64,000 nucleotides of DNA from positions 242,288-306,287 of the forward strand of contig CAWDYI010000005.1 of the NCBI GenBank assembly GCA_963806395.1. Direction: 5' to 3'. This stretch comes from an uncultured Solirubrobacteraceae bacterium. GTDB taxonomy: Bacteria; Actinomycetota; Thermoleophilia; Solirubrobacterales; Solirubrobacteraceae. Position numbers and translations under genes: made by a program. The notes under the pieces are model-generated. The model did no database searches, had not been told where the DNA came from, and saw only the letters and a list, made by a program, of their open reading frames with translations. Below, in pieces: positions 1 to 64,000 of this stretch. Position 1 is the first letter of the stretch, and each line of letters begins with the position of its first letter.

Positions 1-362
1 ATGGCGCCAAGGCCGACCAGCAGCGCGGCGCGGCTTGCGAACAGCGCCAGCCAGACGATCGGGAGCATGACCAGCGGCGCGTACCCGGACGAGCTGGTGG
101 TGCCCGAGTGGCGAAGCAGCGCGACGACGCCGAAGTAGGCCAGCGGGAGCAGCACGATCAGGACGCGGCCACGCCGGCGCCGGGCGGCCACCAGCCCGAC
201 CACCGCGATCACGGCGGTCAGCGCCGCCGCCGTGCCGAACAGCACCCAGTCCGTCTCCGGGCCCGGTAGCAGCTGCACGAGCAGGCCGACGATCGCGGCC
301 GCCGCGAACGGAAGGATCACCCGCGGGGGCACGGTCTGCTCGACTGACGAGCGGTCCACCAT
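1..362 (-). CDS. membrane protein, N-terminal fragment (gene continues past left edge)
   Basis: Hand translation from ATG at 362 (minus): MVDRSSVEQTVPPRVILPFAAAAIVGLLVQLLPGPETDWVLFGTAAALTAVIAVVGLVAARRRRGRVLIVLLPLAYFG... It has several hydrophobic helices and G/C at nearly every third position. It is open to nt 1, so it is absent from the ORF track. Confidence 0.5.
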   Translation of the reverse strand, partial: MVDRSSVEQTVPPRVILPFAAAAIVGLLVQLLPGPETDWVLFGTAAALTAVIAVVGLVAARRRRGRVLIVLLPLAYFGVVALLRHSGTTSSSGYAPLVMLPIVWLALFASRAALLVGLGA

Positions 363-382
363 GGCTCCCTGTCGGGATCTCC

Positions 383-1018
383 TCACTCGTCGGTCAGTAG
401 GGCCTCCAGCTCCGCTACGGCTGATGCCGTGTCACGGAACACAATCCCCTGCATACCCGCTTTTCGTGCTGCCGCGACGTTGACCTCCAGGTCGTCGACG
501 AACGCGCACGCCTCGCCGGGCAGCCCGAGCCGCTCGAGCGTGAGCTCGTAGATCGCCGGCTCGGGCTTGCGCATGCCGACGAACGCGGAGTCCACGACCA
601 CCTCGAAGACGTCGTCGATCGGGAGCTTCGCCCGCCACAGCGGCTCCCACTCGCGCACGTTGTTGGTGCACAGCGCGAAGCGCAGGCCGCGTTCGAGCTG
701 CAGTGCGCGGTAGCGCTCGAACAGCGTGTAGTTCGGCTGCAGCGCGTCCATCAGCCGCGCGCCGAACCCATGGAGCGAGACGTTCAGCCCGGCGGCGTCG
801 GCCAGCCCGTTCTCGAGCCGTGCGAGGAACTCGGACTCGCTGATCTCGCCGCGCTCGAGCGCGTACAACGGATGCTCACCGTCGTGCTCGAGGCTGTAGG
901 CCATCGCCGCGCCGTAGGCCTCGAGCGGGACGTCGATCCGCTCCTGGACCGCCGAGAACGCCTCCAGCAACGGGGTTGTGAGGACTCCGCCGAAGTCGGA
1001 GATCACGGCCTTGATCAT
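383..1018 (-). CDS. HAD-superfamily hydrolase
   Basis: Last 211 codons of track ORF 383..1618, from ATG 1018. MIKAVISDFGGVLT ... CTNN ... VVDSAFVGMRKPEPAIY ... FVDDLEVNVAAARKAGM matches HAD motifs I-IV. The upstream ~200 codons of the track ORF are Arg-rich shadow. Confidence 0.85.
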   Translation of the reverse strand: MIKAVISDFGGVLTTPLLEAFSAVQERIDVPLEAYGAAMAYSLEHDGEHPLYALERGEISESEFLARLENGLADAAGLNVSLHGFGARLMDALQPNYTLFERYRALQLERGLRFALCTNNVREWEPLWRAKLPIDDVFEVVVDSAFVGMRKPEPAIYELTLERLGLPGEACAFVDDLEVNVAAARKAGMQGIVFRDTASAVAELEALLTDE

Positions 1019-1845
1019 GCGAGCCGAACGACGTCGTAACGGCCGATGCCGGAGCGGCCGTCCATGTGCCAGCGCGCGAACGCGCAGTCGAGTCGCAGTT
1101 GCCCCAGCTCGAGCGTCGAGCCGCAGACGACCTCGCACGATGCTCGGCGCGGGTACGCGTCGTCCTCCCCGACCCACAGCTCCAGGCCGGCGCTGCGCTG
1201 GCGGCCGGCCTCGTCGTACGTGGTCGACAGCCGCGGCTCGTCGACGCGCAGGTTGCCCGTCGGGCCGAGCAGGGCCGCCCACGTCGCATCGCCCTCGTGG
1301 TCGCCGGCGCCGGACGGCCGCACGGCGGTGAGCACGACGCCGGAGCCGTCGTCGAGCCAGGCCGCCAGCGTGCGCGTCGACCCGATCTGCTCCCAGTCCG
1401 GCTCGCCCCACGAGTGGCCGCGCTGCCCGAGGCACCGCACCTCGCGCGCGTGCCCGCCGATCCGCACGGTGCCCTGGACGCGGCAGAGCTGCTCGTAGCC
1501 CTCCATCCCGCCGGCCTGCGCGGCCGACTCGGATGCCTCGAGCTCGGCCGGGGTGCCGGACGCCTCGAAGCTCAGCTCGAACCCGTCCGCGCCGCCGTCG
1601 CCGAAACGGACGGTCCACCGGCGCAGCGGCTCGTCGACGGTCGCTTCGAGCCCGGGCAGGGCGAGCCGCTCGAGCCCGGCGTCCGCGGTCAGCGGGACGC
1701 CTCCGCGCGCGTGCACCGCGACGGGCTCGGAGCCGGCGAACAGCACGGCCAGCGCACTGCCGGTCCGGTCGCCGTCGGCTCCCGACAGCCCGAGTCGCGC
1801 GAGCCCGTAGAGATCGGCGGCCGGATCGCCGAACGAGAACGTCAC
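1015..1845 (-). CDS. conserved hypothetical protein (no domain I can assign)
   Basis: 276-aa ORF with GC3-rich codons. Its stop overlaps the HAD start (ATGA at 1015-1018). The GTG start at 1845 is provisional. Confidence 0.6.
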   Translation of the reverse strand: MTFSFGDPAADLYGLARLGLSGADGDRTGSALAVLFAGSEPVAVHARGGVPLTADAGLERLALPGLEATVDEPLRRWTVRFGDGGADGFELSFEASGTPAELEASESAAQAGGMEGYEQLCRVQGTVRIGGHAREVRCLGQRGHSWGEPDWEQIGSTRTLAAWLDDGSGVVLTAVRPSGAGDHEGDATWAALLGPTGNLRVDEPRLSTTYDEAGRQRSAGLELWVGEDDAYPRRASCEVVCGSTLELGQLRLDCAFARWHMDGRSGIGRYDVVRLA

Positions 1846-1901
1846 CGCGTCCGAGAAGCCCGGCCCCGTCGGGCGCCGGGCGCTTTCAGACCCCGCGTCG
1901 G

Positions 1902-2372
1902 TCAGGTCGACTCCCTCCGCGACTCGATCGCATCGTCCTCGACGTCAACCGCGGTGCCCTCGACGTCGTAGGTGCGTCCGGCCCGCGGACGCGGTGCGGT
2001 CATGCTCACGACCATCCGGTGGGCGAAGCGCCGCACCAGGACCATGCGCACGACTGCGCGCGTGGGCGGGAGCAGCAGCACGAGCCCGAGCACGTCGGTG
2101 ATGAAGCCGGGCGTCAGCAGCAGCGCCCCGCCGAAGATCACGAGCATGCCGTCGAGCACCTCGCGCGCCGGGACGCGGCCGGACGCCATCACATCGTTGA
2201 AGCGCCGCCACGTTGCGCGGCCCTGCGAGCGCATGAGGATCGAGCCGAGGATCGAGTCGGCGACCAGGATCCCGATCGTCCACCACACCCCGATCTGCTG
2301 GCCGACCTGGATGATCACGAACAGCTCCGCGATCGGTACGACGATGAACAGAAGGACGAGCGGGAGCAGCAT
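1902..2372 (-). CDS. fxsA: FxsA family cytoplasmic membrane protein
   Basis: 156 aa. N-terminal helices MLLPLVLLFIVVPIAELFVIIQVG and the GGALLLTPGFITDVLGLVLLLPPTR signature are typical of FxsA. Confidence 0.8.
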   Translation of the reverse strand: MLLPLVLLFIVVPIAELFVIIQVGQQIGVWWTIGILVADSILGSILMRSQGRATWRRFNDVMASGRVPAREVLDGMLVIFGGALLLTPGFITDVLGLVLLLPPTRAVVRMVLVRRFAHRMVVSMTAPRPRAGRTYDVEGTAVDVEDDAIESRREST

Positions 2373-2419
2373 GGGGAGGACCCCACACGTTACGACGCCC
2401 GCGCCCGGGACGTGGTGAA

Positions 2420-2893
2420 GTGCGCCCGATGATCGAGGTGACCGCCGAGCGCACGATCCCCGCCGCGCCGGACGCGCTGTGGCCGCTGGTCAGCGAGCCG
2501 GCGCGACTGCCCGAGTGGTTCACGTTCGCCGAGCGCGTCGAAGTGCTCGACGGCGGGGCCGAGGGCCCGGGCCAGCGTCGTCGCCAGCACGGCCACTGGG
2601 GCAAGCGCCGCTCCGAGGTCGATCAGGTCATCACGCGCTGGGATCCGCAGCAGGCGCTGGCCTGGCGGCATGAAGCGGAGCGCCTGAACGGCAAGCCCGC
2701 CCCGCGCTTCGCCGCGTCGACGGACTTCAGCATCGAGCTGGTGCCGGACGGCGCCGGGACGCGCGTCCGCCTGCGCTCCGCCCAGGTGCCGGCGGGGCCG
2801 CTGCGCGGGCTCCTCATCCGCGCGTTCGGACGGCGCGAGGTCGCGACCGCGCTGAACGACTCGCTCGAACGGCTGGCCGCCGCTACGAGCTGA
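2420..2893 (+). CDS. SRPBCC (polyketide cyclase/dehydrase-like) family protein
   Basis: 157 aa. IEVTAERTIPAAPDALWPLVSEPARLPEWF is a typical Bet v1/START-like N-terminus. Start is GTG 2420 or ATG 2429. Confidence 0.7.
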   Translation: MRPMIEVTAERTIPAAPDALWPLVSEPARLPEWFTFAERVEVLDGGAEGPGQRRRQHGHWGKRRSEVDQVITRWDPQQALAWRHEAERLNGKPAPRFAASTDFSIELVPDGAGTRVRLRSAQVPAGPLRGLLIRAFGRREVATALNDSLERLAAATS

Positions 2894-3212
2894 GCGCCGG
2901 CTGCGCGCCGTCGAGCCGCACGGCCGGCAGCCGGTGCAGGCCGACCGTCTCGATCAGCGTGCGGATGTTCGGTTGCGCCCCGCTCAGCCACAACGTGCGG
3001 CCCTGCGCGCGCAGCCGCTGCGCCAGGCACGCGAGGTCGATCATCAGCGACGGGTCGGCGAAGCGCAGTTCGGAGAGGTCGACGATCACGTCCCGGGTCG
3101 CCTTCAGCGCCGTCGAAAATGGTCGCCGCCGTCGACCGCTGGTCGTTCTGTCCTCGTCCCCCGTGATCCTCAGGATCGCCAGCTGCGCGTCGAAGTGAAC
3201 GATGAGGGGAAC
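2883..3212 (-). pseudogene. STAS-domain (anti-sigma-factor antagonist-like) gene, probably degraded
   Basis: Track ORF 2883..3089 (VIVDLSELRFADPSLMIDLACLAQRLRAQGRTLWLSGAQPNIRTLIETVGL) is only the C-terminal two thirds of a STAS fold. Upstream in-frame codons up to the stop at 3213-3215 read VPLIVHFDAQLAILRITGDED... but contain no ATG/GTG/TTG. Codons around 3110-3150 have better GC3 in another frame (QNDQRSTAATIFDG). Confidence 0.45.
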
Positions 3213-3271
3213 CTAATACATACCCGCGGGTTCGTGAAGGGCGCCGTCAGGTAATCCGTACACTTAGGGGG

Positions 3272-3568
3272 ATGATTGACGAAGAAGACGTCTTCGAGGC
3301 GCTCAGCAACGTCATCGATCCGGAGCTCGGACTCGATTTCGTCGAGCTCGGACTCGTGTACGGCGTCGAGATCGACGGCGGCAGCGTCGCCGTCACCTTC
3401 ACGCTGACGACACCCGCCTGCCCGATCGGGCCTCAGGTCTCCGAGCAGATGAAGGAGTTCGTCGGCGAGATCCCCGGCGTCGAGGACGTCGTGCCGAACA
3501 TGGTCTTCACGCCCCCTTGGACGCCCGAGAAGATGTCCGAGGACGCGAAGTTCGCTTTGGGCTACTAG
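3272..3568 (+). CDS. metal-sulfur cluster assembly factor, DUF59 (SufT/PaaD-like)
   Basis: 98 aa. VFEALSNVIDPELGLDFVELGLVY ... TLTTPACPIGP is the classic DUF59 pattern. A GGGGG RBS precedes the ATG. Confidence 0.85.
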   Translation: MIDEEDVFEALSNVIDPELGLDFVELGLVYGVEIDGGSVAVTFTLTTPACPIGPQVSEQMKEFVGEIPGVEDVVPNMVFTPPWTPEKMSEDAKFALGY

Positions 3569-4985
3569 GGGCCTTGCCGTTCGAGGTGTGCCTGCGCGCC
3601 TCGGCCAGCAGCTCGTCGCGCGTCTCGCCGAGCATGACGCCGAGCGCGTCGAGGTCGGGCATCGCGTCGTAGTCACCCAGCAGTCCGAAGTCCATCCCGC
3701 CGTTGTAGGACATGATCGCCACCGCGAGCGCGTGGTTGCGCGGGAGGAACGCGACCGGGAACAGGTCCTGAAGCTCGCGCCCGAGGATGTAGAGCGGGAA
3801 CTGCGGGCCGGGGACGTTGGTGACGAGCAGGTTGAACAGGCGGGTGGAGAAGTTCATCCGCGAAGCCTGCGCGAGCACCGTCGGCGGTGCGAGGTTCTGC
3901 ACGCCGGCCAGCACCTCGGCGCCGACGGCCTGCTTTGACTCCTTGAGGCCGTTCATCGCCTGCCGGACGACCTCCAGCCGTGCGATCGGGTCCTCGACGT
4001 AGACCGGGAGCGGGCCGCGCATCGCCGCGAGCCGGTTGCCCATGTGCCCGTGCTCGTCGGCGCCGCGGATCGAGACCGGCACGAGCGCCCGCAGCTCGAG
4101 CCCTTCGGTGCGGACGCCGCGCGACTGCAGCCAGCGGCGCAGCGCGCCCGCCACGACGGTCAGCACGACGTCGTTGACGGTTCCCCCGAACGCATCCTTG
4201 ATCGCCTTGAACTCGGCCAGCTCGCAGCGCACGAGCACGAGCCGCCGATGCGGGCCGATCGGCACGTTGAGCGGCGTCTCGGGCGCCGGGTTGAGACCGG
4301 CCCACGCGACCTCGGCGACACCTTCGAACGCCTCGCGCGCTGCGTGCAGCGACGCGGTCGGCCGCGAGGCGGCGCCGATCGCGCGACCGGCGAGCGAAAA
4401 CGGCAGCTGGACCACACCGCGGACGCCGCGCGCGGCCAGCGACGCGGCGCTCGGCTCCGGCTGCGGCACCCACGGCTCACCCTCGTGCGGGAGTGCCGGC
4501 GGCACCGGCTCGAGGTCGAACAGCACGGTCGCGAGGTCGACGCCGGCCACGCCGTCCACGAGCGCGTGGTGCGCCTTCGAGATCAAAGCGAAGCGCCCGT
4601 CCTCGAGCCCCTGCACGAGCCACAGCTCCCACAGCGGCTTGGTGCGGTCGAGCTGCTGGGAGTGGATGCGGGCGGCGAGCGCCTGCAGTTGCTCTTCGGT
4701 GCCGGGGTCCGGCAGCGCGGTGTGGCGCAGGTGGTACTCGAGGTTGAAGCTCGGGTCGTCGATCCACAGCGGCCGCCCGGTCTCCAGCGGCGGCACCGCG
4801 AGCTTCTGGCGATAGCGGGGAACGAGGTGCAGCCGGCCGCGCACGTGGTCGGCGAAGTCCGAGAACGCCGGCGGCGGCCCTTCGAAGAGCATCACGGCGC
4901 CGATGTGCATGTGCGACGTCGGCCCTTCCTGGGCGAGGAAGGACGCGTCCACCGCAGTGAGTCGATCGCCGTGCGCCTGCGCCAT
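3507..4985 (-). CDS. wax ester synthase / diacylglycerol O-acyltransferase (WS/DGAT)
   Basis: 492 aa. N-terminus LTAVDASFLAQEGPTSHMHIGAVMLFEG and the catalytic HHALVDGVAG (HHxxxDG) motif. The 3' end overlaps the convergent DUF59 gene by 62 nt. Confidence 0.85.
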   Translation of the reverse strand: MAQAHGDRLTAVDASFLAQEGPTSHMHIGAVMLFEGPPPAFSDFADHVRGRLHLVPRYRQKLAVPPLETGRPLWIDDPSFNLEYHLRHTALPDPGTEEQLQALAARIHSQQLDRTKPLWELWLVQGLEDGRFALISKAHHALVDGVAGVDLATVLFDLEPVPPALPHEGEPWVPQPEPSAASLAARGVRGVVQLPFSLAGRAIGAASRPTASLHAAREAFEGVAEVAWAGLNPAPETPLNVPIGPHRRLVLVRCELAEFKAIKDAFGGTVNDVVLTVVAGALRRWLQSRGVRTEGLELRALVPVSIRGADEHGHMGNRLAAMRGPLPVYVEDPIARLEVVRQAMNGLKESKQAVGAEVLAGVQNLAPPTVLAQASRMNFSTRLFNLLVTNVPGPQFPLYILGRELQDLFPVAFLPRNHALAVAIMSYNGGMDFGLLGDYDAMPDLDALGVMLGETRDELLAEARRHTSNGKAPSSPKRTSRPRTSSRASKGA

Positions 4986-5024
4986 GGTTTCTCCTAGCCG
5001 AGCCGGTCGCGGGAGAGCCTAGCG

Positions 5025-5750
5025 TCAGGCGAGAGCCGTCGCGAGCCCTGCCGCGACGGCGACGAGCAGCGCCACGGTCAGCACCGCCTCGTACTTCCCG
5101 CTGCCGGCCAGCCGGGCGAACAGCGGGCGCCCCGCGAGGTGGCCGGCGACGACGACGGGAACGAGGACCGCGACCAGCGTCGCGTCCGGCACCGCGCCGT
5201 GCGTGCCCGTCGCCCACAGCGCGATCACGCCGACCACGCTGAGCCCGAGGAAGACGACGGTCATCGTGTCGCGCACGCGCGCCGGCTCGAGCGAGCGGCC
5301 GAGCAGGTAGACGATCACGGGCGGGCCGGCGGTCGTCGTCGAGGTCGTCAGGCCGCCCGCGATCACGCCGGCCGGCACCGCCACCCAGCCCGGCATCTGG
5401 CGCCCGGCGGCGAGGCGGCGCGCGACCAGCGTGGCCACGACGCCGATGCTCACCGCGACCTGGAGCGCGACCGCGTCGAGCGCCCGCAGGACGGCGACGC
5501 CGGCGACCGCCCCCGGCACCGAGCACGCGAGGATGACGACGCACTCGCGCGCGACCGGCTGCGGCCGGCGGCGCTCGGTGAGCAGGGTGAGGACGTTGAC
5601 GAGCGTGCCGAGCACGATCAGCAGGCCGACCGCCTCCTCCGGCCCGACCGCGGCGAACACCAGCGGTGCCGCGAGCACGGAGAAGCCGAAGCCGGTGGCG
5701 GACTGCAGCGCCGCTCCCGCCGCCACCGCCGCGGCCGCCAGCAGCGGCAT
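5025..5750 (-). CDS. sulfite exporter TauE/SafE family membrane protein
   Basis: 241 aa and polytopic. QSATGFGFSVLAAPL and the repeated Gly-rich helices are typical of TauE/SafE. Confidence 0.75.
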   Translation of the reverse strand: MPLLAAAAVAAGAALQSATGFGFSVLAAPLVFAAVGPEEAVGLLIVLGTLVNVLTLLTERRRPQPVARECVVILACSVPGAVAGVAVLRALDAVALQVAVSIGVVATLVARRLAAGRQMPGWVAVPAGVIAGGLTTSTTTAGPPVIVYLLGRSLEPARVRDTMTVVFLGLSVVGVIALWATGTHGAVPDATLVAVLVPVVVAGHLAGRPLFARLAGSGKYEAVLTVALLVAVAAGLATALA

Positions 5751-6343
5751 CAGAGCAGGCGGTCGTCGCGGTGCGCGCCGAGCCAGGCCGACTGCCGCGG
5801 CATCACTCTTGCCATCAGGTCATCCCCGCGCGGCTGGCCGTAGACGGTGCCTGGGAAGTCGAGCTCGCGCTGGATCGCCCAGATCTCCTCGTGACGATCG
5901 GGCGACAGGATCTCGGCCGGGTCGCCGACCGCGACCCAGCCGATCGGCACGACGGCGCCGTCGGCGAGCGCGGAGTTCACATGGACGACGCCGTTGATCC
6001 GCACCTCGGCCCGGTACCCGATCCGCGCGCCCGGGAACAGCGCTGCGCCGGTGGCGATGAAGGACTCGGCGGCGATGGTGGCGCCGTTGACGTGCGCGTG
6101 CGGGCCGATCAGCACGTCGTCGCCGACGACGACCGGGTGGGCGGCGCGGCCGCGCACGAGCGCGTGCTCCATCACCGCGCAGCGCTCGCCGATCTGCACG
6201 CTGCCGTCCTCGGCCGTGAGGACGGCGTTCCACAGCACGCGCGCGCCGGCGGCCACGCGGACGTCGCCGCACAACACGGCGGTCGGGGCGATCCAGGCGC
6301 TGGGATGGACGGTCGGCGTTGCGCCTCTGTGCTCGACCAGCAT
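5750..6343 (-). CDS. gamma carbonic anhydrase-like / left-handed beta-helix (hexapeptide repeat) protein
   Basis: Last 197 codons of track ORF 5750..7606, from ATG 6343. TVHPSAWIAPTAVLCGDVRVAAGARVLWNAVLTAEDGSVQIGERCAVMEHALV ... IGPHAHVNGATI shows hexapeptide repeats. The remainder of the track ORF is antisense shadow of the ACAD gene. Confidence 0.8.
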   Translation of the reverse strand: MLVEHRGATPTVHPSAWIAPTAVLCGDVRVAAGARVLWNAVLTAEDGSVQIGERCAVMEHALVRGRAAHPVVVGDDVLIGPHAHVNGATIAAESFIATGAALFPGARIGYRAEVRINGVVHVNSALADGAVVPIGWVAVGDPAEILSPDRHEEIWAIQRELDFPGTVYGQPRGDDLMARVMPRQSAWLGAHRDDRLL

Positions 6344-6376
6344 CCCCTTCAGGTTACGGCTGCGATCATTCCGGCG

Positions 6377-7678
6377 ATGGCATGGGACTTCTCCACCGAA
6401 CCGGAATTCCAGGCGCAGCTCGACTGGATGCGCGACTTCGTGCGCGACGAGATATGGCCGATCGAGACGGTGTTCGAGGAGCTCGGCCAGGACGGCTTCG
6501 ACCGCGCGATGGCGCCGCTGAAGGAGCGCGTGCGCGAGCGCGGCCTGTGGGCGGCCCATCTGCCGCCGGAGCTCGGCGGTCAAGGCTTCGGGCAGGTCAA
6601 GCTCGGGCTGATGCACGAGATCCTCGGCTCGAGCCCGTTCGCGCCGGTGGCGTTCGGCAACCAGGCGCCGGACTCGGGCAACTCGGAGGTGCTCGCGCTC
6701 GCCGGCACCGATGACCAGAAGGAGCAGTGGCTGCATCCGCTGCTGGCCGGCGACCTGCGCTCGGCCTTCTCGATGACCGAGCCGGACACCGCCGGCAGCG
6801 ACCCGACGTTGCTCGAGACGCTCGCGGTAGAGGACTCGGACGGGTGGGTGGTCAACGGCCGCAAGTGGTTCTCCACCAACGCATCGGTGGCCGACTTCCT
6901 GATCCTCATGGCCGTCACCGATCCCGATGCGCACCGCTACCAGCGCGCGTCGATGTTCATCGTGCCGGTCGACACGCCGGGCGTGCAGATCGTGCGTGAC
7001 GTGCCGACGATGGAGCATCCGTCCGAGCGCTTCGGCGCCTACGGAGGCCACGCCGAGATCGTCTACGAGGACGTGCGGCTGCCGAAGGAGGCGCTGCTCG
7101 GCGCACGCGGCGCCGGCTTCCTGATCGCCCAGCAGCGCCTCGGCCCGGGCCGGATCCACCACTGCATGCGCTGGCTCGGGGTCTCCCGCCGGGCGTTCGA
7201 CATGCTGTGCGAGCGCGCGCTCACGCGCTACTCGCACGGCTCGCTGCTGGCCGAGAAGCAGACCGTGCAGAACTGGATCGCCGACTCCGCCGCGCAGATG
7301 CAGGCCGCGCGGCTGATGACGCTGCACGCGGCATGGAGGATGGACACCGAGGGCGCCGCGGCCGCGCGGCAGGACATCGCGCTGATCAAGTTCTTCGGCG
7401 CGCAGGTGCTGCACGACGTGGTCGACCGGGCGCTCCAGGCGCACGGGTCGCTCGGCTACTCGACCGACCTGCCGCTCGAGCAGATGTACCGCTTCTCGCG
7501 CGGGGCGCGGCTCTACGACGGGCCGGACGAGGTGCATCGGCAGAGCGTCGCGCGGCAGATCCTGCGCGGCTACGAGGCGCCGGCGGACGGCGTCCCGAGC
7601 GAGCACGTCCCCACCCGTCGCGAGGCGGCGCGGGCGCGCTTCGCGGACCTGCTCGAGGCGGTGACCTCCAACGACTGA
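6377..7678 (+). CDS. acyl-CoA dehydrogenase family protein
   Basis: 433 aa from ATG 6377, inside track ORF 5666..7678. Supporting segments: MAWDFSTEPEFQAQLDWMRDFV, FSMTEPDTAGSDPT, GRKWFSTNASVADFLILMAVT and YDGPDEVHRQSVARQIL. Confidence 0.85.
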   Translation: MAWDFSTEPEFQAQLDWMRDFVRDEIWPIETVFEELGQDGFDRAMAPLKERVRERGLWAAHLPPELGGQGFGQVKLGLMHEILGSSPFAPVAFGNQAPDSGNSEVLALAGTDDQKEQWLHPLLAGDLRSAFSMTEPDTAGSDPTLLETLAVEDSDGWVVNGRKWFSTNASVADFLILMAVTDPDAHRYQRASMFIVPVDTPGVQIVRDVPTMEHPSERFGAYGGHAEIVYEDVRLPKEALLGARGAGFLIAQQRLGPGRIHHCMRWLGVSRRAFDMLCERALTRYSHGSLLAEKQTVQNWIADSAAQMQAARLMTLHAAWRMDTEGAAAARQDIALIKFFGAQVLHDVVDRALQAHGSLGYSTDLPLEQMYRFSRGARLYDGPDEVHRQSVARQILRGYEAPADGVPSEHVPTRREAARARFADLLEAVTSND

Positions 7679-7709
7679 GCGGGCCCGCCGCCTGCTGCCG
7701 CTGCTCGCG

Positions 7710-8582
7710 GTGGTGCTGCTGCTGGCCGCCGCCGGGCTCGCGGTGGCGGCCGTGAGCGGCGCGTTCGACTCCGGCGACGAGGCGCCGGCGGCGTCCGCGG
7801 CGCGTCTGAAGGTCGATCGCTTCGACCGCGAGAAGGCGTTCGCGAACCTGCGCTACCAGGTCGAGATGGGCCCGCGGCCCGCCGGCTCGGCGAAGGCGAG
7901 CGAGCTGGCCGAGTGGCTGCGCGAGCGGCTGCCGCGCGGACGCCTCCAGCGCGTGCCCGGCGGGCTCCAGAACGTCGTCGGCCGGATCCCCGGCCGGGGC
8001 AAGGCGATCGTCGTCGCCGCCCACTACGACACCAAGGCCCTACCCGGCTTCGTGGGCGCCAACGACGGCGCCGGCGGAACCGCCGCCGTGCTCGAGATCG
8101 CGCGTGTGCTGCGCGAGGCCAGACGGCCGGCGGGCGCGCCGCCGATCCGCTTCGTGCTGTTCGACGGCGAGGAGAGCCCGGACGACGCGAAGGACTTCTA
8201 CGCGACCGGCCTGCGCGGCTCGAAGTACTACGCCCGCCGCCATGCGGACGAGATCCGGGCGCTGATCCTGCTCGACTTCGTGGCCGAGAAGGGCCGCATG
8301 CGGATCCCGCGCGAGGCCGGGTCGCACCTCGGGCTGTGGAATCGCCTGCGCGCTGCCGCACGGCGCGTCGGCGCGCAGTCGGCGTTCCCGGACGACACGT
8401 CCGGCGAGGTGCTGGACGACCACACGCCGTTCACCCGCCGCGGGGTCCCGGCGATCGACCTGATCGACTTCACGTTCCGGTGCTGGCACAAGACGTGCGA
8501 CGACCTCGACGCCGTCTCCGCCCGCTCGCTCGACCTCACGGGCGAGACCGTCACCCAGATGCTCCTAGACTTGAGCCGGTGA
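7710..8582 (+). CDS. M28 family zinc peptidase / glutaminyl cyclase-like protein, secreted
   Basis: 290 aa with an N-terminal hydrophobic anchor. AAHYDTK ... GANDGAGGTAAVLEIARVL ... FVLFDGEE ... LDDHTPF are M28 metal-ligand motifs. GTG 7710 is the first start after the in-frame stop at 7662. Confidence 0.8.
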   Translation: MVLLLAAAGLAVAAVSGAFDSGDEAPAASAARLKVDRFDREKAFANLRYQVEMGPRPAGSAKASELAEWLRERLPRGRLQRVPGGLQNVVGRIPGRGKAIVVAAHYDTKALPGFVGANDGAGGTAAVLEIARVLREARRPAGAPPIRFVLFDGEESPDDAKDFYATGLRGSKYYARRHADEIRALILLDFVAEKGRMRIPREAGSHLGLWNRLRAAARRVGAQSAFPDDTSGEVLDDHTPFTRRGVPAIDLIDFTFRCWHKTCDDLDAVSARSLDLTGETVTQMLLDLSR

Positions 8583-9541
8583 GCTCCGCGCCCGAGAAAC
8601 TGCTGCTCGCCGCGCCCCGCGGTTACTGCGCGGGCGTGGACCGCGCCGTCCAGACGGTCGAGCGGCTGCTCGATATGCACGGGCCGCCGGTCTACGTGCG
8701 CAAGGAGATCGTCCACAACAAGCACGTGGTCGAGTCGCTGCGCGAGCGCGGGGCGATCTTCGTCGACGAGCTCGAGGACAGCATCCCCGAGGGCGCGATC
8801 ACCGTCTTCTCCGCCCACGGCGTCTCGCCGGCGGTGCACGCCGACGCCGAGCGCCGCGGCCTGCAGACGATCGACGCCACGTGCCCGCTCGTCACGAAGG
8901 TCCACCGCGAGGCGGTCAAGTTCGCCACCGAGGGCTACACGATCGTCCTGATCGGCCACGCCGGTCACGAGGAGGTCGAGGGCACGACGGGCGAGGCGCC
9001 CGACCACATCGTGCTCGTGCAGACGGAGGAGGACGTCGACACGCTCGAGGTCCCCGACCCCGACAAGGTCGCGTACATCTCGCAGACCACGCTGTCGGTC
9101 GACGAGACGCGCTCGATCATCAACAGGCTGCGCGAGAAGTTCCCGAGCATCACGGGCCCGCGGACCGACGACATCTGCTACGCGACCACCAACCGCCAGG
9201 CCGCGATCAAGCAGATGGCGGCCCAGTGCGACGTCGTGCTCGTCATAGGATCCGCCAACTCCTCGAACTCGCAGCGGATGGTGGACGTCGCGCGCGACCA
9301 CGGAGCGCAGGCGCACCTGATCGACAACGAGACGATGGTGCAGGAGGAGTGGCTCGAGGGCGCCCGCGTCGTCGGCATCTCGTCCGGCGCCAGCGCGCCC
9401 GAGGAGCTCGTCGAGCGCCTCGTGCAGTTCTTCCGCGACCGCGGGACGGAGACGGTCGAGACGTTCGAGGTCCTGCGCGAGGACGTCCGCTTCATGCTGC
9501 CGAAGGTGATCAGGCAGCAGATGGCGGCCCGGGCCGGCTAG
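8579..9541 (+). CDS. ispH: 4-hydroxy-3-methylbut-2-enyl diphosphate reductase
   Basis: 320 aa from GTG 8579 (GTGA overlap with the M28 stop). Supporting segments: LLLAAPRGYCAGVDRAV, VRKEIVHNKHVV, FSAHGVSP, DATCPLVTKVH, YISQTTLSVDET, DDICYATTNRQ, IGSANSSNSQRM and GISSGASAPE. Confidence 0.95.
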   Translation: MSSAPEKLLLAAPRGYCAGVDRAVQTVERLLDMHGPPVYVRKEIVHNKHVVESLRERGAIFVDELEDSIPEGAITVFSAHGVSPAVHADAERRGLQTIDATCPLVTKVHREAVKFATEGYTIVLIGHAGHEEVEGTTGEAPDHIVLVQTEEDVDTLEVPDPDKVAYISQTTLSVDETRSIINRLREKFPSITGPRTDDICYATTNRQAAIKQMAAQCDVVLVIGSANSSNSQRMVDVARDHGAQAHLIDNETMVQEEWLEGARVVGISSGASAPEELVERLVQFFRDRGTETVETFEVLREDVRFMLPKVIRQQMAARAG

Positions 9542-10166
9542 CCCCGGGCACCAGCAGACCGGTCTCGTACGCCATCGCCACCGCCGCCGCGCGGTCGTTG
9601 ACGCCGAGCTTGGCGTAGATGTGCAGCAGATGGGTCTTGACCGTGGCCTCGCTGATGAAGAGCTGGGCGGCGGCGTCGCGGTTCGTGGCTCCGCGCGCGA
9701 TCAGCCGCAGGACGTCGAGCTCGCGCGCGCTCAGCGGCTCCTCGGCCGGCCCGCGGACCTGGCCGACGAGCCGCGTCGCGACCGACGGCGAGAGCACGGA
9801 CTCGCCCGCCGCCGCGGCGCGGACCGCGCGGATGAGCTCGTCGCGCGGCGCGTCCTTGAGCAGGAAGCCGGTCGCGCCGGCCTCGATCGCCGGCAGCACG
9901 TCGGCGTCGTCGTCGTACGTGGTGAGCACGAGGACGCGGATCTCGGGCAGCCGCTTCGCCAGCTCGCGGATCGCGGTCACGCCGTCGCCGCCCGGCATCC
10001 GCAGGTCCATGAGCACGACGTCGGGCCGGCGCGTCTCGGCCAGCGCCACGGCGCGCGGGCCGTCGGCCGCCTCGCCGAGCACCTCGAACTCGTCGTCGCC
10101 GGTGAACAGCGCACGCAGGCCGTCGCGCACGACCGGGTGGTCGTCGACGATCAGCAGCGAGATCAC
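9510..10166 (-). CDS. NarL/FixJ (LuxR-type HTH) response regulator
   Basis: 218 aa from GTG 10166 (GTGA overlap with the kinase stop). Receiver: LLIVDDHPVVRDGL ... VVLMDLRMPGGDG. HTH: LSARELDVLRLIARGATNRDAAAQLFISEATVKTHLLHIYAKLGV. The 3' end overlaps convergent ispH by 32 nt. Confidence 0.9.
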   Translation of the reverse strand: MISLLIVDDHPVVRDGLRALFTGDDEFEVLGEAADGPRAVALAETRRPDVVLMDLRMPGGDGVTAIRELAKRLPEIRVLVLTTYDDDADVLPAIEAGATGFLLKDAPRDELIRAVRAAAAGESVLSPSVATRLVGQVRGPAEEPLSARELDVLRLIARGATNRDAAAQLFISEATVKTHLLHIYAKLGVNDRAAAVAMAYETGLLVPGASRPGPPSAA

Positions 10167-11299
10167 GCGGCCTCCTGCGCCGGCACGGTCGCGCAGACGG
10201 CGGTACCCGCTCCCGGCTCGGACTCGATCACGAGCCGCCCGTCGAGCCCCAGCACCCGCCGGCGCATCTCGGTGAGCCCGAAGCCCGCGCTGCCGTTGGG
10301 CGTGAAGCCGACCCCGTCGTCGCGCACGTCGAGCGTCACGACGTCCTCCATGTAGGAGAGCGTCAGGCCGACGCGCGCGGCCTGCGCGTGGCGGCCGACG
10401 TTGGCCAGCGCCTCCTGCGCCGTGCGCAACAGCGTGACCTCGACGTCGGGGTGCATCGGCCGCGCGGTGCCGGTGGTCACGACCTCGGCCTCGACGCCGT
10501 GAATGGCCGACCAGCGGCGCGCGACGTCGGCGATCGCGTCGGGCAGCCGGGCGCCCTCGAGCGCCTGCGGGCCGACGGCGCGGACCGAGCGGCGCGCCTC
10601 GCTCAGGCTCTCGCGCGCGAGCTGGGCCGCGGTGTCGAGGTGGCGGCGCCAGTCGCCGCCGCGGCCGTGCGCGTGCTCGAGCGCCTCGAGCTGGGCGACG
10701 ATCCCGGTCAGCCCCTGGGCCAGCGTGTCGTGGATCTCGCCCGCCATCCGGCGGCGCTCCTCCTGGATGCCGGCCTCGCGCGCGAGCTTGTCGTTCTCGG
10801 CCAGCGCCGCCTTGAGCTGGCGGTTGCGCCCGTCGATCGCCTTGCCGTAGGCCATCAGCGCACTGCCGACCGTGATGTTGACGGCCACGACGCCGAGCCA
10901 CGCGTAGACGGGCGTGCTGTCGGGGAGCGGGACGCCGCCGACCTGCGACGTGCCCATCCAGAACGCCGTCCACACCACGCCGACGTACATCCAGCGGCCC
11001 GGGTAGGCGTCGGCGGCGAGGTAGCCGCTGATCGCGAAGAAGCCGAACAGCGGGTTGTGGACGACGAGCACGCCGATCAGGACGAGCAGGCCGGTGTAGT
11101 GCACGACCGGCGCCCCGTGGCGCTGGGTCAGCGCCAGCCAGGCCAGCGTGACCGCGGCGAGCGCCACCGTCACCCGCCAGTCGTCGTCCATCAGCCCGAT
11201 CGCGAAGCCGGTCGACGCGACGAGCATGAAGTACGGGATCGCGCGGTAGGCCGTGCCTTCGCGGCGCTCCCAGGCGTCGAGGTCGTTGACGTTGCTCAT
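10163..11299 (-). CDS. sensor histidine kinase (HisKA_3 / DesK-NarX type)
   Basis: 378 aa from ATG 11299 (ATGA overlap with the permease stop). It has about 5 TM helices, the H-box EERRRMAGEIHDTLAQGL and the ATPase segment VRDDGVGF ... GFGLTEMRRRV. Confidence 0.9.
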   Translation of the reverse strand: MSNVNDLDAWERREGTAYRAIPYFMLVASTGFAIGLMDDDWRVTVALAAVTLAWLALTQRHGAPVVHYTGLLVLIGVLVVHNPLFGFFAISGYLAADAYPGRWMYVGVVWTAFWMGTSQVGGVPLPDSTPVYAWLGVVAVNITVGSALMAYGKAIDGRNRQLKAALAENDKLAREAGIQEERRRMAGEIHDTLAQGLTGIVAQLEALEHAHGRGGDWRRHLDTAAQLARESLSEARRSVRAVGPQALEGARLPDAIADVARRWSAIHGVEAEVVTTGTARPMHPDVEVTLLRTAQEALANVGRHAQAARVGLTLSYMEDVVTLDVRDDGVGFTPNGSAGFGLTEMRRRVLGLDGRLVIESEPGAGTAVCATVPAQEAA

Positions 11300-12026
11300 T
11301 CCCAGCGGAAGATCCGCGCCGCCGTCCCGCCGGCGCACGCGGTCACGACAGCCATCACGGCGAGCGCGATCAGCTCCGGCGAGCTGCCGGTCCACGCTGC
11401 CTCCAAGGATTCGCGGAAGGCGCCGAGCGGGGTGAAGTCGCCGATGCGGCTCAGAGTAGACGGCATCTGCTCCTTCGGAAGCCAGATCCCGGCGAAGAAC
11501 AGCGACGGGAAGAAGAACACCGCGCCGAGCACGTAGGCCATCGGCGCGTCGCGGGCCACGGCGGCGATCAGCAGCCCGAGCGAGAACAGCGACGACGCGC
11601 CGAGCACGAGCACGAGCACGAGGCCGGGCACGTTCTCCGGCATCGCCATCCCGAGCACCGCGGCGCCGAGCAGCAGCGTGAGCAGCACGGCGGCGACGGC
11701 GACTACGAGGTTGATGGCCAGGTGCGCGACGAGCACGGCGGCGGGGGAGACGGGCGTCGTCGATAGTCGCCGCAGCACGCCGCGCACGCGGTACTCGGTC
11801 AGGAACGCCGGCAGCATGTACGCGCCGAGCATCGCGAACGAGAGCGAGAGCGAGAGCGAGGGGAGCACGGTGTCGAGCGGCACCTGGCCGCCGAAGTCCT
11901 CGCTCGGCCTGCTGCTGTCCTCCGGCAGGCCGAAGACGAGCAGCAGCACGAGCGGCAGCGCGAGCGCGAACGGCAGCACCATCGCGTCGCGCAGGTACAG
12001 CCGCGCCTCCATCAGCCCGAGCGCCC

Positions 12027-12030
<4 letters not shown>
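11296..12030 (-). CDS. ABC-2 type transporter permease
   Basis: 244 aa from ATG 12030 (ATGA overlap with the ATPase stop). It has six hydrophobic segments and is the last part of track ORF 11296..13305. Confidence 0.8.
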
Positions 12031-12929
<899 letters not shown>

Positions 12930-12976
12930 GCGGCGCAGTGTGGGCCGGCCGCCGTGCTCTCACATCGCCCGGGCGG

Positions 12977-14122
12977 CTACACCGCATCAACCGATCGGCT
13001 GAGCCACGCCCGGATCTCGTCCCCGTGCTCGTCCAACGCCGGCGGCGGCCGGCGGACCGGCGGGCGCTCGCCGTCGAACCGCAGCGGCGGCGTGGCGAGC
13101 GGGATGCCGTGGCTCGAGTCGACCGGCTCCATGCCGAGCTCGGCGGCCAGCCCGAACGCCTCGTCGACGCGGTTGATCGGGCCGACCGGCACGCTGGCCG
13201 CGCGCAGGACGGCGACCCAGTGGTCGGCCGGGCGGGTGCGGAACACGCCGTTGAACAGGTCGGCGAGCGCGTCGACGTTCGCCACCCGCGCTTCATTGGT
13301 GGCAAAGCGCGGGTCCGCCGGCAGCGCGGCCAGCCCGATCGCCTCGCACAGCCGCGCGAACAGCCGATCGTTGCCGGCGGCGAGCGCGAACGGGCGGTCT
13401 GACGCCTCGTAGGTCTCGTACGGGACGATGCTCGGATGGCGGTTGCCGCGGCGCGACGGCACGACGCCGCCCGACACCCACGCCGAGCCCTGGTTGATCA
13501 GCGCCACCAGCGCGGAGTCCATCAGCGAGACCTCCACGTGGCGTCCGCGGCCGGTGCGCTCGCGCTCGGCCAGGGCGGCCTGGATGCCCGTCACCGCAAG
13601 CAGCCCGCAGACGAGGTCGATCAGCGCCGCGCCCGCCTTCAGCGGGCGCCCATCCGGCTCGCCGGTGACGCTCATCAGGCCGCCCATCGCCTGCAGCAGG
13701 AAGTCGTAGCCGGGCAGCCCGGCGGCCTGCTCGCTCGTCCCGAACGCGGTGACCGAGCACGACACCAGCCGGGGGTTGGCGGCCCGCAGCGTGTCGCCGT
13801 CGAGCCCCCAGGACGCCATCAGGCCGGGCCGGAACGACTCGATCAGCACGTCGGCGCGCTCTCCGAGCCGGCGTCCCAGCTCGCGGTCACCGGGGTCCAA
13901 GAGATCGAGCGCCACGGAGCGCTTGTTGCGGTTCAGCCCGAGGTAGTAGGTGCTCTCCCCGTCCCGCCACGGCGGCCCCCACGCGCGGGTGTCGTCGCCT
14001 GCACCGGGGCGCTCGACCTTGATCACGTCGGCGCCGAGGTCGCCGAGCAGCATCGACGCGTACGGGCCGGCGAGGACGCGCGAGAAGTCGGCGATGATCA
14101 GTCCATCGAGCGGAGTGCTCAT
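12977..14122 (-). CDS. family III CoA-transferase (CaiB/BaiF)
   Basis: 381 aa from ATG 14122, inside track ORF 12977..14392. Supporting segments: LDGLIIADFSRVLAGPYASMLLGDLGADVIKVERPGAGDDTR and GNRHPSIVPYETY. Confidence 0.88.
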   Translation of the reverse strand: MSTPLDGLIIADFSRVLAGPYASMLLGDLGADVIKVERPGAGDDTRAWGPPWRDGESTYYLGLNRNKRSVALDLLDPGDRELGRRLGERADVLIESFRPGLMASWGLDGDTLRAANPRLVSCSVTAFGTSEQAAGLPGYDFLLQAMGGLMSVTGEPDGRPLKAGAALIDLVCGLLAVTGIQAALAERERTGRGRHVEVSLMDSALVALINQGSAWVSGGVVPSRRGNRHPSIVPYETYEASDRPFALAAGNDRLFARLCEAIGLAALPADPRFATNEARVANVDALADLFNGVFRTRPADHWVAVLRAASVPVGPINRVDEAFGLAAELGMEPVDSSHGIPLATPPLRFDGERPPVRRPPPALDEHGDEIRAWLSRSVDAV

Positions 14123-14144
14123 GCGGGCCGCCACACTACGACCC

Positions 14145-15257
14145 GTGCGGACGCTGGTGATCTCCGACCTGCACGTCGGCGCGAACACGCGCGCGGACCT
14201 GCTGCGCCGCGCCGAGCTGCGCGAGCCGCTGCTCGAGGCCGTGCGCGGCGTCGACCGGCTCGTGATCCTCGGTGACGCGCTCGAGCTGCGCGACGGGCCG
14301 CAGCGCGCCGCGCTGGAGCTCGCCGGCCCGCTGTTCGCCGACCTCGGGCGCGCGCTGGGCCGCGATCGCGAGCTGCTGCTGCTTGCCGGCAATCACGACC
14401 ACGGGCTGGTGGCGGGCTGGATCGACGGCCGGCTGATGACCGAGCCGGCCGGCTTCCTGGGACTCGAGCAGCGCTTCGAGCCGCGCGACGCCGGCCCGCT
14501 GGCCGCCGCGCTCGCCGAGCATGCCGCGCCCGCGCGCGTGCAGATCGCCTATCCCGGCGTATGGCTGCGGGACGACGTGTACGCGATCCACGGCCACTAC
14601 TCCGACATCCACACCACGGTGCCGACGTTCGAGCGGCTCGCCGCCGGGGCGATGGCGCGCTGGGTCGCGCCGCTCCCGCCCGACGGCGCCACGCCGGACG
14701 ACTACGAGGCGGCACTGTCGCCGCTCTATGCCTGGATCCACGCGCTCACCCAGCGGTCCGGCCAGACGCTCGTGAGCAAGGGCACCGGCGCCTCCTCGCG
14801 CGCGTGGGTGGCGATGGGCGGCCGCGGGCGCCGCACCCGCCCGCTGCGCACCGCGGCGCTCGGCGCCGGCTTCGCGGCGGCGGTCGCCGCCATCAACCGG
14901 ATCGGCCTCGGCCCGGTCGACCGCGACCTGACCGGCGCCGGCCTGCGGCGCGGCTACCTGCGCGGCTTCGGCGAGGTGGTGCGCCGGCTCGGCGTCGGCG
15001 CCCCGCACGTGGTGTGGGGACACTCGCATCGCTCCGGCCCATGGCCGGGCGACGACCTGACGGAGTGGACCAGCCACGCCGGCGGCCGGATCCACAACAC
15101 CGGCTCATGGGTCTACCAGCCGCACTTCCTCACACCCGAGCCGAACGGCACGCCCTACTGGCCGGGCACCGCGGTGCTCATCGAGGAGAGCGGACCGCCG
15201 GAGCTTGTACGGCTCCTGGGCGACCGGGGTCACGCGGAGCTTCGACACCCGGGGTGA
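14145..15257 (+). CDS. metallophosphoesterase
   Basis: VRTLVISDLHVG ... ILGDALE ... AGNHDH ... IHGHYSD ... WGHSH are the calcineurin-like phosphoesterase motifs. I prefer GTG 14145. An in-frame ATG at 14121 would interlock with the divergent CoA-transferase ATG (CATG). Confidence 0.8.
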   Translation: MRTLVISDLHVGANTRADLLRRAELREPLLEAVRGVDRLVILGDALELRDGPQRAALELAGPLFADLGRALGRDRELLLLAGNHDHGLVAGWIDGRLMTEPAGFLGLEQRFEPRDAGPLAAALAEHAAPARVQIAYPGVWLRDDVYAIHGHYSDIHTTVPTFERLAAGAMARWVAPLPPDGATPDDYEAALSPLYAWIHALTQRSGQTLVSKGTGASSRAWVAMGGRGRRTRPLRTAALGAGFAAAVAAINRIGLGPVDRDLTGAGLRRGYLRGFGEVVRRLGVGAPHVVWGHSHRSGPWPGDDLTEWTSHAGGRIHNTGSWVYQPHFLTPEPNGTPYWPGTAVLIEESGPPELVRLLGDRGHAELRHPG

Positions 15258-15990
15258 AGCAGGTCGCGTGGCAGGTCACGCCGGCGCCGACCCGCAGGTC
15301 GAGCACGGCGGCCGTGTGATGCGGGTGCGAGACGAGCTCGAAGCACCCAGGGTCGCTGACGGCGAGCGTGCGGTCGCCCGCGATCACCTCACCCGTCCCC
15401 TCGAGCACCGCCCACACGCCGCCGGCCTCGTAGGGGCCGTTGTAGGCGCCCGGCTGGTCCTCGGTCTGGGCGGGCAGGAGCCGCCCCGGCTCGTCCTCCG
15501 GCCGTACCGGCGGGACGAGGTCCTGCTCGATCCCGAGCAGCTCCTGGATCTCGCGCTCGGTCTCGTCGTACGCGCCCTCGCCGTAGTGCATCGAGAGCAG
15601 CATCCCGCGCGAGTCCCACAGGTAGCGCGCGGGCCAGCCTTCGTTCCCGTACAGGTCCCACAGCTCCAGCTGCGTGTCGATCACGACCGGGTACGGCACC
15701 TCGAGCCGCTCGACCGCGCGGCGGACGTTCGCTTCGTCGCGCGCCGGCAGGAAGCCGCCGGCGTGGACACCGATCACCCGCAGCTCCGGGTAGCGCTCGT
15801 GCCACGCCTTCAGGTACGGCATCGTGCGCAGCGAGTTCACGCGGCAGAAGTCCCAGAACTCGATCAGGACGGGCCGGCCGCGCTGCTGGTCCATCCGCAG
15901 CGGCGCCACGTTGATCCACGGAAGTCCGCGCGGGAACGGCGGCGCCGGGATCGTGTCGGGCTGGGCGCGCACCGGCGGCCACGGTAGCAT
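15178..15990 (-). CDS. thioredoxin-fold protein with C-terminal beta-sandwich (DipZ C-terminal-like)
   Basis: 270 aa from ATG 15990. GRPVLIEFWDFCRVNSLRTMPYLKAWHERYPELRVIGVHAGGF is followed by a beta-rich tail ending ...CHATCFTPG plus a 25-aa extension. It overlaps the convergent phosphoesterase by 80 nt. Confidence 0.7.
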   Translation of the reverse strand: MLPWPPVRAQPDTIPAPPFPRGLPWINVAPLRMDQQRGRPVLIEFWDFCRVNSLRTMPYLKAWHERYPELRVIGVHAGGFLPARDEANVRRAVERLEVPYPVVIDTQLELWDLYGNEGWPARYLWDSRGMLLSMHYGEGAYDETEREIQELLGIEQDLVPPVRPEDEPGRLLPAQTEDQPGAYNGPYEAGGVWAVLEGTGEVIAGDRTLAVSDPGCFELVSHPHHTAAVLDLRVGAGVTCHATCFTPGVEAPRDPGRPGAVQAPAVRSPR

Positions 15991-16009
15991 CGCGATCGGC
16001 TCGGAACCA

Positions 16010-16648
16010 ATGCCCCAGGAGGGTCGCGTGGACCTGTGGTCTCGGCTTGATGACGTGCGTGTTCGGTGGAACGTCATCGAGCACCCGTTCTACAAGCGGT
16101 GGAGCGCCGGTGAGCTCTCCCGCGAGGATCTCGCCCGCTACGCCGGGCAGTACCGCCACGCCGTGGTCGCGCTCGCACTGGCGGCCGACCGCGCCGCCCG
16201 CGCCGCGTCATCGATCGAGCTGGCGGCTCACGCCGGCGAGGAGGCGGCGCACATCTCGCTGTGGGACGCCTTCGCGCGCGCCGCCGGCACGGATGGCCCG
16301 CAGCAGGCGGAGGCGGAGACGGCCGTCTGCGCGGACGCGTGGGCGGGGGAGGGCAGGGACCTGCTCGGTCACCTCGTCGTTCTGTACGCGATCGAGTCGG
16401 CGCAGCCTGCGATCTCACGCGTGAAGGCCGACGGGCTGCGGGCGCACTACGGCTTCAGCGCCGGGCTCGCCACCGCCTACTTCGACCTGCACGCCGAGCG
16501 CGACGTCGAGCATGCGGCCGAGGGGCGGGAGTTGATCGCGACGCGGCTCGACGGCGCCGACGAGGACGCGCTGGTCGCGGAGGCCGAGCGCGTGCTGGAG
16601 GCGAACTGGACGCTTTTGGACGGTGTGGAGCGGCTCTGCGGCCGCTGA
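16010..16648 (+). CDS. heme-oxygenase-like fold protein (TenA/PqqC family)
   Basis: 212 aa from ATG 16010 (alternative GTG 16028). Supporting segments: HPFYKRWSAGELSREDLARYAGQYRHAV ... HAGEEAAHISLWDAF ... DVEHAAEG. Confidence 0.7.
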   Translation: MPQEGRVDLWSRLDDVRVRWNVIEHPFYKRWSAGELSREDLARYAGQYRHAVVALALAADRAARAASSIELAAHAGEEAAHISLWDAFARAAGTDGPQQAEAETAVCADAWAGEGRDLLGHLVVLYAIESAQPAISRVKADGLRAHYGFSAGLATAYFDLHAERDVEHAAEGRELIATRLDGADEDALVAEAERVLEANWTLLDGVERLCGR

Positions 16649-16711
16649 AAACGAAACTTCTGTCTCCCGGCGGGGTTGATTCGTCAGTCAAACCTAGTTG
16701 GAGGGTCCCCC

Positions 16712-17449
16712 TTGCGTAAATACCTGATCGTCGCCGTGGCGGCGTTCACCGCCATCGCCTTTGCCGCTGTGTCTTATGCCCAGGGCGCTGATACCGCCAC
16801 GCTGAAGACGTCGATCAAGCCGAACAAGTCGTCCGGCACGAAGAAGAAGCCGAAGAGCGTCACGCTCGATCTCAACATCGTCAACGGCAACACCTCGCGC
16901 ACGATGTCCGAGCTGGACGTCTTCCTGCCGAAGAAGATCAAGGTCAGCCTCAAGGGCCTGCCGAAGTGCGCGCCCGACGTGATCTTCGCTCGCGGCTGCC
17001 CGAAGTCCGCCGAGCTCGGTCACGGTGACGCGAAGGCGAAGGTCGGCGTCAACGGCCCGCCGGCCAACATCCGCGACCTCACGTTCGAGGTCACCGCCTT
17101 CAAGACGAACAGCCCCGTCGACGGCCACGAGATGCTCGGCTTCTTCATCGACGACGGCGGCACGCTGCAGTTCCTTACGGAGACGACGCTCAGCAGGGCC
17201 TCCGGCAAGTACGGCCAGAAGCTGAACATCGAGGTCCCGGAGCTCGCCCAGCACGTCGGCGCGACGTACAACGGCCTCGTGTCGCTGCACACCACGCTCG
17301 GCAAGAAGAAGGGCAAGAACGCCCTCATGGGGTCCGTCGGCTGCAAGAAGAAGAAGCATCCGTTCAAGGTCGATCTGACCTTCATCGACAACACGATCAC
17401 GCCCGCGGGCAAGATCTCGAAGACCTCTACCGCGAAGTGCAAGGCGTAG
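16712..17449 (+). CDS. secreted Lys-rich protein of unknown function
   Basis: TTG 16712 lies 7 nt after a GGAGGG RBS. Signal peptide LRKYLIVAVAAFTAIAFAAVSYAQG. There are many KK runs and 6 Cys. The local DNA is visibly less GC-rich than the flanks. Confidence 0.7.
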   Translation: MRKYLIVAVAAFTAIAFAAVSYAQGADTATLKTSIKPNKSSGTKKKPKSVTLDLNIVNGNTSRTMSELDVFLPKKIKVSLKGLPKCAPDVIFARGCPKSAELGHGDAKAKVGVNGPPANIRDLTFEVTAFKTNSPVDGHEMLGFFIDDGGTLQFLTETTLSRASGKYGQKLNIEVPELAQHVGATYNGLVSLHTTLGKKKGKNALMGSVGCKKKKHPFKVDLTFIDNTITPAGKISKTSTAKCKA

Positions 17450-17513
17450 CGTAGAAATCGGTTTCGCCCGCCCGTCCTCGCAAGCTCGGACAGCGTGCGA
17501 CGTTAGATCTCGG

Positions 17514-17547
17514 AGGCCCCGCCATCGGCGGGGCCTTCGTCGTTCTT
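17514..17547 (+). terminator. intrinsic terminator-like hairpin
   Basis: GGCCCCGCC-ATC-GGCGGGGCC (17515-17535) followed by TTCGTCGTTCTT, 65 nt after the stop at 17449. Confidence 0.6.
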
Positions 17548-17561
17548 AGACTCTCCCGCCA

Positions 17562-18920
17562 GTGACCGTCTTCGCACACGGGATCGTCGGGCGGGCAGAT
17601 CTCCCGATCCCGGTCGAGCTGTTCGTCGTCGGCGCGGCGGTCGTGCTCGTGCTGTCGTTCCTCGCGCTCGCGGCCGGCTGGTCGCGCCCGCGGCTCGAGC
17701 GTGTGCCGGAGCTGGCGCTCGTGCGCATCCCGCTCGCCGTCGAGGTGCTGCTCGGTGCCGCCGGCGTCGGCGCCTTCGCGGTCACGGTCTACGCGGGTAT
17801 CGCGGGGACGACCAACCAGGGGGAGAACCTCGCGCCGTGGGCGGTATACGTCGCGTTCTGGATCGGCGTCCCGTTCGCGACGCTGCTCTTCGGCGACGTG
17901 TTCCGGCTGCTGAGCCCGTGGCGGGCCGTCGGCCGCCTCACCGGCTGGGTCGCGGTGCGTGTGGCCGGCGACGGGCTGCCGGAGCCCTTGCCGTACCCCG
18001 ACCGGCTCGGCCACTGGCCGGCCGCAGCCGGGATCCTCGCCTTCACCATCTGCGAGCTGACCTGGGCGGCGGCGACGGACCCCGCGCCACTCGCCGTGCT
18101 GATGCTCGTGTACATGGCGATCCAGCTCGTGGGAATGAGCCTGTACGGCGTCGAGCCGTGGACACGCCGCGGCGACGCGTTCGGCGTGTGGTTCGGGCTG
18201 CTGGCGCTGCTGGCACCCGTCGGCCGTCGGCCGGACGGGCGGCTGGTGCTGCGGCCGCCCGCCATCTCGGCGACGCGGCTCGCGGCGGTGACCGGCACGA
18301 CCGCCCTGCTGCTGGTGGCGATCGGCTCGACCGGCTTCGACGGCGCCAAGGAGGGCCCGCTGTTCAACGACATCGTCACCGACCTCCAGGACGCCTTCAC
18401 GGGCCTCGGCGCCTCGAAGGGCTTCGGGCTCGAGCTCGCGTTCGTGGTGGGGCTGGCGATCTCGATCGCCGCCGTCGCGGCGATCTGGACCGCCGGCGTG
18501 TTCGGGATGCCGCGGGCGGGCCTGCGGCTGACGCGCCGTGAGCTCGGGCGGCGGTTCGTGCACACGCTGATCCCGATCGCCGCCGCGTACCTCGTCGCGC
18601 ACTACTTCTCCGCGCTCGCCTACAACGGCCAGGACCTGGTGCGGCTCGCCTCCGACCCGCTCGGCGACGGCTCGGACCTGTTCGGCGGCGCCGACGCGCG
18701 GATCGACTACTCGGTCGTCTCGGCGTCGGCGATCTGGTACGTGCAGGTGGCGGCGCTCGTGCTCGGCCATGTGGCCGCGCTGGTGCTCGCGCACGACCGT
18801 GCGCTCGTCGTGTACGGCAGCCCGCGCGCGGCCACGCGGTCGCAGGTCGTCATGCTCATCGTGATGGTCATGTTCACGACACTCGGCCTCTGGCTGCTCT
18901 CCGAGGCGCTGAACCTGTGA
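17562..18920 (+). CDS. polytopic membrane protein of unknown function
   Basis: 452 aa with at least 10 hydrophobic helices. N-terminus MTVFAHGIVGRADLPIP. Codons are GC3-rich. Confidence 0.75.
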   Translation: MTVFAHGIVGRADLPIPVELFVVGAAVVLVLSFLALAAGWSRPRLERVPELALVRIPLAVEVLLGAAGVGAFAVTVYAGIAGTTNQGENLAPWAVYVAFWIGVPFATLLFGDVFRLLSPWRAVGRLTGWVAVRVAGDGLPEPLPYPDRLGHWPAAAGILAFTICELTWAAATDPAPLAVLMLVYMAIQLVGMSLYGVEPWTRRGDAFGVWFGLLALLAPVGRRPDGRLVLRPPAISATRLAAVTGTTALLLVAIGSTGFDGAKEGPLFNDIVTDLQDAFTGLGASKGFGLELAFVVGLAISIAAVAAIWTAGVFGMPRAGLRLTRRELGRRFVHTLIPIAAAYLVAHYFSALAYNGQDLVRLASDPLGDGSDLFGGADARIDYSVVSASAIWYVQVAALVLGHVAALVLAHDRALVVYGSPRAATRSQVVMLIVMVMFTTLGLWLLSEALNL

Positions 18921-19039
18921 CCGTGTTCGCGCACGCCGGGCACGTGCTCGTGGACATGCTCTACGCCGTCCCGCTGCTGGTGATGATCGCGCTCCTGCTC
19001 GTCGGCAAGGTGCGTGAGCGCCGCAACCGCAGGGAGTAG
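18917..19039 (+). CDS. small membrane protein (40 aa), not in ORF track
   Basis: The GTG at 18917 overlaps the upstream TGA (GTGA). Hand translation: VTVFAHAGHVLVDMLYAVPLLVMIALLLVGKVRERRNRRE-stop. It has one TM helix plus a basic tail, and its N-terminus echoes the upstream gene (TVFAH). Confidence 0.5.
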   Translation: MTVFAHAGHVLVDMLYAVPLLVMIALLLVGKVRERRNRRE

Positions 19040-19093
19040 TACACCCGTCCGGGCAGGTTTGCGCGGGTCAGGCCGGGGTACTCGCCGAACAGG

Positions 19094-19288
19094 ATGAGAA
19101 ACGCCCAGCGCCATGACGAGCTCTTCACGATCTGGAGTGCTGCACGCGCCGAGGCCAACCTCGCCTATGCCGCGTGGTGCGACATGCCAGGACCCAACGC
19201 CTACAGCGTCTACCGGGCCGCGGAGGACCGGGCGGATGCTGCCGAGCAGGCGTTGACATGCGCCGCCCGCCCACTGCTCACCGTCTGA
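19094..19288 (+). CDS. small helical protein, paralog 1
   Basis: 64 aa: ...WSAARAEANLAYAAWCDMPGPNAYSVYRAAEDRADAAEQAL. It aligns with the next gene. Confidence 0.5.
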   Translation: MRNAQRHDELFTIWSAARAEANLAYAAWCDMPGPNAYSVYRAAEDRADAAEQALTCAARPLLTV

Positions 19289-19401
19289 CCCGGGACGCAT
19301 ACCTACTGACGCCCTGGTGCGTCAGCAAGGCAACCGCAGGGCACGCCGATGCGTACAAGGGGGTGCCGAGCGGGAATCCCCGTCCGGCGGAGGAACAAGC
19401 G

Positions 19402-19659
19402 ATGAGCAGCCACGAGCTCAAGGACCTGCTGGACCAGGTCGCCGACACGCGCGAGATCGTCCTTCGACGGCCGCTCACGTGGAGCGCCGACTACGACGCC
19501 TGGGGCGACGCGCGCGATGCCGCGCTCGAGGCGTACCACCGGTGGCACGCGATGCAGACCGCCGAGTCCTACGCCGTCTACCGCGCCGCCCAGGACCGCG
19601 AGGACGCCGCGCAGGACACGCTCGCTCAGACCCAGATGTCGCGCACGAGCGTCTCGTAG
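19402..19659 (+). CDS. small helical protein, paralog 2
   Basis: 85 aa from ATG 19402, after a GGCGGAGGAA RBS: ...WGDARDAALEAYHRWHAMQTAESYAVYRAAQDREDAAQDTL. GC3 is very high. Only the last part of track ORF 19174..19659 is used. Confidence 0.65.
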   Translation: MSSHELKDLLDQVADTREIVLRRPLTWSADYDAWGDARDAALEAYHRWHAMQTAESYAVYRAAQDREDAAQDTLAQTQMSRTSVS

Positions 19660-22536
19660 CCGCCGTCCTGGGACGCGGCCTCGGCGCGTGCCCGGCGGCC
19701 CTCGTCCGAGCGCTGGGTGAACACGAGCCCCGTGGGACCGAGGTGCCGCGCCCACGCGCGCGCGAACGCCTCGCGCGCGATCCTTGCGGACGCCGAGGTC
19801 GGCCGGCACGGGATGGTGGCGGACCGGGAACGGAGGCTGCCGTCGCAGCACGCGCCAGAGCAACGTCCCCGCTCCGGTATCCGGATCGGGGAGCGGGCGC
19901 GTGACGAGGTAGCGCGGCGTGTCGGCGACCGCGACGAGTTCGTCCAGCGCCGTCGCGAACCTGGCGCTCTCCTCCGGCGTCGCCTCGGTCAGCACGCAAC
20001 GCAGGTAGCCGGAGTCGCGCGGCTCGATCGCCAGCGAGCCGGCGGCCGCGTCCGACATCTCGCCCAGCTCGCGGTAGGCGTCGATCACCGAGCGCGCGGC
20101 GTGATCGAGCGGCAGCACGACCGGTAGCCGTTCGCGAGCGCGCCGCAGCCGCAGGGCGGCCCACACGAGGCCGCCGGCCGCGAGCGCCAGGCCGACGGGC
20201 AGCGCGGCGACCACGAACATCGCCGCGAGCGCCACGAGCAGGCCGGCGCCGGTGACCGCGAGCGGCACGCGCTGCGAGATCGGCGCGGACTTGGCCGTCT
20301 CCTCGACCGCTTCCGCCACGCCGGTGGCGCCACCGTGGCGCCGCGCGACGAGCGTGCGCAGGTCGGCGCCGCGGTACGGCTCGCCGATCCGCCACCGCTC
20401 GCGTGCCTCGTCGCGTGCCGCCGCCCGGACCAGCATCGTGCGGTTCAGCTCCGCGAGCCGGCCGACCGGCGGCGGCGCGAACGGGCCCAGCTCGGGGTGC
20501 ACGTGCGACGGCCCAGCTTCGATCTCACCGTCGTCGGCGGGCGCGTACAGGTGCAGGTGCTTGCGCACGAAGCGCGCGTAGTCGGCGCTCCCGCGGACGA
20601 GGTCGGGCGCCACGCACACGACGTCCCAGTTCGAGGCGAGCTTGTCCGGGTCGCCGGGGTCCAGCCGCAGCGAGCGCCCGCGCATCTGCTGGACCGACAC
20701 GCCCGTGGTGGCGACGGTGAGGTCGACCAGGCAGTTGACGGCCGGGCAGTCCCAGCCCTCGCCGAGCAGTGCGCGCGTGCCGATCAGCGTGCCGGACACG
20801 CCGCTCTCCAGCACGCGCGTGGCGAGCTCGACCCACGCGCGCGGGACCCACTCGGCGCCCGACGAGCGCAGCGAGATCAGCACGCCGTCCGGCTCGGCCG
20901 CCCAGTCCGGCAGTGAGAGCTGGTCCTCCGCCGCGGCGACGAGCGCGGCGAGCAGCACCTCGGCGTCGGCCGGCAGGCAGCGCAGCCCGCGGCCGGACAC
21001 GACGAGCGGGCGAAGCGGTGCAGTCCGGAGGTCCGCGCCGAGGGCGATCAGCGCGTGCCGCGCCGTGCCGGCGGTGGGGTCGAGCACGCCGCCGAGCAGC
21101 GGGTCGGGCTTGGCCTCCGAGAGCTCGGCGTCGCAAAGGACGAGCGCCCGCAGCGCGTCGCCGCGGGACTCCATCTCGGCGGCCAGCACCTCGACGAGCC
21201 CGAACGCCTTCGCCTGCGAGCCGGTCAGCAGCCGGTCGACCTCCGACGTGCCGCGCCGGATGCCGCGGCGCGTGAGCCGGAAGCCGAGCTCGCCGAGTGC
21301 GGCGGCCACGGCCGCGTAGCGGTCGGCGGCCTCGGGCGCCGGTGAGACGTGCAGGCAGCGCAGCGCGTAGTCCTCCAGCAACACGAGCCAGTCCTCGAGG
21401 TCGGGCGAGCGCCGGTAGGCCTCGCCGCGCGGCGCGCCGTCCGGCAGGGCGAGGCCGGCGGAGCCGAGGAACCGCACGCCTGCGCGCGCCAGCGCCGGGC
21501 GGCTGCGCTGGAACGCCTCCCACGGCACCTGGGCGTCGTCGTCGGCCGACCGGCGGCGTTCGCGCAGGCGCGTGATCACCCACAGCGGGAACGAGTGCGG
21601 TCCCTCGGCGTCGTCATGGAGCGCGGTGACCAGCTCCTTGAAGCGCGTGTCGTGCTCGGCCAGCCAGGCGCGCTCGGAGTCCAGCGGCTCGGTCAGCCAC
21701 GCCAGCTCCTGGTAGGGCGCGAGATGCCCGTCGCGCACCACGGCCGGGGTCGGCACGGTGAAGTCGACCGGTCCGAGCAGCTCCTCGTACAGCTCGCTCT
21801 CGTGGCCGTCGAGGTCCGACGGCGGCGTCGCCGTGAGACCGATCACGTGGATGTCCTCGTCCCCCAGCTCGGCCAGCACAGCGCGTACGACGTAGCCCCA
21901 CATCGACGCCAGGTGGTGGCACTCGTCGAGCACGATCGCGCCGACGTTGCCGGCGCGCAGCGCAGACACGCGTGCTCGGGCCTGGTCCGAGAGCAGCTCC
22001 GCGAGCTCGACCCCGGCGTGCTCGCCGCGCGCGATCTCGCGCTTGACCACGCTGGTCAGGCGGGCCAGCTCGCCGGTGCGGCGCTCGGCGGCCGCGCCCT
22101 CGTACCGCGCGGCCTCGCGCTCGGCCTCGTCCACGTCGACGCCCATCGCGGCCGCCCGCTCGGTCGCCCAGCGAGCTGCGACGACCTGACGCACCGCGAT
22201 CTCGGGGTCGTCGAGCTGGCACAGCGACTGGTACGTCATGCAGGCGATCGGAAAGCCCGGCTGCGGCCCGGCCGTGCGCGCCACGTCGGCCGCCGAACCG
22301 AACTGGCGCACGGCGCGCGGCCACTGCATCTGCACCGCGCTGTTGGGAGCGAGCACGAGCGCGCGGCGGCCGATCCGCCGTACCAGCTCGACGCCGAGCA
22401 GCGTCTTCCCCGAGCCCGGCGGTGCGACCAGGTGCGTGCGGCGGCGCCCGGCTTCGCGGTCGCGCTCGAACGCGGCGATCGCCTCCTTCTGGTAGCGCCG
22501 CCAGGTGCCCCCGAAGGACAGGTCGTCGAAGATCAC
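19626..22536 (-). CDS. SF2 (ResIII/DEAH-type) helicase with internal membrane hairpin; reading frame broken near 19772
   Basis: Track ORF 19303..22536. Motif I APPGSGKT (aa 38-45), motif II DECHH (204-208), motif III TATP (235-238), GEGWDCP, and motif VI QQMRGRSLR (616-623). The hydrophobic hairpin is PLAVTGAGLLVALAAMFVVAALPVGLALAAGGLVWAAL (~757-796). After ...PADLGVRKDRAR the GC3-rich frame changes and reads EAFARAWARHLGPTGLVFTQRSDEGRRARAEAASQDGGYETLVRDIWV-stop (TGA at 19626). The start is GTG 22536 (GTGA overlap with the SCO stop). Confidence 0.8.
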
Positions 22537-23123
22537 CGGAGTCGCACGAGGTCAGCCGCCAGGGCTCTCGGCGTGAGCTTCGAGGCGGGGAACCCGATGC
22601 GCTGGCGCCCGCCGGAGTCGACGAGCACGGTGTAGGCCGAGTGGTCGCGCCCCTCACGCTGCGGGGCGATCCCGAACGCCTTCCACACCGGCGCCAGCTG
22701 TTCGCGGGTGCCGAGCAGGAAGTCCATGCGGCCGGTCATCGACTGCTCGAGCAGGAACGCGCGCGCCCGCGCGGGGGTGTCGTTGGCCGGGTCGACCGAG
22801 ACGCCGACCACCGGGACGTCTCGCCCGAGGTCGTCGAGCGCGCCGCGGATGCTCTGCACCTGCGCGGGGCACGTGTCCTCGCACGTGGAGTACACGAACG
22901 TGATCACCGCCGGTCGCCCGCGCAGGCTCGCGGCGGTCACGCGCTCGCCGTCCTGACTCGTGAGGGCGAAGTCGGGCAGGCGCGCGGCCGGTGGCCGGAT
23001 CGCGCCCTCCCAGCCCGTCGCCGCGGGCGCGTCGTCGCCGGCGCGCGCAAGCCACAGTCCCACCACCGCGCCGGCGGCGCACAGGCACAGCGTGAACAGC
23101 GCGAGCACAACCCGTGTCGGCAC
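22533..23123 (-). CDS. SCO1/SenC family copper chaperone / thiol-disulfide protein, membrane anchored
   Basis: 196 aa with an N-terminal TM helix. Supporting segments: FALTSQDGERVTAASLRGRPAVITFVYSTCEDTCP (CxxxC) and ...HSAYTVLVD. Confidence 0.85.
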   Translation of the reverse strand: MPTRVVLALFTLCLCAAGAVVGLWLARAGDDAPAATGWEGAIRPPAARLPDFALTSQDGERVTAASLRGRPAVITFVYSTCEDTCPAQVQSIRGALDDLGRDVPVVGVSVDPANDTPARARAFLLEQSMTGRMDFLLGTREQLAPVWKAFGIAPQREGRDHSAYTVLVDSGGRQRIGFPASKLTPRALAADLVRLR

Positions 23124-23208
23124 GGGTCCAAGCTTAGAGTCAGTTTCAGGACCGGCGGCCCGGCCGGGATCCTCCGTATCCGGGCGTGCCGACTCCTGAA
23201 ACGGGCTC

Positions 23209-23841
23209 TCAGGCTTCCGTCAGGCCTCGGCGGATCGCGTAGCGCACGAGCTCGACGCGGTCGCGCATGCCGAGCTTGCGCAGCAGGTTGGCGCGGTGCG
23301 ACTCGACGGTCTTCTCGGCCAGGTGCAGGATCTCGGCGATCTGCTTGTTCGTGTGCGCCTCGGCGATCAGCTTCAGGACCTCCTGCTCGCGCGGCGAGAG
23401 CGGCTCCTCCGGCCCTGCCGACGGGTCGGACATCCACTCGCGGATCAGCGAGCGCTCGACGGCGTTGGTCAGGAACGCCTCGCCACGGTGCACGGCGCGG
23501 ATCGCGTTCAGGAGCGCCTGGTCGACCTCGCGCTTGAGCACGTAGCCGGACGCGCCGGCCTTCAGCGCGTCGAACACGTAGCGCTCGTCGTCGTGCATCG
23601 ACAGCGCGAGCACCTGCGTGTTGGGCAGATGTGCGCGGATCTGCCGGGCGGCCTGCAGGCCCGTCATGCGCGGCATGGAGACGTCCATGACGCACAGGTC
23701 GGGCTTCGTGGCCAGAGCCTGCTCGAACGCGACGACGCCGTCTTCGGCCTCGGCGACGACCTGCATGTCCGGTTGACGTTCGATCAGCAGCTTCAGGCCG
23801 CCGCGCACGATGCCGTGATCGTCGGCGATGAGGATCCTCAT
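23209..23841 (-). CDS. NarL/FixJ (LuxR-type HTH) response regulator
   Basis: 210 aa. Supporting segments: MRILIADDHGIVRGGL ... CVMDVSMPRMTG ... LSPREQEVLKLIAEAHTNKQIAEILHLAEKTVESHRANLLRKLG. Confidence 0.92.
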   Translation of the reverse strand: MRILIADDHGIVRGGLKLLIERQPDMQVVAEAEDGVVAFEQALATKPDLCVMDVSMPRMTGLQAARQIRAHLPNTQVLALSMHDDERYVFDALKAGASGYVLKREVDQALLNAIRAVHRGEAFLTNAVERSLIREWMSDPSAGPEEPLSPREQEVLKLIAEAHTNKQIAEILHLAEKTVESHRANLLRKLGMRDRVELVRYAIRRGLTEA

Positions 23842-24809
23842 GTGGCTCCCATGGTCAGTTCGATGGTCGTCCCGTCACCGGGCTCGGAGAAGATCGTGAG
23901 ATGGCCGCCGACCAGCAGCGCGCGCTCGCGCATGCCGGAGACGCCGAGGCGCGCGCGCCCGTTGGTGGTCGCGCTGAAGCCCTCGCCGTCGTCGCGCACG
24001 CGCAGGATCGTGCGGCCGACGAACGACAGCTCGACGTCGACGTGCCGGGCGCCCGAGTGCTGCGCCACGTTGGACAGGCTCTCCTGGGTCACGCGGTAGA
24101 TGACGAGCTGCTCCTCGTCGCTCAGCGGCGGCACCGCGCCGTGGCGGCGGAAGGTCGATCGGATGCCGGTGCGGTCGCCGAAGTCGGCCACCTGCGAGGT
24201 GAGCGCCGGCACGAGGCCGTGGTCGTCGAGCGCGGTCGGGCGCAGCTGGCGGGCGAGGTGCAGGAGCTCGTCCATCGCCTGCGTGACGAGCTGCTGGCTC
24301 TCGCGCAGCTCCTCCTGCAGACCGGGCGGTGCGTCGCCGATCGTCGCCTGCAGCCGGAGAAGGATCGCTGTCAGCGCCTGGTTGACCTCGTCGTGCAGGT
24401 CCTGGGCGATCCGCGAGCGCTCCACTTCCTGGGCACGCAGCACGGCGCGGCCGGACTCGCGGCGCTCGTGCTCGAGCCGCTCCAGCATCCGGTTGAAGTC
24501 CGCGGACAGCCGGCGGACCTCGCTGGCGGCGCCGCGCGTGACGTCGGCGCGCTTGCCGGGGGAGGCGAGGTCGACGCTGCTCATGGTCTCCACGAGCCGC
24601 TCGATCGGCTCCAGGCGGCGGCGCAGCAGGATCGAGTTCAGCAGCACGACCCCGCAGACCGCGAGCCCGATCATCAGCAGGCCCTCGGCGCTGGCTGCCT
24701 CCTCCAGCCGGTCGCGTGCGACGACAGCAGCCACGAACGCCGTGAGGGCGACGAGTACCGTGTTGACGAACAGGACCTGGGTGAGCAGCGTGCGAGAACG
24801 CATCTTCAC
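23838..24809 (-). CDS. sensor histidine kinase (HAMP + HisKA_3 + HATPase)
   Basis: 323 aa with two N-terminal TM helices. H-box ERSRIAQDLHDEVNQAL; ATPase segment VRDDGEGF ... LGVSGMRERA. There is a 4-nt overlap with the regulator gene. Confidence 0.9.
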   Translation of the reverse strand: MKMRSRTLLTQVLFVNTVLVALTAFVAAVVARDRLEEAASAEGLLMIGLAVCGVVLLNSILLRRRLEPIERLVETMSSVDLASPGKRADVTRGAASEVRRLSADFNRMLERLEHERRESGRAVLRAQEVERSRIAQDLHDEVNQALTAILLRLQATIGDAPPGLQEELRESQQLVTQAMDELLHLARQLRPTALDDHGLVPALTSQVADFGDRTGIRSTFRRHGAVPPLSDEEQLVIYRVTQESLSNVAQHSGARHVDVELSFVGRTILRVRDDGEGFSATTNGRARLGVSGMRERALLVGGHLTIFSEPGDGTTIELTMGAT

Positions 24810-24914
24810 CCGTTCATCGGCAGCGACGCTGACCGGCGTGATGGTGGAATCACCCTATGCCGACGCTATCCTTTGTGAAGCTTTGAAACCCGACCGACTT
24901 CAAGGACTTTGCAC

Positions 24915-26099
24915 ATGAGCCCGAGTGGGGCGGAGGTCATCCGCCAGATCAAGAGCCAGGTCGAGGAGATCGACCCGGCGCAGGTGAGCGAGCATCTCGG
25001 CAACGGCATCGTCCTCGTCGACGTTCGCGAGAGCGGCGAGTGGGACGCGGGCCACATCCCGGGCGCCAAGCATGTCCCGCGCGGTTACCTGGAGTCGCGC
25101 GTCGAGGGCGCCGTGGGCGCCGACCGTTCGCAGCCGATCGTCGTGTACTGCGCCTCCGGCCAGCGCTCGGCGCTGGCTGCGCACACGCTCAAGGACCTGC
25201 TCGGCTACGAGAACGTGACGTCGATGACGGGCGGGATCACGCTGTGGAAGGACCGCGGCTACAAGGTCGAGGTCCCGCGGTCGCTGACGCCCGAGCAGCG
25301 CGAGCGCTACTCGCGCCACCTGCTGGTGCCGGAGATCGGCCTCGAGGGCCAGACGAAGCTGCTCGACGCCAAGGTGCTCCTGCTCGGCGCCGGCGGGCTC
25401 GGCTCCCCGACCGCGCTGTACCTGGCGGCCGCAGGCGTCGGCACGCTCGGCGTGGTCGATGACGACGACGTCGACCTCTCCAACCTGCAGCGTCAGGTGA
25501 TCCACACGACGGACCGGATCGGCACGCCGAAGGTCGACTCCGCCGAGACGTCGATCCTCGCGATCAACCCGGACGTGAACGTCGTCAAGTACCGCACCCG
25601 CCTCGACGCCTCCAACATCATGGAGATCATCGAGGGCTACGACGTCATCGTCGACGGCGTCGACAACTTCCCGACGCGCTACCTGCTCAACGACGCGACG
25701 GTGCGGCTCGACATCCCGGTCGTGTCGGCCTCGATCCTCGGGTTCGACGGCCAGCTCTCGGTCTTCAAGCCGCACGACGGCCCGTGCTACCGCTGCCTGT
25801 ACCCGGTGCCGCCGCCGGCCGAGCTCGCACCCTCGTGCGGCGCCAACGGCGTGCTCGGCGTGCTCCCGGGCACGATGGGCCTGCTGCAGGCGACCGAGGT
25901 CGTCAAGCTCGTCACCGGCGCCGGCGAGCCGCTTGTCGGCCGCCTCCTGCTGTACGAGGCGCTCGGCGCCACGTTCACCGAGCTGAAGGTCCGCCGCGAC
26001 CCGGAGTGCCCGATCTGCTCGAAGGACCCGTCCGAGATCGCCGACGAGGAGATGGGCGTGTTCCCGGACTACGAGGCGTTCTGCGCCGCGGCCGGATAG
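24915..26099 (+). CDS. E1-like adenylyltransferase/sulfurtransferase (ThiF/MoeB family) with N-terminal rhodanese domain
   Basis: Rhodanese segment: VLVDVRESGEWDAGHIPGAKHVP ... VVYCASGQRS (active-site loop). It is followed by YSRHLLVPEIGLEGQ, LLLGAGGLGS, CYRCLYP, SCGANGVLG and ECPIC. ATG 24915 is preferred over TTG 24909. Confidence 0.88.
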   Translation: MSPSGAEVIRQIKSQVEEIDPAQVSEHLGNGIVLVDVRESGEWDAGHIPGAKHVPRGYLESRVEGAVGADRSQPIVVYCASGQRSALAAHTLKDLLGYENVTSMTGGITLWKDRGYKVEVPRSLTPEQRERYSRHLLVPEIGLEGQTKLLDAKVLLLGAGGLGSPTALYLAAAGVGTLGVVDDDDVDLSNLQRQVIHTTDRIGTPKVDSAETSILAINPDVNVVKYRTRLDASNIMEIIEGYDVIVDGVDNFPTRYLLNDATVRLDIPVVSASILGFDGQLSVFKPHDGPCYRCLYPVPPPAELAPSCGANGVLGVLPGTMGLLQATEVVKLVTGAGEPLVGRLLLYEALGATFTELKVRRDPECPICSKDPSEIADEEMGVFPDYEAFCAAAG

Positions 26100-26109
26100 C
26101 CTGGCGCGA

Positions 26110-26385
26110 ATGGCCACGATCAAGGTTCCCCCGGTGCTGCGCCCGTCCGTGGGCGGCGAGAAGGAGGTCTCCGCCTCCGGTGAGACCGTCGGAGCGGTTC
26201 TGCACGCGCTCGCCGAGCAGCACCCGGCGACCGAGCCGCAGCTGTTCGGCGCCGACGGGTCGCTGAACCGCTACGTGAACGTGTATCTGAACGACGAGGA
26301 CGTCCGCGTGCTCGACGGCCTGGACACCGGGGTCGGCGAGACCGACACGCTGGTGATCCTGCCGGCGATGGCCGGCGGCGGGTGA
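26110..26385 (+). CDS. MoaD/ThiS/CysO-type ubiquitin-like sulfur carrier protein
   Basis: 91 aa: MATIKVPPVLRPSVGGEKEV ... NRYVNVYLNDEDV ... LVILPAMAGGG-stop, with a C-terminal Gly-Gly. Confidence 0.85.
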   Translation: MATIKVPPVLRPSVGGEKEVSASGETVGAVLHALAEQHPATEPQLFGADGSLNRYVNVYLNDEDVRVLDGLDTGVGETDTLVILPAMAGGG

Positions 26386-26825
26386 TCCGGGCCGCCGGGT
26401 TCGGCGAGGCGGACACGCTGGTGTCCGTCTACGAATGGCTGTTCGCGCCACCGGGCGCGCGGCCGCCCCGGTGGGACGCCGACCACGCCGTCGGCCGCCT
26501 GCGCGAGGCGATCGCCTCAGGGGCGTCGGAGGTGCTGGTGGCCACCGACGACGGCGGCGCCGTGATCGGGATCTGCACCGTCTACCTCGACCTCGACTCC
26601 GTGCGCTTCGGCCAGCGAGCCTGGGTCGAGGACCTCGCCGTCGACCCGGAGCGCCGGTCCGCCGGGATCGGCAAGCAGCTGCTCGACGCGGCGAAGGACT
26701 GGGCCCGCTCGCGCGGCGCGACGCACCTCGAGCTCGACTCCGCCGAGACCCGAGAGGCCGCGCACCGGTTCTACGAGCGCGAGCAGCCGACCTCGCGCTC
26801 GATCTGCTTCGGCTGGGAGCTGTAG
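26382..26825 (+). CDS. GNAT family N-acetyltransferase
   Basis: 147 aa. The GTG overlaps the carrier stop. AWVEDLAVDPERRSAGIGKQLLDAAKDWARSRG is the acetyl-CoA binding motif A. Confidence 0.8.
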   Translation: MIRAAGFGEADTLVSVYEWLFAPPGARPPRWDADHAVGRLREAIASGASEVLVATDDGGAVIGICTVYLDLDSVRFGQRAWVEDLAVDPERRSAGIGKQLLDAAKDWARSRGATHLELDSAETREAAHRFYEREQPTSRSICFGWEL

Positions 26826-26837
26826 CGGCGGACCACC

Positions 26838-27464
26838 GTGGCGGGCATGCACCTGCGGCTCGTGGCGCCGCATCGCTTCTATCGCGCAGCGCCGGACCTC
26901 AGCCGACCCGAACTGCGCGATGCGTACGAGCAGGGCCGCGCCGCCCGGGGCACGGAACTGCCTGACGAAGCGCTCGCGGAGCGCATGTCCGTCATGACGG
27001 CCAGTGGCCGCGAGGCGATGCGCGCGTTCCGCCTCGGGCACGGGCCCGACGAGGCCCTCGCTCCCGCCCCGCTCGCGCTCAGTCTCCTCCTCATCGCCGC
27101 GTCGGCGTGGTTTGCCGCCGTGCTCGAGCGGAGCACTGGCCCGGGTCGGCGGCTGTTGATCCTGATCGGACCGGTGCTGCTCACCTGGCCGACGGGGAAC
27201 GTGCTCCTGCGAGCGCGGAAGCGGCGTGGACGGGCACTCGGATTGAGCGCCGACACCGCGCCGCTGCAACAGGTGCCCGGCTCGCTGCTGATGCAGCTGG
27301 CGATCGCGGCGGGCTACGCGGTGTCGTACCGAACTCGCCGGGGGAGTTGGCCCAGGCCGATGCCTGCGACCTTCGCTGCGGGGCAGCTCGTCGAGGAGTT
27401 CATGTCGCGCCGGTCCTGGCGAGAGGTGCGGAAACGGGGTCTGACCCCTGGTAGGGCCGCCTAA
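26838..27464 (+). CDS. hypothetical membrane protein
   Basis: 208 aa with acceptable GC3 and two or three hydrophobic segments. The last codons (RKRGLTPGRAA) are encoded by the first REP-like motif. No family recognised. Confidence 0.4.
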   Translation: MAGMHLRLVAPHRFYRAAPDLSRPELRDAYEQGRAARGTELPDEALAERMSVMTASGREAMRAFRLGHGPDEALAPAPLALSLLLIAASAWFAAVLERSTGPGRRLLILIGPVLLTWPTGNVLLRARKRRGRALGLSADTAPLQQVPGSLLMQLAIAAGYAVSYRTRRGSWPRPMPATFAAGQLVEEFMSRRSWREVRKRGLTPGRAA

Positions 27465-27497
27465 CAGGGGTCTGACCCCGGTTAGGTGGGGCGAACT
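27434..27497. repeat. REP-like element: two copies of the 13-bp dyad GGGGTCTGACCCC plus a flanking imperfect stem
   Basis: The copies are at 27436-27448 and 27467-27479. GCCGCCTAAC (27456-65) pairs with GTTAGGTGGG (27481-90) at 8 of 10 positions around copy 2. The element sits immediately 5' of the RAYT gene. Confidence 0.7.
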
Positions 27498-27504
27498 CGG
27501 TCGG

Positions 27505-28065
27505 GTGGCGCCTACGGTGGGTGTGCCCCGCAGCCCGCGTGAGGAGATCGAGGACGGCGTTCATCACGTGTACGCGCGCGGGAACGGAGGGCAGGAGATC
27601 TTTCTCGACGACGCGGATCGGTGGCGGTACCTCGCGATGCTCGGGGACGTAGTTGTGCGGATGCGCTGGCGATGTCTCGCGTACTGCCTGATGCGGAACC
27701 ACGTGCACCTGCTCGTGGAGACGCCGGCGGTCAACCTCGGGGATGGGATCCAGCGCCTGCACGGTCGATACGCGCAGAAGTTCAATGAGCGGCACCGGCG
27801 ATCGGGGCACGTGTTCCAGGGCCGCTACGGTGCCGTTCGGGTGACGAGCGATGAGCAGTTGTGGACGACAACGCGCTACGTCGCGCTCAACCCGGTCGCA
27901 GCGGGACTGTGCGAGCGGCCTGAGGACTGGCGGTGGAGCAGCCACGCCGCCGTTCTCGGCGGGCGCACTCCGGCATGGCTGGACGTCGCGCGCCTCCTGT
28001 CGTACTTCGCGGGGCTCGGCGGTGAGCCGCGTGAGCGGTACGCGGACCTCGTCCAGACAGGCTGA
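27505..28065 (+). CDS. REP-associated tyrosine transposase (RAYT, IS200-like Y1 transposase fold)
   Basis: 186 aa. Supporting segments: HHVYARGNGGQEIF, CLAYCLMRNHVHLLVET (HUH motif), GHVFQGRYGAVRV and TTRYVALNPVAAGL (catalytic Tyr region). Alternative start GTG 27523. Confidence 0.85.
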   Translation: MAPTVGVPRSPREEIEDGVHHVYARGNGGQEIFLDDADRWRYLAMLGDVVVRMRWRCLAYCLMRNHVHLLVETPAVNLGDGIQRLHGRYAQKFNERHRRSGHVFQGRYGAVRVTSDEQLWTTTRYVALNPVAAGLCERPEDWRWSSHAAVLGGRTPAWLDVARLLSYFAGLGGEPRERYADLVQTG

Positions 28066-28170
28066 ACCTACGCGACGGCGGCGGGCGGTCAGCAAGGTCT
28101 CTGGGTAGGTCCAACGGCCTAGGACCAATTGCCACTGGTGACGTTGCGCCCGGCGCACGACCATGGGTCC

Positions 28171-28503
28171 ATGAACGCAAGCGAGCAGATCACCGAGGAA
28201 GTCACGTCCTGGCCGGGCGTCGAGGCGGGCATCGGCAGCCGCGGCGAGTACGGCTTCACGGTCGGGCGCCGCCAGATCGGCCACCTGCACGGCGACTATG
28301 TCGCCCACTTCTCGTTCCCCAAGGCGGTCTGGGCCGAGCTGTTCGAGGCGGGCAGGATCGACTACCACTCCGTCTTCCCCGGCAAGGCCGGGCCGGCGGC
28401 GCGGCGGATCGAGGACGAGGCGGACGTGCGCGACGTGATCGCGCTGCTGCGCGTCAACTACGACCGCGTGATCGAGCGCTACGGCCTGCCGGCCCAGGTC
28501 TGA
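28171..28503 (+). CDS. DUF5519-like (luciferase-family-annotated) small protein
   Basis: 110 aa from ATG 28171. Supporting segments: ITEEVTSWPGVEAGIGSRGEYGFTVGRRQIGHLHGD ... FPGKAGPAARRIEDEADVRDVIALLRVNYDR. Confidence 0.6.
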   Translation: MNASEQITEEVTSWPGVEAGIGSRGEYGFTVGRRQIGHLHGDYVAHFSFPKAVWAELFEAGRIDYHSVFPGKAGPAARRIEDEADVRDVIALLRVNYDRVIERYGLPAQV

Positions 28504-28507
28504 GCGA

Positions 28508-30061
28508 CTACCAGGTGTCGACGAAGCCGCGGCGGCTCGCCGGCGGCTCCGCGACTGCGGCCGCGGCGAGCGTCGCGGTGACCAGCCCGCGCGTCTCGGC
28601 GGGGTCGATCACGTCGTCGAGCTCGAACAGCGCCGCGGCGTTGAGCGCCCTGGCGTTCTCCTGCGCCGCAGCGGTCAGCTCACGCACCCGCAGCTCGCGC
28701 TCGGCCTCGTCGTCGATCGCCTCGAGCTCCCGCCGCAGGCCGAGCCTGACGGCGCCCTCGAGCCCCATCGGGCCGAGCTCGGCGCCGGGCCAGGCGACCG
28801 TCAGCAGCGGCTCGTGCAGGCTGCCGGCGACCATCGCCTGGGCGCCGAGCCCGTAGCCGCGCCGGAGGATCACCGCGACCAGCGGGACGCGCAACGCGGC
28901 GCCCGTCACGAGCAGGCGCGAGCAGTGCCGGACCAGTCCGGTCGCCTCGGCGTCGGGGCCGACCATCATCCCCGGCGTGTCGACGAGCGACACGAGCGGG
29001 ATCCCGAAGGCGTCGCAGAGCTGCATGAAGCGCGCGGCCTTGTCGGCCCCGTCGCTCGTGATCGCGCCGGCGAGATGCCGCGTGTCGTTGGCGATCACGC
29101 CGACCGGGCGGCCCTCGATCCGCCCGAGCGCGGTCACCATCCCGGGCGCGAAGCGATCGCGCAGGAACGTCACCGACCCGGCGTCGGCGAGCGTCTCGAT
29201 CACCGGCCGGACGTCGTAGGCGCGCCGCCCGCGCTCGGGCACGAGATCGCGCATCCGGTCCTGATCCGGCTGCTCGCCGGCCGGTGTCGCGCCCTGGAAG
29301 TACGCGAGCAGCCGCTTGGTGACCGCCGTCGCCTCGGCCTCGTCGCGCGCCGTGACGTCGATCACCCCGTTGCCCGCCTGCATCTCGAGCGGCCCGATGT
29401 CGTCCGGCGCCACCTTCCCCAGCCCGCCGCCCTCGATCATCGCGGGGCCGCCCATGCCGAGCGAGACGTTCTCGGTCGCGACGATCAGGTCCGAGCAGCC
29501 GGCGATCACCGCGTTGCCGGCGAAGCAGCGGCCGGCGACCACGGCGATCCGCGGCACGTGCCCCGACAGCCGTGCCCACAGCGCGAAGGCGCGCGTGTCG
29601 AGCGCGGAGACCACCGGGTAGTCCGTATCGCCCGGCCGGCCGCCCCCGCCCTCCGCGAAGAAGACAGTGGGCAGCCTCATCCGCTCGATCAGCTCGAACA
29701 GACGGTCCTTCTTGCGATGGCCGAGCATGCCCTGAGTACCGGCGAGCACGGTGTAGTCGTACGACAGGACGGCACAGGCGCTGCGATCGCCGAACAGCTC
29801 GCCGTTGATGCGAGCGGTGCCGGCGATCAGGCCGTCCGCCGGCGTACGCTCGATCAGCTCACGCAGCTCCCGCCGCCCGCGCTGGGCGGCGATCGCCAGC
29901 CGCCCGTACTCGACGAAGCTCCCGGGATCCACCAGGTCGGCGACGTTCTCGCGCGCCGTCCGGGCGCCGGTCGCGTGGCGACGGTCGACCGCCTCCGCTC
30001 GCGCCTCGTCGAGCGTCGCCGCGCGCCGTGCGAGCAGCTCCGCCAGGTCGTCCCGGGCCAC
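28508..30061 (-). CDS. acyl-CoA carboxylase carboxyltransferase (beta) subunit
   Basis: 517 aa. Supporting segments: ARENVADLVDPGSFVEYG, SYDYTVLAGTQG, FAEGGGGRPGD, GGPAMIEGGGLG and VDTPGMMVGPDAE. Confidence 0.88.
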   Translation of the reverse strand: MARDDLAELLARRAATLDEARAEAVDRRHATGARTARENVADLVDPGSFVEYGRLAIAAQRGRRELRELIERTPADGLIAGTARINGELFGDRSACAVLSYDYTVLAGTQGMLGHRKKDRLFELIERMRLPTVFFAEGGGGRPGDTDYPVVSALDTRAFALWARLSGHVPRIAVVAGRCFAGNAVIAGCSDLIVATENVSLGMGGPAMIEGGGLGKVAPDDIGPLEMQAGNGVIDVTARDEAEATAVTKRLLAYFQGATPAGEQPDQDRMRDLVPERGRRAYDVRPVIETLADAGSVTFLRDRFAPGMVTALGRIEGRPVGVIANDTRHLAGAITSDGADKAARFMQLCDAFGIPLVSLVDTPGMMVGPDAEATGLVRHCSRLLVTGAALRVPLVAVILRRGYGLGAQAMVAGSLHEPLLTVAWPGAELGPMGLEGAVRLGLRRELEAIDDEAERELRVRELTAAAQENARALNAAALFELDDVIDPAETRGLVTATLAAAAVAEPPASRRGFVDTW

Positions 30062-30104
30062 GCGCGGAAGCCTCGCACACGTGGCCCGGTCCGGCGCTCC
30101 GGCG

Positions 30105-31499
30105 TCAGCCTGACGGCTCGATGTTCTGGTTGATGCGGAACAGGTTGTCGGGGTCGTAGGTCGCCTTCAGGCGGGCGAGGCGGTCGTAGTTGTCGCGGTA
30201 GCTCGCGCGCACCCGCTCCTGGCCTTCGTCCATCATCATGTTCACGTAGGCGCCGCCGGCCGAGTAGGGGTGCAGCGCGTCGCAGTAGTCGACGCTCCAC
30301 TTGCGGATCTGCGCGACGTTGGCGGGGTCGGGGTCGACGCCGGCGTAGACGGTGGCCCAGCGCGCGTCGCGGTAGCTCCAGGCGGTGTCGGAGGCGTTCA
30401 CGTCGTGCGCGGCGCCGTCGATCGGGTACAGGTGCATCGTCGACTGCCAGGTCGGCAACTGCGCGCCGAAGCGGGCGTGCGCCTGGACGGCTTCGTCGGG
30501 GATGTCTTTGACGAAGTCGGCGCGCCAGTACCACTGCTGGCCGGGCGGGTAGACGCCGTCGAACGCGCTCTGCAGCGTCGCGTGCGGCATCGCCGCCGGT
30601 CCGTGCAACAGCGGCTCGGGCAGCGCGTCGAGCATCGGCGCGATCGCCTCCGCCGCGTCCTCCTCGGTGCCGAGGTAGCACCAGACGACGCCGCACACGG
30701 TGCGCAGGTGCAGTTCCTCGGGGAACGGCGGTCCGGGCGGCACGCCCAGGACGGCGAAGAAGCCGTTCAGCTCACGCGGCGCGTTCGGTAGGAAGTCGCG
30801 GTACACCGACAGCACCTCGGCGGTCTGCTCGATCGGCCACAGCGTCGGGCCGGCGACGACGGTCCCGACCTCGTGCAGGCGAAACAAAAACGAGGTGACG
30901 ACGCCGAAGTTGCCGCCGCCGCCGCGGATCGCCCAGTACAGGTCCGGATGCTCGTCAGCGCTCGCGCGCACACGGTCACCGTTGGCGAGCACCATCTCGG
31001 CCTCGAGCAGATTGTCGATCGCGAGCCCGAACTTGCGCGTCAGATGCCCGATCCCGCCGCCGAGCGTGAGCCCGCCGACACCGGTCGTCGAGATGATCCC
31101 GCTCGGCGTCGCCAGCCCATGCTCACCGGTCGCCAGATCGACCTCACCCCACGTACAGCCGCCACCGACGCGCACCGTGCGCGCCTGCGGATCGACCTCG
31201 ATCGCGCGCAGCAGCGACAGATCGACCACGACACCGTCATCGACCGTGCCCAGACCGGCGCCGTTGTGACCGCCGCCACGGATGGCCAGCGGCAGGTCGT
31301 GGGCGCGCGCGAAGCGGACGACGTTCGCCACGTCCTCGGAGTCGGCGCACCGCGCGATCAGCGCAGGTCGCCGGTCGATCATCGCGTTGTAGACCTTGCG
31401 CGCCTCGTCGTACTCGGCGTCGTCGCGGTCGATCAGCCGGCCGCGGAAGCCGGAGAGCTCGGCGCGCGCGGTATGCGCCGATGTGCTCAAAGAACTCAT
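30105..31499 (-). CDS. FAD-linked oxidase (PCMH FAD-binding domain + BBE-like C-terminus)
   Basis: 464 aa from ATG 31499, inside track ORF 30105..31997. Supporting segments: PALIARCADSEDVANVVRFARAHDLPLAIRGGGHNGAG, TTGVGGLTLGGGIGHL, AIRGGGGNFGVVT, YVNMMMDEG and YDPDNLFRINQNI. Confidence 0.88.
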   Translation of the reverse strand: MSSLSTSAHTARAELSGFRGRLIDRDDAEYDEARKVYNAMIDRRPALIARCADSEDVANVVRFARAHDLPLAIRGGGHNGAGLGTVDDGVVVDLSLLRAIEVDPQARTVRVGGGCTWGEVDLATGEHGLATPSGIISTTGVGGLTLGGGIGHLTRKFGLAIDNLLEAEMVLANGDRVRASADEHPDLYWAIRGGGGNFGVVTSFLFRLHEVGTVVAGPTLWPIEQTAEVLSVYRDFLPNAPRELNGFFAVLGVPPGPPFPEELHLRTVCGVVWCYLGTEEDAAEAIAPMLDALPEPLLHGPAAMPHATLQSAFDGVYPPGQQWYWRADFVKDIPDEAVQAHARFGAQLPTWQSTMHLYPIDGAAHDVNASDTAWSYRDARWATVYAGVDPDPANVAQIRKWSVDYCDALHPYSAGGAYVNMMMDEGQERVRASYRDNYDRLARLKATYDPDNLFRINQNIEPSG

Positions 31500-31656
31500 G
31501 GATGCTCCTTGTGTTGCTGCGGGGAAAGCACTCACCCCGCTAGACGCCGTGGCGGCCGATTCATTCCCCGGCTCCTGAGACGAGTGCCCACCCGGGGCGC
31601 GAGAACCAGGTGCCCCCCTGAGGCGATGGCCGCCTGGCGCCCGTACGTTCGCTCGT

Positions 31657-32160
31657 ATGCCGCGAGCCCACGACCACACATCGCTCGATCCGAACGCGCT
31701 CCCCGAGCACATGCACCGCCTGCACCGGGTCGCGGGCTCCCTGTGCGGATCCACGCACGACGCGGAGGACCTCGTCCAGGAGACGTTCGCGCGCGTGCTC
31801 GCGCGCCCGCGCACGGTGCGCCGGACCGAGACGCTGCCGTACCTGCTGCGGGCGTTGCGCAACACGCACCTGACGGGCGTGCGGGACGCCGGCCGCCGGC
31901 CCCGTACCGTCGAGCTGCCCAGCGACGACAACTCGGCGCTTCGGTCCTCGTTCGCGCTGCCCGAGGTGGCGCTGGAGCACCGGGAGGTGCTCGACACGGT
32001 CGCGGGCCTGCCCGATCCGTTCCGCCGCGCGCTCGTCGCCGTCGACGTCGCCGGCCTCTCCTACCGCCAGGCGGCGCACGCGCTCGGCTCGCGCGACGCG
32101 ACGATCGCGACTCGCGTGTTCCGCGCGCATCAACGCGTCCGGCAGGCGGTCGAGGCGTAG
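31657..32160 (+). CDS. ECF-type RNA polymerase sigma-70 family factor
   Basis: 167 aa. Region 2: DAEDLVQETFARVLARP. Region 4: LPDPFRRALVAVDVAGLSYRQAAHALGSRDATIATRVFRAHQRV. No anti-sigma gene follows. Confidence 0.8.
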   Translation: MPRAHDHTSLDPNALPEHMHRLHRVAGSLCGSTHDAEDLVQETFARVLARPRTVRRTETLPYLLRALRNTHLTGVRDAGRRPRTVELPSDDNSALRSSFALPEVALEHREVLDTVAGLPDPFRRALVAVDVAGLSYRQAAHALGSRDATIATRVFRAHQRVRQAVEA

Positions 32161-32232
32161 CGTGCAGCCGGTCGCTCGAAGCCGGCGGGCCTCACATCGC
32201 GAGTGCCTCGCGCGAGACGATCCCCCGCTCGC

Positions 32233-32691
32233 TCACAGCGCCGCGTCGAGCTCCGCGAGCAGCGCGCGAAGCTGACGCAGCTTCGCCTCGCCGAGCCGCT
32301 CGGTGAGCCGTTCGTCGACCTCGGCCATCAGCTCGCGGGCGACGGCGAAGACGTCGCGGCCGCGATCCGTGGCGCGGACGAGCTTCGCGCGGCGGTCGCC
32401 GGGGTCGGGCACGCGCTCCACGTACCCGTGCGCCTCGAGATGGGCGACGAGCTGCGCCATCGCCTGCTTGCTCACCTGCGCGCGCGTGGCGAGCACGCCG
32501 ACCCGCGTCCCGTCGTCGTCGAGGAACTGGAACACGTCGCCGTGGGGCGAGCGCACGTCGGGATGCCCGCGCGCGACCAGCCGCTGCATCAGCTCCTCGG
32601 TCATCGCCCGGAACGGCTCCCTGAGGAGGATCGCCAGGTTCTCCGGGTCGCGCCGGGCGGAGGTGTGAGGGAGACGGGTTGATTTAGACAA
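32233..32691 (-). CDS. MarR family transcriptional regulator
   Basis: 152 aa. The winged helix is VGVLATRAQVSKQAMAQLVAHLEAHGYVERVPDPGDRRAKLVRATDRG. The only available start is TTG 32691. Confidence 0.85.
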   Translation of the reverse strand: MSKSTRLPHTSARRDPENLAILLREPFRAMTEELMQRLVARGHPDVRSPHGDVFQFLDDDGTRVGVLATRAQVSKQAMAQLVAHLEAHGYVERVPDPGDRRAKLVRATDRGRDVFAVARELMAEVDERLTERLGEAKLRQLRALLAELDAAL

Positions 32692-32703
32692 GGTGCTTGT
32701 CTA
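32685..32703. promoter_or_regulatory. perfect 8-3-8 palindrome, candidate MarR operator
   Basis: TAGACAAG-GTG-CTTGTCTA lies between and overlaps the divergent MarR and cupin starts. Confidence 0.55.
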
Positions 32704-32714
32704 TTCTATCGGTC

Positions 32715-33143
32715 ATGTCCAAACTCCGAATCGGCACCGATGAGATCACGTTCCACGTAACGAGCGCGCAGACCGGCGGCGAGCTGCTCGCGGTCGACGT
32801 ACGGATTCCGGCAGGCGGCGGTCCGCCGGCCCTCCACCGCCACGCGGCGATGGAGATCTACCGCATCGACAGCGGCGAGCTGACGATCTACCTCGAGGAC
32901 GACGCGGGCGACATCGCCCGCGTGCCGGCGCCGCCGGGCGCCGTCGTCCACATCCCCGGCGGTCGCGCGCACACGGTGCGCAACGAATCCGGCGCCGACG
33001 CGCTCGCCTACGTCGTCTTCGCGCCCGGGACGGAGTTCGAGCGCTTCGCCCGGGCCGCGGCGGCGCTCGACGCGCCCGGCCCGGAGGACGTGCTGGCGCT
33101 CGCCGAACGACACGGCATCGAGATGCTGAGCACCGTCGCGTAG
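32715..33143 (+). CDS. cupin domain protein
   Basis: 142 aa from ATG 32715 (track ORF starts at TTG 32697). Supporting segments: PPALHRHAAMEIYRIDSGELTIYLED ... VVHIPGGRAHTVRNES. Confidence 0.75.
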   Translation: MSKLRIGTDEITFHVTSAQTGGELLAVDVRIPAGGGPPALHRHAAMEIYRIDSGELTIYLEDDAGDIARVPAPPGAVVHIPGGRAHTVRNESGADALAYVVFAPGTEFERFARAAAALDAPGPEDVLALAERHGIEMLSTVA

Positions 33144-33157
33144 CCGGCGCTCGCGGT

Positions 33158-33457
33158 TCAGCGCGTCGTGCGGTGCACGACGCGCACCGCGACCCGGGCG
33201 GGACGTGAGGGTGCGGCGAGCGAGAGGAAGTCGCGGACCGACGCGGTGTGATCGCAGTACGGGCACCCGAGCGGGTCCGCGGGGGAGAGATGCGGCGTGG
33301 TGAGGGCGACGGGCGCATCGCACAGCGGGCAGGCGAGCGTGCCGACACCCAGCAGCGACGATCGCGCTGTGCGGCGGATCTCCTGTTCCCCGGCCAGTCC
33401 CCGGATCGGGCCCGACGCGATCGGGTCGGAGCCGTCGATGCCGCGTTGGAAGCTCAC
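33158..33457 (-). CDS. small zinc-ribbon-like hypothetical protein
   Basis: 99 aa with two CxxC pairs (CPLCDAP ... CPYCDH). GC3 is acceptable. Confidence 0.4.
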   Translation of the reverse strand: MSFQRGIDGSDPIASGPIRGLAGEQEIRRTARSSLLGVGTLACPLCDAPVALTTPHLSPADPLGCPYCDHTASVRDFLSLAAPSRPARVAVRVVHRTTR

Positions 33458-33480
33458 TGGGACCAGTCTAGGCTCCCGGC

Positions 33481-33969
33481 ATGGTGATCCGGGAGGCGAC
33501 CGCCGCCGACTGGGCTGCGATCTGGCCCTTCTGGCACGAGATCGTGGCCGCCGGCGAGACGTTCAGCTACGACCGCGACGTGAGCGAGACGCAGGCGCGC
33601 GAGATGTGGATGTGCGAGCCTCCGGGGCGCACGGTGGTCGCGGTCGAGAACGGCGGGACCGTGCTCGGGACGGCGAACATGTATCGCAACCACGGGGGCC
33701 CGGGATCGCACATCGCGAGCGCGAGCTTCATGGTCGATCCCGCCCATGCGGGCCGCGGCGCCGGCCGGGCGCTGGGCGAGGACGCGCTGGACTGGGCACG
33801 CGCGGAGGGCTTCCGCGGAATGCAGTTCAACGCGGTCGTCGAGACCAACGTTCGTGCGGTCGGGCTGTGGTGCTCGCTCGGGTTCGAGGTGCTCGCGACG
33901 CTGCCCGAGGGGTTCAACCACCCCGCGCACGGCTACGTCGGGCTGCACATCATGTACCGCCGGCTCTGA
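33481..33969 (+). CDS. GNAT family N-acetyltransferase
   Basis: 162 aa. FMVDPAHAGRGAGRALGEDALDWARAEGFRGMQFNAVVETNVRAVGLWCSLGFEV. Confidence 0.82.
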   Translation: MVIREATAADWAAIWPFWHEIVAAGETFSYDRDVSETQAREMWMCEPPGRTVVAVENGGTVLGTANMYRNHGGPGSHIASASFMVDPAHAGRGAGRALGEDALDWARAEGFRGMQFNAVVETNVRAVGLWCSLGFEVLATLPEGFNHPAHGYVGLHIMYRRL

Positions 33970-33976
33970 CCCGGCC

Positions 33977-36883
33977 TCATTGGCAGGACTCGCACTCACC
34001 GGCCTCCAGCGAGCAGACGGCGGCCGCCGGCGCCGCCACGGTCGCCTTCTCGATCGACGACGCGCCCAGCGTGCGCAGGTAGTAGGTCGTCTTCAGCCCC
34101 GCGTGCCACGCGCGCCGGTACATGTGGCTCATCGCCTTCATGTCCGGCGCCGCCAGGAACAGGTTCAGCGACTGCGACTGGTCGATCCACTTCTGCCGCC
34201 GGGCGGCCGCGTCGATCAGCCGCTCGGGCGGGATCTGGAAGGCGGTGCGGTAGCGCTCGCGGATCTCGTCCGGCACCTCCGGGATCTCCGTCAGGTCGCC
34301 CTCGAAGTACTTCAGCCGCGACGCGAGGTCGCGCGACCACAGGCCGGCCGCCTTCAGGTCGCGCACGAGGAACGGGTTCAGCAGGACGAAGTCGCCGGAC
34401 AGGTTCGACTTCGCGAACAGGTTCTTGTACATCGGCTCGATGCAGGGCGACGTGCCCATGATGTTCGCGATCGTCGCGGTCGGCGCGATCGCGATCACGT
34501 TCGAGTTGCGCATCCCCTGCGCCGCGATCTTCGCGCGCAGCGGCTCCCAGTCGAGCACGCCGCCCCGCGGCACCTGGACCGGCTCGCCGCGCTCCTCCTC
34601 GAGCAGCTCCAGCGTGTCCTGCGGCAGCAGCCCGCGATCCCACTTGGAGCCTTCGAACGACGCGTACGTGCCCCGCTCCGCGGCGAGGTCGCTCGACGCC
34701 TCGTACGCGTAGTACGCGACCGCCTCGACCAGCTCGTCGCCGAACGCCGCCGCCTCGTCGGACGCGAACGGCGTCCCGCGGCGGTAGAGGGCGTACTGGA
34801 GTCCCATCACGCCGAGGCCGACGGGGCGGTGCCGCAGGTTCGCGGTCCGCGCCGGCTCGGTCGGGTAGTAGTTGACGTCGATCACGTCGTCGAGCGCGCG
34901 CACCGCCACGCGCACCGTCGCGCGCAGGGCGTCGTGGTCGATCTCGCCGTCCGGCGTCAGGTGCCGGTCGAGCACGATCGAGCCGAGGTTGCAGACCGCC
35001 GTCTCCTCGGCGCTCGTGTTCAGCGTGATCTCCGTGCAGAGGTTGCTCGAGTGGATCACGCCCGCGTGATCCTGCGGGCTGCGGACGTTGCACGGATCCT
35101 TGAACGTGACCCACGGGTGCCCGGTCTCGAACAGCAGCCGCAGCATCTGCTTCCACAGGTCGAGCGCGGGGATCCGCTCGCCGAAGATCTCGCCCGCCTC
35201 CGCGCGACGCTCGTACTCCTCGTAGCGCTCGTCGAACGCGCGGCCGTACAGCTCGTGCAGGTCGGGCACCTGCGAGGAGCGGAGCAGGGTCCACTCCGCG
35301 CGCGCCTCGACGCGCTTCATGAACAGGTCGGGGATCCAGCACGCCGTGTTCATGTCGTGCGTGCGGCGACGCTCGTCGCCGGTGCCGCGGCGCAGCTCGA
35401 GGAACTCGCGGATGTCGTTGTGCCAGACCTCCAGGTACGCGCAGCCGGAGCCGGCGCGGCGGCCGCCCTGGTTGACGGCCACGAGCTGGTCGTTGTGGAG
35501 CTTGAGGAACGGCACCACGCCCTGGCTCGCGCCGTTGGTCCCCGCGATGTGCGAGCCGGTGCCGCGCACCGCGGTCCACGACCCGCCGAGCCCGCCCGCC
35601 CACTTCGAGCACTGCGCGTTGTCGGCGATCCCACGCCCCATGATCGACTCGAGCGTGTCGTCGACGACGTAGAGGTAGCAGGACGAGAGCTGGGAGTGGG
35701 GGGTGCCGGCGTTGAACAGCGTCGGCGTGGAGGAGCAGAACCGGCGCTCCTTGTACGCGGCGTAGAGGTCGAGCACGCGCGTCTCGCGATCCGACCGCTC
35801 GGCCAGGCACACACCCATCGCGGCGCGCATCCAGAACAGCTGCGGCGCCTCGATCCGGCGCGTCTCGGCACCGGTCTTGTCGCAGATCAGGTAGCGGTCG
35901 TAGAGCGTCTGGATGCCGAGGAAGTCGAAGTCCAGGTCGGCGGTCGGATCGAGCGCGGCCGCGAGCGTCTCGAGGTCGTAGTCGAGCAGCCGCTCGTCCA
36001 CACGGCCGATCGCGACGCCGTGGGAGAGCATCGGCCGCAGTGCCCGCCGGTGCGCGGCGGCGAGCCCGGCGATCCCGTCGCGCACGACGTCCCAGCCGAG
36101 CGTCTCCTCGTAGAGGTACGTGAGCAGGATCCGCCCGGCGAAGCGCATGTACTCGGAGTCGCGCTCCACGAGCGCCTTCGCGTTCAGCACGACGAGCTGC
36201 CGCGCGTCCTCGCCCGGTCGCAGCGCACGGCTCAGCTCGCGCTCGAGCTCGTCCGCCGAGGCGTCGAGCGAGAGCCCGATCGACGCGAACTCGATCCGCG
36301 CGCGCAGCTCCTCGGCGATGTCGCCGGCCCGCAGCGCGGCGCGCTCGGCGCGGTAGAGGATGTAGCGCTCGGCGGCGCGCATGTGGCCGCCGAGGACGAG
36401 CTCCTCCTGCACGAGATCTTGCACCGTCTCGATCGGCACGTACGCCACACCGAGCGCATGGGCGCGCTCGTCGACGCGGTCGGCGACGACCTCGGCCGGC
36501 GACGGGTCGGCGCCCAGCGAGAGGAAGCTCTTGCGGATCGCCGCCTCGATCTTCGTCGCGTTCCAGCGCACGACCTGTCCGCAGCGGCGGATCAGTCGCG
36601 GCGAGCCGAGCACCGGCGGTCCGTCGGGCAGCAGGACCGTGCGGCGCAGGACGAGCGCCTTGGCGACCTCGAAGTGGCCGCCCGCGATCAGCGCCGCCTC
36701 GACCCCCTGTGCGCTGTGCACGGTCACGTCGACCTCGTCGACCGGCCCGCCGCGCGCGGCGGCGAGCGTGGCCACCGCGTCGGCGACCAGCGCGGCGGGG
36801 TCGCCCACGGGCAGCGGACCGCGGGCGAGCGCGGCGCGCTTGAGCTCGGCGTCGAAGACGATCTCCTCGCGATTGACGAGCAT
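33977..36883 (-). CDS. nrdA: class I ribonucleotide reductase, alpha (large) subunit
   Basis: 968 aa from ATG 36883 (track ORF 33977..38254 reads through). ATP-cone: VVRWNATKIEAAIRKSF ... IETVQDLVQEELV ... YILYRAERA. Other segments: STPTLFNAGT, SSCYL, SSNLCTEI, GLGVMG, and the C-terminal redox pair CESCQ. Confidence 0.92.
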   Translation of the reverse strand: MLVNREEIVFDAELKRAALARGPLPVGDPAALVADAVATLAAARGGPVDEVDVTVHSAQGVEAALIAGGHFEVAKALVLRRTVLLPDGPPVLGSPRLIRRCGQVVRWNATKIEAAIRKSFLSLGADPSPAEVVADRVDERAHALGVAYVPIETVQDLVQEELVLGGHMRAAERYILYRAERAALRAGDIAEELRARIEFASIGLSLDASADELERELSRALRPGEDARQLVVLNAKALVERDSEYMRFAGRILLTYLYEETLGWDVVRDGIAGLAAAHRRALRPMLSHGVAIGRVDERLLDYDLETLAAALDPTADLDFDFLGIQTLYDRYLICDKTGAETRRIEAPQLFWMRAAMGVCLAERSDRETRVLDLYAAYKERRFCSSTPTLFNAGTPHSQLSSCYLYVVDDTLESIMGRGIADNAQCSKWAGGLGGSWTAVRGTGSHIAGTNGASQGVVPFLKLHNDQLVAVNQGGRRAGSGCAYLEVWHNDIREFLELRRGTGDERRRTHDMNTACWIPDLFMKRVEARAEWTLLRSSQVPDLHELYGRAFDERYEEYERRAEAGEIFGERIPALDLWKQMLRLLFETGHPWVTFKDPCNVRSPQDHAGVIHSSNLCTEITLNTSAEETAVCNLGSIVLDRHLTPDGEIDHDALRATVRVAVRALDDVIDVNYYPTEPARTANLRHRPVGLGVMGLQYALYRRGTPFASDEAAAFGDELVEAVAYYAYEASSDLAAERGTYASFEGSKWDRGLLPQDTLELLEEERGEPVQVPRGGVLDWEPLRAKIAAQGMRNSNVIAIAPTATIANIMGTSPCIEPMYKNLFAKSNLSGDFVLLNPFLVRDLKAAGLWSRDLASRLKYFEGDLTEIPEVPDEIRERYRTAFQIPPERLIDAAARRQKWIDQSQSLNLFLAAPDMKAMSHMYRRAWHAGLKTTYYLRTLGASSIEKATVAAPAAAVCSLEAGECESCQ

Positions 36884-36885
36884 GG

Positions 36886-37971
36886 CTAGAGCTCCTCGTC
36901 CGCGACCAGCGCCAGGGCCGACGCCTGCTGGTACTCGGTCACGCGGCCCTCGAAGAAGTTCTGCTCGCGCCGCACGTCCATCAGCTCCGCGAGCCACGGC
37001 AGCGGGTTCTCGACGCCGGCCTTGAGCGGTTCGAGGCCGGCCGCATCCAGACGGCGGTCGGCGATGTAGTCGATGTACTGCGCGAAGTCCTCGCGCGAGA
37101 GGCCGACGCCCTCGACCGGCAGGCAGTCGTCGATGAACGCCTGCTCGAGCGCGACCGCCTCGCGCATCAGCTCGCGCAGCTCCTCGCGGAAGCTCGCCGT
37201 CCACAGCTCCGGGGTCTCCGCGACGAGCTCCGCCAGCAGTCGCCGGAACAGCTCGATGTGGTTGGACTCGTCCCGCAGCGTGTAGCGGAACATCGTCCCG
37301 ATGCCCGGCAGCTTGCCCTGCCGGTAGAGCGACAGGATCATCCCGAACAGGCCGTAGAACTGCGTGCCCTCCATGCACTGGCCGAACACGAACACGTTGC
37401 GGGCGAGCAGCCGTCTGGACTCGAGGTCGGCCATGTCGAGGTCGCGCCGCAGCGCCTGCGACACGCCGGTCACGAACTCGTTCTTGGCGACGATCGTCGG
37501 GATCCCGTCGAACATCGCCTCGCACTCGTGCGGGTCGATCCCCAGCGAGGAGATCATGTACAGCAGCGAGTCGGCGTGGATGTTCTCCTCGTGTGCGTGG
37601 CGGCCGAGCACGAGCTTGAGCTCGGACGCCGTGACCAATTCGCGCACGACGCCCGCGACGTTGTCGCCGACGATGCCCTCGGCGGCCGAGAAGTAGCCGA
37701 TGCCCATCCGGACGATCCAGCGGTCGATGTCGGTCAGCGCGGTCGCGCTGCTCCACTGCTCGACGTCGCGCTGCATCGGCACGTCCTCCGGCTCCCAGTG
37801 GTTCGCCTTCATCGTGCGGTACAGGTCGTACGCCCAGCGGTAGCGCAGCGGCAGCAGGTTGAACGTCATCGTCTGCCGGCCGCCGACCACCCGCTTCGCC
37901 GCGAGTGCCGCCTCCGCCTTCGCCCGATCGAGCACGAAGGTGCGCGGGCCGATCGTGTAGGTCTTCTGCAT
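36886..37971 (-). CDS. nrdB: class I ribonucleotide reductase, beta (small) subunit, possibly class Ic-like
   Basis: 361 aa from ATG 37971, 6 nt after GAAGGA (the track ORF starts at GTG 37998). Ferritin-like ligand blocks: SAAEGIVG, HEENIHADSLLY, CMEGTQFY and RDESNHIE. The C-terminus is acidic (ADEEL). Confidence 0.9.
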   Translation of the reverse strand: MQKTYTIGPRTFVLDRAKAEAALAAKRVVGGRQTMTFNLLPLRYRWAYDLYRTMKANHWEPEDVPMQRDVEQWSSATALTDIDRWIVRMGIGYFSAAEGIVGDNVAGVVRELVTASELKLVLGRHAHEENIHADSLLYMISSLGIDPHECEAMFDGIPTIVAKNEFVTGVSQALRRDLDMADLESRRLLARNVFVFGQCMEGTQFYGLFGMILSLYRQGKLPGIGTMFRYTLRDESNHIELFRRLLAELVAETPELWTASFREELRELMREAVALEQAFIDDCLPVEGVGLSREDFAQYIDYIADRRLDAAGLEPLKAGVENPLPWLAELMDVRREQNFFEGRVTEYQQASALALVADEEL

Positions 37972-38004
37972 TGCTGGTCCTTCGCTCGAGGACGACACAA
38001 CGCG

Positions 38005-38135
38005 TGGAAGCAGGCGACCGGGCTCGTCCCCCTCCTGGCGGGGGCCTTACCGTTGCGGGACAGCGCCGGGATCTTGACCGGACTTCGCTGGCTTGCCACG
38101 CCCCCCGTATTCGGGGGAGCGGCAAGCTACGCCCG
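38005..38135 (-). promoter_or_regulatory. cobalamin (B12) riboswitch in the RNR operon leader
   Basis: The minus-strand leader reads ...GCTTGCCGCTCCCCCGAATACGGGGGGCGTGGCAAGCCAGCGAAGTCCGGTCAAGATCCCGGCGCTGTCCCGCAACGGTAAGGCCCCCGCCAGGAGGGGGACGAGCCCGGTCGCCTGC... The core CCGGT..A.TCC.GGCGCTG.CCCGCAACGGTAA and the B12-box-like GAGCCCGGTCGCCTGC match the cobalamin riboswitch consensus from memory. The boundaries are approximate. Confidence 0.7.
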
Positions 38136-38454
38136 CGGTCGGACGGAACGGTCGCGGCTCGCAACGCGGCCGGGCGTGGCCGGGGCCAGCCCAGTCGGCC
38201 GCGCGTCGGACCGGCGTCTACTCCGTGGGTGCGCGGCAGGAGGGCGGCGATCACTGCGCTTCGCGTGGTACGGGCTGCCGTGCGACGTCGCGATCGGAGT
38301 ACAGCTCCCGGGCAAGCGTTCCCCTGTCTCAGCGGAACGGCCTGCTCCCGGACCTGACGACGAAAAGGAGCAGCGCGAGGTGCTCGCTTTCCATAGGCTC
38401 ACATTTCCGACTCCTGCCGGCTCGCGCGGGGCCGGCCAACGACACGGAGGGACG

Positions 38455-38781
38455 ATGCCGCTCTATCTGACGAGGTTCAGCTATACGCCAGAGACGTGGG
38501 CCAGGCTCATCGGCAACCCCGAGGACCGCCGCAAGGCGGCCGAGTCGTACATCGAGTCGGTCGGCGGCAAGCTTCACGGGTTCTGGTACGCCTTTGGCGA
38601 ACACGACGCGTACAACCTGTGGGAGGCCCCAGACAACGTGTCGATGGCCGCGGTTGCGCTGGCGATCAGTGGGGGCGGTGCGCTGAGCTCGCTCGAAACG
38701 ACGGTTCTCATGTCAGTCGAGGAAACGATGGAGGCGCTGCGCAAGGCCCAGCAAGTCCAGTACCGCGCGCCGGGCACGTAG
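38455..38781 (+). CDS. GYD domain protein
   Basis: 108 aa from ATG 38455, after a GGAGGGA RBS. MPLYLTRFSYTPETWARLIGNPEDRRKAAESYIESVGGKLHGFWYAFGEHDAYNLWEAPDNVSMAAVALAISGGGA. Confidence 0.8.
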   Translation: MPLYLTRFSYTPETWARLIGNPEDRRKAAESYIESVGGKLHGFWYAFGEHDAYNLWEAPDNVSMAAVALAISGGGALSSLETTVLMSVEETMEALRKAQQVQYRAPGT

Positions 38782-38939
38782 CAGCGCGCGCCTAGGTCCC
38801 GTGGCATTTCCGTCGACGAGAACCGACCAGTGCCTCCCGGCGAATACGCGAGCCCGCCGGCGGGGCCCACTCGGCTCCTCCTACACGCGGAGGCGGTAGC
38901 GCGGCCGCGGCGTCACCACGCTGCTCCTATCACGCGAAC

Positions 38940-39635
38940 CTAGGAACTGACGGCCGTGTCGACCGAGATCGCGATCAGGTCGAGGTTGGCCACCGTGAAA
39001 TCGGGCGGGCCGACCTTTGTGCATCGCAGAGCGACCCTCGCGGGCTCGTCGAGCGTGACCACGGCCGCGAGCGAGAAGCGCGCGGCCCTGTTGGTGATCT
39101 CAGACTGCACGGGCCTCACCAGGTCGACGGTGGTCGTGCCGCCCGTGACGAGGCCGCACTGGTTGTCCGCGACGTCACCGAACGCGGTGAGCTTCGCCTG
39201 TACCACCCAGCTCCCCCTCGAGAGCAGCACGGACTGCAGGTTCGGGCAGTCGGCCAGGTCGGACTCCGTGCACCTCGGCACGTCGGCCTCGTCGACCTGG
39301 GTGAACCTCGCCTCGCTGGTGCCTGACGGTCCCTCCGGTCCGGCGGGCCCCTGGGGCCCTGCGGGCCCCCGCTCGCCCTCGAGCGCCTGCCGGGCGCCAT
39401 CGGCGATGTCCTCCAGCCGGATCGTGTCGTCCTGGATCTCCGAGCTCCGAACGGCGTCGGCCCGGATCTCCGGCGAGCGGACCGCGTCCCGGGCGACCTC
39501 CGCCGCGCGGACCGCGTCGCTCGCGATCTCACGAGAAGTCACGCTGTCTCGCTCCAGCGTGACGGCCGCGGTGGCGCTCCCGCCGAGCGCGATGAACAGC
39601 GCCAGCGTCGAGGTGATGTTTGCGTACTTGGGCAT
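38940..39635 (-). CDS. anchored/secreted protein with 10-aa repeats, a short collagen-like Gly-X-Y run and a C-terminal globular domain (tail-fibre/BclA-like architecture)
   Basis: 231 aa from ATG 39635. Signal/anchor: MPKYANITSTLALFIALGGSATAA. Repeats: SDAVRAAEVA / RDAVRSPEIR / ADAVRSSEIQ / DDTIRLEDIA. Then GERGPAGPQGPAGPEGPSG, followed by a ~110-aa Cys-containing domain. Confidence 0.7.
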   Translation of the reverse strand: MPKYANITSTLALFIALGGSATAAVTLERDSVTSREIASDAVRAAEVARDAVRSPEIRADAVRSSEIQDDTIRLEDIADGARQALEGERGPAGPQGPAGPEGPSGTSEARFTQVDEADVPRCTESDLADCPNLQSVLLSRGSWVVQAKLTAFGDVADNQCGLVTGGTTTVDLVRPVQSEITNRAARFSLAAVVTLDEPARVALRCTKVGPPDFTVANLDLIAISVDTAVSS

Positions 39636-39894
39636 GCCGGGATAGACCCTCGGCGCAACCACGACATCGGACGCTTGCGCGAGCTGGCGCGTGGGCGCTC
39701 AGGTTCCTCGAGGGTGGGTTGTCGACAACCTCTCGTAGGCATCACTCCGCCTGCTTCGAGAACTGGCCCCAGCCCACGCCGGGGCCCTTCGTTTCTCGGC
39801 GGCAGTCGGAACCCGACAACCGCATCCGACCAACCTCCGCGACGTGCCCGGGGTCATACCCGCTGACAAGCAACCCCCGGGAAGGGACTCCAGC

Positions 39895-40422
39895 ATGTTC
39901 AGCACCACCATCAAGCGCTCAGCGGCAACCCTCGGCGTCGTGGCGGGAATCCTCGTGGCAGCGGGACCGGCAAGCGCCCAGGTCATGCCCGGGATGATCG
40001 GCGTCAAGGCACCGAGCAAGGCGACCGACCCCAGTGGAGCGGGCGCGAGCTTCACCCTCGACGTTGCCGGTAGCGAGGTGTTCGAGCTGAACACATTTGG
40101 CCTCATCGAGCACGAGGGCGCAGCCTTTCGCGGTGAGGTGACCGGCTTGGAGCCCAGCGCGCTCGGCACGCAGGTCGGCAGCGAGGGCGTGAAAGCACCC
40201 AAGCCGCCCGCGAGCAGCGAGGAGCCCACCGAGTCAATCTCCTTCAACTACCTCAAGGCCGCCGGGACGGAAACCGGCAACCCGGAACGCAAGGGCTCGT
40301 TCCACGCGTCCGGCGGCTTTGACCCGACACACGCGCTCAACAGCGAGGGCATCGCGCTGCACGCGGTCGCAACGGCCGTCGTGGGCGGTCTCGTGCCCGG
40401 GGGCGCCATCGTCTCCGCGTGA
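39895..40422 (+). CDS. secreted protein of unknown function
   Basis: 175 aa from ATG 39895, after a GGGAAGGGA RBS. Signal peptide MFSTTIKRSAATLGVVAGILVAAGPASAQ. No recognisable domain. Confidence 0.6.
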   Translation: MFSTTIKRSAATLGVVAGILVAAGPASAQVMPGMIGVKAPSKATDPSGAGASFTLDVAGSEVFELNTFGLIEHEGAAFRGEVTGLEPSALGTQVGSEGVKAPKPPASSEEPTESISFNYLKAAGTETGNPERKGSFHASGGFDPTHALNSEGIALHAVATAVVGGLVPGGAIVSA

Positions 40423-40612
40423 CGGCGGCGGCCAGGTCACTGGCCGACTACTGAAGTCCGCCCCGCCCATTAGGCACGACTCGAGCCCCGCCATCACGGC
40501 GGGGCGCCACAAAGGCCCGTAGGAACTGGCCAGGCTCGGGGAGGCTCCCGAGACTCGCCGGCTACATGCCGGGCACCGCCATCCCGCCGCAGCGCTCCTC
40601 GCCGGGTGGTTC

Positions 40613-40984
40613 CTACGTCGTGACCAGGCAGAAGCCGTTGCCAAAGGGATCTGCGCAGCGCGTCAGGCTGCCCCAGTCGCCCGACTCCTGGCCCTCGACG
40701 ATTCCGCCGAGCCTGGTGATCTCCGATGTGGACCGCCCGACGTCCTCAACGGAGAAATCGAGGTGAACAGGCGTCCAGTGTCTGGCGAATGAACGCCCCT
40801 CGGTCGCCGCGAGGAACGGCATCGAGCCCTCAGGCCGCAGGATCAGGTAGAGCTCGTTGCCACCCGCAGTCAGCTTCACCGTCCGCGAGTTCCGCCCAAC
40901 CTCGGTGCACTGGAGCGCCTGGCAGTAGAACGCGCCGGCCTCGTCGAGGTCGGCCACGTCGATGCAGATCTTCACCGTCGTCAT
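40613..40984 (-). CDS. VOC (glyoxalase/bleomycin-resistance) family protein
   Basis: 123 aa from ATG 40984. MTTVKICIDVADLDEAGAFYCQALQCTEV ... HLDFSVEDV ... CADPFGNGFCLV. Confidence 0.7.
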   Translation of the reverse strand: MTTVKICIDVADLDEAGAFYCQALQCTEVGRNSRTVKLTAGGNELYLILRPEGSMPFLAATEGRSFARHWTPVHLDFSVEDVGRSTSEITRLGGIVEGQESGDWGSLTRCADPFGNGFCLVTT

Positions 40985-41164
40985 TCGGCGCCACGATATC
41001 CGTCGTGGCTCAGGCAGTCGACGGGCGACTGCGGCCGGCCGACCACGGCGCTCGAAGTGCACGTGCCATGGATCACCGGGGGGAGGAAGCTACGCCCACT
41101 TACTGCTACCACGACGAGGCGGCATGCGCGACTCGATGTATGTGCGCGGAGAGGCGGCGTGTGC

Positions 41165-41593
41165 CTAGCGCCGCTCGATGACTACGACGGCGAGGTCTCT
41201 GCCCGCCTGCTTCGCGTAGGAGACGTACTTCGGGACCGCATCGACCATGAGCTCCCATAGGCGCGGCCGCTCGCTCGCGGTGGCGGGTGTCGCGATCGCG
41301 GCGAATACCTCCGCGCGCACCTGCAGCACGACGGCTGGGTTGTCGCGCAGGTTGAGATACCAAGCGGGATCGCCGCCCCCGCGTACGGCGGTTGCGACGA
41401 GGACGTAGCGCTCGCCGTCGCGTCCGTAATAGAGGGCTGTGCGACGTAGCCTGCCGGTCCGCCGGCCGCGAGTCGTCAGCAGCAGGGCGTCGTTGCCGTT
41501 GAACGTATCCCCGCGAGCGCCGCCACTCTCGACGTAGCGGCGAATGTGACGGGCGACCCAGCCGGTCGGGTTGTCGAACACCTCTCCGGACAC
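41165..41593 (-). CDS. nitroreductase-family deazaflavin (F420)-dependent oxidoreductase
   Basis: 142 aa from GTG 41593. LLLTTRGRRTGRLRRTALYYGRDGERYVLVA ... GGDPAWYLNLRDNPAVVLQV ... ERPRLWELMV. Confidence 0.8.
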   Translation of the reverse strand: MSGEVFDNPTGWVARHIRRYVESGGARGDTFNGNDALLLTTRGRRTGRLRRTALYYGRDGERYVLVATAVRGGGDPAWYLNLRDNPAVVLQVRAEVFAAIATPATASERPRLWELMVDAVPKYVSYAKQAGRDLAVVVIERR

Positions 41594-41618
41594 GGCGCGG
41601 AATGCTCGCAGGGATGGG

Positions 41619-42189
41619 TCAGGGCTCGATCGCGCGCGTGACCTCCTCCACGGTGCGCGGCTCGGTCGACGGCTGCAGGCCGGAGGGCGGCTCGTCGCGG
41701 TCGGTCGGTTCGAGCAGCGTCGCCTCGCCGTCCGGTGTGACGAGATAGACGCCGGGATCGGCGCCGCTCCCGCAGCCCGAGCCGGCGGGGCGGAACACGA
41801 TCGCGCGGCCGTCGGTCGTCCAGCCGAGCGGCACGGCGGGTCCGGTCGAGACCGGCTGCGCTCGTCGAGCTCGATCCGGCCGATGCCGAGCCTGTCGCGG
41901 GCACGCCGCTCGACATGCCCGCGCTGCATCGTTCTCAGCAGCTGGTGCCGGGCGATCCCGAACAGCCAGTTGACCGCCGAGCCGCGGTCAGGGTCGAACC
42001 GCGCGAGCCCTTCGAGCGCGCACGCGAACGTCTCGGCAGTCAGGTCGGCGCCAGCTCCGGATCGCGCGTGCGCCGGACGAGGTAGCCGAGCACGGGCGCC
42101 GCATGCCGGCGGTAGAACCGCGTGAACGCCTCAGCGTCCGTGCGAGCGGCGAGGAGAAGGGCCTCGTCCGTGACACGCTCGTCGATCAT
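41619..42189 (-). pseudogene. decayed ECF sigma factor locus fused to a beta-propeller (PD40/TolB-like) remnant
   Basis: Frame 1 from ATG 42189 reads MIDERVTDEALLLAARTDAEAFTRFYRRHAAPVLGYLVRRTRDPELAPT-stop (42040). The next frame continues DLTAETFACALEGLARFDPDRGSAVNWLFGIARHQLLRTMQRGHVERRARDRLGIGRIELDERS with no region 4. The third frame (41834..41619) reads PLGWTTDGRAIVFRPAGSG...GVYLVTPDGEATLLEP. Confidence 0.6.
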
Positions 42190-42229
42190 CCATGACCAAT
42201 TACAGGTACGCCGTGTTCCTGTGACAGGT

Positions 42230-42886
42230 TCAGAGTTCGTGGTCCGCCAGCTCGCGCAGGACGAGCGTGATCCGGCGGTCCCCGGTGACGTCGAGCTCGA
42301 AGCCCGAGGTCCAGCTGCCGGCCAGCTCACCGTCCTCGGCGCGCACGTGGTCCACAACGTAGTTGCGGTGCTGCGGCGACACCCAGCTGCCCCGCTCGAG
42401 GTCGATCAGGCCGCCCCCGATCTTCCAGCGGCCGGCCGCGACGCGGAATGTGAAGTCCGGTCCCTCGACGCTCCGCTTGAGGTAGCGCGCCTCGAACACG
42501 CCCTGCGACTTCATCTTGGCGAACGGGAGCAGCGCCTCGGGCACGCCGTCGAGGCGCGCGGGGTCGAGGAAGACGTCGAGCCGGTCGGGGTAGCCGACGT
42601 CGCTTTCGAGCCGGCCGGTGATCTCGAAGAACGGGCCTGCCGCATCCAGCTCGATCGGTCGCTCCGACGACACGGCCACGGTTGCCGCGACCACGGTCGT
42701 CACGTCGGCGCGGACCTTCGCGATCACCGCCGCCTCGGGAGCGCCGTCGACGACGAGGCGAAACTCTCCTCGATCGTCGGTCACGCCGTCCGCGAGCAGC
42801 GACGGGCCGGCGGGATCGAGCGCCAGGACGTCCTGCCCTCCGAGCGGCCGTCCCTCGACCCGCAACGTCCCGGAGATCGCCGTCAT
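42230..42886 (-). CDS. unknown cytoplasmic beta-rich protein, translationally coupled partner of the LQRTAGNQAV protein
   Basis: 218 aa from ATG 42886 (ATGA overlap). The N-terminus TLRVEGRPLGGQDVLALDPAG...DDRGEFRL resembles a carboxypeptidase-regulatory-like beta sandwich. There is no signal peptide. It is the last part of track ORF 42230..43621. Confidence 0.65.
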   Translation of the reverse strand: MTAISGTLRVEGRPLGGQDVLALDPAGPSLLADGVTDDRGEFRLVVDGAPEAAVIAKVRADVTTVVAATVAVSSERPIELDAAGPFFEITGRLESDVGYPDRLDVFLDPARLDGVPEALLPFAKMKSQGVFEARYLKRSVEGPDFTFRVAAGRWKIGGGLIDLERGSWVSPQHRNYVVDHVRAEDGELAGSWTSGFELDVTGDRRITLVLRELADHEL

Positions 42887-43944
42887 GGGAGGTAGGTCAC
42901 CTTCGGGAACTGGCTGATCAGCCGCTTGCGCTGCTCCGGGTCCAGCGAGGTCGCCGAACCGGCCGACTGAACCGTGTTCTTGCGCGGCGGCGTGGTCTTG
43001 GTCGTGAACACCCACTCGACGTCGATCTCCACCTTGTACAGGACGTCGACGTCGCGGACGAGGTAGGTCGTGAAGTGGGCGCGCGACGTGACCGTGGTGG
43101 CGCCGTCGTCGAGCTGGGCGTCCACGAACGCCTTGGCGGCCCCCGGCGCGTCGTAGATCGTCGTGGCGTCCGCGGTCCGCACGTTCGTCCCGCCCGCCTC
43201 GTAGAACGGGCTGCCCTTCGCAGGGTCGGTGTCCGTGTTGTAGTTCGGCTTCTTCGGGTCGGTGGTGAGCTTGTAGCGGCCGCCGCTCGTGCCGATCTCG
43301 TCGTCGAGCCGGAACGTCTTCTTCGTCGGGTGATCGACGACGATCTCGCGCCAGATGAACTGCAGCCAGCGCGTCTTGGCCGCCTCGGCGCCCTTGTAGC
43401 CGACCGAGAAGCCCTCCTTGTAGGTCCCGCCCGCGTATTCGGCACCGGTTCGGACGCTGACCTCGCCTCCGCCCACCTTGCCCGAGTGCTTGAGCTCCCC
43501 CTCCTTGGTCACGTTGGCCTGGTCGCCCTCGGTGGTCGCCGGCGGCGGGTTGCGCTTGAACGCGACGAGCCGGTTCAGCCGGTACGCCCCGGTCATGAAC
43601 GGCATGATGCTGAGCCCCCACGCCGCGAAGCCGAGCTTGCCGAGCTGGTCGTCGGTCAGGCCCTTGATGAGGTCGTTGATCTCCTTGTCGGGCAGGTCCT
43701 TGATCGCGGTCGCGGCCGCCATCCAGTCGTCGGCCTTCACCGCGTCCTGGAACGCGTCCTTCGGCGCCTTGGCGGTCGCCGTCGGACCGTTGCGCGCGAG
43801 CATCTGCCCCACCGCCTGGTTCCCGGCCGTGCGCTGGAGCGCCAGGACGGCTTCGGCGGGCGCGGGCGGCGCAGGCCCCGGCTCCGCCTGCTCCTCCGCG
43901 ACCACCGGAGTGACCCGGACGCGTCGCTTCTCTTTCACGGGCAA
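42883..43944 (-). CDS. protein with N-terminal LQRTAGNQAV motif (DUF4157-type leader) and an unassigned Lys-rich C-terminal domain
   Basis: 353 aa. A Pro/Ala-rich leader is followed by AVLALQRTAGNQAVGQML (about aa 32-49). No HExxH follows. I count 28 Lys. The codon style is lower-GC than the neighbours. Confidence 0.7.
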   Translation of the reverse strand: MPVKEKRRVRVTPVVAEEQAEPGPAPPAPAEAVLALQRTAGNQAVGQMLARNGPTATAKAPKDAFQDAVKADDWMAAATAIKDLPDKEINDLIKGLTDDQLGKLGFAAWGLSIMPFMTGAYRLNRLVAFKRNPPPATTEGDQANVTKEGELKHSGKVGGGEVSVRTGAEYAGGTYKEGFSVGYKGAEAAKTRWLQFIWREIVVDHPTKKTFRLDDEIGTSGGRYKLTTDPKKPNYNTDTDPAKGSPFYEAGGTNVRTADATTIYDAPGAAKAFVDAQLDDGATTVTSRAHFTTYLVRDVDVLYKVEIDVEWVFTTKTTPPRKNTVQSAGSATSLDPEQRKRLISQFPKVTYLP

Positions 43945-44007
43945 ACTGTCTCAGGACCGCGCTGCCCGAAGAGGCAGACTTCCGTGAGCGCGGTCAGCCC
44001 GTGACGG

Positions 44008-44388
44008 TCAGCCGTACGTCCGCCACCTGGCGATCGGCGAGTCGTAGAGGACCCACCCGGACTGGTCGTGTCCCTTGACCTTGAAGTAGATCTCGGCGGG
44101 CTCCTTGATCTTCGGGCAACGCAACGTGTGCCGGCCGTCCGAGTACGCGTACTTGACCTTGTCGGCGATGCCGGCGTAGTTCCACGACACCCGGACGCGC
44201 TTGCCGTTGGCCACGTTGTCGTAGATGTCGAAGCAGTCGCCGTTCGGGTGGAAGACGACGCCGGCGAGGTTGTGCTGCGTCTGCGTGCGGTCCGATCGGA
44301 CCCAGGCGGAAGCGGACGAGGTTGCGATCGCGCTCACGGCCAAGACCGCGATCGCGACCGCGAGAACTGAGAGTCGGCGGAAATTCAT
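44008..44388 (-). CDS. small secreted protein of unknown function
   Basis: 126 aa. Signal peptide MNFRRLSVLAVAIAVLAVSAIATSSASA. The mature part has 2 Cys and looks beta-rich. Confidence 0.65.
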   Translation of the reverse strand: MNFRRLSVLAVAIAVLAVSAIATSSASAWVRSDRTQTQHNLAGVVFHPNGDCFDIYDNVANGKRVRVSWNYAGIADKVKYAYSDGRHTLRCPKIKEPAEIYFKVKGHDQSGWVLYDSPIARWRTYG

Positions 44389-44508
44389 AGAACGACGTAC
44401 CTCCGTGTGATGGGGATCTGCTCCACCCCGTTACTCACGGATCGCGCGCCCGAATATTCCCGGCTCGTCCACCTTTACCGCGGCAATGGGCTGTGGTCTA
44501 GTTGCGCG

Positions 44509-45294
44509 ATGACCCGCTCGCTCGCGCTCGCCATCCTCGCCCTGCTCGCGCTGCCCTCGGCTGCGCTCGCCAACCCGTCGATCTCGGTGTCGTCCTCGCG
44601 TGACGGCTCCACGTCGCGCCTGCCGGCGAAGGTGAAGCACCGTCTGACGATGACGGCGGGCGCCACGGCCGAGGCCGTGACCGTGAGCGTCAGCCCGTCG
44701 GCGCGGCTCGAGGTGGGCGGCAATCCGCAGACGGTGACCTTCCCGACGAGTGGCACCGGGCCGGGTGTGGCCGCGTGTCCGGGTCGCTGGATCCGGCTGC
44801 ACAACGCCTACCGTGCCGGCTCGCTGCTGGACTCGGTGACGTTGACGCTCGCGCCTGGGGCGACCGCGTTCGTCGAAGCGACGGTCACGCTCGTGCGGGC
44901 GCCGTGGGCCGACGAGACGCTCGACGCCTCATGGCTGGTCGAGCCCGCGCAGGGGAGTCCGTTCGACGTCATCTCGACCGCACCGCGCTACCGCGGTCCG
45001 ATCGGCGTCCAACTCGCGTTCGGGGTCGCCCGCGCGCCGGACGGGCACTACGTCGTCACCGGCACGACCGACCCGAGCGTCAACTCCGGCCGCGTCGAGC
45101 TCTGGGCCTACCCGCCGCGACGCAACCGCGCGAAGCGGATCGCGCGCGTACGCGTCCACGAGGGGTCGTGGTCCTTCAACCACTTCATGCCCGACCGCAC
45201 CGGCCGCTGGGAGCTCTACGCCCGCTACCGCGCGGGCGGCCGCACCTTCGCCAACGACACGTCCGAGTGCGGCACGTTCGTCCGCGTCCGCTGA
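44509..45294 (+). CDS. secreted protein of unknown function
   Basis: 261 aa from ATG 44509, inside track ORF 44407..45294. Signal peptide MTRSLALAILALLALPSAALA. The C-terminus is Ig-like and beta-rich. Confidence 0.65.
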   Translation: MTRSLALAILALLALPSAALANPSISVSSSRDGSTSRLPAKVKHRLTMTAGATAEAVTVSVSPSARLEVGGNPQTVTFPTSGTGPGVAACPGRWIRLHNAYRAGSLLDSVTLTLAPGATAFVEATVTLVRAPWADETLDASWLVEPAQGSPFDVISTAPRYRGPIGVQLAFGVARAPDGHYVVTGTTDPSVNSGRVELWAYPPRRNRAKRIARVRVHEGSWSFNHFMPDRTGRWELYARYRAGGRTFANDTSECGTFVRVR

Positions 45295-45306
45295 CGCCCG
45301 CCGGGG

Positions 45307-45618
45307 TTACCGCTCGGGCAGCAGCGGACGCATGAAGCTGCGCTCGTAACGGCGCACGCAGTCGGACTCATCCCGGATCCGATCGGCCTCGACGAACTCC
45401 GGGTCGACGCCGAAGCGCTGCCGGTAGCGCTCGTACTCGGCCAGGTTCGGGAAGCTGAACAGCGCGTACGCGATGTCACTCGCTCCCTCGGCCGGCAGGA
45501 AGTAGCCGTGATGGGTGCCACCGTGGCGCTCGACGAGCTCCATCCACGCCTGGGCGAAGCGCTCGAACGCCTCGATCTTGGACGGGTCGATCTCGTAGCG
45601 CAGGTGGCAGGTGATCAC
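45307..45618 (-). CDS. NIPSNAP family protein
   Basis: 103 aa. ITCHLRYEIDPSKIEAFERFAQAWMELVERHGGTHHGYFLPAEGASDIAYALFSFPNLAEYERYR. Confidence 0.8.
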   Translation of the reverse strand: MITCHLRYEIDPSKIEAFERFAQAWMELVERHGGTHHGYFLPAEGASDIAYALFSFPNLAEYERYRQRFGVDPEFVEADRIRDESDCVRRYERSFMRPLLPER

Positions 45619-45887
45619 GCGCGCAGCATCTCACGGCCCGCCGCTCCACGGCGGTCGCGGGCCTCGCGACGCCGGCGGCCCAGGCGGTTGAGTGCGATCC
45701 CGCCGGCGAGGATCAGCGCGTTGAAGATCCAGTAGAGGACGTCGCCGTCGCCGGCGTCGAAGACGACGACGGTCTGGATCGGGAAGATGATCGCCCAGGC
45801 GATCAGGTAGAGGATCAGGCCCGATCGCGAGGATCGCGAGAAGTAACCCAGGGCCCCGGCGAGGAGGACAGCAGCGATGAGTTCCAT
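45615..45887 (-). CDS. small membrane protein
   Basis: 90 aa with three hydrophobic helices and a basic tail. Its stop overlaps the NIPSNAP GTG (GTGA). Confidence 0.55.
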   Translation of the reverse strand: MELIAAVLLAGALGYFSRSSRSGLILYLIAWAIIFPIQTVVVFDAGDGDVLYWIFNALILAGGIALNRLGRRRREARDRRGAAGREMLRA

Positions 45888-45940
45888 GCTGCGTACTCAA
45901 CCGCCGGCGGGCCTGCTGGTCGTCACCCCACAGTGGCGTC

Positions 45941-46534
45941 TTGCCCTGCCTCCGCGGGGGTACGTTCGACGGGCAGCTCTGCCACCACCCGCCAGCCACC
46001 GCTGACCGCCGGTCCGGCGTCGTGCTGATGGACATCCAGATGCCCGCCCTCGACGGGATCTCCGCCGCCCGGCGGATCCGCGAGGACGCGGGAGCGCGCC
46101 ACGTGGCGGTGCTGATGCTCACGACCTTCGATCTCGACGAATACGTCTACGAGGCGCTGCGGGCGGGTGCGAGCGGCTTCCTGCTCAAGGACGTCCCGCC
46201 GGAGGACCTGATCGCGGCGGTGCGCATCGTCGCGGCCGGCGATGCCCTGATCGCGCCCGCGATCACCAAGCGCCTGATCGAGCAGTTCGCTCGCGCCGCG
46301 CCGGCGAGCCGGCCTCCCGAGCAGCTCGCGGAGCTGACGCCCCGCGAGCTCGAGGTGCTCAGCCTCGTCGCACGCCGCCGGTCGAACGGTGAGATCGCGG
46401 ACGAGCTCGTCCTCAGCGAGGCGACGGTGAAGACGCACGTCAAACGCGTGCTGGCGAAGCTCCGGGTCCGCGACCGGGTCGGCGCCGTGGTCTTCGCATA
46501 CGAGGCGGGGCTCGTGACGCCAGGCTCCGGGTGA
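45941..46534 (+). pseudogene. NarL-type response regulator lacking the first half of the receiver domain
   Basis: Recognisable sequence starts only at ...VVLMDIQMPALDG (GTG 46022), then MLTTFDLDEYVYEALRAGASGFLLKD and the LuxR HTH LTPRELEVLSLVARRRSNGEIADELVLSEATVKTHVKRVLAKL. The upstream 27 codons of the ORF are unrelated. There is no kinase next door. Confidence 0.6.
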
Positions 46535-46589
46535 GCTCCCATATGCTCCGCGCGAGGAACGGAGCTACGCGGGGTTCTAAGGGGCAGCC

Positions 46590-47702
46590 ATGAGATCCAA
46601 GCTCGCAGCAGCGGTCGCCGCACTCGTCACCGTCGCCACGCTGGTGCCCGCGACGTCTGCGGTCGCCGACGGGTCACGGCTGGACCTTCGGTTCCGCGGC
46701 CAGGCGATCGTCCCGACGGGGACGATGTTCCGCGGTACGACGGTCGGCGGCCTGTCGTCGATCACGTACGACTCGCACCGCAAGGTCTTCTACGCGGTCT
46801 CCGACGACCCGAGCCAATTCCAGCCGGTGCGGTTCTACACCGTCGGGCTCGACGTGCGCGACGGACGGCTGGCCGACGGTGACGTCCGCTTCAAGGACGT
46901 CACGACGCTGCTTGCGCCGGGTGGCCAGCCGTACGCGCCGTTCAGCCTCGACCCCGAGGGCCTCGCGCTGACCAAGGACCGCCGGCTCATCTTCACGTCC
47001 GAAGGCCTGCCCAACAGCCTGATCGACCCGTTCGTGCGGCGCTACTCGCTCGATGGGTCGTTCCTCGGCTCGCTGACGGTGCCGCAGCCGTTCCTGGTGA
47101 CGGCCGATCAGTCGAGCGGCGTCCGGGCGAACCTCGGGTTCGAGAGCGCCGGCGTGCGTCGGGACGGCCGGTTCGCCTTCACGGCGACCGAGAACGCGCT
47201 CTACCAGGACGGCCCGCCCGCGACGATCTCAGGCGGCAGCCCGGCGCGGATACTGCGCTACAACCTGCAGACCCGGCGGCTCGACCGCCAGTGGGTGTAC
47301 GAGACCGACCCCGTCGCGCAGCCGCCGGTGCCGGCCGGCCAGTTCTCGGTCAACGGGATCGTGGAGCTGCTGCCGCTCGACGACGATTCCCTGATCGCGA
47401 TGGAGCGCTCGTTCTCCGTCGGCGCACCCGGGACGGGCAACTCGATCAAGCTCTACAAGGTGACGCTCCGCGGCGCGACCAACGTCAACGGCGTCGACAG
47501 CCTCCAGGGCAAGCGCGTCCGCCCGGTGCGGAAGACGCTGCTGCTGGATCTCGACGACCTCGGCATCCCGCTCGACAACGTCGAGGGCCTGACGTTCGGG
47601 CCCCGGCTGTCGCACGGCCGCCGATCCGTCGTGCTCGTCAGCGACAACAACTTCGCCGCCGCCCAGTTCACGCAGTTCCTGCTGTTCGCGCTCAACGAGT
47701 AG
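46590..47702 (+). CDS. secreted phytase-like esterase family protein
   Basis: 370 aa with a signal peptide. Supporting segments: GGLSSITYDSHRKVFYAVSDD, DPEGLALT, GFESAGV, NGIVELLPLDDDSLIAMERSF and VEGLTFGP ... VLVSDNNF. Confidence 0.75.
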   Translation: MRSKLAAAVAALVTVATLVPATSAVADGSRLDLRFRGQAIVPTGTMFRGTTVGGLSSITYDSHRKVFYAVSDDPSQFQPVRFYTVGLDVRDGRLADGDVRFKDVTTLLAPGGQPYAPFSLDPEGLALTKDRRLIFTSEGLPNSLIDPFVRRYSLDGSFLGSLTVPQPFLVTADQSSGVRANLGFESAGVRRDGRFAFTATENALYQDGPPATISGGSPARILRYNLQTRRLDRQWVYETDPVAQPPVPAGQFSVNGIVELLPLDDDSLIAMERSFSVGAPGTGNSIKLYKVTLRGATNVNGVDSLQGKRVRPVRKTLLLDLDDLGIPLDNVEGLTFGPRLSHGRRSVVLVSDNNFAAAQFTQFLLFALNE

Positions 47703-47722
47703 CCAGACCGTCCCAGCCCCAC

Positions 47723-47956
47723 CGCATCCCCAGCACATCGAGCGACTGGCGGCCTATTGGGCGGAGGTGATGGGCGGGCCGCCCAGCTACTCGCAGTCGT
47801 GCGGCGACCAGTCGGGCGTCTTGCAGATGCATGCTGGCCGGGATGCGAGAACGGATGGTTCAGCTCAGGATCTGCGAGGCAGCGCGCGTGATGCGCCGCA
47901 GCGAGGGCGAGGAACGCGGCCTCGCCCCCGGCGAACTCGAACAGCGAAGGACGCAT
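47723..47956. pseudogene. two fragments of a truncated-hemoglobin-like gene on opposite strands
   Basis: The minus strand from ATG 47956 reads MRPSLFEFAGGEAAFLALAAAHHARCLADPELNHPFSHPGQH. The plus strand from ~47725 reads HPQHIERLAAYWAEVMGGPPSYSQSCGDQSGVLQMHAG. The two converge at 47831-47847. No continuous globin ORF exists. Confidence 0.55.
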
Positions 47957-47989
47957 CCGAGCAGCGTCGAGCAGCGACGCGATCGGGCG

Positions 47990-48565
47990 TCAGGTCCTGC
48001 AGCTGAGGAGATACTCGTTGTAGGCCGTCCGCGTGTAGGCCGTGCCGCCGCTGGTCCGCGAGTACGACATCGCCTTCGTGCGGTACAGGCGGGCGTCACG
48101 GTGGCTGCACGACACGCGCGCGGTGGCGCCGACATCCCCCGAGCCACTCCTACTGTTAATCGCGACGTCCATCTGTTGCCAGCTGCCGTTGTACCGCTGC
48201 AGCGTGGTGATGATCTCGTTGTACACGATGTTGCCGGCACAGCCGCGGCTGTAGCCCGGCCCGTACACCTCGGTCCAGGTGGACTTGTTCGGCCGTCCCG
48301 CGACGGCGGTGCAACCGGTGGCGGCCGCCGCGGCGACGATCCTGGTCACCTGTGGGCACTTCGCCGCGGCCGGGTCGGCCATGCAGCTTCCCTTCGGTGC
48401 GAGCGCCATCATCCTGGCCGCCTCGGGCGACACGCTGATGCCGGCTGCCTGCGCACGAGCCACGCCCGCGCTGACCGACGTGCTCGCCATCGCCGATGAC
48501 GCAGGTGCACCACCTGTCGTCATCGTCCCCGCAATTACCGTCACTGCCAACAAACGACGCCTCAC
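47990..48565 (-). CDS. secreted Cys-containing protein of unknown function
   Basis: 191 aa. Signal-like N-terminus MRRRLLAVTVIAGTMTTGGAPASSAMA. It has 6 Cys, and the 3' half lies in a lower-GC patch. Confidence 0.55.
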   Translation of the reverse strand: MRRRLLAVTVIAGTMTTGGAPASSAMASTSVSAGVARAQAAGISVSPEAARMMALAPKGSCMADPAAAKCPQVTRIVAAAAATGCTAVAGRPNKSTWTEVYGPGYSRGCAGNIVYNEIITTLQRYNGSWQQMDVAINSRSGSGDVGATARVSCSHRDARLYRTKAMSYSRTSGGTAYTRTAYNEYLLSCRT

Positions 48566-48665
48566 TGGAACTCCATTCCTTTTCGGGGAGTGTGCGTCGC
48601 ACGGTAATACTGGTCAGGAGCGATGCGCAATCGCGCGACCGCTCGACGTCCCGGTGGAGTCCGTG

Positions 48666-48685
48666 CCTCGTCCGATCGGACGAGG
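48666..48685 (-). terminator. hairpin immediately after the nuclease gene stop
   Basis: CCTCGTCC-GATC-GGACGAGG at 48666-48685. There is no U-tract. Confidence 0.35.
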
Positions 48686-48687
48686 GC

Positions 48688-49563
48688 CTACGGCTCGCAC
48701 GCGACGCCGTCGTTGTCGCCGTCGAGTTGCGGGTTGGCGGCGTACGCGGGGTCGCCGCGGCGCAGCGGCGCTCTGCCGGCGGCCCGGACCGCGTCGCAGT
48801 TGGTGAACACGCGGCCGTCGGCGGCCGGCGACGTACGGGCGGCGACCGGGATGCGGACGCGGGCGCTGACCGGCAGCGGCTCGTCCGCGCAGCGGGTGAG
48901 CACGCGCTGCATCGCGTCCCTTTCGGCAGCGGTGACCCACGCCCGGTACCGGCGTTTGACGGCGATCTGCCGCGCGACGTACGCGCACCGGAACGACTTG
49001 TTCGCAGGGAGCCACGTCGCGGCGTCTCCGGCGCCCTTCTGGCGGTTGGAGGCGGCGTTGGCGGCGAGCAGGTTCAGCGGGTCGTTGGCGAGCTCGACCC
49101 GCCGCGCGGCGGGCCACTGCTGCGCGCCCTTCTGCCACGCGTCGGCCAGCGCGACGACGTGATCGATGTCGACCTCGGACGCCCCGCCGCGGACGAACTC
49201 GATCGCGGTCGCCGTGTACGGGTCGGCGAGCGCGCCGGTGAGCACAGAGCAGGTGCTGCCGGGCTCGAACGTCTCCCGACGCAGGTCGCGGATCAGGATC
49301 CGCTGGCGCGTGTCGCAGCCGTTGATGCTCACCCAGCCGTCGCCGAACTGCTCGCGGTCGTAGCCGGTCATCGGCGCCCGGCCCTTCACCGCCAGCGTCT
49401 GCAGCGCAGCCAGCGCGGTCCCGTCGGACGGCTTGCGGCGCGGCGCCGGTGTCGATGCCGGCGCGGCGGTCGCGGTCGCGGCCTCAGTCGGTCGCGGCTC
49501 GCCGGCGGGAACGCATCCACTCAGGACGACGAGGCCGAGCACGACCACGAACGTCGACTGCAT
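48688..49563 (-). CDS. secreted lipoprotein nuclease (DUF1524/HNH-like) with C-terminal Excalibur calcium-binding domain
   Basis: 291 aa from ATG 49563. Lipobox VLSGC. Supporting segments: GYDREQFGDGW...GCDTR, VDIDHVVALADAW, NLLAANAASNRQKG and the C-terminal FTNCDAVRAAGRAPLRRGDPAYAANPQLDGDNDGVACE. Confidence 0.75.
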   Translation of the reverse strand: MQSTFVVVLGLVVLSGCVPAGEPRPTEAATATAAPASTPAPRRKPSDGTALAALQTLAVKGRAPMTGYDREQFGDGWVSINGCDTRQRILIRDLRRETFEPGSTCSVLTGALADPYTATAIEFVRGGASEVDIDHVVALADAWQKGAQQWPAARRVELANDPLNLLAANAASNRQKGAGDAATWLPANKSFRCAYVARQIAVKRRYRAWVTAAERDAMQRVLTRCADEPLPVSARVRIPVAARTSPAADGRVFTNCDAVRAAGRAPLRRGDPAYAANPQLDGDNDGVACEP

Positions 49564-49626
49564 CCATGCCCTGCGGGTGCGGTACCACCGCCACGTGCGT
49601 GTCACGGCCGCCTGAGTGTGACACCA

Positions 49627-50961
49627 CTACCGGGCGGCTTGGCGCTCGAGAACGGTCTCGAGAGCCTCGAACGCGTCGGCGTCCAGTCGCCCCGGCACGT
49701 CGAGACGCATGACGGCGAGCGCGTCCTCGGAGCCCAGTGCCGGGCGATACGGGCGGTCAGCCGTGAGCGCCTCGTGCACGTCCGCGACCGCCAGCACGCG
49801 CATGGGCAGCGTCAGGTCGGCGGCGACGAGCCCGCGCGGGTAGCCGCTGCCGTCGAGGCGCTCGTGGTGCGCGACGGCGACCGCGGACACGTCACGGAAG
49901 CAGCTCACGCGGTCGAGCACCCACTGCGTGAACAGCGGATGCTCCTTGACGCGCTCGAACTCGGCGGCGCTGAGTCTGGCGGGCTTGTCGAGGATCCGGT
50001 TCGAGAGCGAGAGCTTGCCGATGTCGTGCAGCAGCGCCGCGTGGCCCAGGCCGCTCACGTCCTCCGCGTCGAACCCGAGGACCTCGGCGATGCTGGTCGC
50101 GCCCGCGCGGGTGCGCTCCGAATGGCTGTATGTCCACGGCGACTTGGCGTCGACGATCGCGGCGAACGCGGAGGCGATCCGGTCCACGCGCCCGGGATCG
50201 GCCGTCATCACGCGGTCCGCAGGCTCCCAGCGGGCGAGGTCGGGCTCGGCGAGCGATTCCCAGAAGACAGCGTCGCCGCGGAACCCGTCCAGCGCGGCCA
50301 CCAGCGCCGGATCGAACCAGTGTCCGCTCCGCCGGCGGGCCACCTCGTACGCACCGTCGATGCCGAACGTCGAGTTGAAGATCTCCACTGTCTGCGCGAG
50401 GCACAGGATCCGCCCGAGCAGCGGGATCTCGTCCCCGGCCAGAGCGCGCGGCTGGCCGCGGCCGTCCCAGTGCTCGTCGAGCGTCCGGATCGCCTCGGCC
50501 GTCCGGTCCGACAGGCCGATGCTGAGCGCGATCTCGGCGCCGCGCTCGCAGCGCGTCTCCATCAGCGAGCGCGTGACCTCCCCCTCGTCCTTGATCGCGA
50601 GCAGGTGAGCGACCCGCGTCCTCAGCGACGCACCGGGTGCGACCGTGCGCGCCGACCACAGGAACGCCGGCAGCGGCCGCGCCCAGTCGATGCGCTTGGA
50701 GGTGTGCTTCGCCGCATGGTCGTCGGCGCCGAACAGTGCCGCCATCCGCGCCGAGTTGGTCGTGCAGCCGGCGTCCTTGAGCAGCAGCGCGTAGAACAGG
50801 TCGGACCGGCTGCTCGTGCTGAGCCGCAGCTCCTCGGCCACGCGCATGCCGATCAGGCACGACCGCACGGCATGACCGGCCGGCTCGCCCTCGGTGAGAT
50901 CGAGCGCATACGAGAGCGCCCCGATCACCTCCGATAGACGGACATCCGGCCCAGCGGGCAT
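49627..50961 (-). CDS. HD-GYP domain phosphohydrolase with an N-terminal degenerate HD-GYP-like domain
   Basis: 444 aa. C-terminal domain: HSERTRAG ... ALLHDIGK ... HHERLDGSGYPRGL. N-terminal domain: GHAVRS ... LLKDAGC ... LDEHWDGRGQP (degenerate). Confidence 0.85.
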   Translation of the reverse strand: MPAGPDVRLSEVIGALSYALDLTEGEPAGHAVRSCLIGMRVAEELRLSTSSRSDLFYALLLKDAGCTTNSARMAALFGADDHAAKHTSKRIDWARPLPAFLWSARTVAPGASLRTRVAHLLAIKDEGEVTRSLMETRCERGAEIALSIGLSDRTAEAIRTLDEHWDGRGQPRALAGDEIPLLGRILCLAQTVEIFNSTFGIDGAYEVARRRSGHWFDPALVAALDGFRGDAVFWESLAEPDLARWEPADRVMTADPGRVDRIASAFAAIVDAKSPWTYSHSERTRAGATSIAEVLGFDAEDVSGLGHAALLHDIGKLSLSNRILDKPARLSAAEFERVKEHPLFTQWVLDRVSCFRDVSAVAVAHHERLDGSGYPRGLVAADLTLPMRVLAVADVHEALTADRPYRPALGSEDALAVMRLDVPGRLDADAFEALETVLERQAAR

Positions 50962-51065
50962 CGCCGCAGTATTCCGGGCGGGTCAAATCCGGGGCGGCTC
51001 GCCCCACACCAGCTCGAGCGAGCCGCCGACGCGCACAGATCAACTCGTCCAGTAGCGTGGCCCGG

Positions 51066-51458
51066 ATGTACCTGGAGCAGCTGGCCGTGATCGTGGACGA
51101 CTACGACTCGGCGATCGACTTCTTCGTCGACGCGCTCGGGTTCGACCTCGTCGAGGACTCGCCATCGCTGACGAACGACGGCCGTCCGAAGCGCTGGGTC
51201 GTGGTCCGTCCGCCCGGCGCGCGGACAGGCCTCCTGCTCGCGCTCGCCGACGGCGAGGAGCAGGACGCCGCGGTCGGCCGCCAGTTCGCCGGACGTGTCG
51301 GGCTGTTCCTGCGCGTCGAGGACTTCGACGCCGCGTACGAGCGAATGCGCGCGGCCGGCGTCGAATTCGTCGGCGAGCCGCGCGCGGAGCCGTACGGCCG
51401 CGTCGCGGTGTTCACCGACATCGCCGGCAATCGCTGGGATCTGCTCGGTCCTGCGTGA
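51066..51458 (+). CDS. VOC (glyoxalase) family protein
   Basis: About 130 aa. MYLEQLAVIVDDYDSAIDFFVDALGFDLVED ... FLRVEDFDAAYERMRAAGVEF ... AVFTDIAGNRWDLL. Alternative start GTG 51057. Confidence 0.8.
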   Translation: MYLEQLAVIVDDYDSAIDFFVDALGFDLVEDSPSLTNDGRPKRWVVVRPPGARTGLLLALADGEEQDAAVGRQFAGRVGLFLRVEDFDAAYERMRAAGVEFVGEPRAEPYGRVAVFTDIAGNRWDLLGPA

Positions 51459-51486
51459 CCGCGCGACCCGCCAAGGAGGATTCCCG

Positions 51487-51880
51487 ATGGGACTGAGCGA
51501 CAGCAGGGTGGAGGCGGTCATCGCCGTGTCCGACCTCGACAGGGCCCGGCGATTCTATGAGGACCAGCTCGGGCTCGCGCCCGGCGAGGAGGAATCGGGG
51601 CAGGGCGTGCGCTACCCCTGCGGGGAGGGAACCCGGCTCTTCATCTACCACTCACCGGACAACGCGGGCAAGTCGCCGGCGACGCTCGCCGGCTGGTCCG
51701 TCGACGACCTCGACCGGACGATGACCGAGCTCGCATCGCGTGGCGTCGTGTTCGAGCGGTACGACCAGCCGGGGCTCGCGACCGACGAGCACGGCGTCTT
51801 CGATGCCGGCCGCTTCAGGGCCGCGTGGCTGCGGGACCCCGACGGCAACACCATCGCGATCACCGAGGTCGACTGGCTAG
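51487..51880 (+). CDS. VOC (glyoxalase) family protein with no in-frame stop at the expected end
   Basis: From ATG 51487: MGLSDSRVEAVIAVSDLDRARRFYEDQLGL ... AAWLRDPDGNTIAITEV. The frame then stays open to 52896, antisense through the epimerase gene. The end given here is the end of the homologous part, not a stop codon. Confidence 0.6.
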
Positions 51881-52845
51881 AAGTCCTGGTCGCCGACGTC
51901 GGCGTGGCCGTTCGCTGCGAGCCAGCGGAGCGCCTGATGCAGAGCTTCGAGGGAGCTGTAGCGCGGGGCGTACCCGAGGACGCTGCGGGCGCGGTCGATG
52001 CTCGCGGCGATGCTGCGGCCGACGTGCTCGCGTGTGGCCCCGGCGTGCTCGCTGCCGACGCGCCGCTCGAACTCGGCCCAGTCGACGAGGTCGAGCAGCG
52101 CCTCGCGACCGAACCACGCGGCCACGCCGCGCGCCAGACCACGCAGCGTCATCGCCTGCTCGGAGACGACATGGAAGCTCGATCCGATCGCGGCCGGCCG
52201 GGTGAGCGCTCGCGCGAACGCCTGAGCGACATCGTCGGCGTGCACGTGGTGCAGCACGCCGAGGCCGAGGTCGGGCAGTGCGAGCGGCTCGCCCCTGGCC
52301 AGCCGTCGCCACACGTCGGGGTCGAGGTTCCCGGCCGGCGTGATGACCGACCAGCCCGGACCGCTGATGTGGCCCGGATGGAGGACCACGCTCGGCACCC
52401 CGCCGCCGAGCGTCTCGCGGTGCAGCAGCGCCTCGACCGCCATCTTGCCGGTGCCGTACTCGCCGTAGGCGGTGCGCGGCTCGTCCTCGGTGATGGGCAC
52501 GCGCGCAGCGGGACCGTGCACCCAGATGCTGCCGCAGTGCACGAGCAGCGGCTGGGCGGGCCGCAGGGCGTCGACCAGCTGCTGCGCCGACGCGGCCGTG
52601 AAGCAGATCATGTCGACGACGACGTCAGGCTGAAGCGCGGCGATCCGCTCGCCGAACCCGCCGGATGCCTCTTCGGCGTCGCGGTCGATCACCACCCGCT
52701 CGACCGACCGCCACTCCGGCGCCGGCGAGTACGGCTCGCGTTCGCCGCGGCTGAGCGCGACGACATCGTGCCCGGCTCGCACCAGACGCGGGACGAGGTA
52801 GGTGCCGACATGGCCGGTGGCGCCGATGACGACGACGCGACTCAT
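51877..52845 (-). CDS. NAD-dependent epimerase/dehydratase (SDR) family protein
   Basis: 322 aa. MSRVVVIGATGHVGTYLVPRLVRAGHDVVAL (Rossmann GxxGxxG) and YGTGK (the YxxxK region). Confidence 0.85.
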   Translation of the reverse strand: MSRVVVIGATGHVGTYLVPRLVRAGHDVVALSRGEREPYSPAPEWRSVERVVIDRDAEEASGGFGERIAALQPDVVVDMICFTAASAQQLVDALRPAQPLLVHCGSIWVHGPAARVPITEDEPRTAYGEYGTGKMAVEALLHRETLGGGVPSVVLHPGHISGPGWSVITPAGNLDPDVWRRLARGEPLALPDLGLGVLHHVHADDVAQAFARALTRPAAIGSSFHVVSEQAMTLRGLARGVAAWFGREALLDLVDWAEFERRVGSEHAGATREHVGRSIAASIDRARSVLGYAPRYSSLEALHQALRWLAANGHADVGDQDF

Positions 52846-53048
52846 CGTCCTTCACCGCCGTGCCATTCGTCGCGCAGCAGGGACATCAGCAGCTGATCGT
52901 GCCAGCTTCCGCCGCGCCACTGCGCGCGGCGGATCTGTCCCTCGACCTGGAAGTAGGGCCCGGTCCCGGCGGCCGAATCGAATCGCGCCTCGAATGCGTC
53001 GAGGTCGGCGAGCGTGGCAGGACGCAGAGTCACGTGCGGCGTAGACAT
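52842..53048 (-). pseudogene. GNAT (RimJ/RimL-like) acetyltransferase remnant with an internal in-frame deletion
   Basis: 68 aa from ATG 53048. The GNAT N-terminus MSTPHVTLRPATLADLDAFEARF is joined directly to a typical C-terminus VEGQIRRAQWRGGSWHDQLLMSLLRDEW. The acetyl-CoA binding core is absent. Confidence 0.5.
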
Positions 53049-53272
53049 GGAGCCCGAGGCTAAGTCAGCGAGCCACGACGTGCGGCGTCGCAACAACGAA
53101 ACGCCGAAGGCAGCGAATCGTTGAGTCAGGTCCCGGATCACAAACGACCCGCGGAGACAGGGGAACGCTGTCCGGGACCGGTACTCCGACTCGCGACCTC
53201 ACACAGAGCGTGCCCACACAACCCATCTTGCGAGCGCTGCGCCGGAGGCCTCGACGTCGGGCCGACCCCCAC

Positions 53273-55510
53273 CTACGCCGCCCGAGCCCGAACCGCACGC
53301 ACCGCCGCCATCATGTTCTCGAGCGCAGGCATGGCCTCCTCCCAGCGGCGTGTCTTGAGGCCGCAGTCTGGGTTGACCCACAGGCGCGCACGCCCGACCG
53401 CCGCTTCGGCGCGCCGAAGCAACTTCTCGATCTCCGCCGCCGACGGCACGCGCGGGGAGTGGATGTCGTACACGCCCGGGCCGATGTCGTTCGCGTAGTC
53501 GGGCACGTCCATGTCCGACCGCGACGCCTCGATCGACAGCACGTCGGCGTCGAGCCGGGCGATGTGCTCGCCGAAGTCGCCGAACTCCGAGTAACACATG
53601 TGCGTGTGCATCTGGGTGTCGTCGCGGACGGGCGCGATCGCGAGCCGGAAGCAGTCGACGGCCCAGCGCTCGTACTCGGCCTGGTCGGCGCGCCGCAGCG
53701 GCAGCCCTTCGCGCAGGGCCGCCTCGTCGACCTGGATCGCGAACGCGCCGGCGCGCTCGAGGTCGAGCACCTCGTCGCGGATCGCCAGCGCGATCTGGGT
53801 GCAGGTGTCCCGGCGCGGCTGGTCGTCGCGTACGAACGACCACTGCAGGATCGTCACCGGCCCGGTCAGCATCCCCTTCACCGGCTTGTCGGAGAGTCCC
53901 TGCGCGTACTGCCACCAGCGCACGGTCATCGGGCCGGGGCGGGAGACGTCGCCGTAGATGATCGGCGGCTTCACGCAGCGGCTGCCGTAGGACTGCACCC
54001 ACCCGTTGGCCGTGAACGCGAACCCCTCCAGCTGCTGGCCGAAGTACTCGACCATGTCGTTGCGCTCAGCCTCGCCGTGGACGAGCACGTCGAGGCCGAG
54101 CCGCTCCTGGATCGCGATCGTCTCCGCGATCTGCTCGCGGATGAACGATTCGTAGCCGTCCTCGTCGAGCGCGCCCGCGCGCAGGTCGCGCCGCGCGGCG
54201 CGGATCTCGGCGGTCTGCGGGAACGAGCCGATCGTCGTCGTCGGGAGGTCGGGCAGCGGCACCCGTGCGCGCTGGCGCTCGCGGCGCTCGGCGGCCGGCG
54301 CGGCGCGGGCGTAGTCGGCAGGCCCGAGCGCGGCCACGCGCTCGCGCACCGCCGGGTCATTGGTGCGGGTCGACGTGCGCCGCGTGGCGATCGACTCACG
54401 CCGCGTGGCCAGGCACGCGTCCCTGATCTCCGGCGGCGCCGCGAGCGCGCGCAGCCCGGCGAGCTTCTCGTAGGCGAACGCAAGCCACCTGCGCACCTCG
54501 GGGTCGATCCCCGTCTCGCGCGCCGCCTCGTACGGCACGTGCATCAGCGAGCACGACGGCGCGATCGTCACGCGCGCGTCGCCGAGCGCGTCGGCCGCGA
54601 CGCCGATCTGCCCGAGCGCGCGGTCGGGGTCGGTCAGCCACACGTTGCGGCCGTCGACGATGCCGAGCGAGAGCCGCGCCGTCCGGCCGGCCAGCGCGTC
54701 GAGCGCCGGCGCGAGCTGCTCCGGCGCGCGAATCAGGTCGAGGTGGAACTCGGCAACGGGCAGCGCCAGCACCTGGTCGAGCGCGTCGCCGAGGCCGGCG
54801 AAGTACGTCGCCAGGCACAGCTCGGCGTCGCTCGCCCCGGCCAGCGCGGTGACGGCGCCGGCGATCGCGTCGAGCTCCGCCGGCGTGCGGTCGAGCACCA
54901 GGCACGGCTCGTCGAGCTGCACCTCGCGCGCTCCGGCCGCGGTCAGCTCACGCAGCAACTGCTCGTAGACCGGCACGAGCGCGTCGAGCAGGTCGAGCGG
55001 GCGGTCGAGCCCCTTGGAGAGCAGCAGGAAGCTCGCCGGCCCGAGCACCACGGGTCGCGTCTCGATGCCGAGCGCCGCAGCCTCGCGCAGCGGCTCGAGC
55101 CAGTGGCCGGCGCGCAGCCGGAAGGCCTGGCCCGGTTCCAGCTCCGGCACGAGATGGTGGTAGTTCGTGTCGAACCACTTCGTCATCTCCAGCGGGTGCG
55201 CACTCGCGGTCCCGCGCGCCATCGCGAAGTAGGCGTCGAGACCGTCGGCGTCCGGCCCGCCGAAGCGCTCCGGGATCGCCCCGACCGCCCACGCGGTGTC
55301 GAGGACGTGGTCGTAGAGGCTGAAGTCGCCCGACGGGATGACGTCGATGCCGGTGTCACGCGCCCGCTCCCAGCCCGTCGCCCGTACGGCGCGGGCGGTG
55401 CCGAGCAGGTCGTCGGCCGGGGCGCGGCCGGCCCAGTGATCCTCGAGCGCCACCTTCAGCTCTCGGTCCGGGCCGATCCGTCCTAGCCCAAGGACCGCCG
55501 TGCGTGCCAT
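53273..55510 (-). CDS. metE: cobalamin-independent methionine synthase (5-methyltetrahydropteroyltriglutamate-homocysteine S-methyltransferase)
   Basis: 745 aa from ATG 55510, inside track ORF 53273..55678. Supporting segments: LEMTKWFDTNYHHLVPE, TTTIGSFPQT, HGEAERNDMVEYFG, KGMLTGPVTILQWSF, HTHMCYSEF, DIHSPRVPS and NPDCGLKTR. Confidence 0.95.
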   Translation of the reverse strand: MARTAVLGLGRIGPDRELKVALEDHWAGRAPADDLLGTARAVRATGWERARDTGIDVIPSGDFSLYDHVLDTAWAVGAIPERFGGPDADGLDAYFAMARGTASAHPLEMTKWFDTNYHHLVPELEPGQAFRLRAGHWLEPLREAAALGIETRPVVLGPASFLLLSKGLDRPLDLLDALVPVYEQLLRELTAAGAREVQLDEPCLVLDRTPAELDAIAGAVTALAGASDAELCLATYFAGLGDALDQVLALPVAEFHLDLIRAPEQLAPALDALAGRTARLSLGIVDGRNVWLTDPDRALGQIGVAADALGDARVTIAPSCSLMHVPYEAARETGIDPEVRRWLAFAYEKLAGLRALAAPPEIRDACLATRRESIATRRTSTRTNDPAVRERVAALGPADYARAAPAAERRERQRARVPLPDLPTTTIGSFPQTAEIRAARRDLRAGALDEDGYESFIREQIAETIAIQERLGLDVLVHGEAERNDMVEYFGQQLEGFAFTANGWVQSYGSRCVKPPIIYGDVSRPGPMTVRWWQYAQGLSDKPVKGMLTGPVTILQWSFVRDDQPRRDTCTQIALAIRDEVLDLERAGAFAIQVDEAALREGLPLRRADQAEYERWAVDCFRLAIAPVRDDTQMHTHMCYSEFGDFGEHIARLDADVLSIEASRSDMDVPDYANDIGPGVYDIHSPRVPSAAEIEKLLRRAEAAVGRARLWVNPDCGLKTRRWEEAMPALENMMAAVRAVRARAA

Positions 55511-55589
55511 GGGGATGTACTCCGTTCTGCCGTGCGGCCTGGTCGCGAGACCGCGGTTGTCGGACCTCCGCCTGTATCGCGGGCGGAGC

Positions 55590-55781
55590 GGTGTCGACAG
55601 GTCTTCGGGCTCAGATGCGATCCGGGGCGGCCGCCTTCCCGGGCGCGCTGCCCAGTGGCGTTCGGTCGTCCCGCGCATCTCTACCGCTGCGCGTCAGCTC
55701 CGGATTTCGAACCGGATTCCCTGGCCCTCTGTCGGGCGCGATCGACTCCTGCCGCGAATCGTACCGGCCAGGCCTCGCACC
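55590..55781 (-). promoter_or_regulatory. cobalamin (B12) riboswitch in the metE leader
   Basis: The minus-strand leader reads GGTGCGAGG...AGAGGGCCAGGGAATCCGGTTCGAAATCCGGAGCTGACGCGCAGCGGTAG...GCCACTGGGCAGCGCGCCCGGGAAGGCGG...GAGCCCGAAGACCTGTCGACAC. It carries all the hallmark blocks: GGGAA, CCGGT.GAAATCCGG, GCCACTG, GGGAAGGC and a B12 box. A hairpin CTCCGCC...GGCGGAG follows before the RBS. Confidence 0.88.
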
Positions 55782-55916
55782 ATTGAGTTCAGATGTTGTG
55801 AGGGTTTATTCGGCGCGAAGACAAACAAAAGCGATTTTTCGCCGAAAGTGGCCGGATAACCATTAGGTTAGTTCGGGCTGTTGACAAACGGACCCGGATC
55901 GGATCGGATAGCGCCG

Positions 55917-57125
55917 ATGGCCTCAGGTCGAGCCGGGTCTCTCGAATCTCTGCGTCGCCTCAATCGCCTGCGCGTGATCCACGCGCTACGCGATCAGGGG
56001 TTGATCTCCCGTGCCGAGATCGCCCGGCGCACCGGACTCTCGCGTTCGACCGTCTCGAGCCTCGTGTCAGATCTCCAGGCGGACGGGCTGGTCGTGGAGC
56101 GCGCGGAGCACGGCGCGGCCTTCGGCACCCAGGGCGGGCGCCCACCGATCCTGCTGTCGTTCGACTCCTCGGCGGGAGCCGCCGTCGGCATCGACTTCGG
56201 TCACAGCCACCTGCGCGTGGCGATCTCGGATCTCTCGTCGCGGATCCTGGCCGAGCGCGCGCTGCCGCTGGACACCGATCACGCCGCCGAGGAGGGCCTC
56301 GACGCCGCCGCCGACCTGGTCATCGAGCTGCTGGCCGAGGCCGGCGTCGACCGCGGCCAGGTGATCGGCGCCGGCATGGGCCTGCCGGGCCCGATCCGCC
56401 AGGAGGATGGCGTGGTCGGCTCGTCGGCGATCCTGCCGGGCTGGGTCGGCGTGCCGGCAGTGGCGGAGATGCGCCACCGGCTCGATATCCCGATCCTGGT
56501 CGACAACGACGCGAACCTCGGCGCCCTCGCCGAGGCCGCGTTCGGGGCCGCACGCGATGCGAGCGACCTCGTGTACCTGAAGGTCGCGTCAGGGATCGGC
56601 GCCGGCCTCATCCTCAACGGCCGTCTGTACCGCGGCAGCTCGGGCTTGGCCGGCGAGCTCGGGCACCTGCTGGTGGACCCCGAGGGCGTGGTGTGCCGGT
56701 GCGGGAACCGTGGTTGCCTCGAGACGCTGGCGGCCACGGGTGCGCTCGTCGAGCTGCTGCGGCGCAGCCACGGCGAGCACGTGACGGTGACGGACATGCT
56801 CGAGCTCGCCCACCGTGGCGATCTCGGCTGCCGCCGCGTGATCGCCGATGCCGGCCGAGCGATCGGCCAGGCCGTATCGATGTTGTTGAACGTGCTCAAC
56901 CCCGAGCTGCTCGTGGTCGGAGGAGACCTCGCGGCAGCCGGTGACCTGCTGCTCGACGGCGTGCGCGAGTCGATCGCGCTGTCCGCCCTTCCCTCGGCCG
57001 CTGAGGCGGCCGGGGTGGTGGCCGGCGTGCTCGGCGACCGGGCGCAGGTCCTGGGCGCGATCGCCCTCGTGGTCAGCGAGGCGGATCGCGCCTTTCCCAC
57101 GCGTCTCGCGGCGGAGGCGAGATGA
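55917..57125 (+). CDS. ROK family transcriptional regulator
   Basis: 402 aa from ATG 55917 (the track ORF starts at TTG 55881). HTH: LNRLRVIHALRDQGLISRAEIARRTGLSRSTVSSLVSDLQADGLV. ROK core: GIDFGHSHLRVA ... GELGH ... CRCGNRGCLET. Confidence 0.9.
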   Translation: MASGRAGSLESLRRLNRLRVIHALRDQGLISRAEIARRTGLSRSTVSSLVSDLQADGLVVERAEHGAAFGTQGGRPPILLSFDSSAGAAVGIDFGHSHLRVAISDLSSRILAERALPLDTDHAAEEGLDAAADLVIELLAEAGVDRGQVIGAGMGLPGPIRQEDGVVGSSAILPGWVGVPAVAEMRHRLDIPILVDNDANLGALAEAAFGAARDASDLVYLKVASGIGAGLILNGRLYRGSSGLAGELGHLLVDPEGVVCRCGNRGCLETLAATGALVELLRRSHGEHVTVTDMLELAHRGDLGCRRVIADAGRAIGQAVSMLLNVLNPELLVVGGDLAAAGDLLLDGVRESIALSALPSAAEAAGVVAGVLGDRAQVLGAIALVVSEADRAFPTRLAAEAR

Positions 57126-57160
57126 AAGACCCCATCACCAAAACCAGGAGGAGGAGACCC

Positions 57161-58258
57161 ATGCGGAATCGTGCATGGAGGATCGCGGCGGTGCTGGCTG
57201 CCGGCGGAGCGCTTGCGCTTGCCGGCTGCGGCGACGACGAAGCAGACGGAGGTGGCGCTGCCAGCGACAGCGGCGACAAGGCGGCCGGCAAGGTGGCTGT
57301 GCTGCTGCCGGACTCCAAGTCGTCTGTTCGCTGGGAGACGGTCGACCGGCCGTTCCTGAAGGAGGCGTTCGACGCCGCCGGCATCGAGTCTGAAATCCAG
57401 AACGCCGAGGGCGACAAGGCGACGCAGCAGCAGCAGGCCGAGCAGGCGATCACCAACGGCGCCAAGGTGCTGTTGCTGGTCAACCTCGACTCGGGCTCCG
57501 GCGCGGCGATCGCCGCCAACGCCAAGAGCCAGGACGTCGCGGTCATCGACTACGACCGCCTGACGCTCAACGGCGACTCGGACTACTACGTGTCGTTCGA
57601 CAACGAAGCGGTCGGCAAGCTCCAGGGCGAGGGCCTCGTGGGCTGTCTCGAGGGCAAGACCAAGCCCGCCGTGGCAGTGCTCAACGGCTCGCCGACGGAC
57701 AACAACGCGACGCTGTTCAAGAACGGCTACGACGGCGTCATCAACCCGCTGTTCGACTCGGGCGACTGGACCGAGGTCGACGATCAGGCGGTGCCGGACT
57801 GGGACAACCAGAAGGCGCTGACGATCTTCGAGCAGATGCTCCAGAAGGCCAACAACAAGATCGACGGCGTGCTGGCGGCCAACGACGGCCTCGGCAACGC
57901 GGCGATCTCGGCGATCAAGCAGCGCAAGCTGCCGCAGATCCCCGTCACCGGTCAGGACGCGACGCTGCAGGGGATCCAGAACATCGTCAACGGCGATCAG
58001 TGCATGACCGTCTACAAGGCGATCAAGAAGGAGGCCGACGCGGCCGCCAAGCTGGCGATCGCGCTCGTCAACGGCGAGACGCCGGAAGCGCCGGACAGCG
58101 TCAACAACGGCACGAAGGACGTCCCGTCCATCTTCGAGGAGCCGGTTGCGGTCACCAAGGACAACATCGGTGAGTACCTCGGTGAGCCGGACTTCCCGAA
58201 GAAGGAAGAGATCTGCGCCGGCAAGCTCGCGGCGAAGTGCACGGAGCTCGGGCTCTAG
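57161..58258 (+). CDS. sugar ABC transporter substrate-binding lipoprotein (xylose/ribose-type, PBP1)
   Basis: 365 aa from ATG 57161, after an AGGAGGAGGAG RBS. Lipobox LALAGCG. Supporting segments: KVAVLLPDSKSSVRWE, VIDYDRL and VTGQDATLQGIQNIVNGDQCMTVYK. Confidence 0.88.
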   Translation: MRNRAWRIAAVLAAGGALALAGCGDDEADGGGAASDSGDKAAGKVAVLLPDSKSSVRWETVDRPFLKEAFDAAGIESEIQNAEGDKATQQQQAEQAITNGAKVLLLVNLDSGSGAAIAANAKSQDVAVIDYDRLTLNGDSDYYVSFDNEAVGKLQGEGLVGCLEGKTKPAVAVLNGSPTDNNATLFKNGYDGVINPLFDSGDWTEVDDQAVPDWDNQKALTIFEQMLQKANNKIDGVLAANDGLGNAAISAIKQRKLPQIPVTGQDATLQGIQNIVNGDQCMTVYKAIKKEADAAAKLAIALVNGETPEAPDSVNNGTKDVPSIFEEPVAVTKDNIGEYLGEPDFPKKEEICAGKLAAKCTELGL

Positions 58259-58266
58259 GAGAGAAT

Positions 58267-58300
58267 GGGGGACCCGCGCCGTTGCGGGTCCCCCGTTTTC
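58267..58300 (+). terminator. strong hairpin plus T-run between the binding-protein and ATPase genes (attenuating intra-operon terminator)
   Basis: GGGGGACCCGC-GCCGTT-GCGGGTCCCCC (11-bp perfect stem) followed by GTTTTC. Confidence 0.65.
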
Positions 58301-58318
58301 ATTGAGGAGGAAACTGAT

Positions 58319-59095
58319 TTGAGCGACGTTCCGATCCTGGAGCTGCGCGGGGTCTCGAAGAGCTTCGGCGCGGTGCAGGCCCTCTACCAGGTGGACTTCC
58401 ACGTCTCGCCCGGCGAGGTCATGGCCCTCGTGGGCGACAACGGCGCGGGCAAATCCACGCTGATCAAGTGCATCGCCGGGATCTACCCGTTCGACGAGGG
58501 CGAGGTGGTCTTCAACGGCGAGAAGGTCAACATCCACGGCCCGAAGGACGCTGCGCGGCTGGGGATCGAGGTCGTCTACCAGGACCTCGCGCTGGCCGAC
58601 AACCTCGACGTCGTGCAGAACATGTTCCTCGGGCGCGAGGAGGTCGACCCGCTGCGGCGGCTGAACGAGACGTCGATGGAGGCGAAGGCGAAGGAGACGC
58701 TTGCCAGCCTCTCTGTGACGACGCTGCGGTCGGTGCGCCAGACCGTCGCCGGGCTGTCGGGTGGCCAGCGCCAGTCGGTGGCGGTCGCCAAGGCCGTGAT
58801 GTGGAACTCGAAGGTCGTGATCCTCGACGAGCCGACGGCCGCGCTCGGCGTGGCCCAGACCCGTCAGGTGCTCGACCTGGTGGCCCGCCTGGGCGAGCAG
58901 GGGCTCGCGGTGATCCTGATCTCGCACAACCTGCACGACATCTTCGAGGTCGGCGACTCGATCACCGTGCTGCGGCTGGGCCAGAACGTGGCCGAGTTCA
59001 AGCGCAAGGACACCAACCAGCAGGAGGTCGTCGAGGCGATCACCGCCGGCAAGCTCACGAAGGTTCCGGGGCAGGCCGCGGAGGTGATCGCGTGA
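58319..59095 (+). CDS. sugar ABC transporter ATP-binding protein (single NBD)
   Basis: 258 aa from TTG 58319, 7 nt after GAGGAGG. An ATG at 58265 is an alternative but lies inside the hairpin. Walker A GDNGAGKST, signature LSGGQRQ, Walker B VVILDEPTAALG. Confidence 0.88.
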   Translation: MSDVPILELRGVSKSFGAVQALYQVDFHVSPGEVMALVGDNGAGKSTLIKCIAGIYPFDEGEVVFNGEKVNIHGPKDAARLGIEVVYQDLALADNLDVVQNMFLGREEVDPLRRLNETSMEAKAKETLASLSVTTLRSVRQTVAGLSGGQRQSVAVAKAVMWNSKVVILDEPTAALGVAQTRQVLDLVARLGEQGLAVILISHNLHDIFEVGDSITVLRLGQNVAEFKRKDTNQQEVVEAITAGKLTKVPGQAAEVIA

Positions 59096-60327
59096 GCACC
59101 GTCGCCGCGCCGCCGCCGTCCGCGCCGTCGGCCCCCGCCAAGCAGACCCTCAGCGCCTACGCGCGCGCGTGGTGGGTCGGCGTCCGGTCGGGCGACCTCG
59201 GATCGCTGCCGATCTTCGTCGGCATCATCATCATCGCGGTCGTCTTCCAGGCTCAGAACGACCGCTTCCTCACCGCCGGCAACTTCGTCAACCTGATGGT
59301 CCAGACGGCGCCATACGCGGTGATCGCGATGGGCGTCACGTTTGCGCTGCTGCTCGGGGAGATCGACCTCTCGATCGGCTTCGTGTCCGGCGTCGGCGGC
59401 GTGCTGGTGGCACTGCTCCTCACGCCCGACGGCAACGAGCTGCCGACGTTCGTGGCGATCGCGATCGCGCTCGGCGCCGGTCTGGCGATCGGCACGATGC
59501 ACGGCCTCATCATCACCAAGGTCGGCGTTCCCTCGTTCGTCGTCACGCTCGCGGGCCTGCTGGCCTGGAATGGCGTCGTGCTGCTGCTGATCGGCAGCAA
59601 GGGCACCGTGATCCTCCAGAACGACTTCGTGATCGGGCTCGCGAACGACTTCATGGCGCCGGGGGCGGCATGGGTGCTCGCGATCGTCTGCGTCGTCCTC
59701 TACGCCGCGGTCCAGATCGCCCGCGTGCGATCGCGCAGCAAGGGCGGGCTGGAGACCGACCCTGCGCTGATCGTGGCGCTGCGGATCGCCGGGCTGGGCG
59801 TGGCGCTGGCGATCCTCGTGGCGGTCTCCAACGACGACCGCGGCGTGCCGTACGCGGCGGTCGTGGTCGGCGCCCTGCTCGTGTTCTGGACGTTCGTCCT
59901 GAACCGCACGACGTTCGGGCGTCACGTCTACGCCGTCGGCGGCAACGCCGAGGCGGCGCGGCGCGCGGGCATCAACGTCGACCGGGTGAAGATCCTCTGC
60001 TTCGCGTTCTGCTCGCTGATGGCGGTGCTGGGCGGCATCATCCTCGCCTCGCGCCTGCGGTCGGTCGACACGAACACGGGCGGCGGCACGGCGCTGCTGT
60101 ATCCGATCGCCGCCGCGGTGATCGGCGGCACGTCGCTGTTCGGCGGGCGCGGCACGATGAAGGCCGCCGTACTCGGCGCGATCGTGATGCTCTCGATCGA
60201 CAACGGCCTGGGGCTGCTCGGCCTCTCGTCAGGCACGAAGTTCGTGCTCACCGGCGGCGTGCTGCTGCTGGCGGTCACGGTCGACTCCGTGTCGCGGCGC
60301 GGGCGGGCGCAGTCCGGACGAGCATGA
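59092..60327 (+). CDS. sugar ABC transporter permease (XylH/RbsC-type)
   Basis: 411 aa from GTG 59092 (GTGA overlap), inside track ORF 58468..60327. It is polytopic, with FGRHVYAVGGNAEAARRAGINV and AAVIGGTSLFGGRG. Confidence 0.88.
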   Translation: MSTVAAPPPSAPSAPAKQTLSAYARAWWVGVRSGDLGSLPIFVGIIIIAVVFQAQNDRFLTAGNFVNLMVQTAPYAVIAMGVTFALLLGEIDLSIGFVSGVGGVLVALLLTPDGNELPTFVAIAIALGAGLAIGTMHGLIITKVGVPSFVVTLAGLLAWNGVVLLLIGSKGTVILQNDFVIGLANDFMAPGAAWVLAIVCVVLYAAVQIARVRSRSKGGLETDPALIVALRIAGLGVALAILVAVSNDDRGVPYAAVVVGALLVFWTFVLNRTTFGRHVYAVGGNAEAARRAGINVDRVKILCFAFCSLMAVLGGIILASRLRSVDTNTGGGTALLYPIAAAVIGGTSLFGGRGTMKAAVLGAIVMLSIDNGLGLLGLSSGTKFVLTGGVLLLAVTVDSVSRRGRAQSGRA

Positions 60328-61310
60328 ACGACGGCGATGCGGTGCGGTGGGGGATCCTCTCCACCGCCCGCATCAACGACAAGCTGCTGGCGGGCGCGCG
60401 CGGCGCGGCCGGCGCCCGAGTCGTCGCGGTCGGCTCGCGCGACCGCGCGCGTGGCGAGGAGTTCGCGGCCAGGCACGGCATCGGCCGCGTCCACGGCTCC
60501 TACGAGGACCTGCTCGCCGACCCGGACGTGGAGGCGGTCTACATCCCGCTCCCCAACTCGTTGCACGTGCCGTGGTCGATCCAGGCGCTGGAGGCCGGCA
60601 AGCACGTGCTGTGCGAGAAGCCGCTGACCCGCCGGGCGGCGGAGGCGGAGGCGGCGTTCGACGCCGCCGACCGCTCCGGCCGGCTGCTGATGGAGGCGTT
60701 CATGTGGCGCTACCACCCGCAGACCGAGGCGCTCGTGCGACTGGCCGGCGAGATCGCGCCGCTGCGCGTCGTGCGCACCGCGTTCGGCTTCCCGCTGCCG
60801 CCGGACGACGTCGCCAACGTGCGTCTGCAGGGCTCGCTCGAGGGCGGGGCGCTGATGGACGTGGGGTGCTACTGCGTGAGCGCGCTGCGGCTGCTGGGCG
60901 GCGAGCCCGAGCAGGTGCACGGCGAGCAGGTGGCCGGCGGCGACGGCGTCGACGGCCGCTTCGCCGGCGTGCTGCGGTTCGCGGGCGGCGTGCTCGGCAC
61001 GTTCGACTGCGGCTTCGACGTGCCGCCGCGGAGCGCGATCGAGGTCGTCGGGGAGGGCGGCACGATCGTGTCGTCCGACCCGTGGCACGGGGCCACGCCG
61101 CGGCTGACGCTGGCACGGCCCGGCGAGCCGGCCGAGGCGGTCGCGGTCGAGGCCGCCAACCCCTACCGGCTGGAGGTCGAGGACGTCTCGGCGGCGATCC
61201 GCGCGGGCCGCGCGCCGCGCCTCGGCCGCGAGGACGCGGTCGGCCAGGCGCGGACGATCGAGGCGCTGTACGCGGCGGCTGACACGGGCCGGGCCGTGAC
61301 CCTGGGTTGA
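60324..61310 (+). CDS. Gfo/Idh/MocA family oxidoreductase
   Basis: 328 aa from ATG 60324 (ATGA overlap). VRWGILSTARINDKLL ... AVYIPLPNSLHVPWSIQALEAGKHVLCEKPL. Confidence 0.88.
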   Translation: MNDGDAVRWGILSTARINDKLLAGARGAAGARVVAVGSRDRARGEEFAARHGIGRVHGSYEDLLADPDVEAVYIPLPNSLHVPWSIQALEAGKHVLCEKPLTRRAAEAEAAFDAADRSGRLLMEAFMWRYHPQTEALVRLAGEIAPLRVVRTAFGFPLPPDDVANVRLQGSLEGGALMDVGCYCVSALRLLGGEPEQVHGEQVAGGDGVDGRFAGVLRFAGGVLGTFDCGFDVPPRSAIEVVGEGGTIVSSDPWHGATPRLTLARPGEPAEAVAVEAANPYRLEVEDVSAAIRAGRAPRLGREDAVGQARTIEALYAAADTGRAVTLG

Positions 61311-61314
61311 GGCA

Positions 61315-63423
61315 GTGCGCCGGTCCGCGGCCACCGCGCTCATCATCCTGGCGTCATTCCTGCTGTTCGCGGCGGCGCTCGCGAGCTACGCCCGCGTAGC
61401 GCTGTTCGACTCCGACGACTTCGCCAACCGCGCAGCCGACGCCCTCCACGACGCGCGCGTCAGGACCGTGGTCTCCGACCAGGTCACCGACCGGCTCGTG
61501 CTGGCCAGGGACTCGGATCTGCTCGCGGCCCGGCCGATCATCTCCTCGGCGGTCTCGGGCATCGTCGGCAGCGACGCCTTCGGGAGCCTGTTCCGCCGCG
61601 CCGTGCTCGACGTTCACCGCGCGGTGCTCCACCGGGACCAGGACACCGTCACGCTGACGCTCGCCGACGTCGGCACCGTGGCCGCGGAGGCGCTGCGGAC
61701 GGTCAAGCCGCAGCTCGCGGACCAGATCGCGGACAGCGGCCGCGTCGTGCTGCTCAGGCGCCGGGTCGGCGCTGTCACCGGCGACCTCGCACGCGTGGCC
61801 GAGGGCGTGCAGATCCTCGCGTTCGTGCTGGCGGCGCTGGCGGTGCTGGCGGGCGCCGTGGCGATCGCGATCTCCGGCGATCGCCGTCGCGCTGTCTCGC
61901 GGCTCGGCATCGGCGCCATCGCGTCCGGGGTCGCCGTCGTCGTCGTCTGCCTGGTGGGCCGGGCGATCGCGCTCGGCTTCGTGCAGGAGCCGGATCACCG
62001 GGCGGCGGCCGGCGCCGTGTGGGACGCGTTCCTCGGCGACCTGCGCAGGATGGGCTATCTGCTCGCCGCCAGCGGCGCGGTCGTGGCCGCGGCCGCAGCG
62101 TCGCTGATCCGCCCGGTCGGGCTCGAAGGCCCGTTGCACGCCGCGTGGCGCATCGTCACGACCGAGCCGTCCGGCACGTGGCAGGCCGTCGGCCGCGGAA
62201 TCGCGTTCATCGTCGCCGGCGTGCTCGTGATCGCGCAGCCGCTCGGCGCGCTGCACGTCGCCGTCACGCTCGTCGGTGTCTACCTGCTCTACCAGGGGGT
62301 GACGGCGCTGCTGCGGCTGATCTACCGGCCGCCCGCGCCCGAGGCCGAGGCCGCGACGATGCGCCGGCTGCCGCGGATCGCCGTCGGCGTGGTCGCCGCG
62401 CTCGTCGTCGCGGGCGCGTTCACCGCGTTCTACGCGGGTGGCGGCGCGGCCGCGCCGGCGGTGGCGATCGCCGGTTGCAACGGTCACGACGAGCTGTGCG
62501 ACCGGTCGCTCGACGAGGTGGCGCTGGCGGCGACGCACAACTCGATGTCGGCGCCGCTGCCGGGCTGGTTCTCGGCGCTGGTCGACGCGCCGATCGACGA
62601 GCAGCTCGCGGAGGGGGTGCGCGGCCTGCTGATCGACACGCACTACGGCGACAAGCTCGCCAACGGGCGCATCCGGACGGACTTCGCGATCCGCGGCGGG
62701 ATCGGCGCCGCGCTCAAGCAGGACAGCCTGAGCGACGAGTCGGTCGCCGCCGCGCTCCGGCTGCGCGAGCGGCTCGGCTTCCGCGGCCCCGGCACGCGCG
62801 GCATGTACGTCTGCCACACGTTCTGCGAGCTCGGCTCGACGCCGCTGGACGAGGTCCTGAAGGACATCCGCGAGTTCCTCGCCACGCATCCGTCCGACGT
62901 CGTCGTGGTGATCAACCAGGACTACGTCACGCCGGAGGACTACGTCGAGGCGGTAGGCGACGCCGGTCTGACGCCGTACGTGTTCAAGCGGCTCGGCGAA
63001 TCGCCGTGGCCGACGCTGGGGGAGATGGTCAAGTCAGGCCAGCGGCTCGTACTGCTGGCGGAGAACAAGGCCGGGGCGGCGCCCTGGTACCAGCTCGCGT
63101 ACGAGCGACTGACGGAGGAGACGCCGTACGCGTTCGGGCGGGCGTCACAGCTGACCGCCCCGGCGAGCCTGGAGGCGAGCTGCCGGCCGAACCGCGGCCC
63201 TGAGGGCGCGCCGATGTTCCTCCTCAACCACTGGGTGACCACCGATCCGGTGCCGCTCCGGCGCGACGCCTCGAAGGTCAATGCCTACGCCGAGCTGCTC
63301 GCCCGGGCGACGGCGTGCGCGCGCATCCGCGACCACATCCCGAACCTGGTCGCCGTCAACTTCGAGCAGCACGGTGACCTGTTCCGCGTGGTCGATGAGC
63401 TGAACGGCGTCGGAGGCCCGTGA
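61315..63423 (+). CDS. membrane protein with C-terminal PLC-like phosphodiesterase (PI-PLC X-domain-like) domain
   Basis: 702 aa. The N-terminal ~390 aa carry several TM helices. The C-terminal part includes LAATHNSMSAP ... RGLLIDTHYG ... YVCHTFCELG ... VVVINQDYV ... LNHWVT. Confidence 0.7.
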   Translation: MRRSAATALIILASFLLFAAALASYARVALFDSDDFANRAADALHDARVRTVVSDQVTDRLVLARDSDLLAARPIISSAVSGIVGSDAFGSLFRRAVLDVHRAVLHRDQDTVTLTLADVGTVAAEALRTVKPQLADQIADSGRVVLLRRRVGAVTGDLARVAEGVQILAFVLAALAVLAGAVAIAISGDRRRAVSRLGIGAIASGVAVVVVCLVGRAIALGFVQEPDHRAAAGAVWDAFLGDLRRMGYLLAASGAVVAAAAASLIRPVGLEGPLHAAWRIVTTEPSGTWQAVGRGIAFIVAGVLVIAQPLGALHVAVTLVGVYLLYQGVTALLRLIYRPPAPEAEAATMRRLPRIAVGVVAALVVAGAFTAFYAGGGAAAPAVAIAGCNGHDELCDRSLDEVALAATHNSMSAPLPGWFSALVDAPIDEQLAEGVRGLLIDTHYGDKLANGRIRTDFAIRGGIGAALKQDSLSDESVAAALRLRERLGFRGPGTRGMYVCHTFCELGSTPLDEVLKDIREFLATHPSDVVVVINQDYVTPEDYVEAVGDAGLTPYVFKRLGESPWPTLGEMVKSGQRLVLLAENKAGAAPWYQLAYERLTEETPYAFGRASQLTAPASLEASCRPNRGPEGAPMFLLNHWVTTDPVPLRRDASKVNAYAELLARATACARIRDHIPNLVAVNFEQHGDLFRVVDELNGVGGP

Positions 63424-64000
63424 GAGGCCGCCTCGGGCGGTTGCTGCGCGCGGTCACCGTCGATGTCGACCTCCTCCGGCGCCGCCGCGAGCTGCGCCTG
63501 CTGATCATCGGCCAGGCGAGCTCGGGCCTGGGGTCGATGATCACGTTCGTCGCGCTGCCGGTACAGACGTACGAGCTCACGCGCTCGACCGTGGCGGTCG
63601 GGCTGCTCGGCCTCGCCGAGTTCGTGCCGATCCTGGCTCTGGCGCTGCTGGGCGGCGCGATGGCCGACGCGTTCGACCGGCGGCGGCTGGTGATGCTGGC
63701 CGAAGTCGGCGCCACGCTCGTAGTCGCCGGGCTCGTGGTCAACAGCCTGCTGCCGGACCCGCAGCTTTGGGTGCTGTACGTCGCGGCGGCCCTGATCGCG
63801 GCGTGCACGGCGATCCGGCGGCCGCCGATGGACGCGCTGATGCCGCAGCTCGTCGAGCGCGACGAGCTCAAGGCGGCGAGCGCGCTCCAGTGGGGGATTC
63901 ACGGCGTCGCGCAGATGGCCGGGCCGGCGATCGCCGGCGTGCTGATCGTGACCGCGGGAGCGGCCGTGACGTACACGGCGGACCTCGCGAGCTTCGTCGT
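63420..64000 (+). CDS. MFS transporter (EntS/MFS_3-like), 5' part only
   Basis: Hand translation from GTG 63420 (GTGA overlap): VRGRLGRLLRAVTVDVDLLRRRRELRLLIIGQASSGLGSMITFVALPVQTYELTRSTVAVGLLGLAEFVPILALALLGGAMADAFDRRRL... It is open to the right edge. Confidence 0.75.
   Translation, partial: MRGRLGRLLRAVTVDVDLLRRRRELRLLIIGQASSGLGSMITFVALPVQTYELTRSTVAVGLLGLAEFVPILALALLGGAMADAFDRRRLVMLAEVGATLVVAGLVVNSLLPDPQLWVLYVAAALIAACTAIRRPPMDALMPQLVERDELKAASALQWGIHGVAQMAGPAIAGVLIVTAGAAVTYTADLASFV

Follow-up and report, generated by a model that had tools for sequence, protein, structure and literature searches.

A candidate effector gene of contractile injection system lineage and its conserved downstream partner in an uncultured Solirubrobacteraceae bacterium

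The DUF4157 domain marks toxins of the extracellular contractile injection systems (eCIS), and more than half of the predicted eCIS toxins carry it without any annotated effector domain (Danov et al.). In the AlgoCIS cargo proteins a disordered N-terminal domain is required for loading, and DUF4157 is dispensable for this step. Many of these eCIS toxins (EATs) have no recognised immunity gene; in polymorphic toxin systems the syntenic genes downstream of the toxin domains act as immunity genes. Architectures in which DUF4157 is followed by an annexin domain and a toxin domain are also known (Kodavali et al. 2014, PMC3894181), and in the Haliangium ochraceum annexins with an Ntox_3 domain the last domain has been read as the toxin and the annexin as an aid to membrane delivery (PMC3894181). 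Here we compare with these systems a locus in a 64-kb window, the whole stretch of Solirubrobacteraceae DNA that was analysed. We consider it probable, though well short of certain, that this locus encodes an effector of CIS lineage that lacks the DUF4157 core and is not accompanied by CIS genes, together with a cognate immunity-like partner, and that the two form a polymorphic module.

An earlier note on this DNA had described three genes on the minus strand as a cassette, and all three reading frames are present in the ORF list and in the sequence (Table 1). The 126-aa frame opens with ATG and the 353-aa frame with TTG; public gene calls and an exact-sequence look-up use the GTG at 43938, two codons further in, which gives a protein of 351 aa, and this GTG is more probably the start of the effector-like gene. 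The ATG of the 218-aa frame does overlap the preceding stop codon, and a 4-bp overlap or a gap of <20 bp between the corresponding genes recurs in loci L001, L002, L021, L023, L024 and L025, so spaced that the two genes may well be translationally coupled. In the 126-aa protein a strongly hydrophobic N-terminal segment precedes ASA, in agreement with the signal peptide assigned to it before; the protein also has two cysteines. Its gene has counterparts only at the near-identical loci L003 and L020, its cluster has seven members that are all near-identical, and none of the other pair-bearing loci compared contains it; it is thus ruled out as a member of the module, and the conserved unit is of two genes, not three.

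Table 1. Features of the effector-like locus (positions in the 64-kb window)
Feature	Coordinates	Strand	Basis
Effector-like gene (353 aa)	42883..43944	-	ORF list; 351-aa public call; 100 homologues; AF2 model
Disordered leader, aa 1-29	43858..43944	-	low pLDDT; alignment consensus; AlgoCIS analogy
Leader helices, aa 30-52	43789..43857	-	translation; secondary structure; motif count in homologues
Helical linker, aa 57-133, five helices	43546..43776	-	secondary structure; P0100 sequence; hhalign
All-beta C-terminal domain, aa 140-353, putative toxic/active moiety	42886..43527	-	null domain searches; family; invariant residues
ATGA stop/start overlap	42883..42886	-	sequence; recurrence in other loci
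Partner gene, 218 aa, putative cognate immunity protein	42230..42886	-	AF2; Foldseek; synteny
126-aa secreted-protein gene, lineage-specific neighbour	44008..44388	-	presence/absence across loci

The composition of the region is somewhat unusual. The lower GC content noticed earlier is real but weak (0.690, where the mean of the window is 0.7165; 7th percentile among equally sized windows); it is due to the genes for the 126-aa protein (0.646) and the 353-aa protein (0.691), that for the 218-aa protein being average (0.712). The 353-aa protein contains the 28 lysines previously counted and has a K/(K+R) ratio of 0.60 vs 0.15 across the 54 predicted genes of the window, where its gene is the second most lysine-rich. 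Promoter, terminator and Rfam scans of the interval from 41 to 46 kb gave no matches.

The AF2 model of the 353-aa protein (pLDDT 91.8, pTM 0.81) shows, in order, a disordered leader, a helix with the LQRxxGNxAV motif, a helical linker and an all-beta C-terminal domain (CTD) of about 215 aa. Residues 1-30 have pLDDT values of 53-68 and a Pro/Ala/charged composition; the leader is basic at first and then Pro/Ala-rich, with a conserved RxRVR-type start (alignment consensus MxxxxRxRxxP), and by analogy with the AlgoCIS cargo it is a candidate packaging signal. The motif, LQRTAGNQAV, stands where it had been reported, behind the Pro/Ala-rich N-terminus at residues 36-45 (nucleotides 43810-43839), in a region carried by two predicted helices (residues 30-40 and 42-52). 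Among 100 homologues the LQRxxGNxAV motif lies at position 15-70 in 62, and in 12 it precedes an HExxH sequence; the 353-aa protein itself has no HExxH, as was stated before, and it gives no match to Pfam PF13699 even at E<=1. The earlier note would have taken a failure of profile searches to support the motif as evidence against the module. Literally this is the outcome, yet it is uninformative, because LQRTAGNQAV lies outside the PF13699 model and Pfam is blind to it. By profile and HExxH sequence the protein is therefore no member of the DUF4157/eCIS_core family, but about 28 of the 100 homologues have PF13699, and about 27 have annexin (PF00191), upstream of the same CTD, and this homology to PF13699-bearing proteins places the leader in the DUF4157 lineage, with the domain lost, as had been proposed from the motif.

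The linker is common to a relative, P0100, whose C-terminal domain is different. It is not a degenerate annexin repeat (hhalign against the annexin repeats of the family gives a probability of 0.8%), and the 353-aa protein has no Pfam match to annexin (PF00191; calcium site GxGT-[38]-D/E). When the N-terminal 116 aa were used by themselves in a word-index protein search, no matches came back. Neither the 353-aa nor the 218-aa protein has a signal peptide or transmembrane segment, and the classical trafficking domains RHS, PAAR, LXG and TPS are absent from the 353-aa protein.

The CTD, which carries the motifs WLQFIWRE, TTDP, YNTD, PFYE, NxRT..D..T..D.P and SRAHF.TYL, has no match in Pfam, NCBIfam or PADLOC, and scans of the 218-aa and 126-aa proteins with these libraries likewise gave nothing meaningful. 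The Foldseek search that had been suggested for it also came back empty, with nothing at E<1e-3 for the 353-aa model in PDB or BFVD and only weak similarities (TM<0.2) to generic beta-sandwiches such as arrestin, the Kir cytoplasmic domain and ASF1, and a PDB profile search with alignment A1 was empty. The family is nevertheless large: it comprises at least 741 clusters when grouped at 50% identity, and it spans at least four phyla. No relatives were found among 2.9 million viral contigs, so a phage origin is unlikely. The CTD follows five N-terminal arrangements (leader only, annexin, DUF4157, DUF4157 plus annexin, and M-domain); eCIS_core is present in 27 of 70 long representatives of the family and Annexin in 10 of the 70, and these recurrent annexin fusions suggest that the CTD may act at or near membranes. 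The "M-domain" is another HExxH domain of about 300 aa, fused to the CTD on either side in 29 of 227 family members, so the CTD is not always a terminal "toxin slot".

The lack of a recognisable catalytic fold in the Foldseek and PDB profile searches counts against the reading of the CTD as a toxin. It could be a non-catalytic binding or targeting domain (for a receptor, a lipid or the tube lumen, for example), with the DUF4157 or HExxH domains as the active parts of the longer relatives and the window copy as a decayed remnant. The purely generic Foldseek similarities, the internal position of the CTD in proteins where an HExxH domain follows it, and the absence of any recognisable enzymatic domain from the window protein are all in keeping with this. 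On the other hand, the CTD is strongly conserved across phyla, and the conservation is concentrated on polar residues: Q195, D265 and P267 are among the invariant positions, and the invariant polar residues (Q195, E200, D229, D238, R256, D265, S287 and H290) suggest an enzyme or ligand site. Proteins of about 350 aa with only the leader and the CTD are the commonest class and are intact in many lineages, and the GC3 of 0.96 of the 353-aa gene and the existence of orthologues with 80-92% identity favour purifying selection over decay. A passive domain would also hardly be expected to have a dedicated, co-diverging partner (below), and we regard this explanation as quite improbable.

The 218-aa partner is modelled by AF2 (pLDDT 90.3) as two tandem beta-sandwich domains of the CarboxypepD_reg or pilin-like kind, and its Foldseek matches are to TIE, SdrD B, pilin and DUF3823 folds. 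This fold is generic and in that respect speaks against the module. The earlier note had called for a check of whether homologues of the two proteins co-occur, and of 17 independent loci in which the CTD is terminal, 14 have a homologue of the partner immediately beside the CTD gene (partner HMM scores of 86-362 bits). Conversely, in metagenome loci found with the partner as the seed (five in total), the CTD gene is just upstream in all four that have upstream sequence. The 218-aa gene thus proved to be a coupled, conserved partner, which accompanies the CTD whatever the N-terminal architecture and across phyla. The partner diverges faster than the CTD (mean identity 27% vs 43%), and the two diverge in step (r=0.88). 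P0100, which is 55% identical to the 353-aa protein over about 20% of the latter, through a common leader and linker, and has an unrelated C-terminal domain, is followed with a 4-bp overlap by a gene that is unrelated to the partner. These loci therefore contain a constant N-terminus with alternative C-terminal domains, the same C-terminal domain behind several N-terminal architectures, and an adjacent gene that co-varies with the C-terminal domain, being replaced along with it in P0100; a partner that tracks the CTD, together with this swap, follows the logic of polymorphic toxin-immunity systems. One 539-aa protein, P0248, looked like a natural fusion of effector and partner, but it contains out-of-frame translation; the apparent fusion results from a frameshift in the assembly and is no Rosetta stone.

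The partner is not obligatory, because it is missing within the available flanks of three otherwise canonical loci (L007, L012 and L027), two of which (L007 and L012) are the clearest CIS-embedded copies, and it and the M-domain are mutually exclusive (Fisher p=0.002, 22 loci; the partner is found in none of five loci with M-domain fusions). That some CIS-embedded loci do without the partner is more easily understood of an accessory factor than of an essential antidote, and the 218-aa protein might be a CTD-specific chaperone, stabiliser or co-effector instead of an immunity protein, either holding the all-beta CTD in a soluble or unfolded-competent state for loading or serving as the second subunit of a binary effector. 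The exclusion of partner and M-domain, as if they were alternative accessory functions, the resemblance of the partner to adhesin and pilin beta-sandwiches, which are typically ligand-binding, and the chaperone roles proposed for genes adjoining eCIS toxins (Danov et al.) point in the same direction. The partner nevertheless tracks the C-terminal domain and not the leader. The regions recognised by known secretion chaperones and adaptors are mostly N-terminal or concerned with trafficking. The immediate downstream position, the ATGA overlap and the faster divergence form the classical immunity pattern, and since the partner has no leader of its own its co-export is not indicated. We therefore think such a role for the partner unlikely.

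As the earlier note had it, there are no sheath, tube or baseplate genes in the window, and by Pfam calls, the largest ORFs and comparison with CIS loci the module is an orphan there: of the other ORFs, the ten largest encode housekeeping enzymes, and ORFs from five CIS-linked homologous loci have no matches in the window besides the CTD and the partner. Pfam calls within 10 kb on either side in a 99%-identical contig also gave no CIS genes, and this counts against CIS delivery here. Three homologous loci lie near CIS genes. L023 has a WHD+AAA ATPase gene (1e-51) and a weak CIS_TMP match upstream and more DUF4157/PT-HINT toxin genes downstream, L007 has a CIS_TMP gene (6.7e-104) two genes upstream, and L016 has a CIS_tube gene directly downstream. 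The idea that homologues lie near secretion loci thus holds for these three, which are within the roughly 10 genes of a CIS operon used to recognise EATs, and fails for the window copy. Searches of PDB by sequence with the large neighbours in L022 gave no matches.

These surroundings could mean that the module works without a CIS in its host, as an intracellular conflict module in which the toxin is restrained by the partner and freed upon phage attack or stress, or as an effector that leaves the cell by some other pathway, for instance the actinobacterial type VII system. The partner-positive genome loci are largely in housekeeping surroundings, the DUF4157 core is lost, and eCIS were found in only 1/3 Solirubrobacter genomes (Geller et al.). 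L002 contains a gene for a SLATT_1/DUF4231 protein, predicted to be a membrane suicide effector, that overlaps the CTD gene at its start, and in L021 of Paractinoplanes globisporus the CTD gene directly follows a trio of YbaB-like, EspC-like and WXG100_2-like genes. Each of these neighbourhoods was, however, seen only once, the type VII-like one in the Paractinoplanes homologue alone; Pfam finds no WXG100 or LXG domain in the window proteins and no ESX genes adjoin them, and neither the three proteins nor the divergent neighbour match any PADLOC model at E<=0.1. In addition, the leader is kept and conserved, which would be needless in a purely intracellular toxin, the same leader is present in proteins within CIS operons, and eCIS cargo can be encoded off-operon, as are the 12% of known EATs that lie >10 genes away (Danov et al.). 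A function of the module outside any CIS is accordingly a possibility that we hold to be rather doubtful.

According to the effector-immunity explanation that we prefer, the CTD would be the active, probably toxic, moiety, and the cytoplasmic 218-aa beta-sandwich protein would bind and neutralise it in the producing cell, the ATGA overlap tying the translation of the two proteins together. An export machine may recognise the disordered leader or use it for packaging; this machine would presumably be a CIS, provided that the genome encodes one at another site, and the module would have lost the DUF4157 metallopeptidase-like core and come to lie away from the CIS genes. More tentatively, the CTD may be a toxin family of new fold with a dedicated immunity family of two beta-sandwich domains, the leader-only orphan form a case of CIS-type cargo put to use without a CIS (as an effector of self-directed death or of defence, for instance, or by recruitment in trans through the LQRxxGNxAV leader) and the M-domain an alternative, built-in regulator; we put this combination forward as speculation.

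The CTD and partner families are widespread in soil bacteria, unnamed and unstudied. The analysis defines one unannotated domain family with a confidently predicted fold and no solved relative, plus a matching partner family, and the cassette swap and the architecture-independent synteny make a clean comparative argument that the pair functions as a unit. Should the CTD prove toxic, it would be a new activity among injectable payloads and the pair a candidate toxin-immunity pair for engineering, and orphan copies that lack DUF4157 could help to separate the contributions of the leader motif and the DUF4157 core to cargo loading.

[quoted passage not shown] Unlike these proteins, the window protein is without the DUF4157 core and away from CIS genes, its CTD is an unannotated all-beta domain and, in contrast to many EATs, it is accompanied by a conserved partner encoded downstream. 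An identity with PT6, a toxin of <150 aa fused to DUF4157 (Nachmias et al.), was also weighed, but the size and distribution described for PT6 are different. The DUF4157-annexin-toxin proteins have an order that is exactly that of many CTD relatives (DUF4157, annexin repeat, C-terminal domain), but here the C-terminal domain is of a different, unnamed family, and the window copy has no annexin repeat and a linker that is not annexin-like. The polymorphic toxin-immunity cassettes (Zhang-Aravind type; PT-PIM, Nachmias et al.) share the constant N-terminal region with swappable C-terminal domains, and, as in them, the downstream gene changes with the C-terminal domain and is constant across N-terminal architectures. 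The module differs from the classical polymorphic toxins in having no RHS, PAAR, LXG or TPS trafficking domain, and from their cassettes in that its partner is large (about 200-225 aa, with two domains), fairly conserved, and missing from some loci.

All three minus-strand open reading frames lie where the earlier note placed them (table below), and the sequence of the 353-aa product bears out both its lack of HExxH and its 28 Lys; with 19 Arg, its K/(K+R) is 0.60 vs 0.15 for 54 predicted window genes. In public gene calls, and in a look-up of the exact sequence, this effector-like protein starts at a GTG two codons downstream of the TTG, giving 351 aa. The lower-GC patch described for the cassette exists but is modest (0.690 vs 0.7165, 7th percentile among equal-sized windows), and the 218-aa partner gene is outside it. 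A stronger compositional outlier is the gene for a 257-aa protein whose N-terminus is hydrophobic; no other gene of the window is richer in Lys (12.5% K) or lower in GC (0.62). Apart from the window, the 126-aa gene occurs in the near-identical contigs L003 and L020 alone and is absent from all other pair-bearing loci, so the supposed three-gene cassette reduces to a conserved module of two genes. A divergent gene 19 bp from the start of the 126-aa gene encodes a 295-aa protein that seems to have a signal peptide and matches nothing in Pfam or PADLOC. Directly downstream of the partner gene is a frameshift-split ECF sigma-70-like gene (MIDERVTDEALLLAARTDAEAFTRFYRRHAAPVLGYLVRRTRDPELA in one frame, DLTAETFACALEGLARFDPDRGSAVNWLFGIARHQLL in another); this is a pseudogene or else an indel of the assembly.

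Features of the window and of loci (L numbers) that carry relatives of the 353-aa protein (CTD, its C-terminal domain)
Feature	Location	Strand	Remarks
126-aa ORF	44388 to 44008	minus	ATG start; hydrophobic N-terminal segment, then ASA
Effector-like ORF, 353 aa	43944 to 42883	minus	TTG start in mechanical ORF list
Partner ORF, 218 aa	42886 to 42230	minus	ATG within ATGA stop/start overlap
Disordered N-terminus	residues 1-29		AlphaFold2 model
Motif-carrying helices	residues 30-52		AlphaFold2 model
LQRTAGNQAV	residues 36-45		353-aa protein
Linker of five helices	residues 61-131		AlphaFold2 model
CTD as defined	residues 140-353		353-aa protein
All-beta domain	about residue 150 to C-terminus		AlphaFold2 model
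295-aa protein gene	44407-45294	plus
Split ECF sigma-70-like gene	41930-42200	minus
257-aa protein gene	16676-17449	plus
SLATT-CTD-partner genes	L002, 4482-6606
Trio, CTD gene and partner	L021, 8472-12303
Region of annexin-bearing orthologue	L024, 6735-12036
P0100 and 184-aa product	L025, 581-2196
Partner beside CTD	L001, L002		metagenome
Partner beside CTD	L004/L024		Thermoleophilia
Partner beside CTD	L005		Cytophagaceae
Partner beside CTD	L006/L021		Paractinoplanes globisporus
Partner beside CTD	L008		deltaproteobacterial MAG
Partner beside CTD	L009, L010, L011, L017		Kofleriaceae
Partner beside CTD	L022
Partner beside CTD	L023		Acidobacteria
Partner beside CTD	L026		divergent orientation, 82 bp upstream
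M-domain type	L013-L016, L018		P0094-P0098, P0140, P0161 and others

Scans of Pfam, NCBIfam and PADLOC found nothing for the 353-aa protein; the proposed search for DUF4157 (eCIS_core, PF13699) gave no match, and the PF13699 model does not span the LQRxxGNxAV leader motif. A search of 5.8 billion proteins returned 100 homologues of modular architecture in two groups: some are about 350 aa long and collinear with the query, and others, of 450-620 aa, match only its C-terminal ~60% and carry PF13699 (about 28 proteins), PF00191 annexin (about 27) or both upstream. Of the 100, 62 carry the motif [LMIV]Q[RQKA]xxGNx[AS] at position 15-70, and because an HExxH core follows ~90-180 residues downstream in 12 of these, its identity as a leader of DUF4157-type proteins is upheld within the CTD family; other DUF4157 proteins of the same loci have LQRK-like motifs only. 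The AlphaFold2 model, made from a 50-sequence alignment, is confident (pLDDT 91.8, pTM 0.81). Conservation of the CTD is mainly in polar motifs (WLQFIWRE, TTDP, YNTD, PFYE, NxRT..D..T..D.P, SRAHF.TYL), and the suggested Foldseek comparison with PDB and BFVD yielded nothing better than E=4e-3 (TM<0.2); a PDB profile search was empty. When 1.84 billion cluster representatives were searched exhaustively with an HMM, the family grew to 741 members at E<=1e-3 (436 at E<=1e-10), and the only recurrent Pfam domains in 70 long members are eCIS_core (27), annexin (10) and SH3_3 (2). Genome matches are in Actinomycetota, Bacteroidota, Myxococcota and Acidobacteriota, with no relatives among 2.9 million viral contigs.

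A word-index search found only 13 clusters of partner homologues, but a profile built from them places homologues directly beside CTD genes much more widely, in 14 of 17 independent loci with the CTD as terminal domain (L007, L012 and L027 lack it within their available flanks). With the partner as seed, five metagenome loci were recovered, and the CTD gene is directly upstream in 4/4 having upstream sequence. The co-occurrence that was to be checked is thus found across genomes, and the tight coupling read from the ATGA overlap is matched by this adjacency. The synteny is independent of architecture, as the partner accompanies the CTD behind leader-only, annexin, DUF4157 and DUF4157+annexin N-termini. 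In a comparison of 13 pairs, conservation is lower in the partner (mean identity 27%) than in the CTD (43%), and their distances are correlated (r=0.88). The partner model (pLDDT 90.3) has two tandem beta-sandwiches with likeness to CarboxypepD_reg, pilin and adhesin domains, and the protein is signal-less as described, with no TM segment. One 539-aa member of its 90% cluster, P0248, was rejected as an effector-partner fusion, since its out-of-frame translated stretches indicate a long-read assembly indel artefact; on the related contig L020 several genes (RNR, phytase-like) are broken up in the same way. The CTD would be the toxic moiety and the partner a putative immunity protein neutralising it; a chaperone or co-effector role for the partner seems unlikely.

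A cassette swap is seen in the homologue P0100, which has the leader and linker of the window protein, an unrelated C-terminal domain of ~200 aa and, overlapping by 4 bp, a downstream gene for a helical 184-aa product that shows no resemblance to the partner; which gene lies downstream thus depends on the C-terminal domain and not on the leader. Neither this domain nor the 184-aa product has a Pfam match, and the two genes are a second uncharacterised cassette of the same system. In 29 of 227 family members the CTD is joined, on one side or the other, to a ~300-aa HExxH-containing domain not recognised by Pfam, here called the M-domain (GLNxVxNL...GxTGFxD...AIMLGP...RHExxHAxH). The partner is present at 0/5 M-domain genome loci vs 14/17 terminal-CTD loci (Fisher p=0.002), which suggests that the M-domain may substitute for its role. 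These fusions weaken the simple view of the CTD as always a terminal toxin slot; that it is a non-toxic binding domain is improbable.

The reported absence of sheath, tube and baseplate genes from the window agrees with a comparison in which ORFs of five homologous loci linked to contractile injection systems (CIS) matched only its CTD and partner. The ten largest other window ORFs are metabolic or helicase genes, and on a 304-kb contig of 99% identity Pfam finds regulators, an F420H2-dependent reductase, glyoxalase and ribonucleotide reductase within +-10 kb. Proximity to such systems is nevertheless found for some homologues: at L023 the CTD gene comes after a WHD+AAA ATPase (1e-51), itself preceded by a weak CIS tape-measure match, and before further DUF4157/PT-HINT proteins; at L007 a CIS tape-measure gene (6.7e-104) is two genes upstream; and at L016 the next gene is one for a CIS tube. 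Partner-negative loci together have CIS_tube (2), Phage_base_V (3) and AAA (2); partner-positive genome loci are mostly amid housekeeping genes. A CIS may be encoded elsewhere in the genome of the window's organism, with the leader in a putative loading role.

Locus L024 is syntenic with the window (F420H2_quin_red and glyoxalase downstream), and the annexin repeats of its orthologous protein show N-terminal remodelling at an orthologous locus. A phage-integrase-family gene, an EVE-domain gene and an ECF sigma/anti-sigma pair just upstream of this orthologue hint at a variable island. On one soil metagenome contig (L002) a gene for a SLATT_1/DUF4231 protein with two TM segments overlaps the CTD gene start in a three-gene SLATT-CTD-partner operon. 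In P. globisporus DSM 43857 (L021) a DUF4157-annexin-CTD gene and its partner come right after a trio of YbaB-like, EspC-like (borderline match) and WXG100_2-like genes, which belong to families that typify type VII secretion loci. The SLATT neighbour and the ESX-like trio, each a single observation, would fit a module that works without a CIS, as an intracellular conflict module or through T7SS export, which we hold possible but doubtful.

The best-supported reading, and a probable one, is that the pair belongs to the DUF4157/CIS cargo lineage as a polymorphic module of effector/immunity type; the first interpretation keeps its effector/partner coupling and DUF4157-type leader, with two genes instead of three. 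The literature supports this module: DUF4157 marks toxins of extracellular CIS (eCIS), DUF4157-annexin-toxin architectures are known (PMC3894181), and syntenic genes downstream of polymorphic toxin domains have immunity function. AlgoCIS cargo loading needs the disordered N-terminal region, not DUF4157 itself. Within the DUF4157/CIS class of polymorphic effectors, the CTD and partner are a predicted, unannotated effector domain and its partner family.
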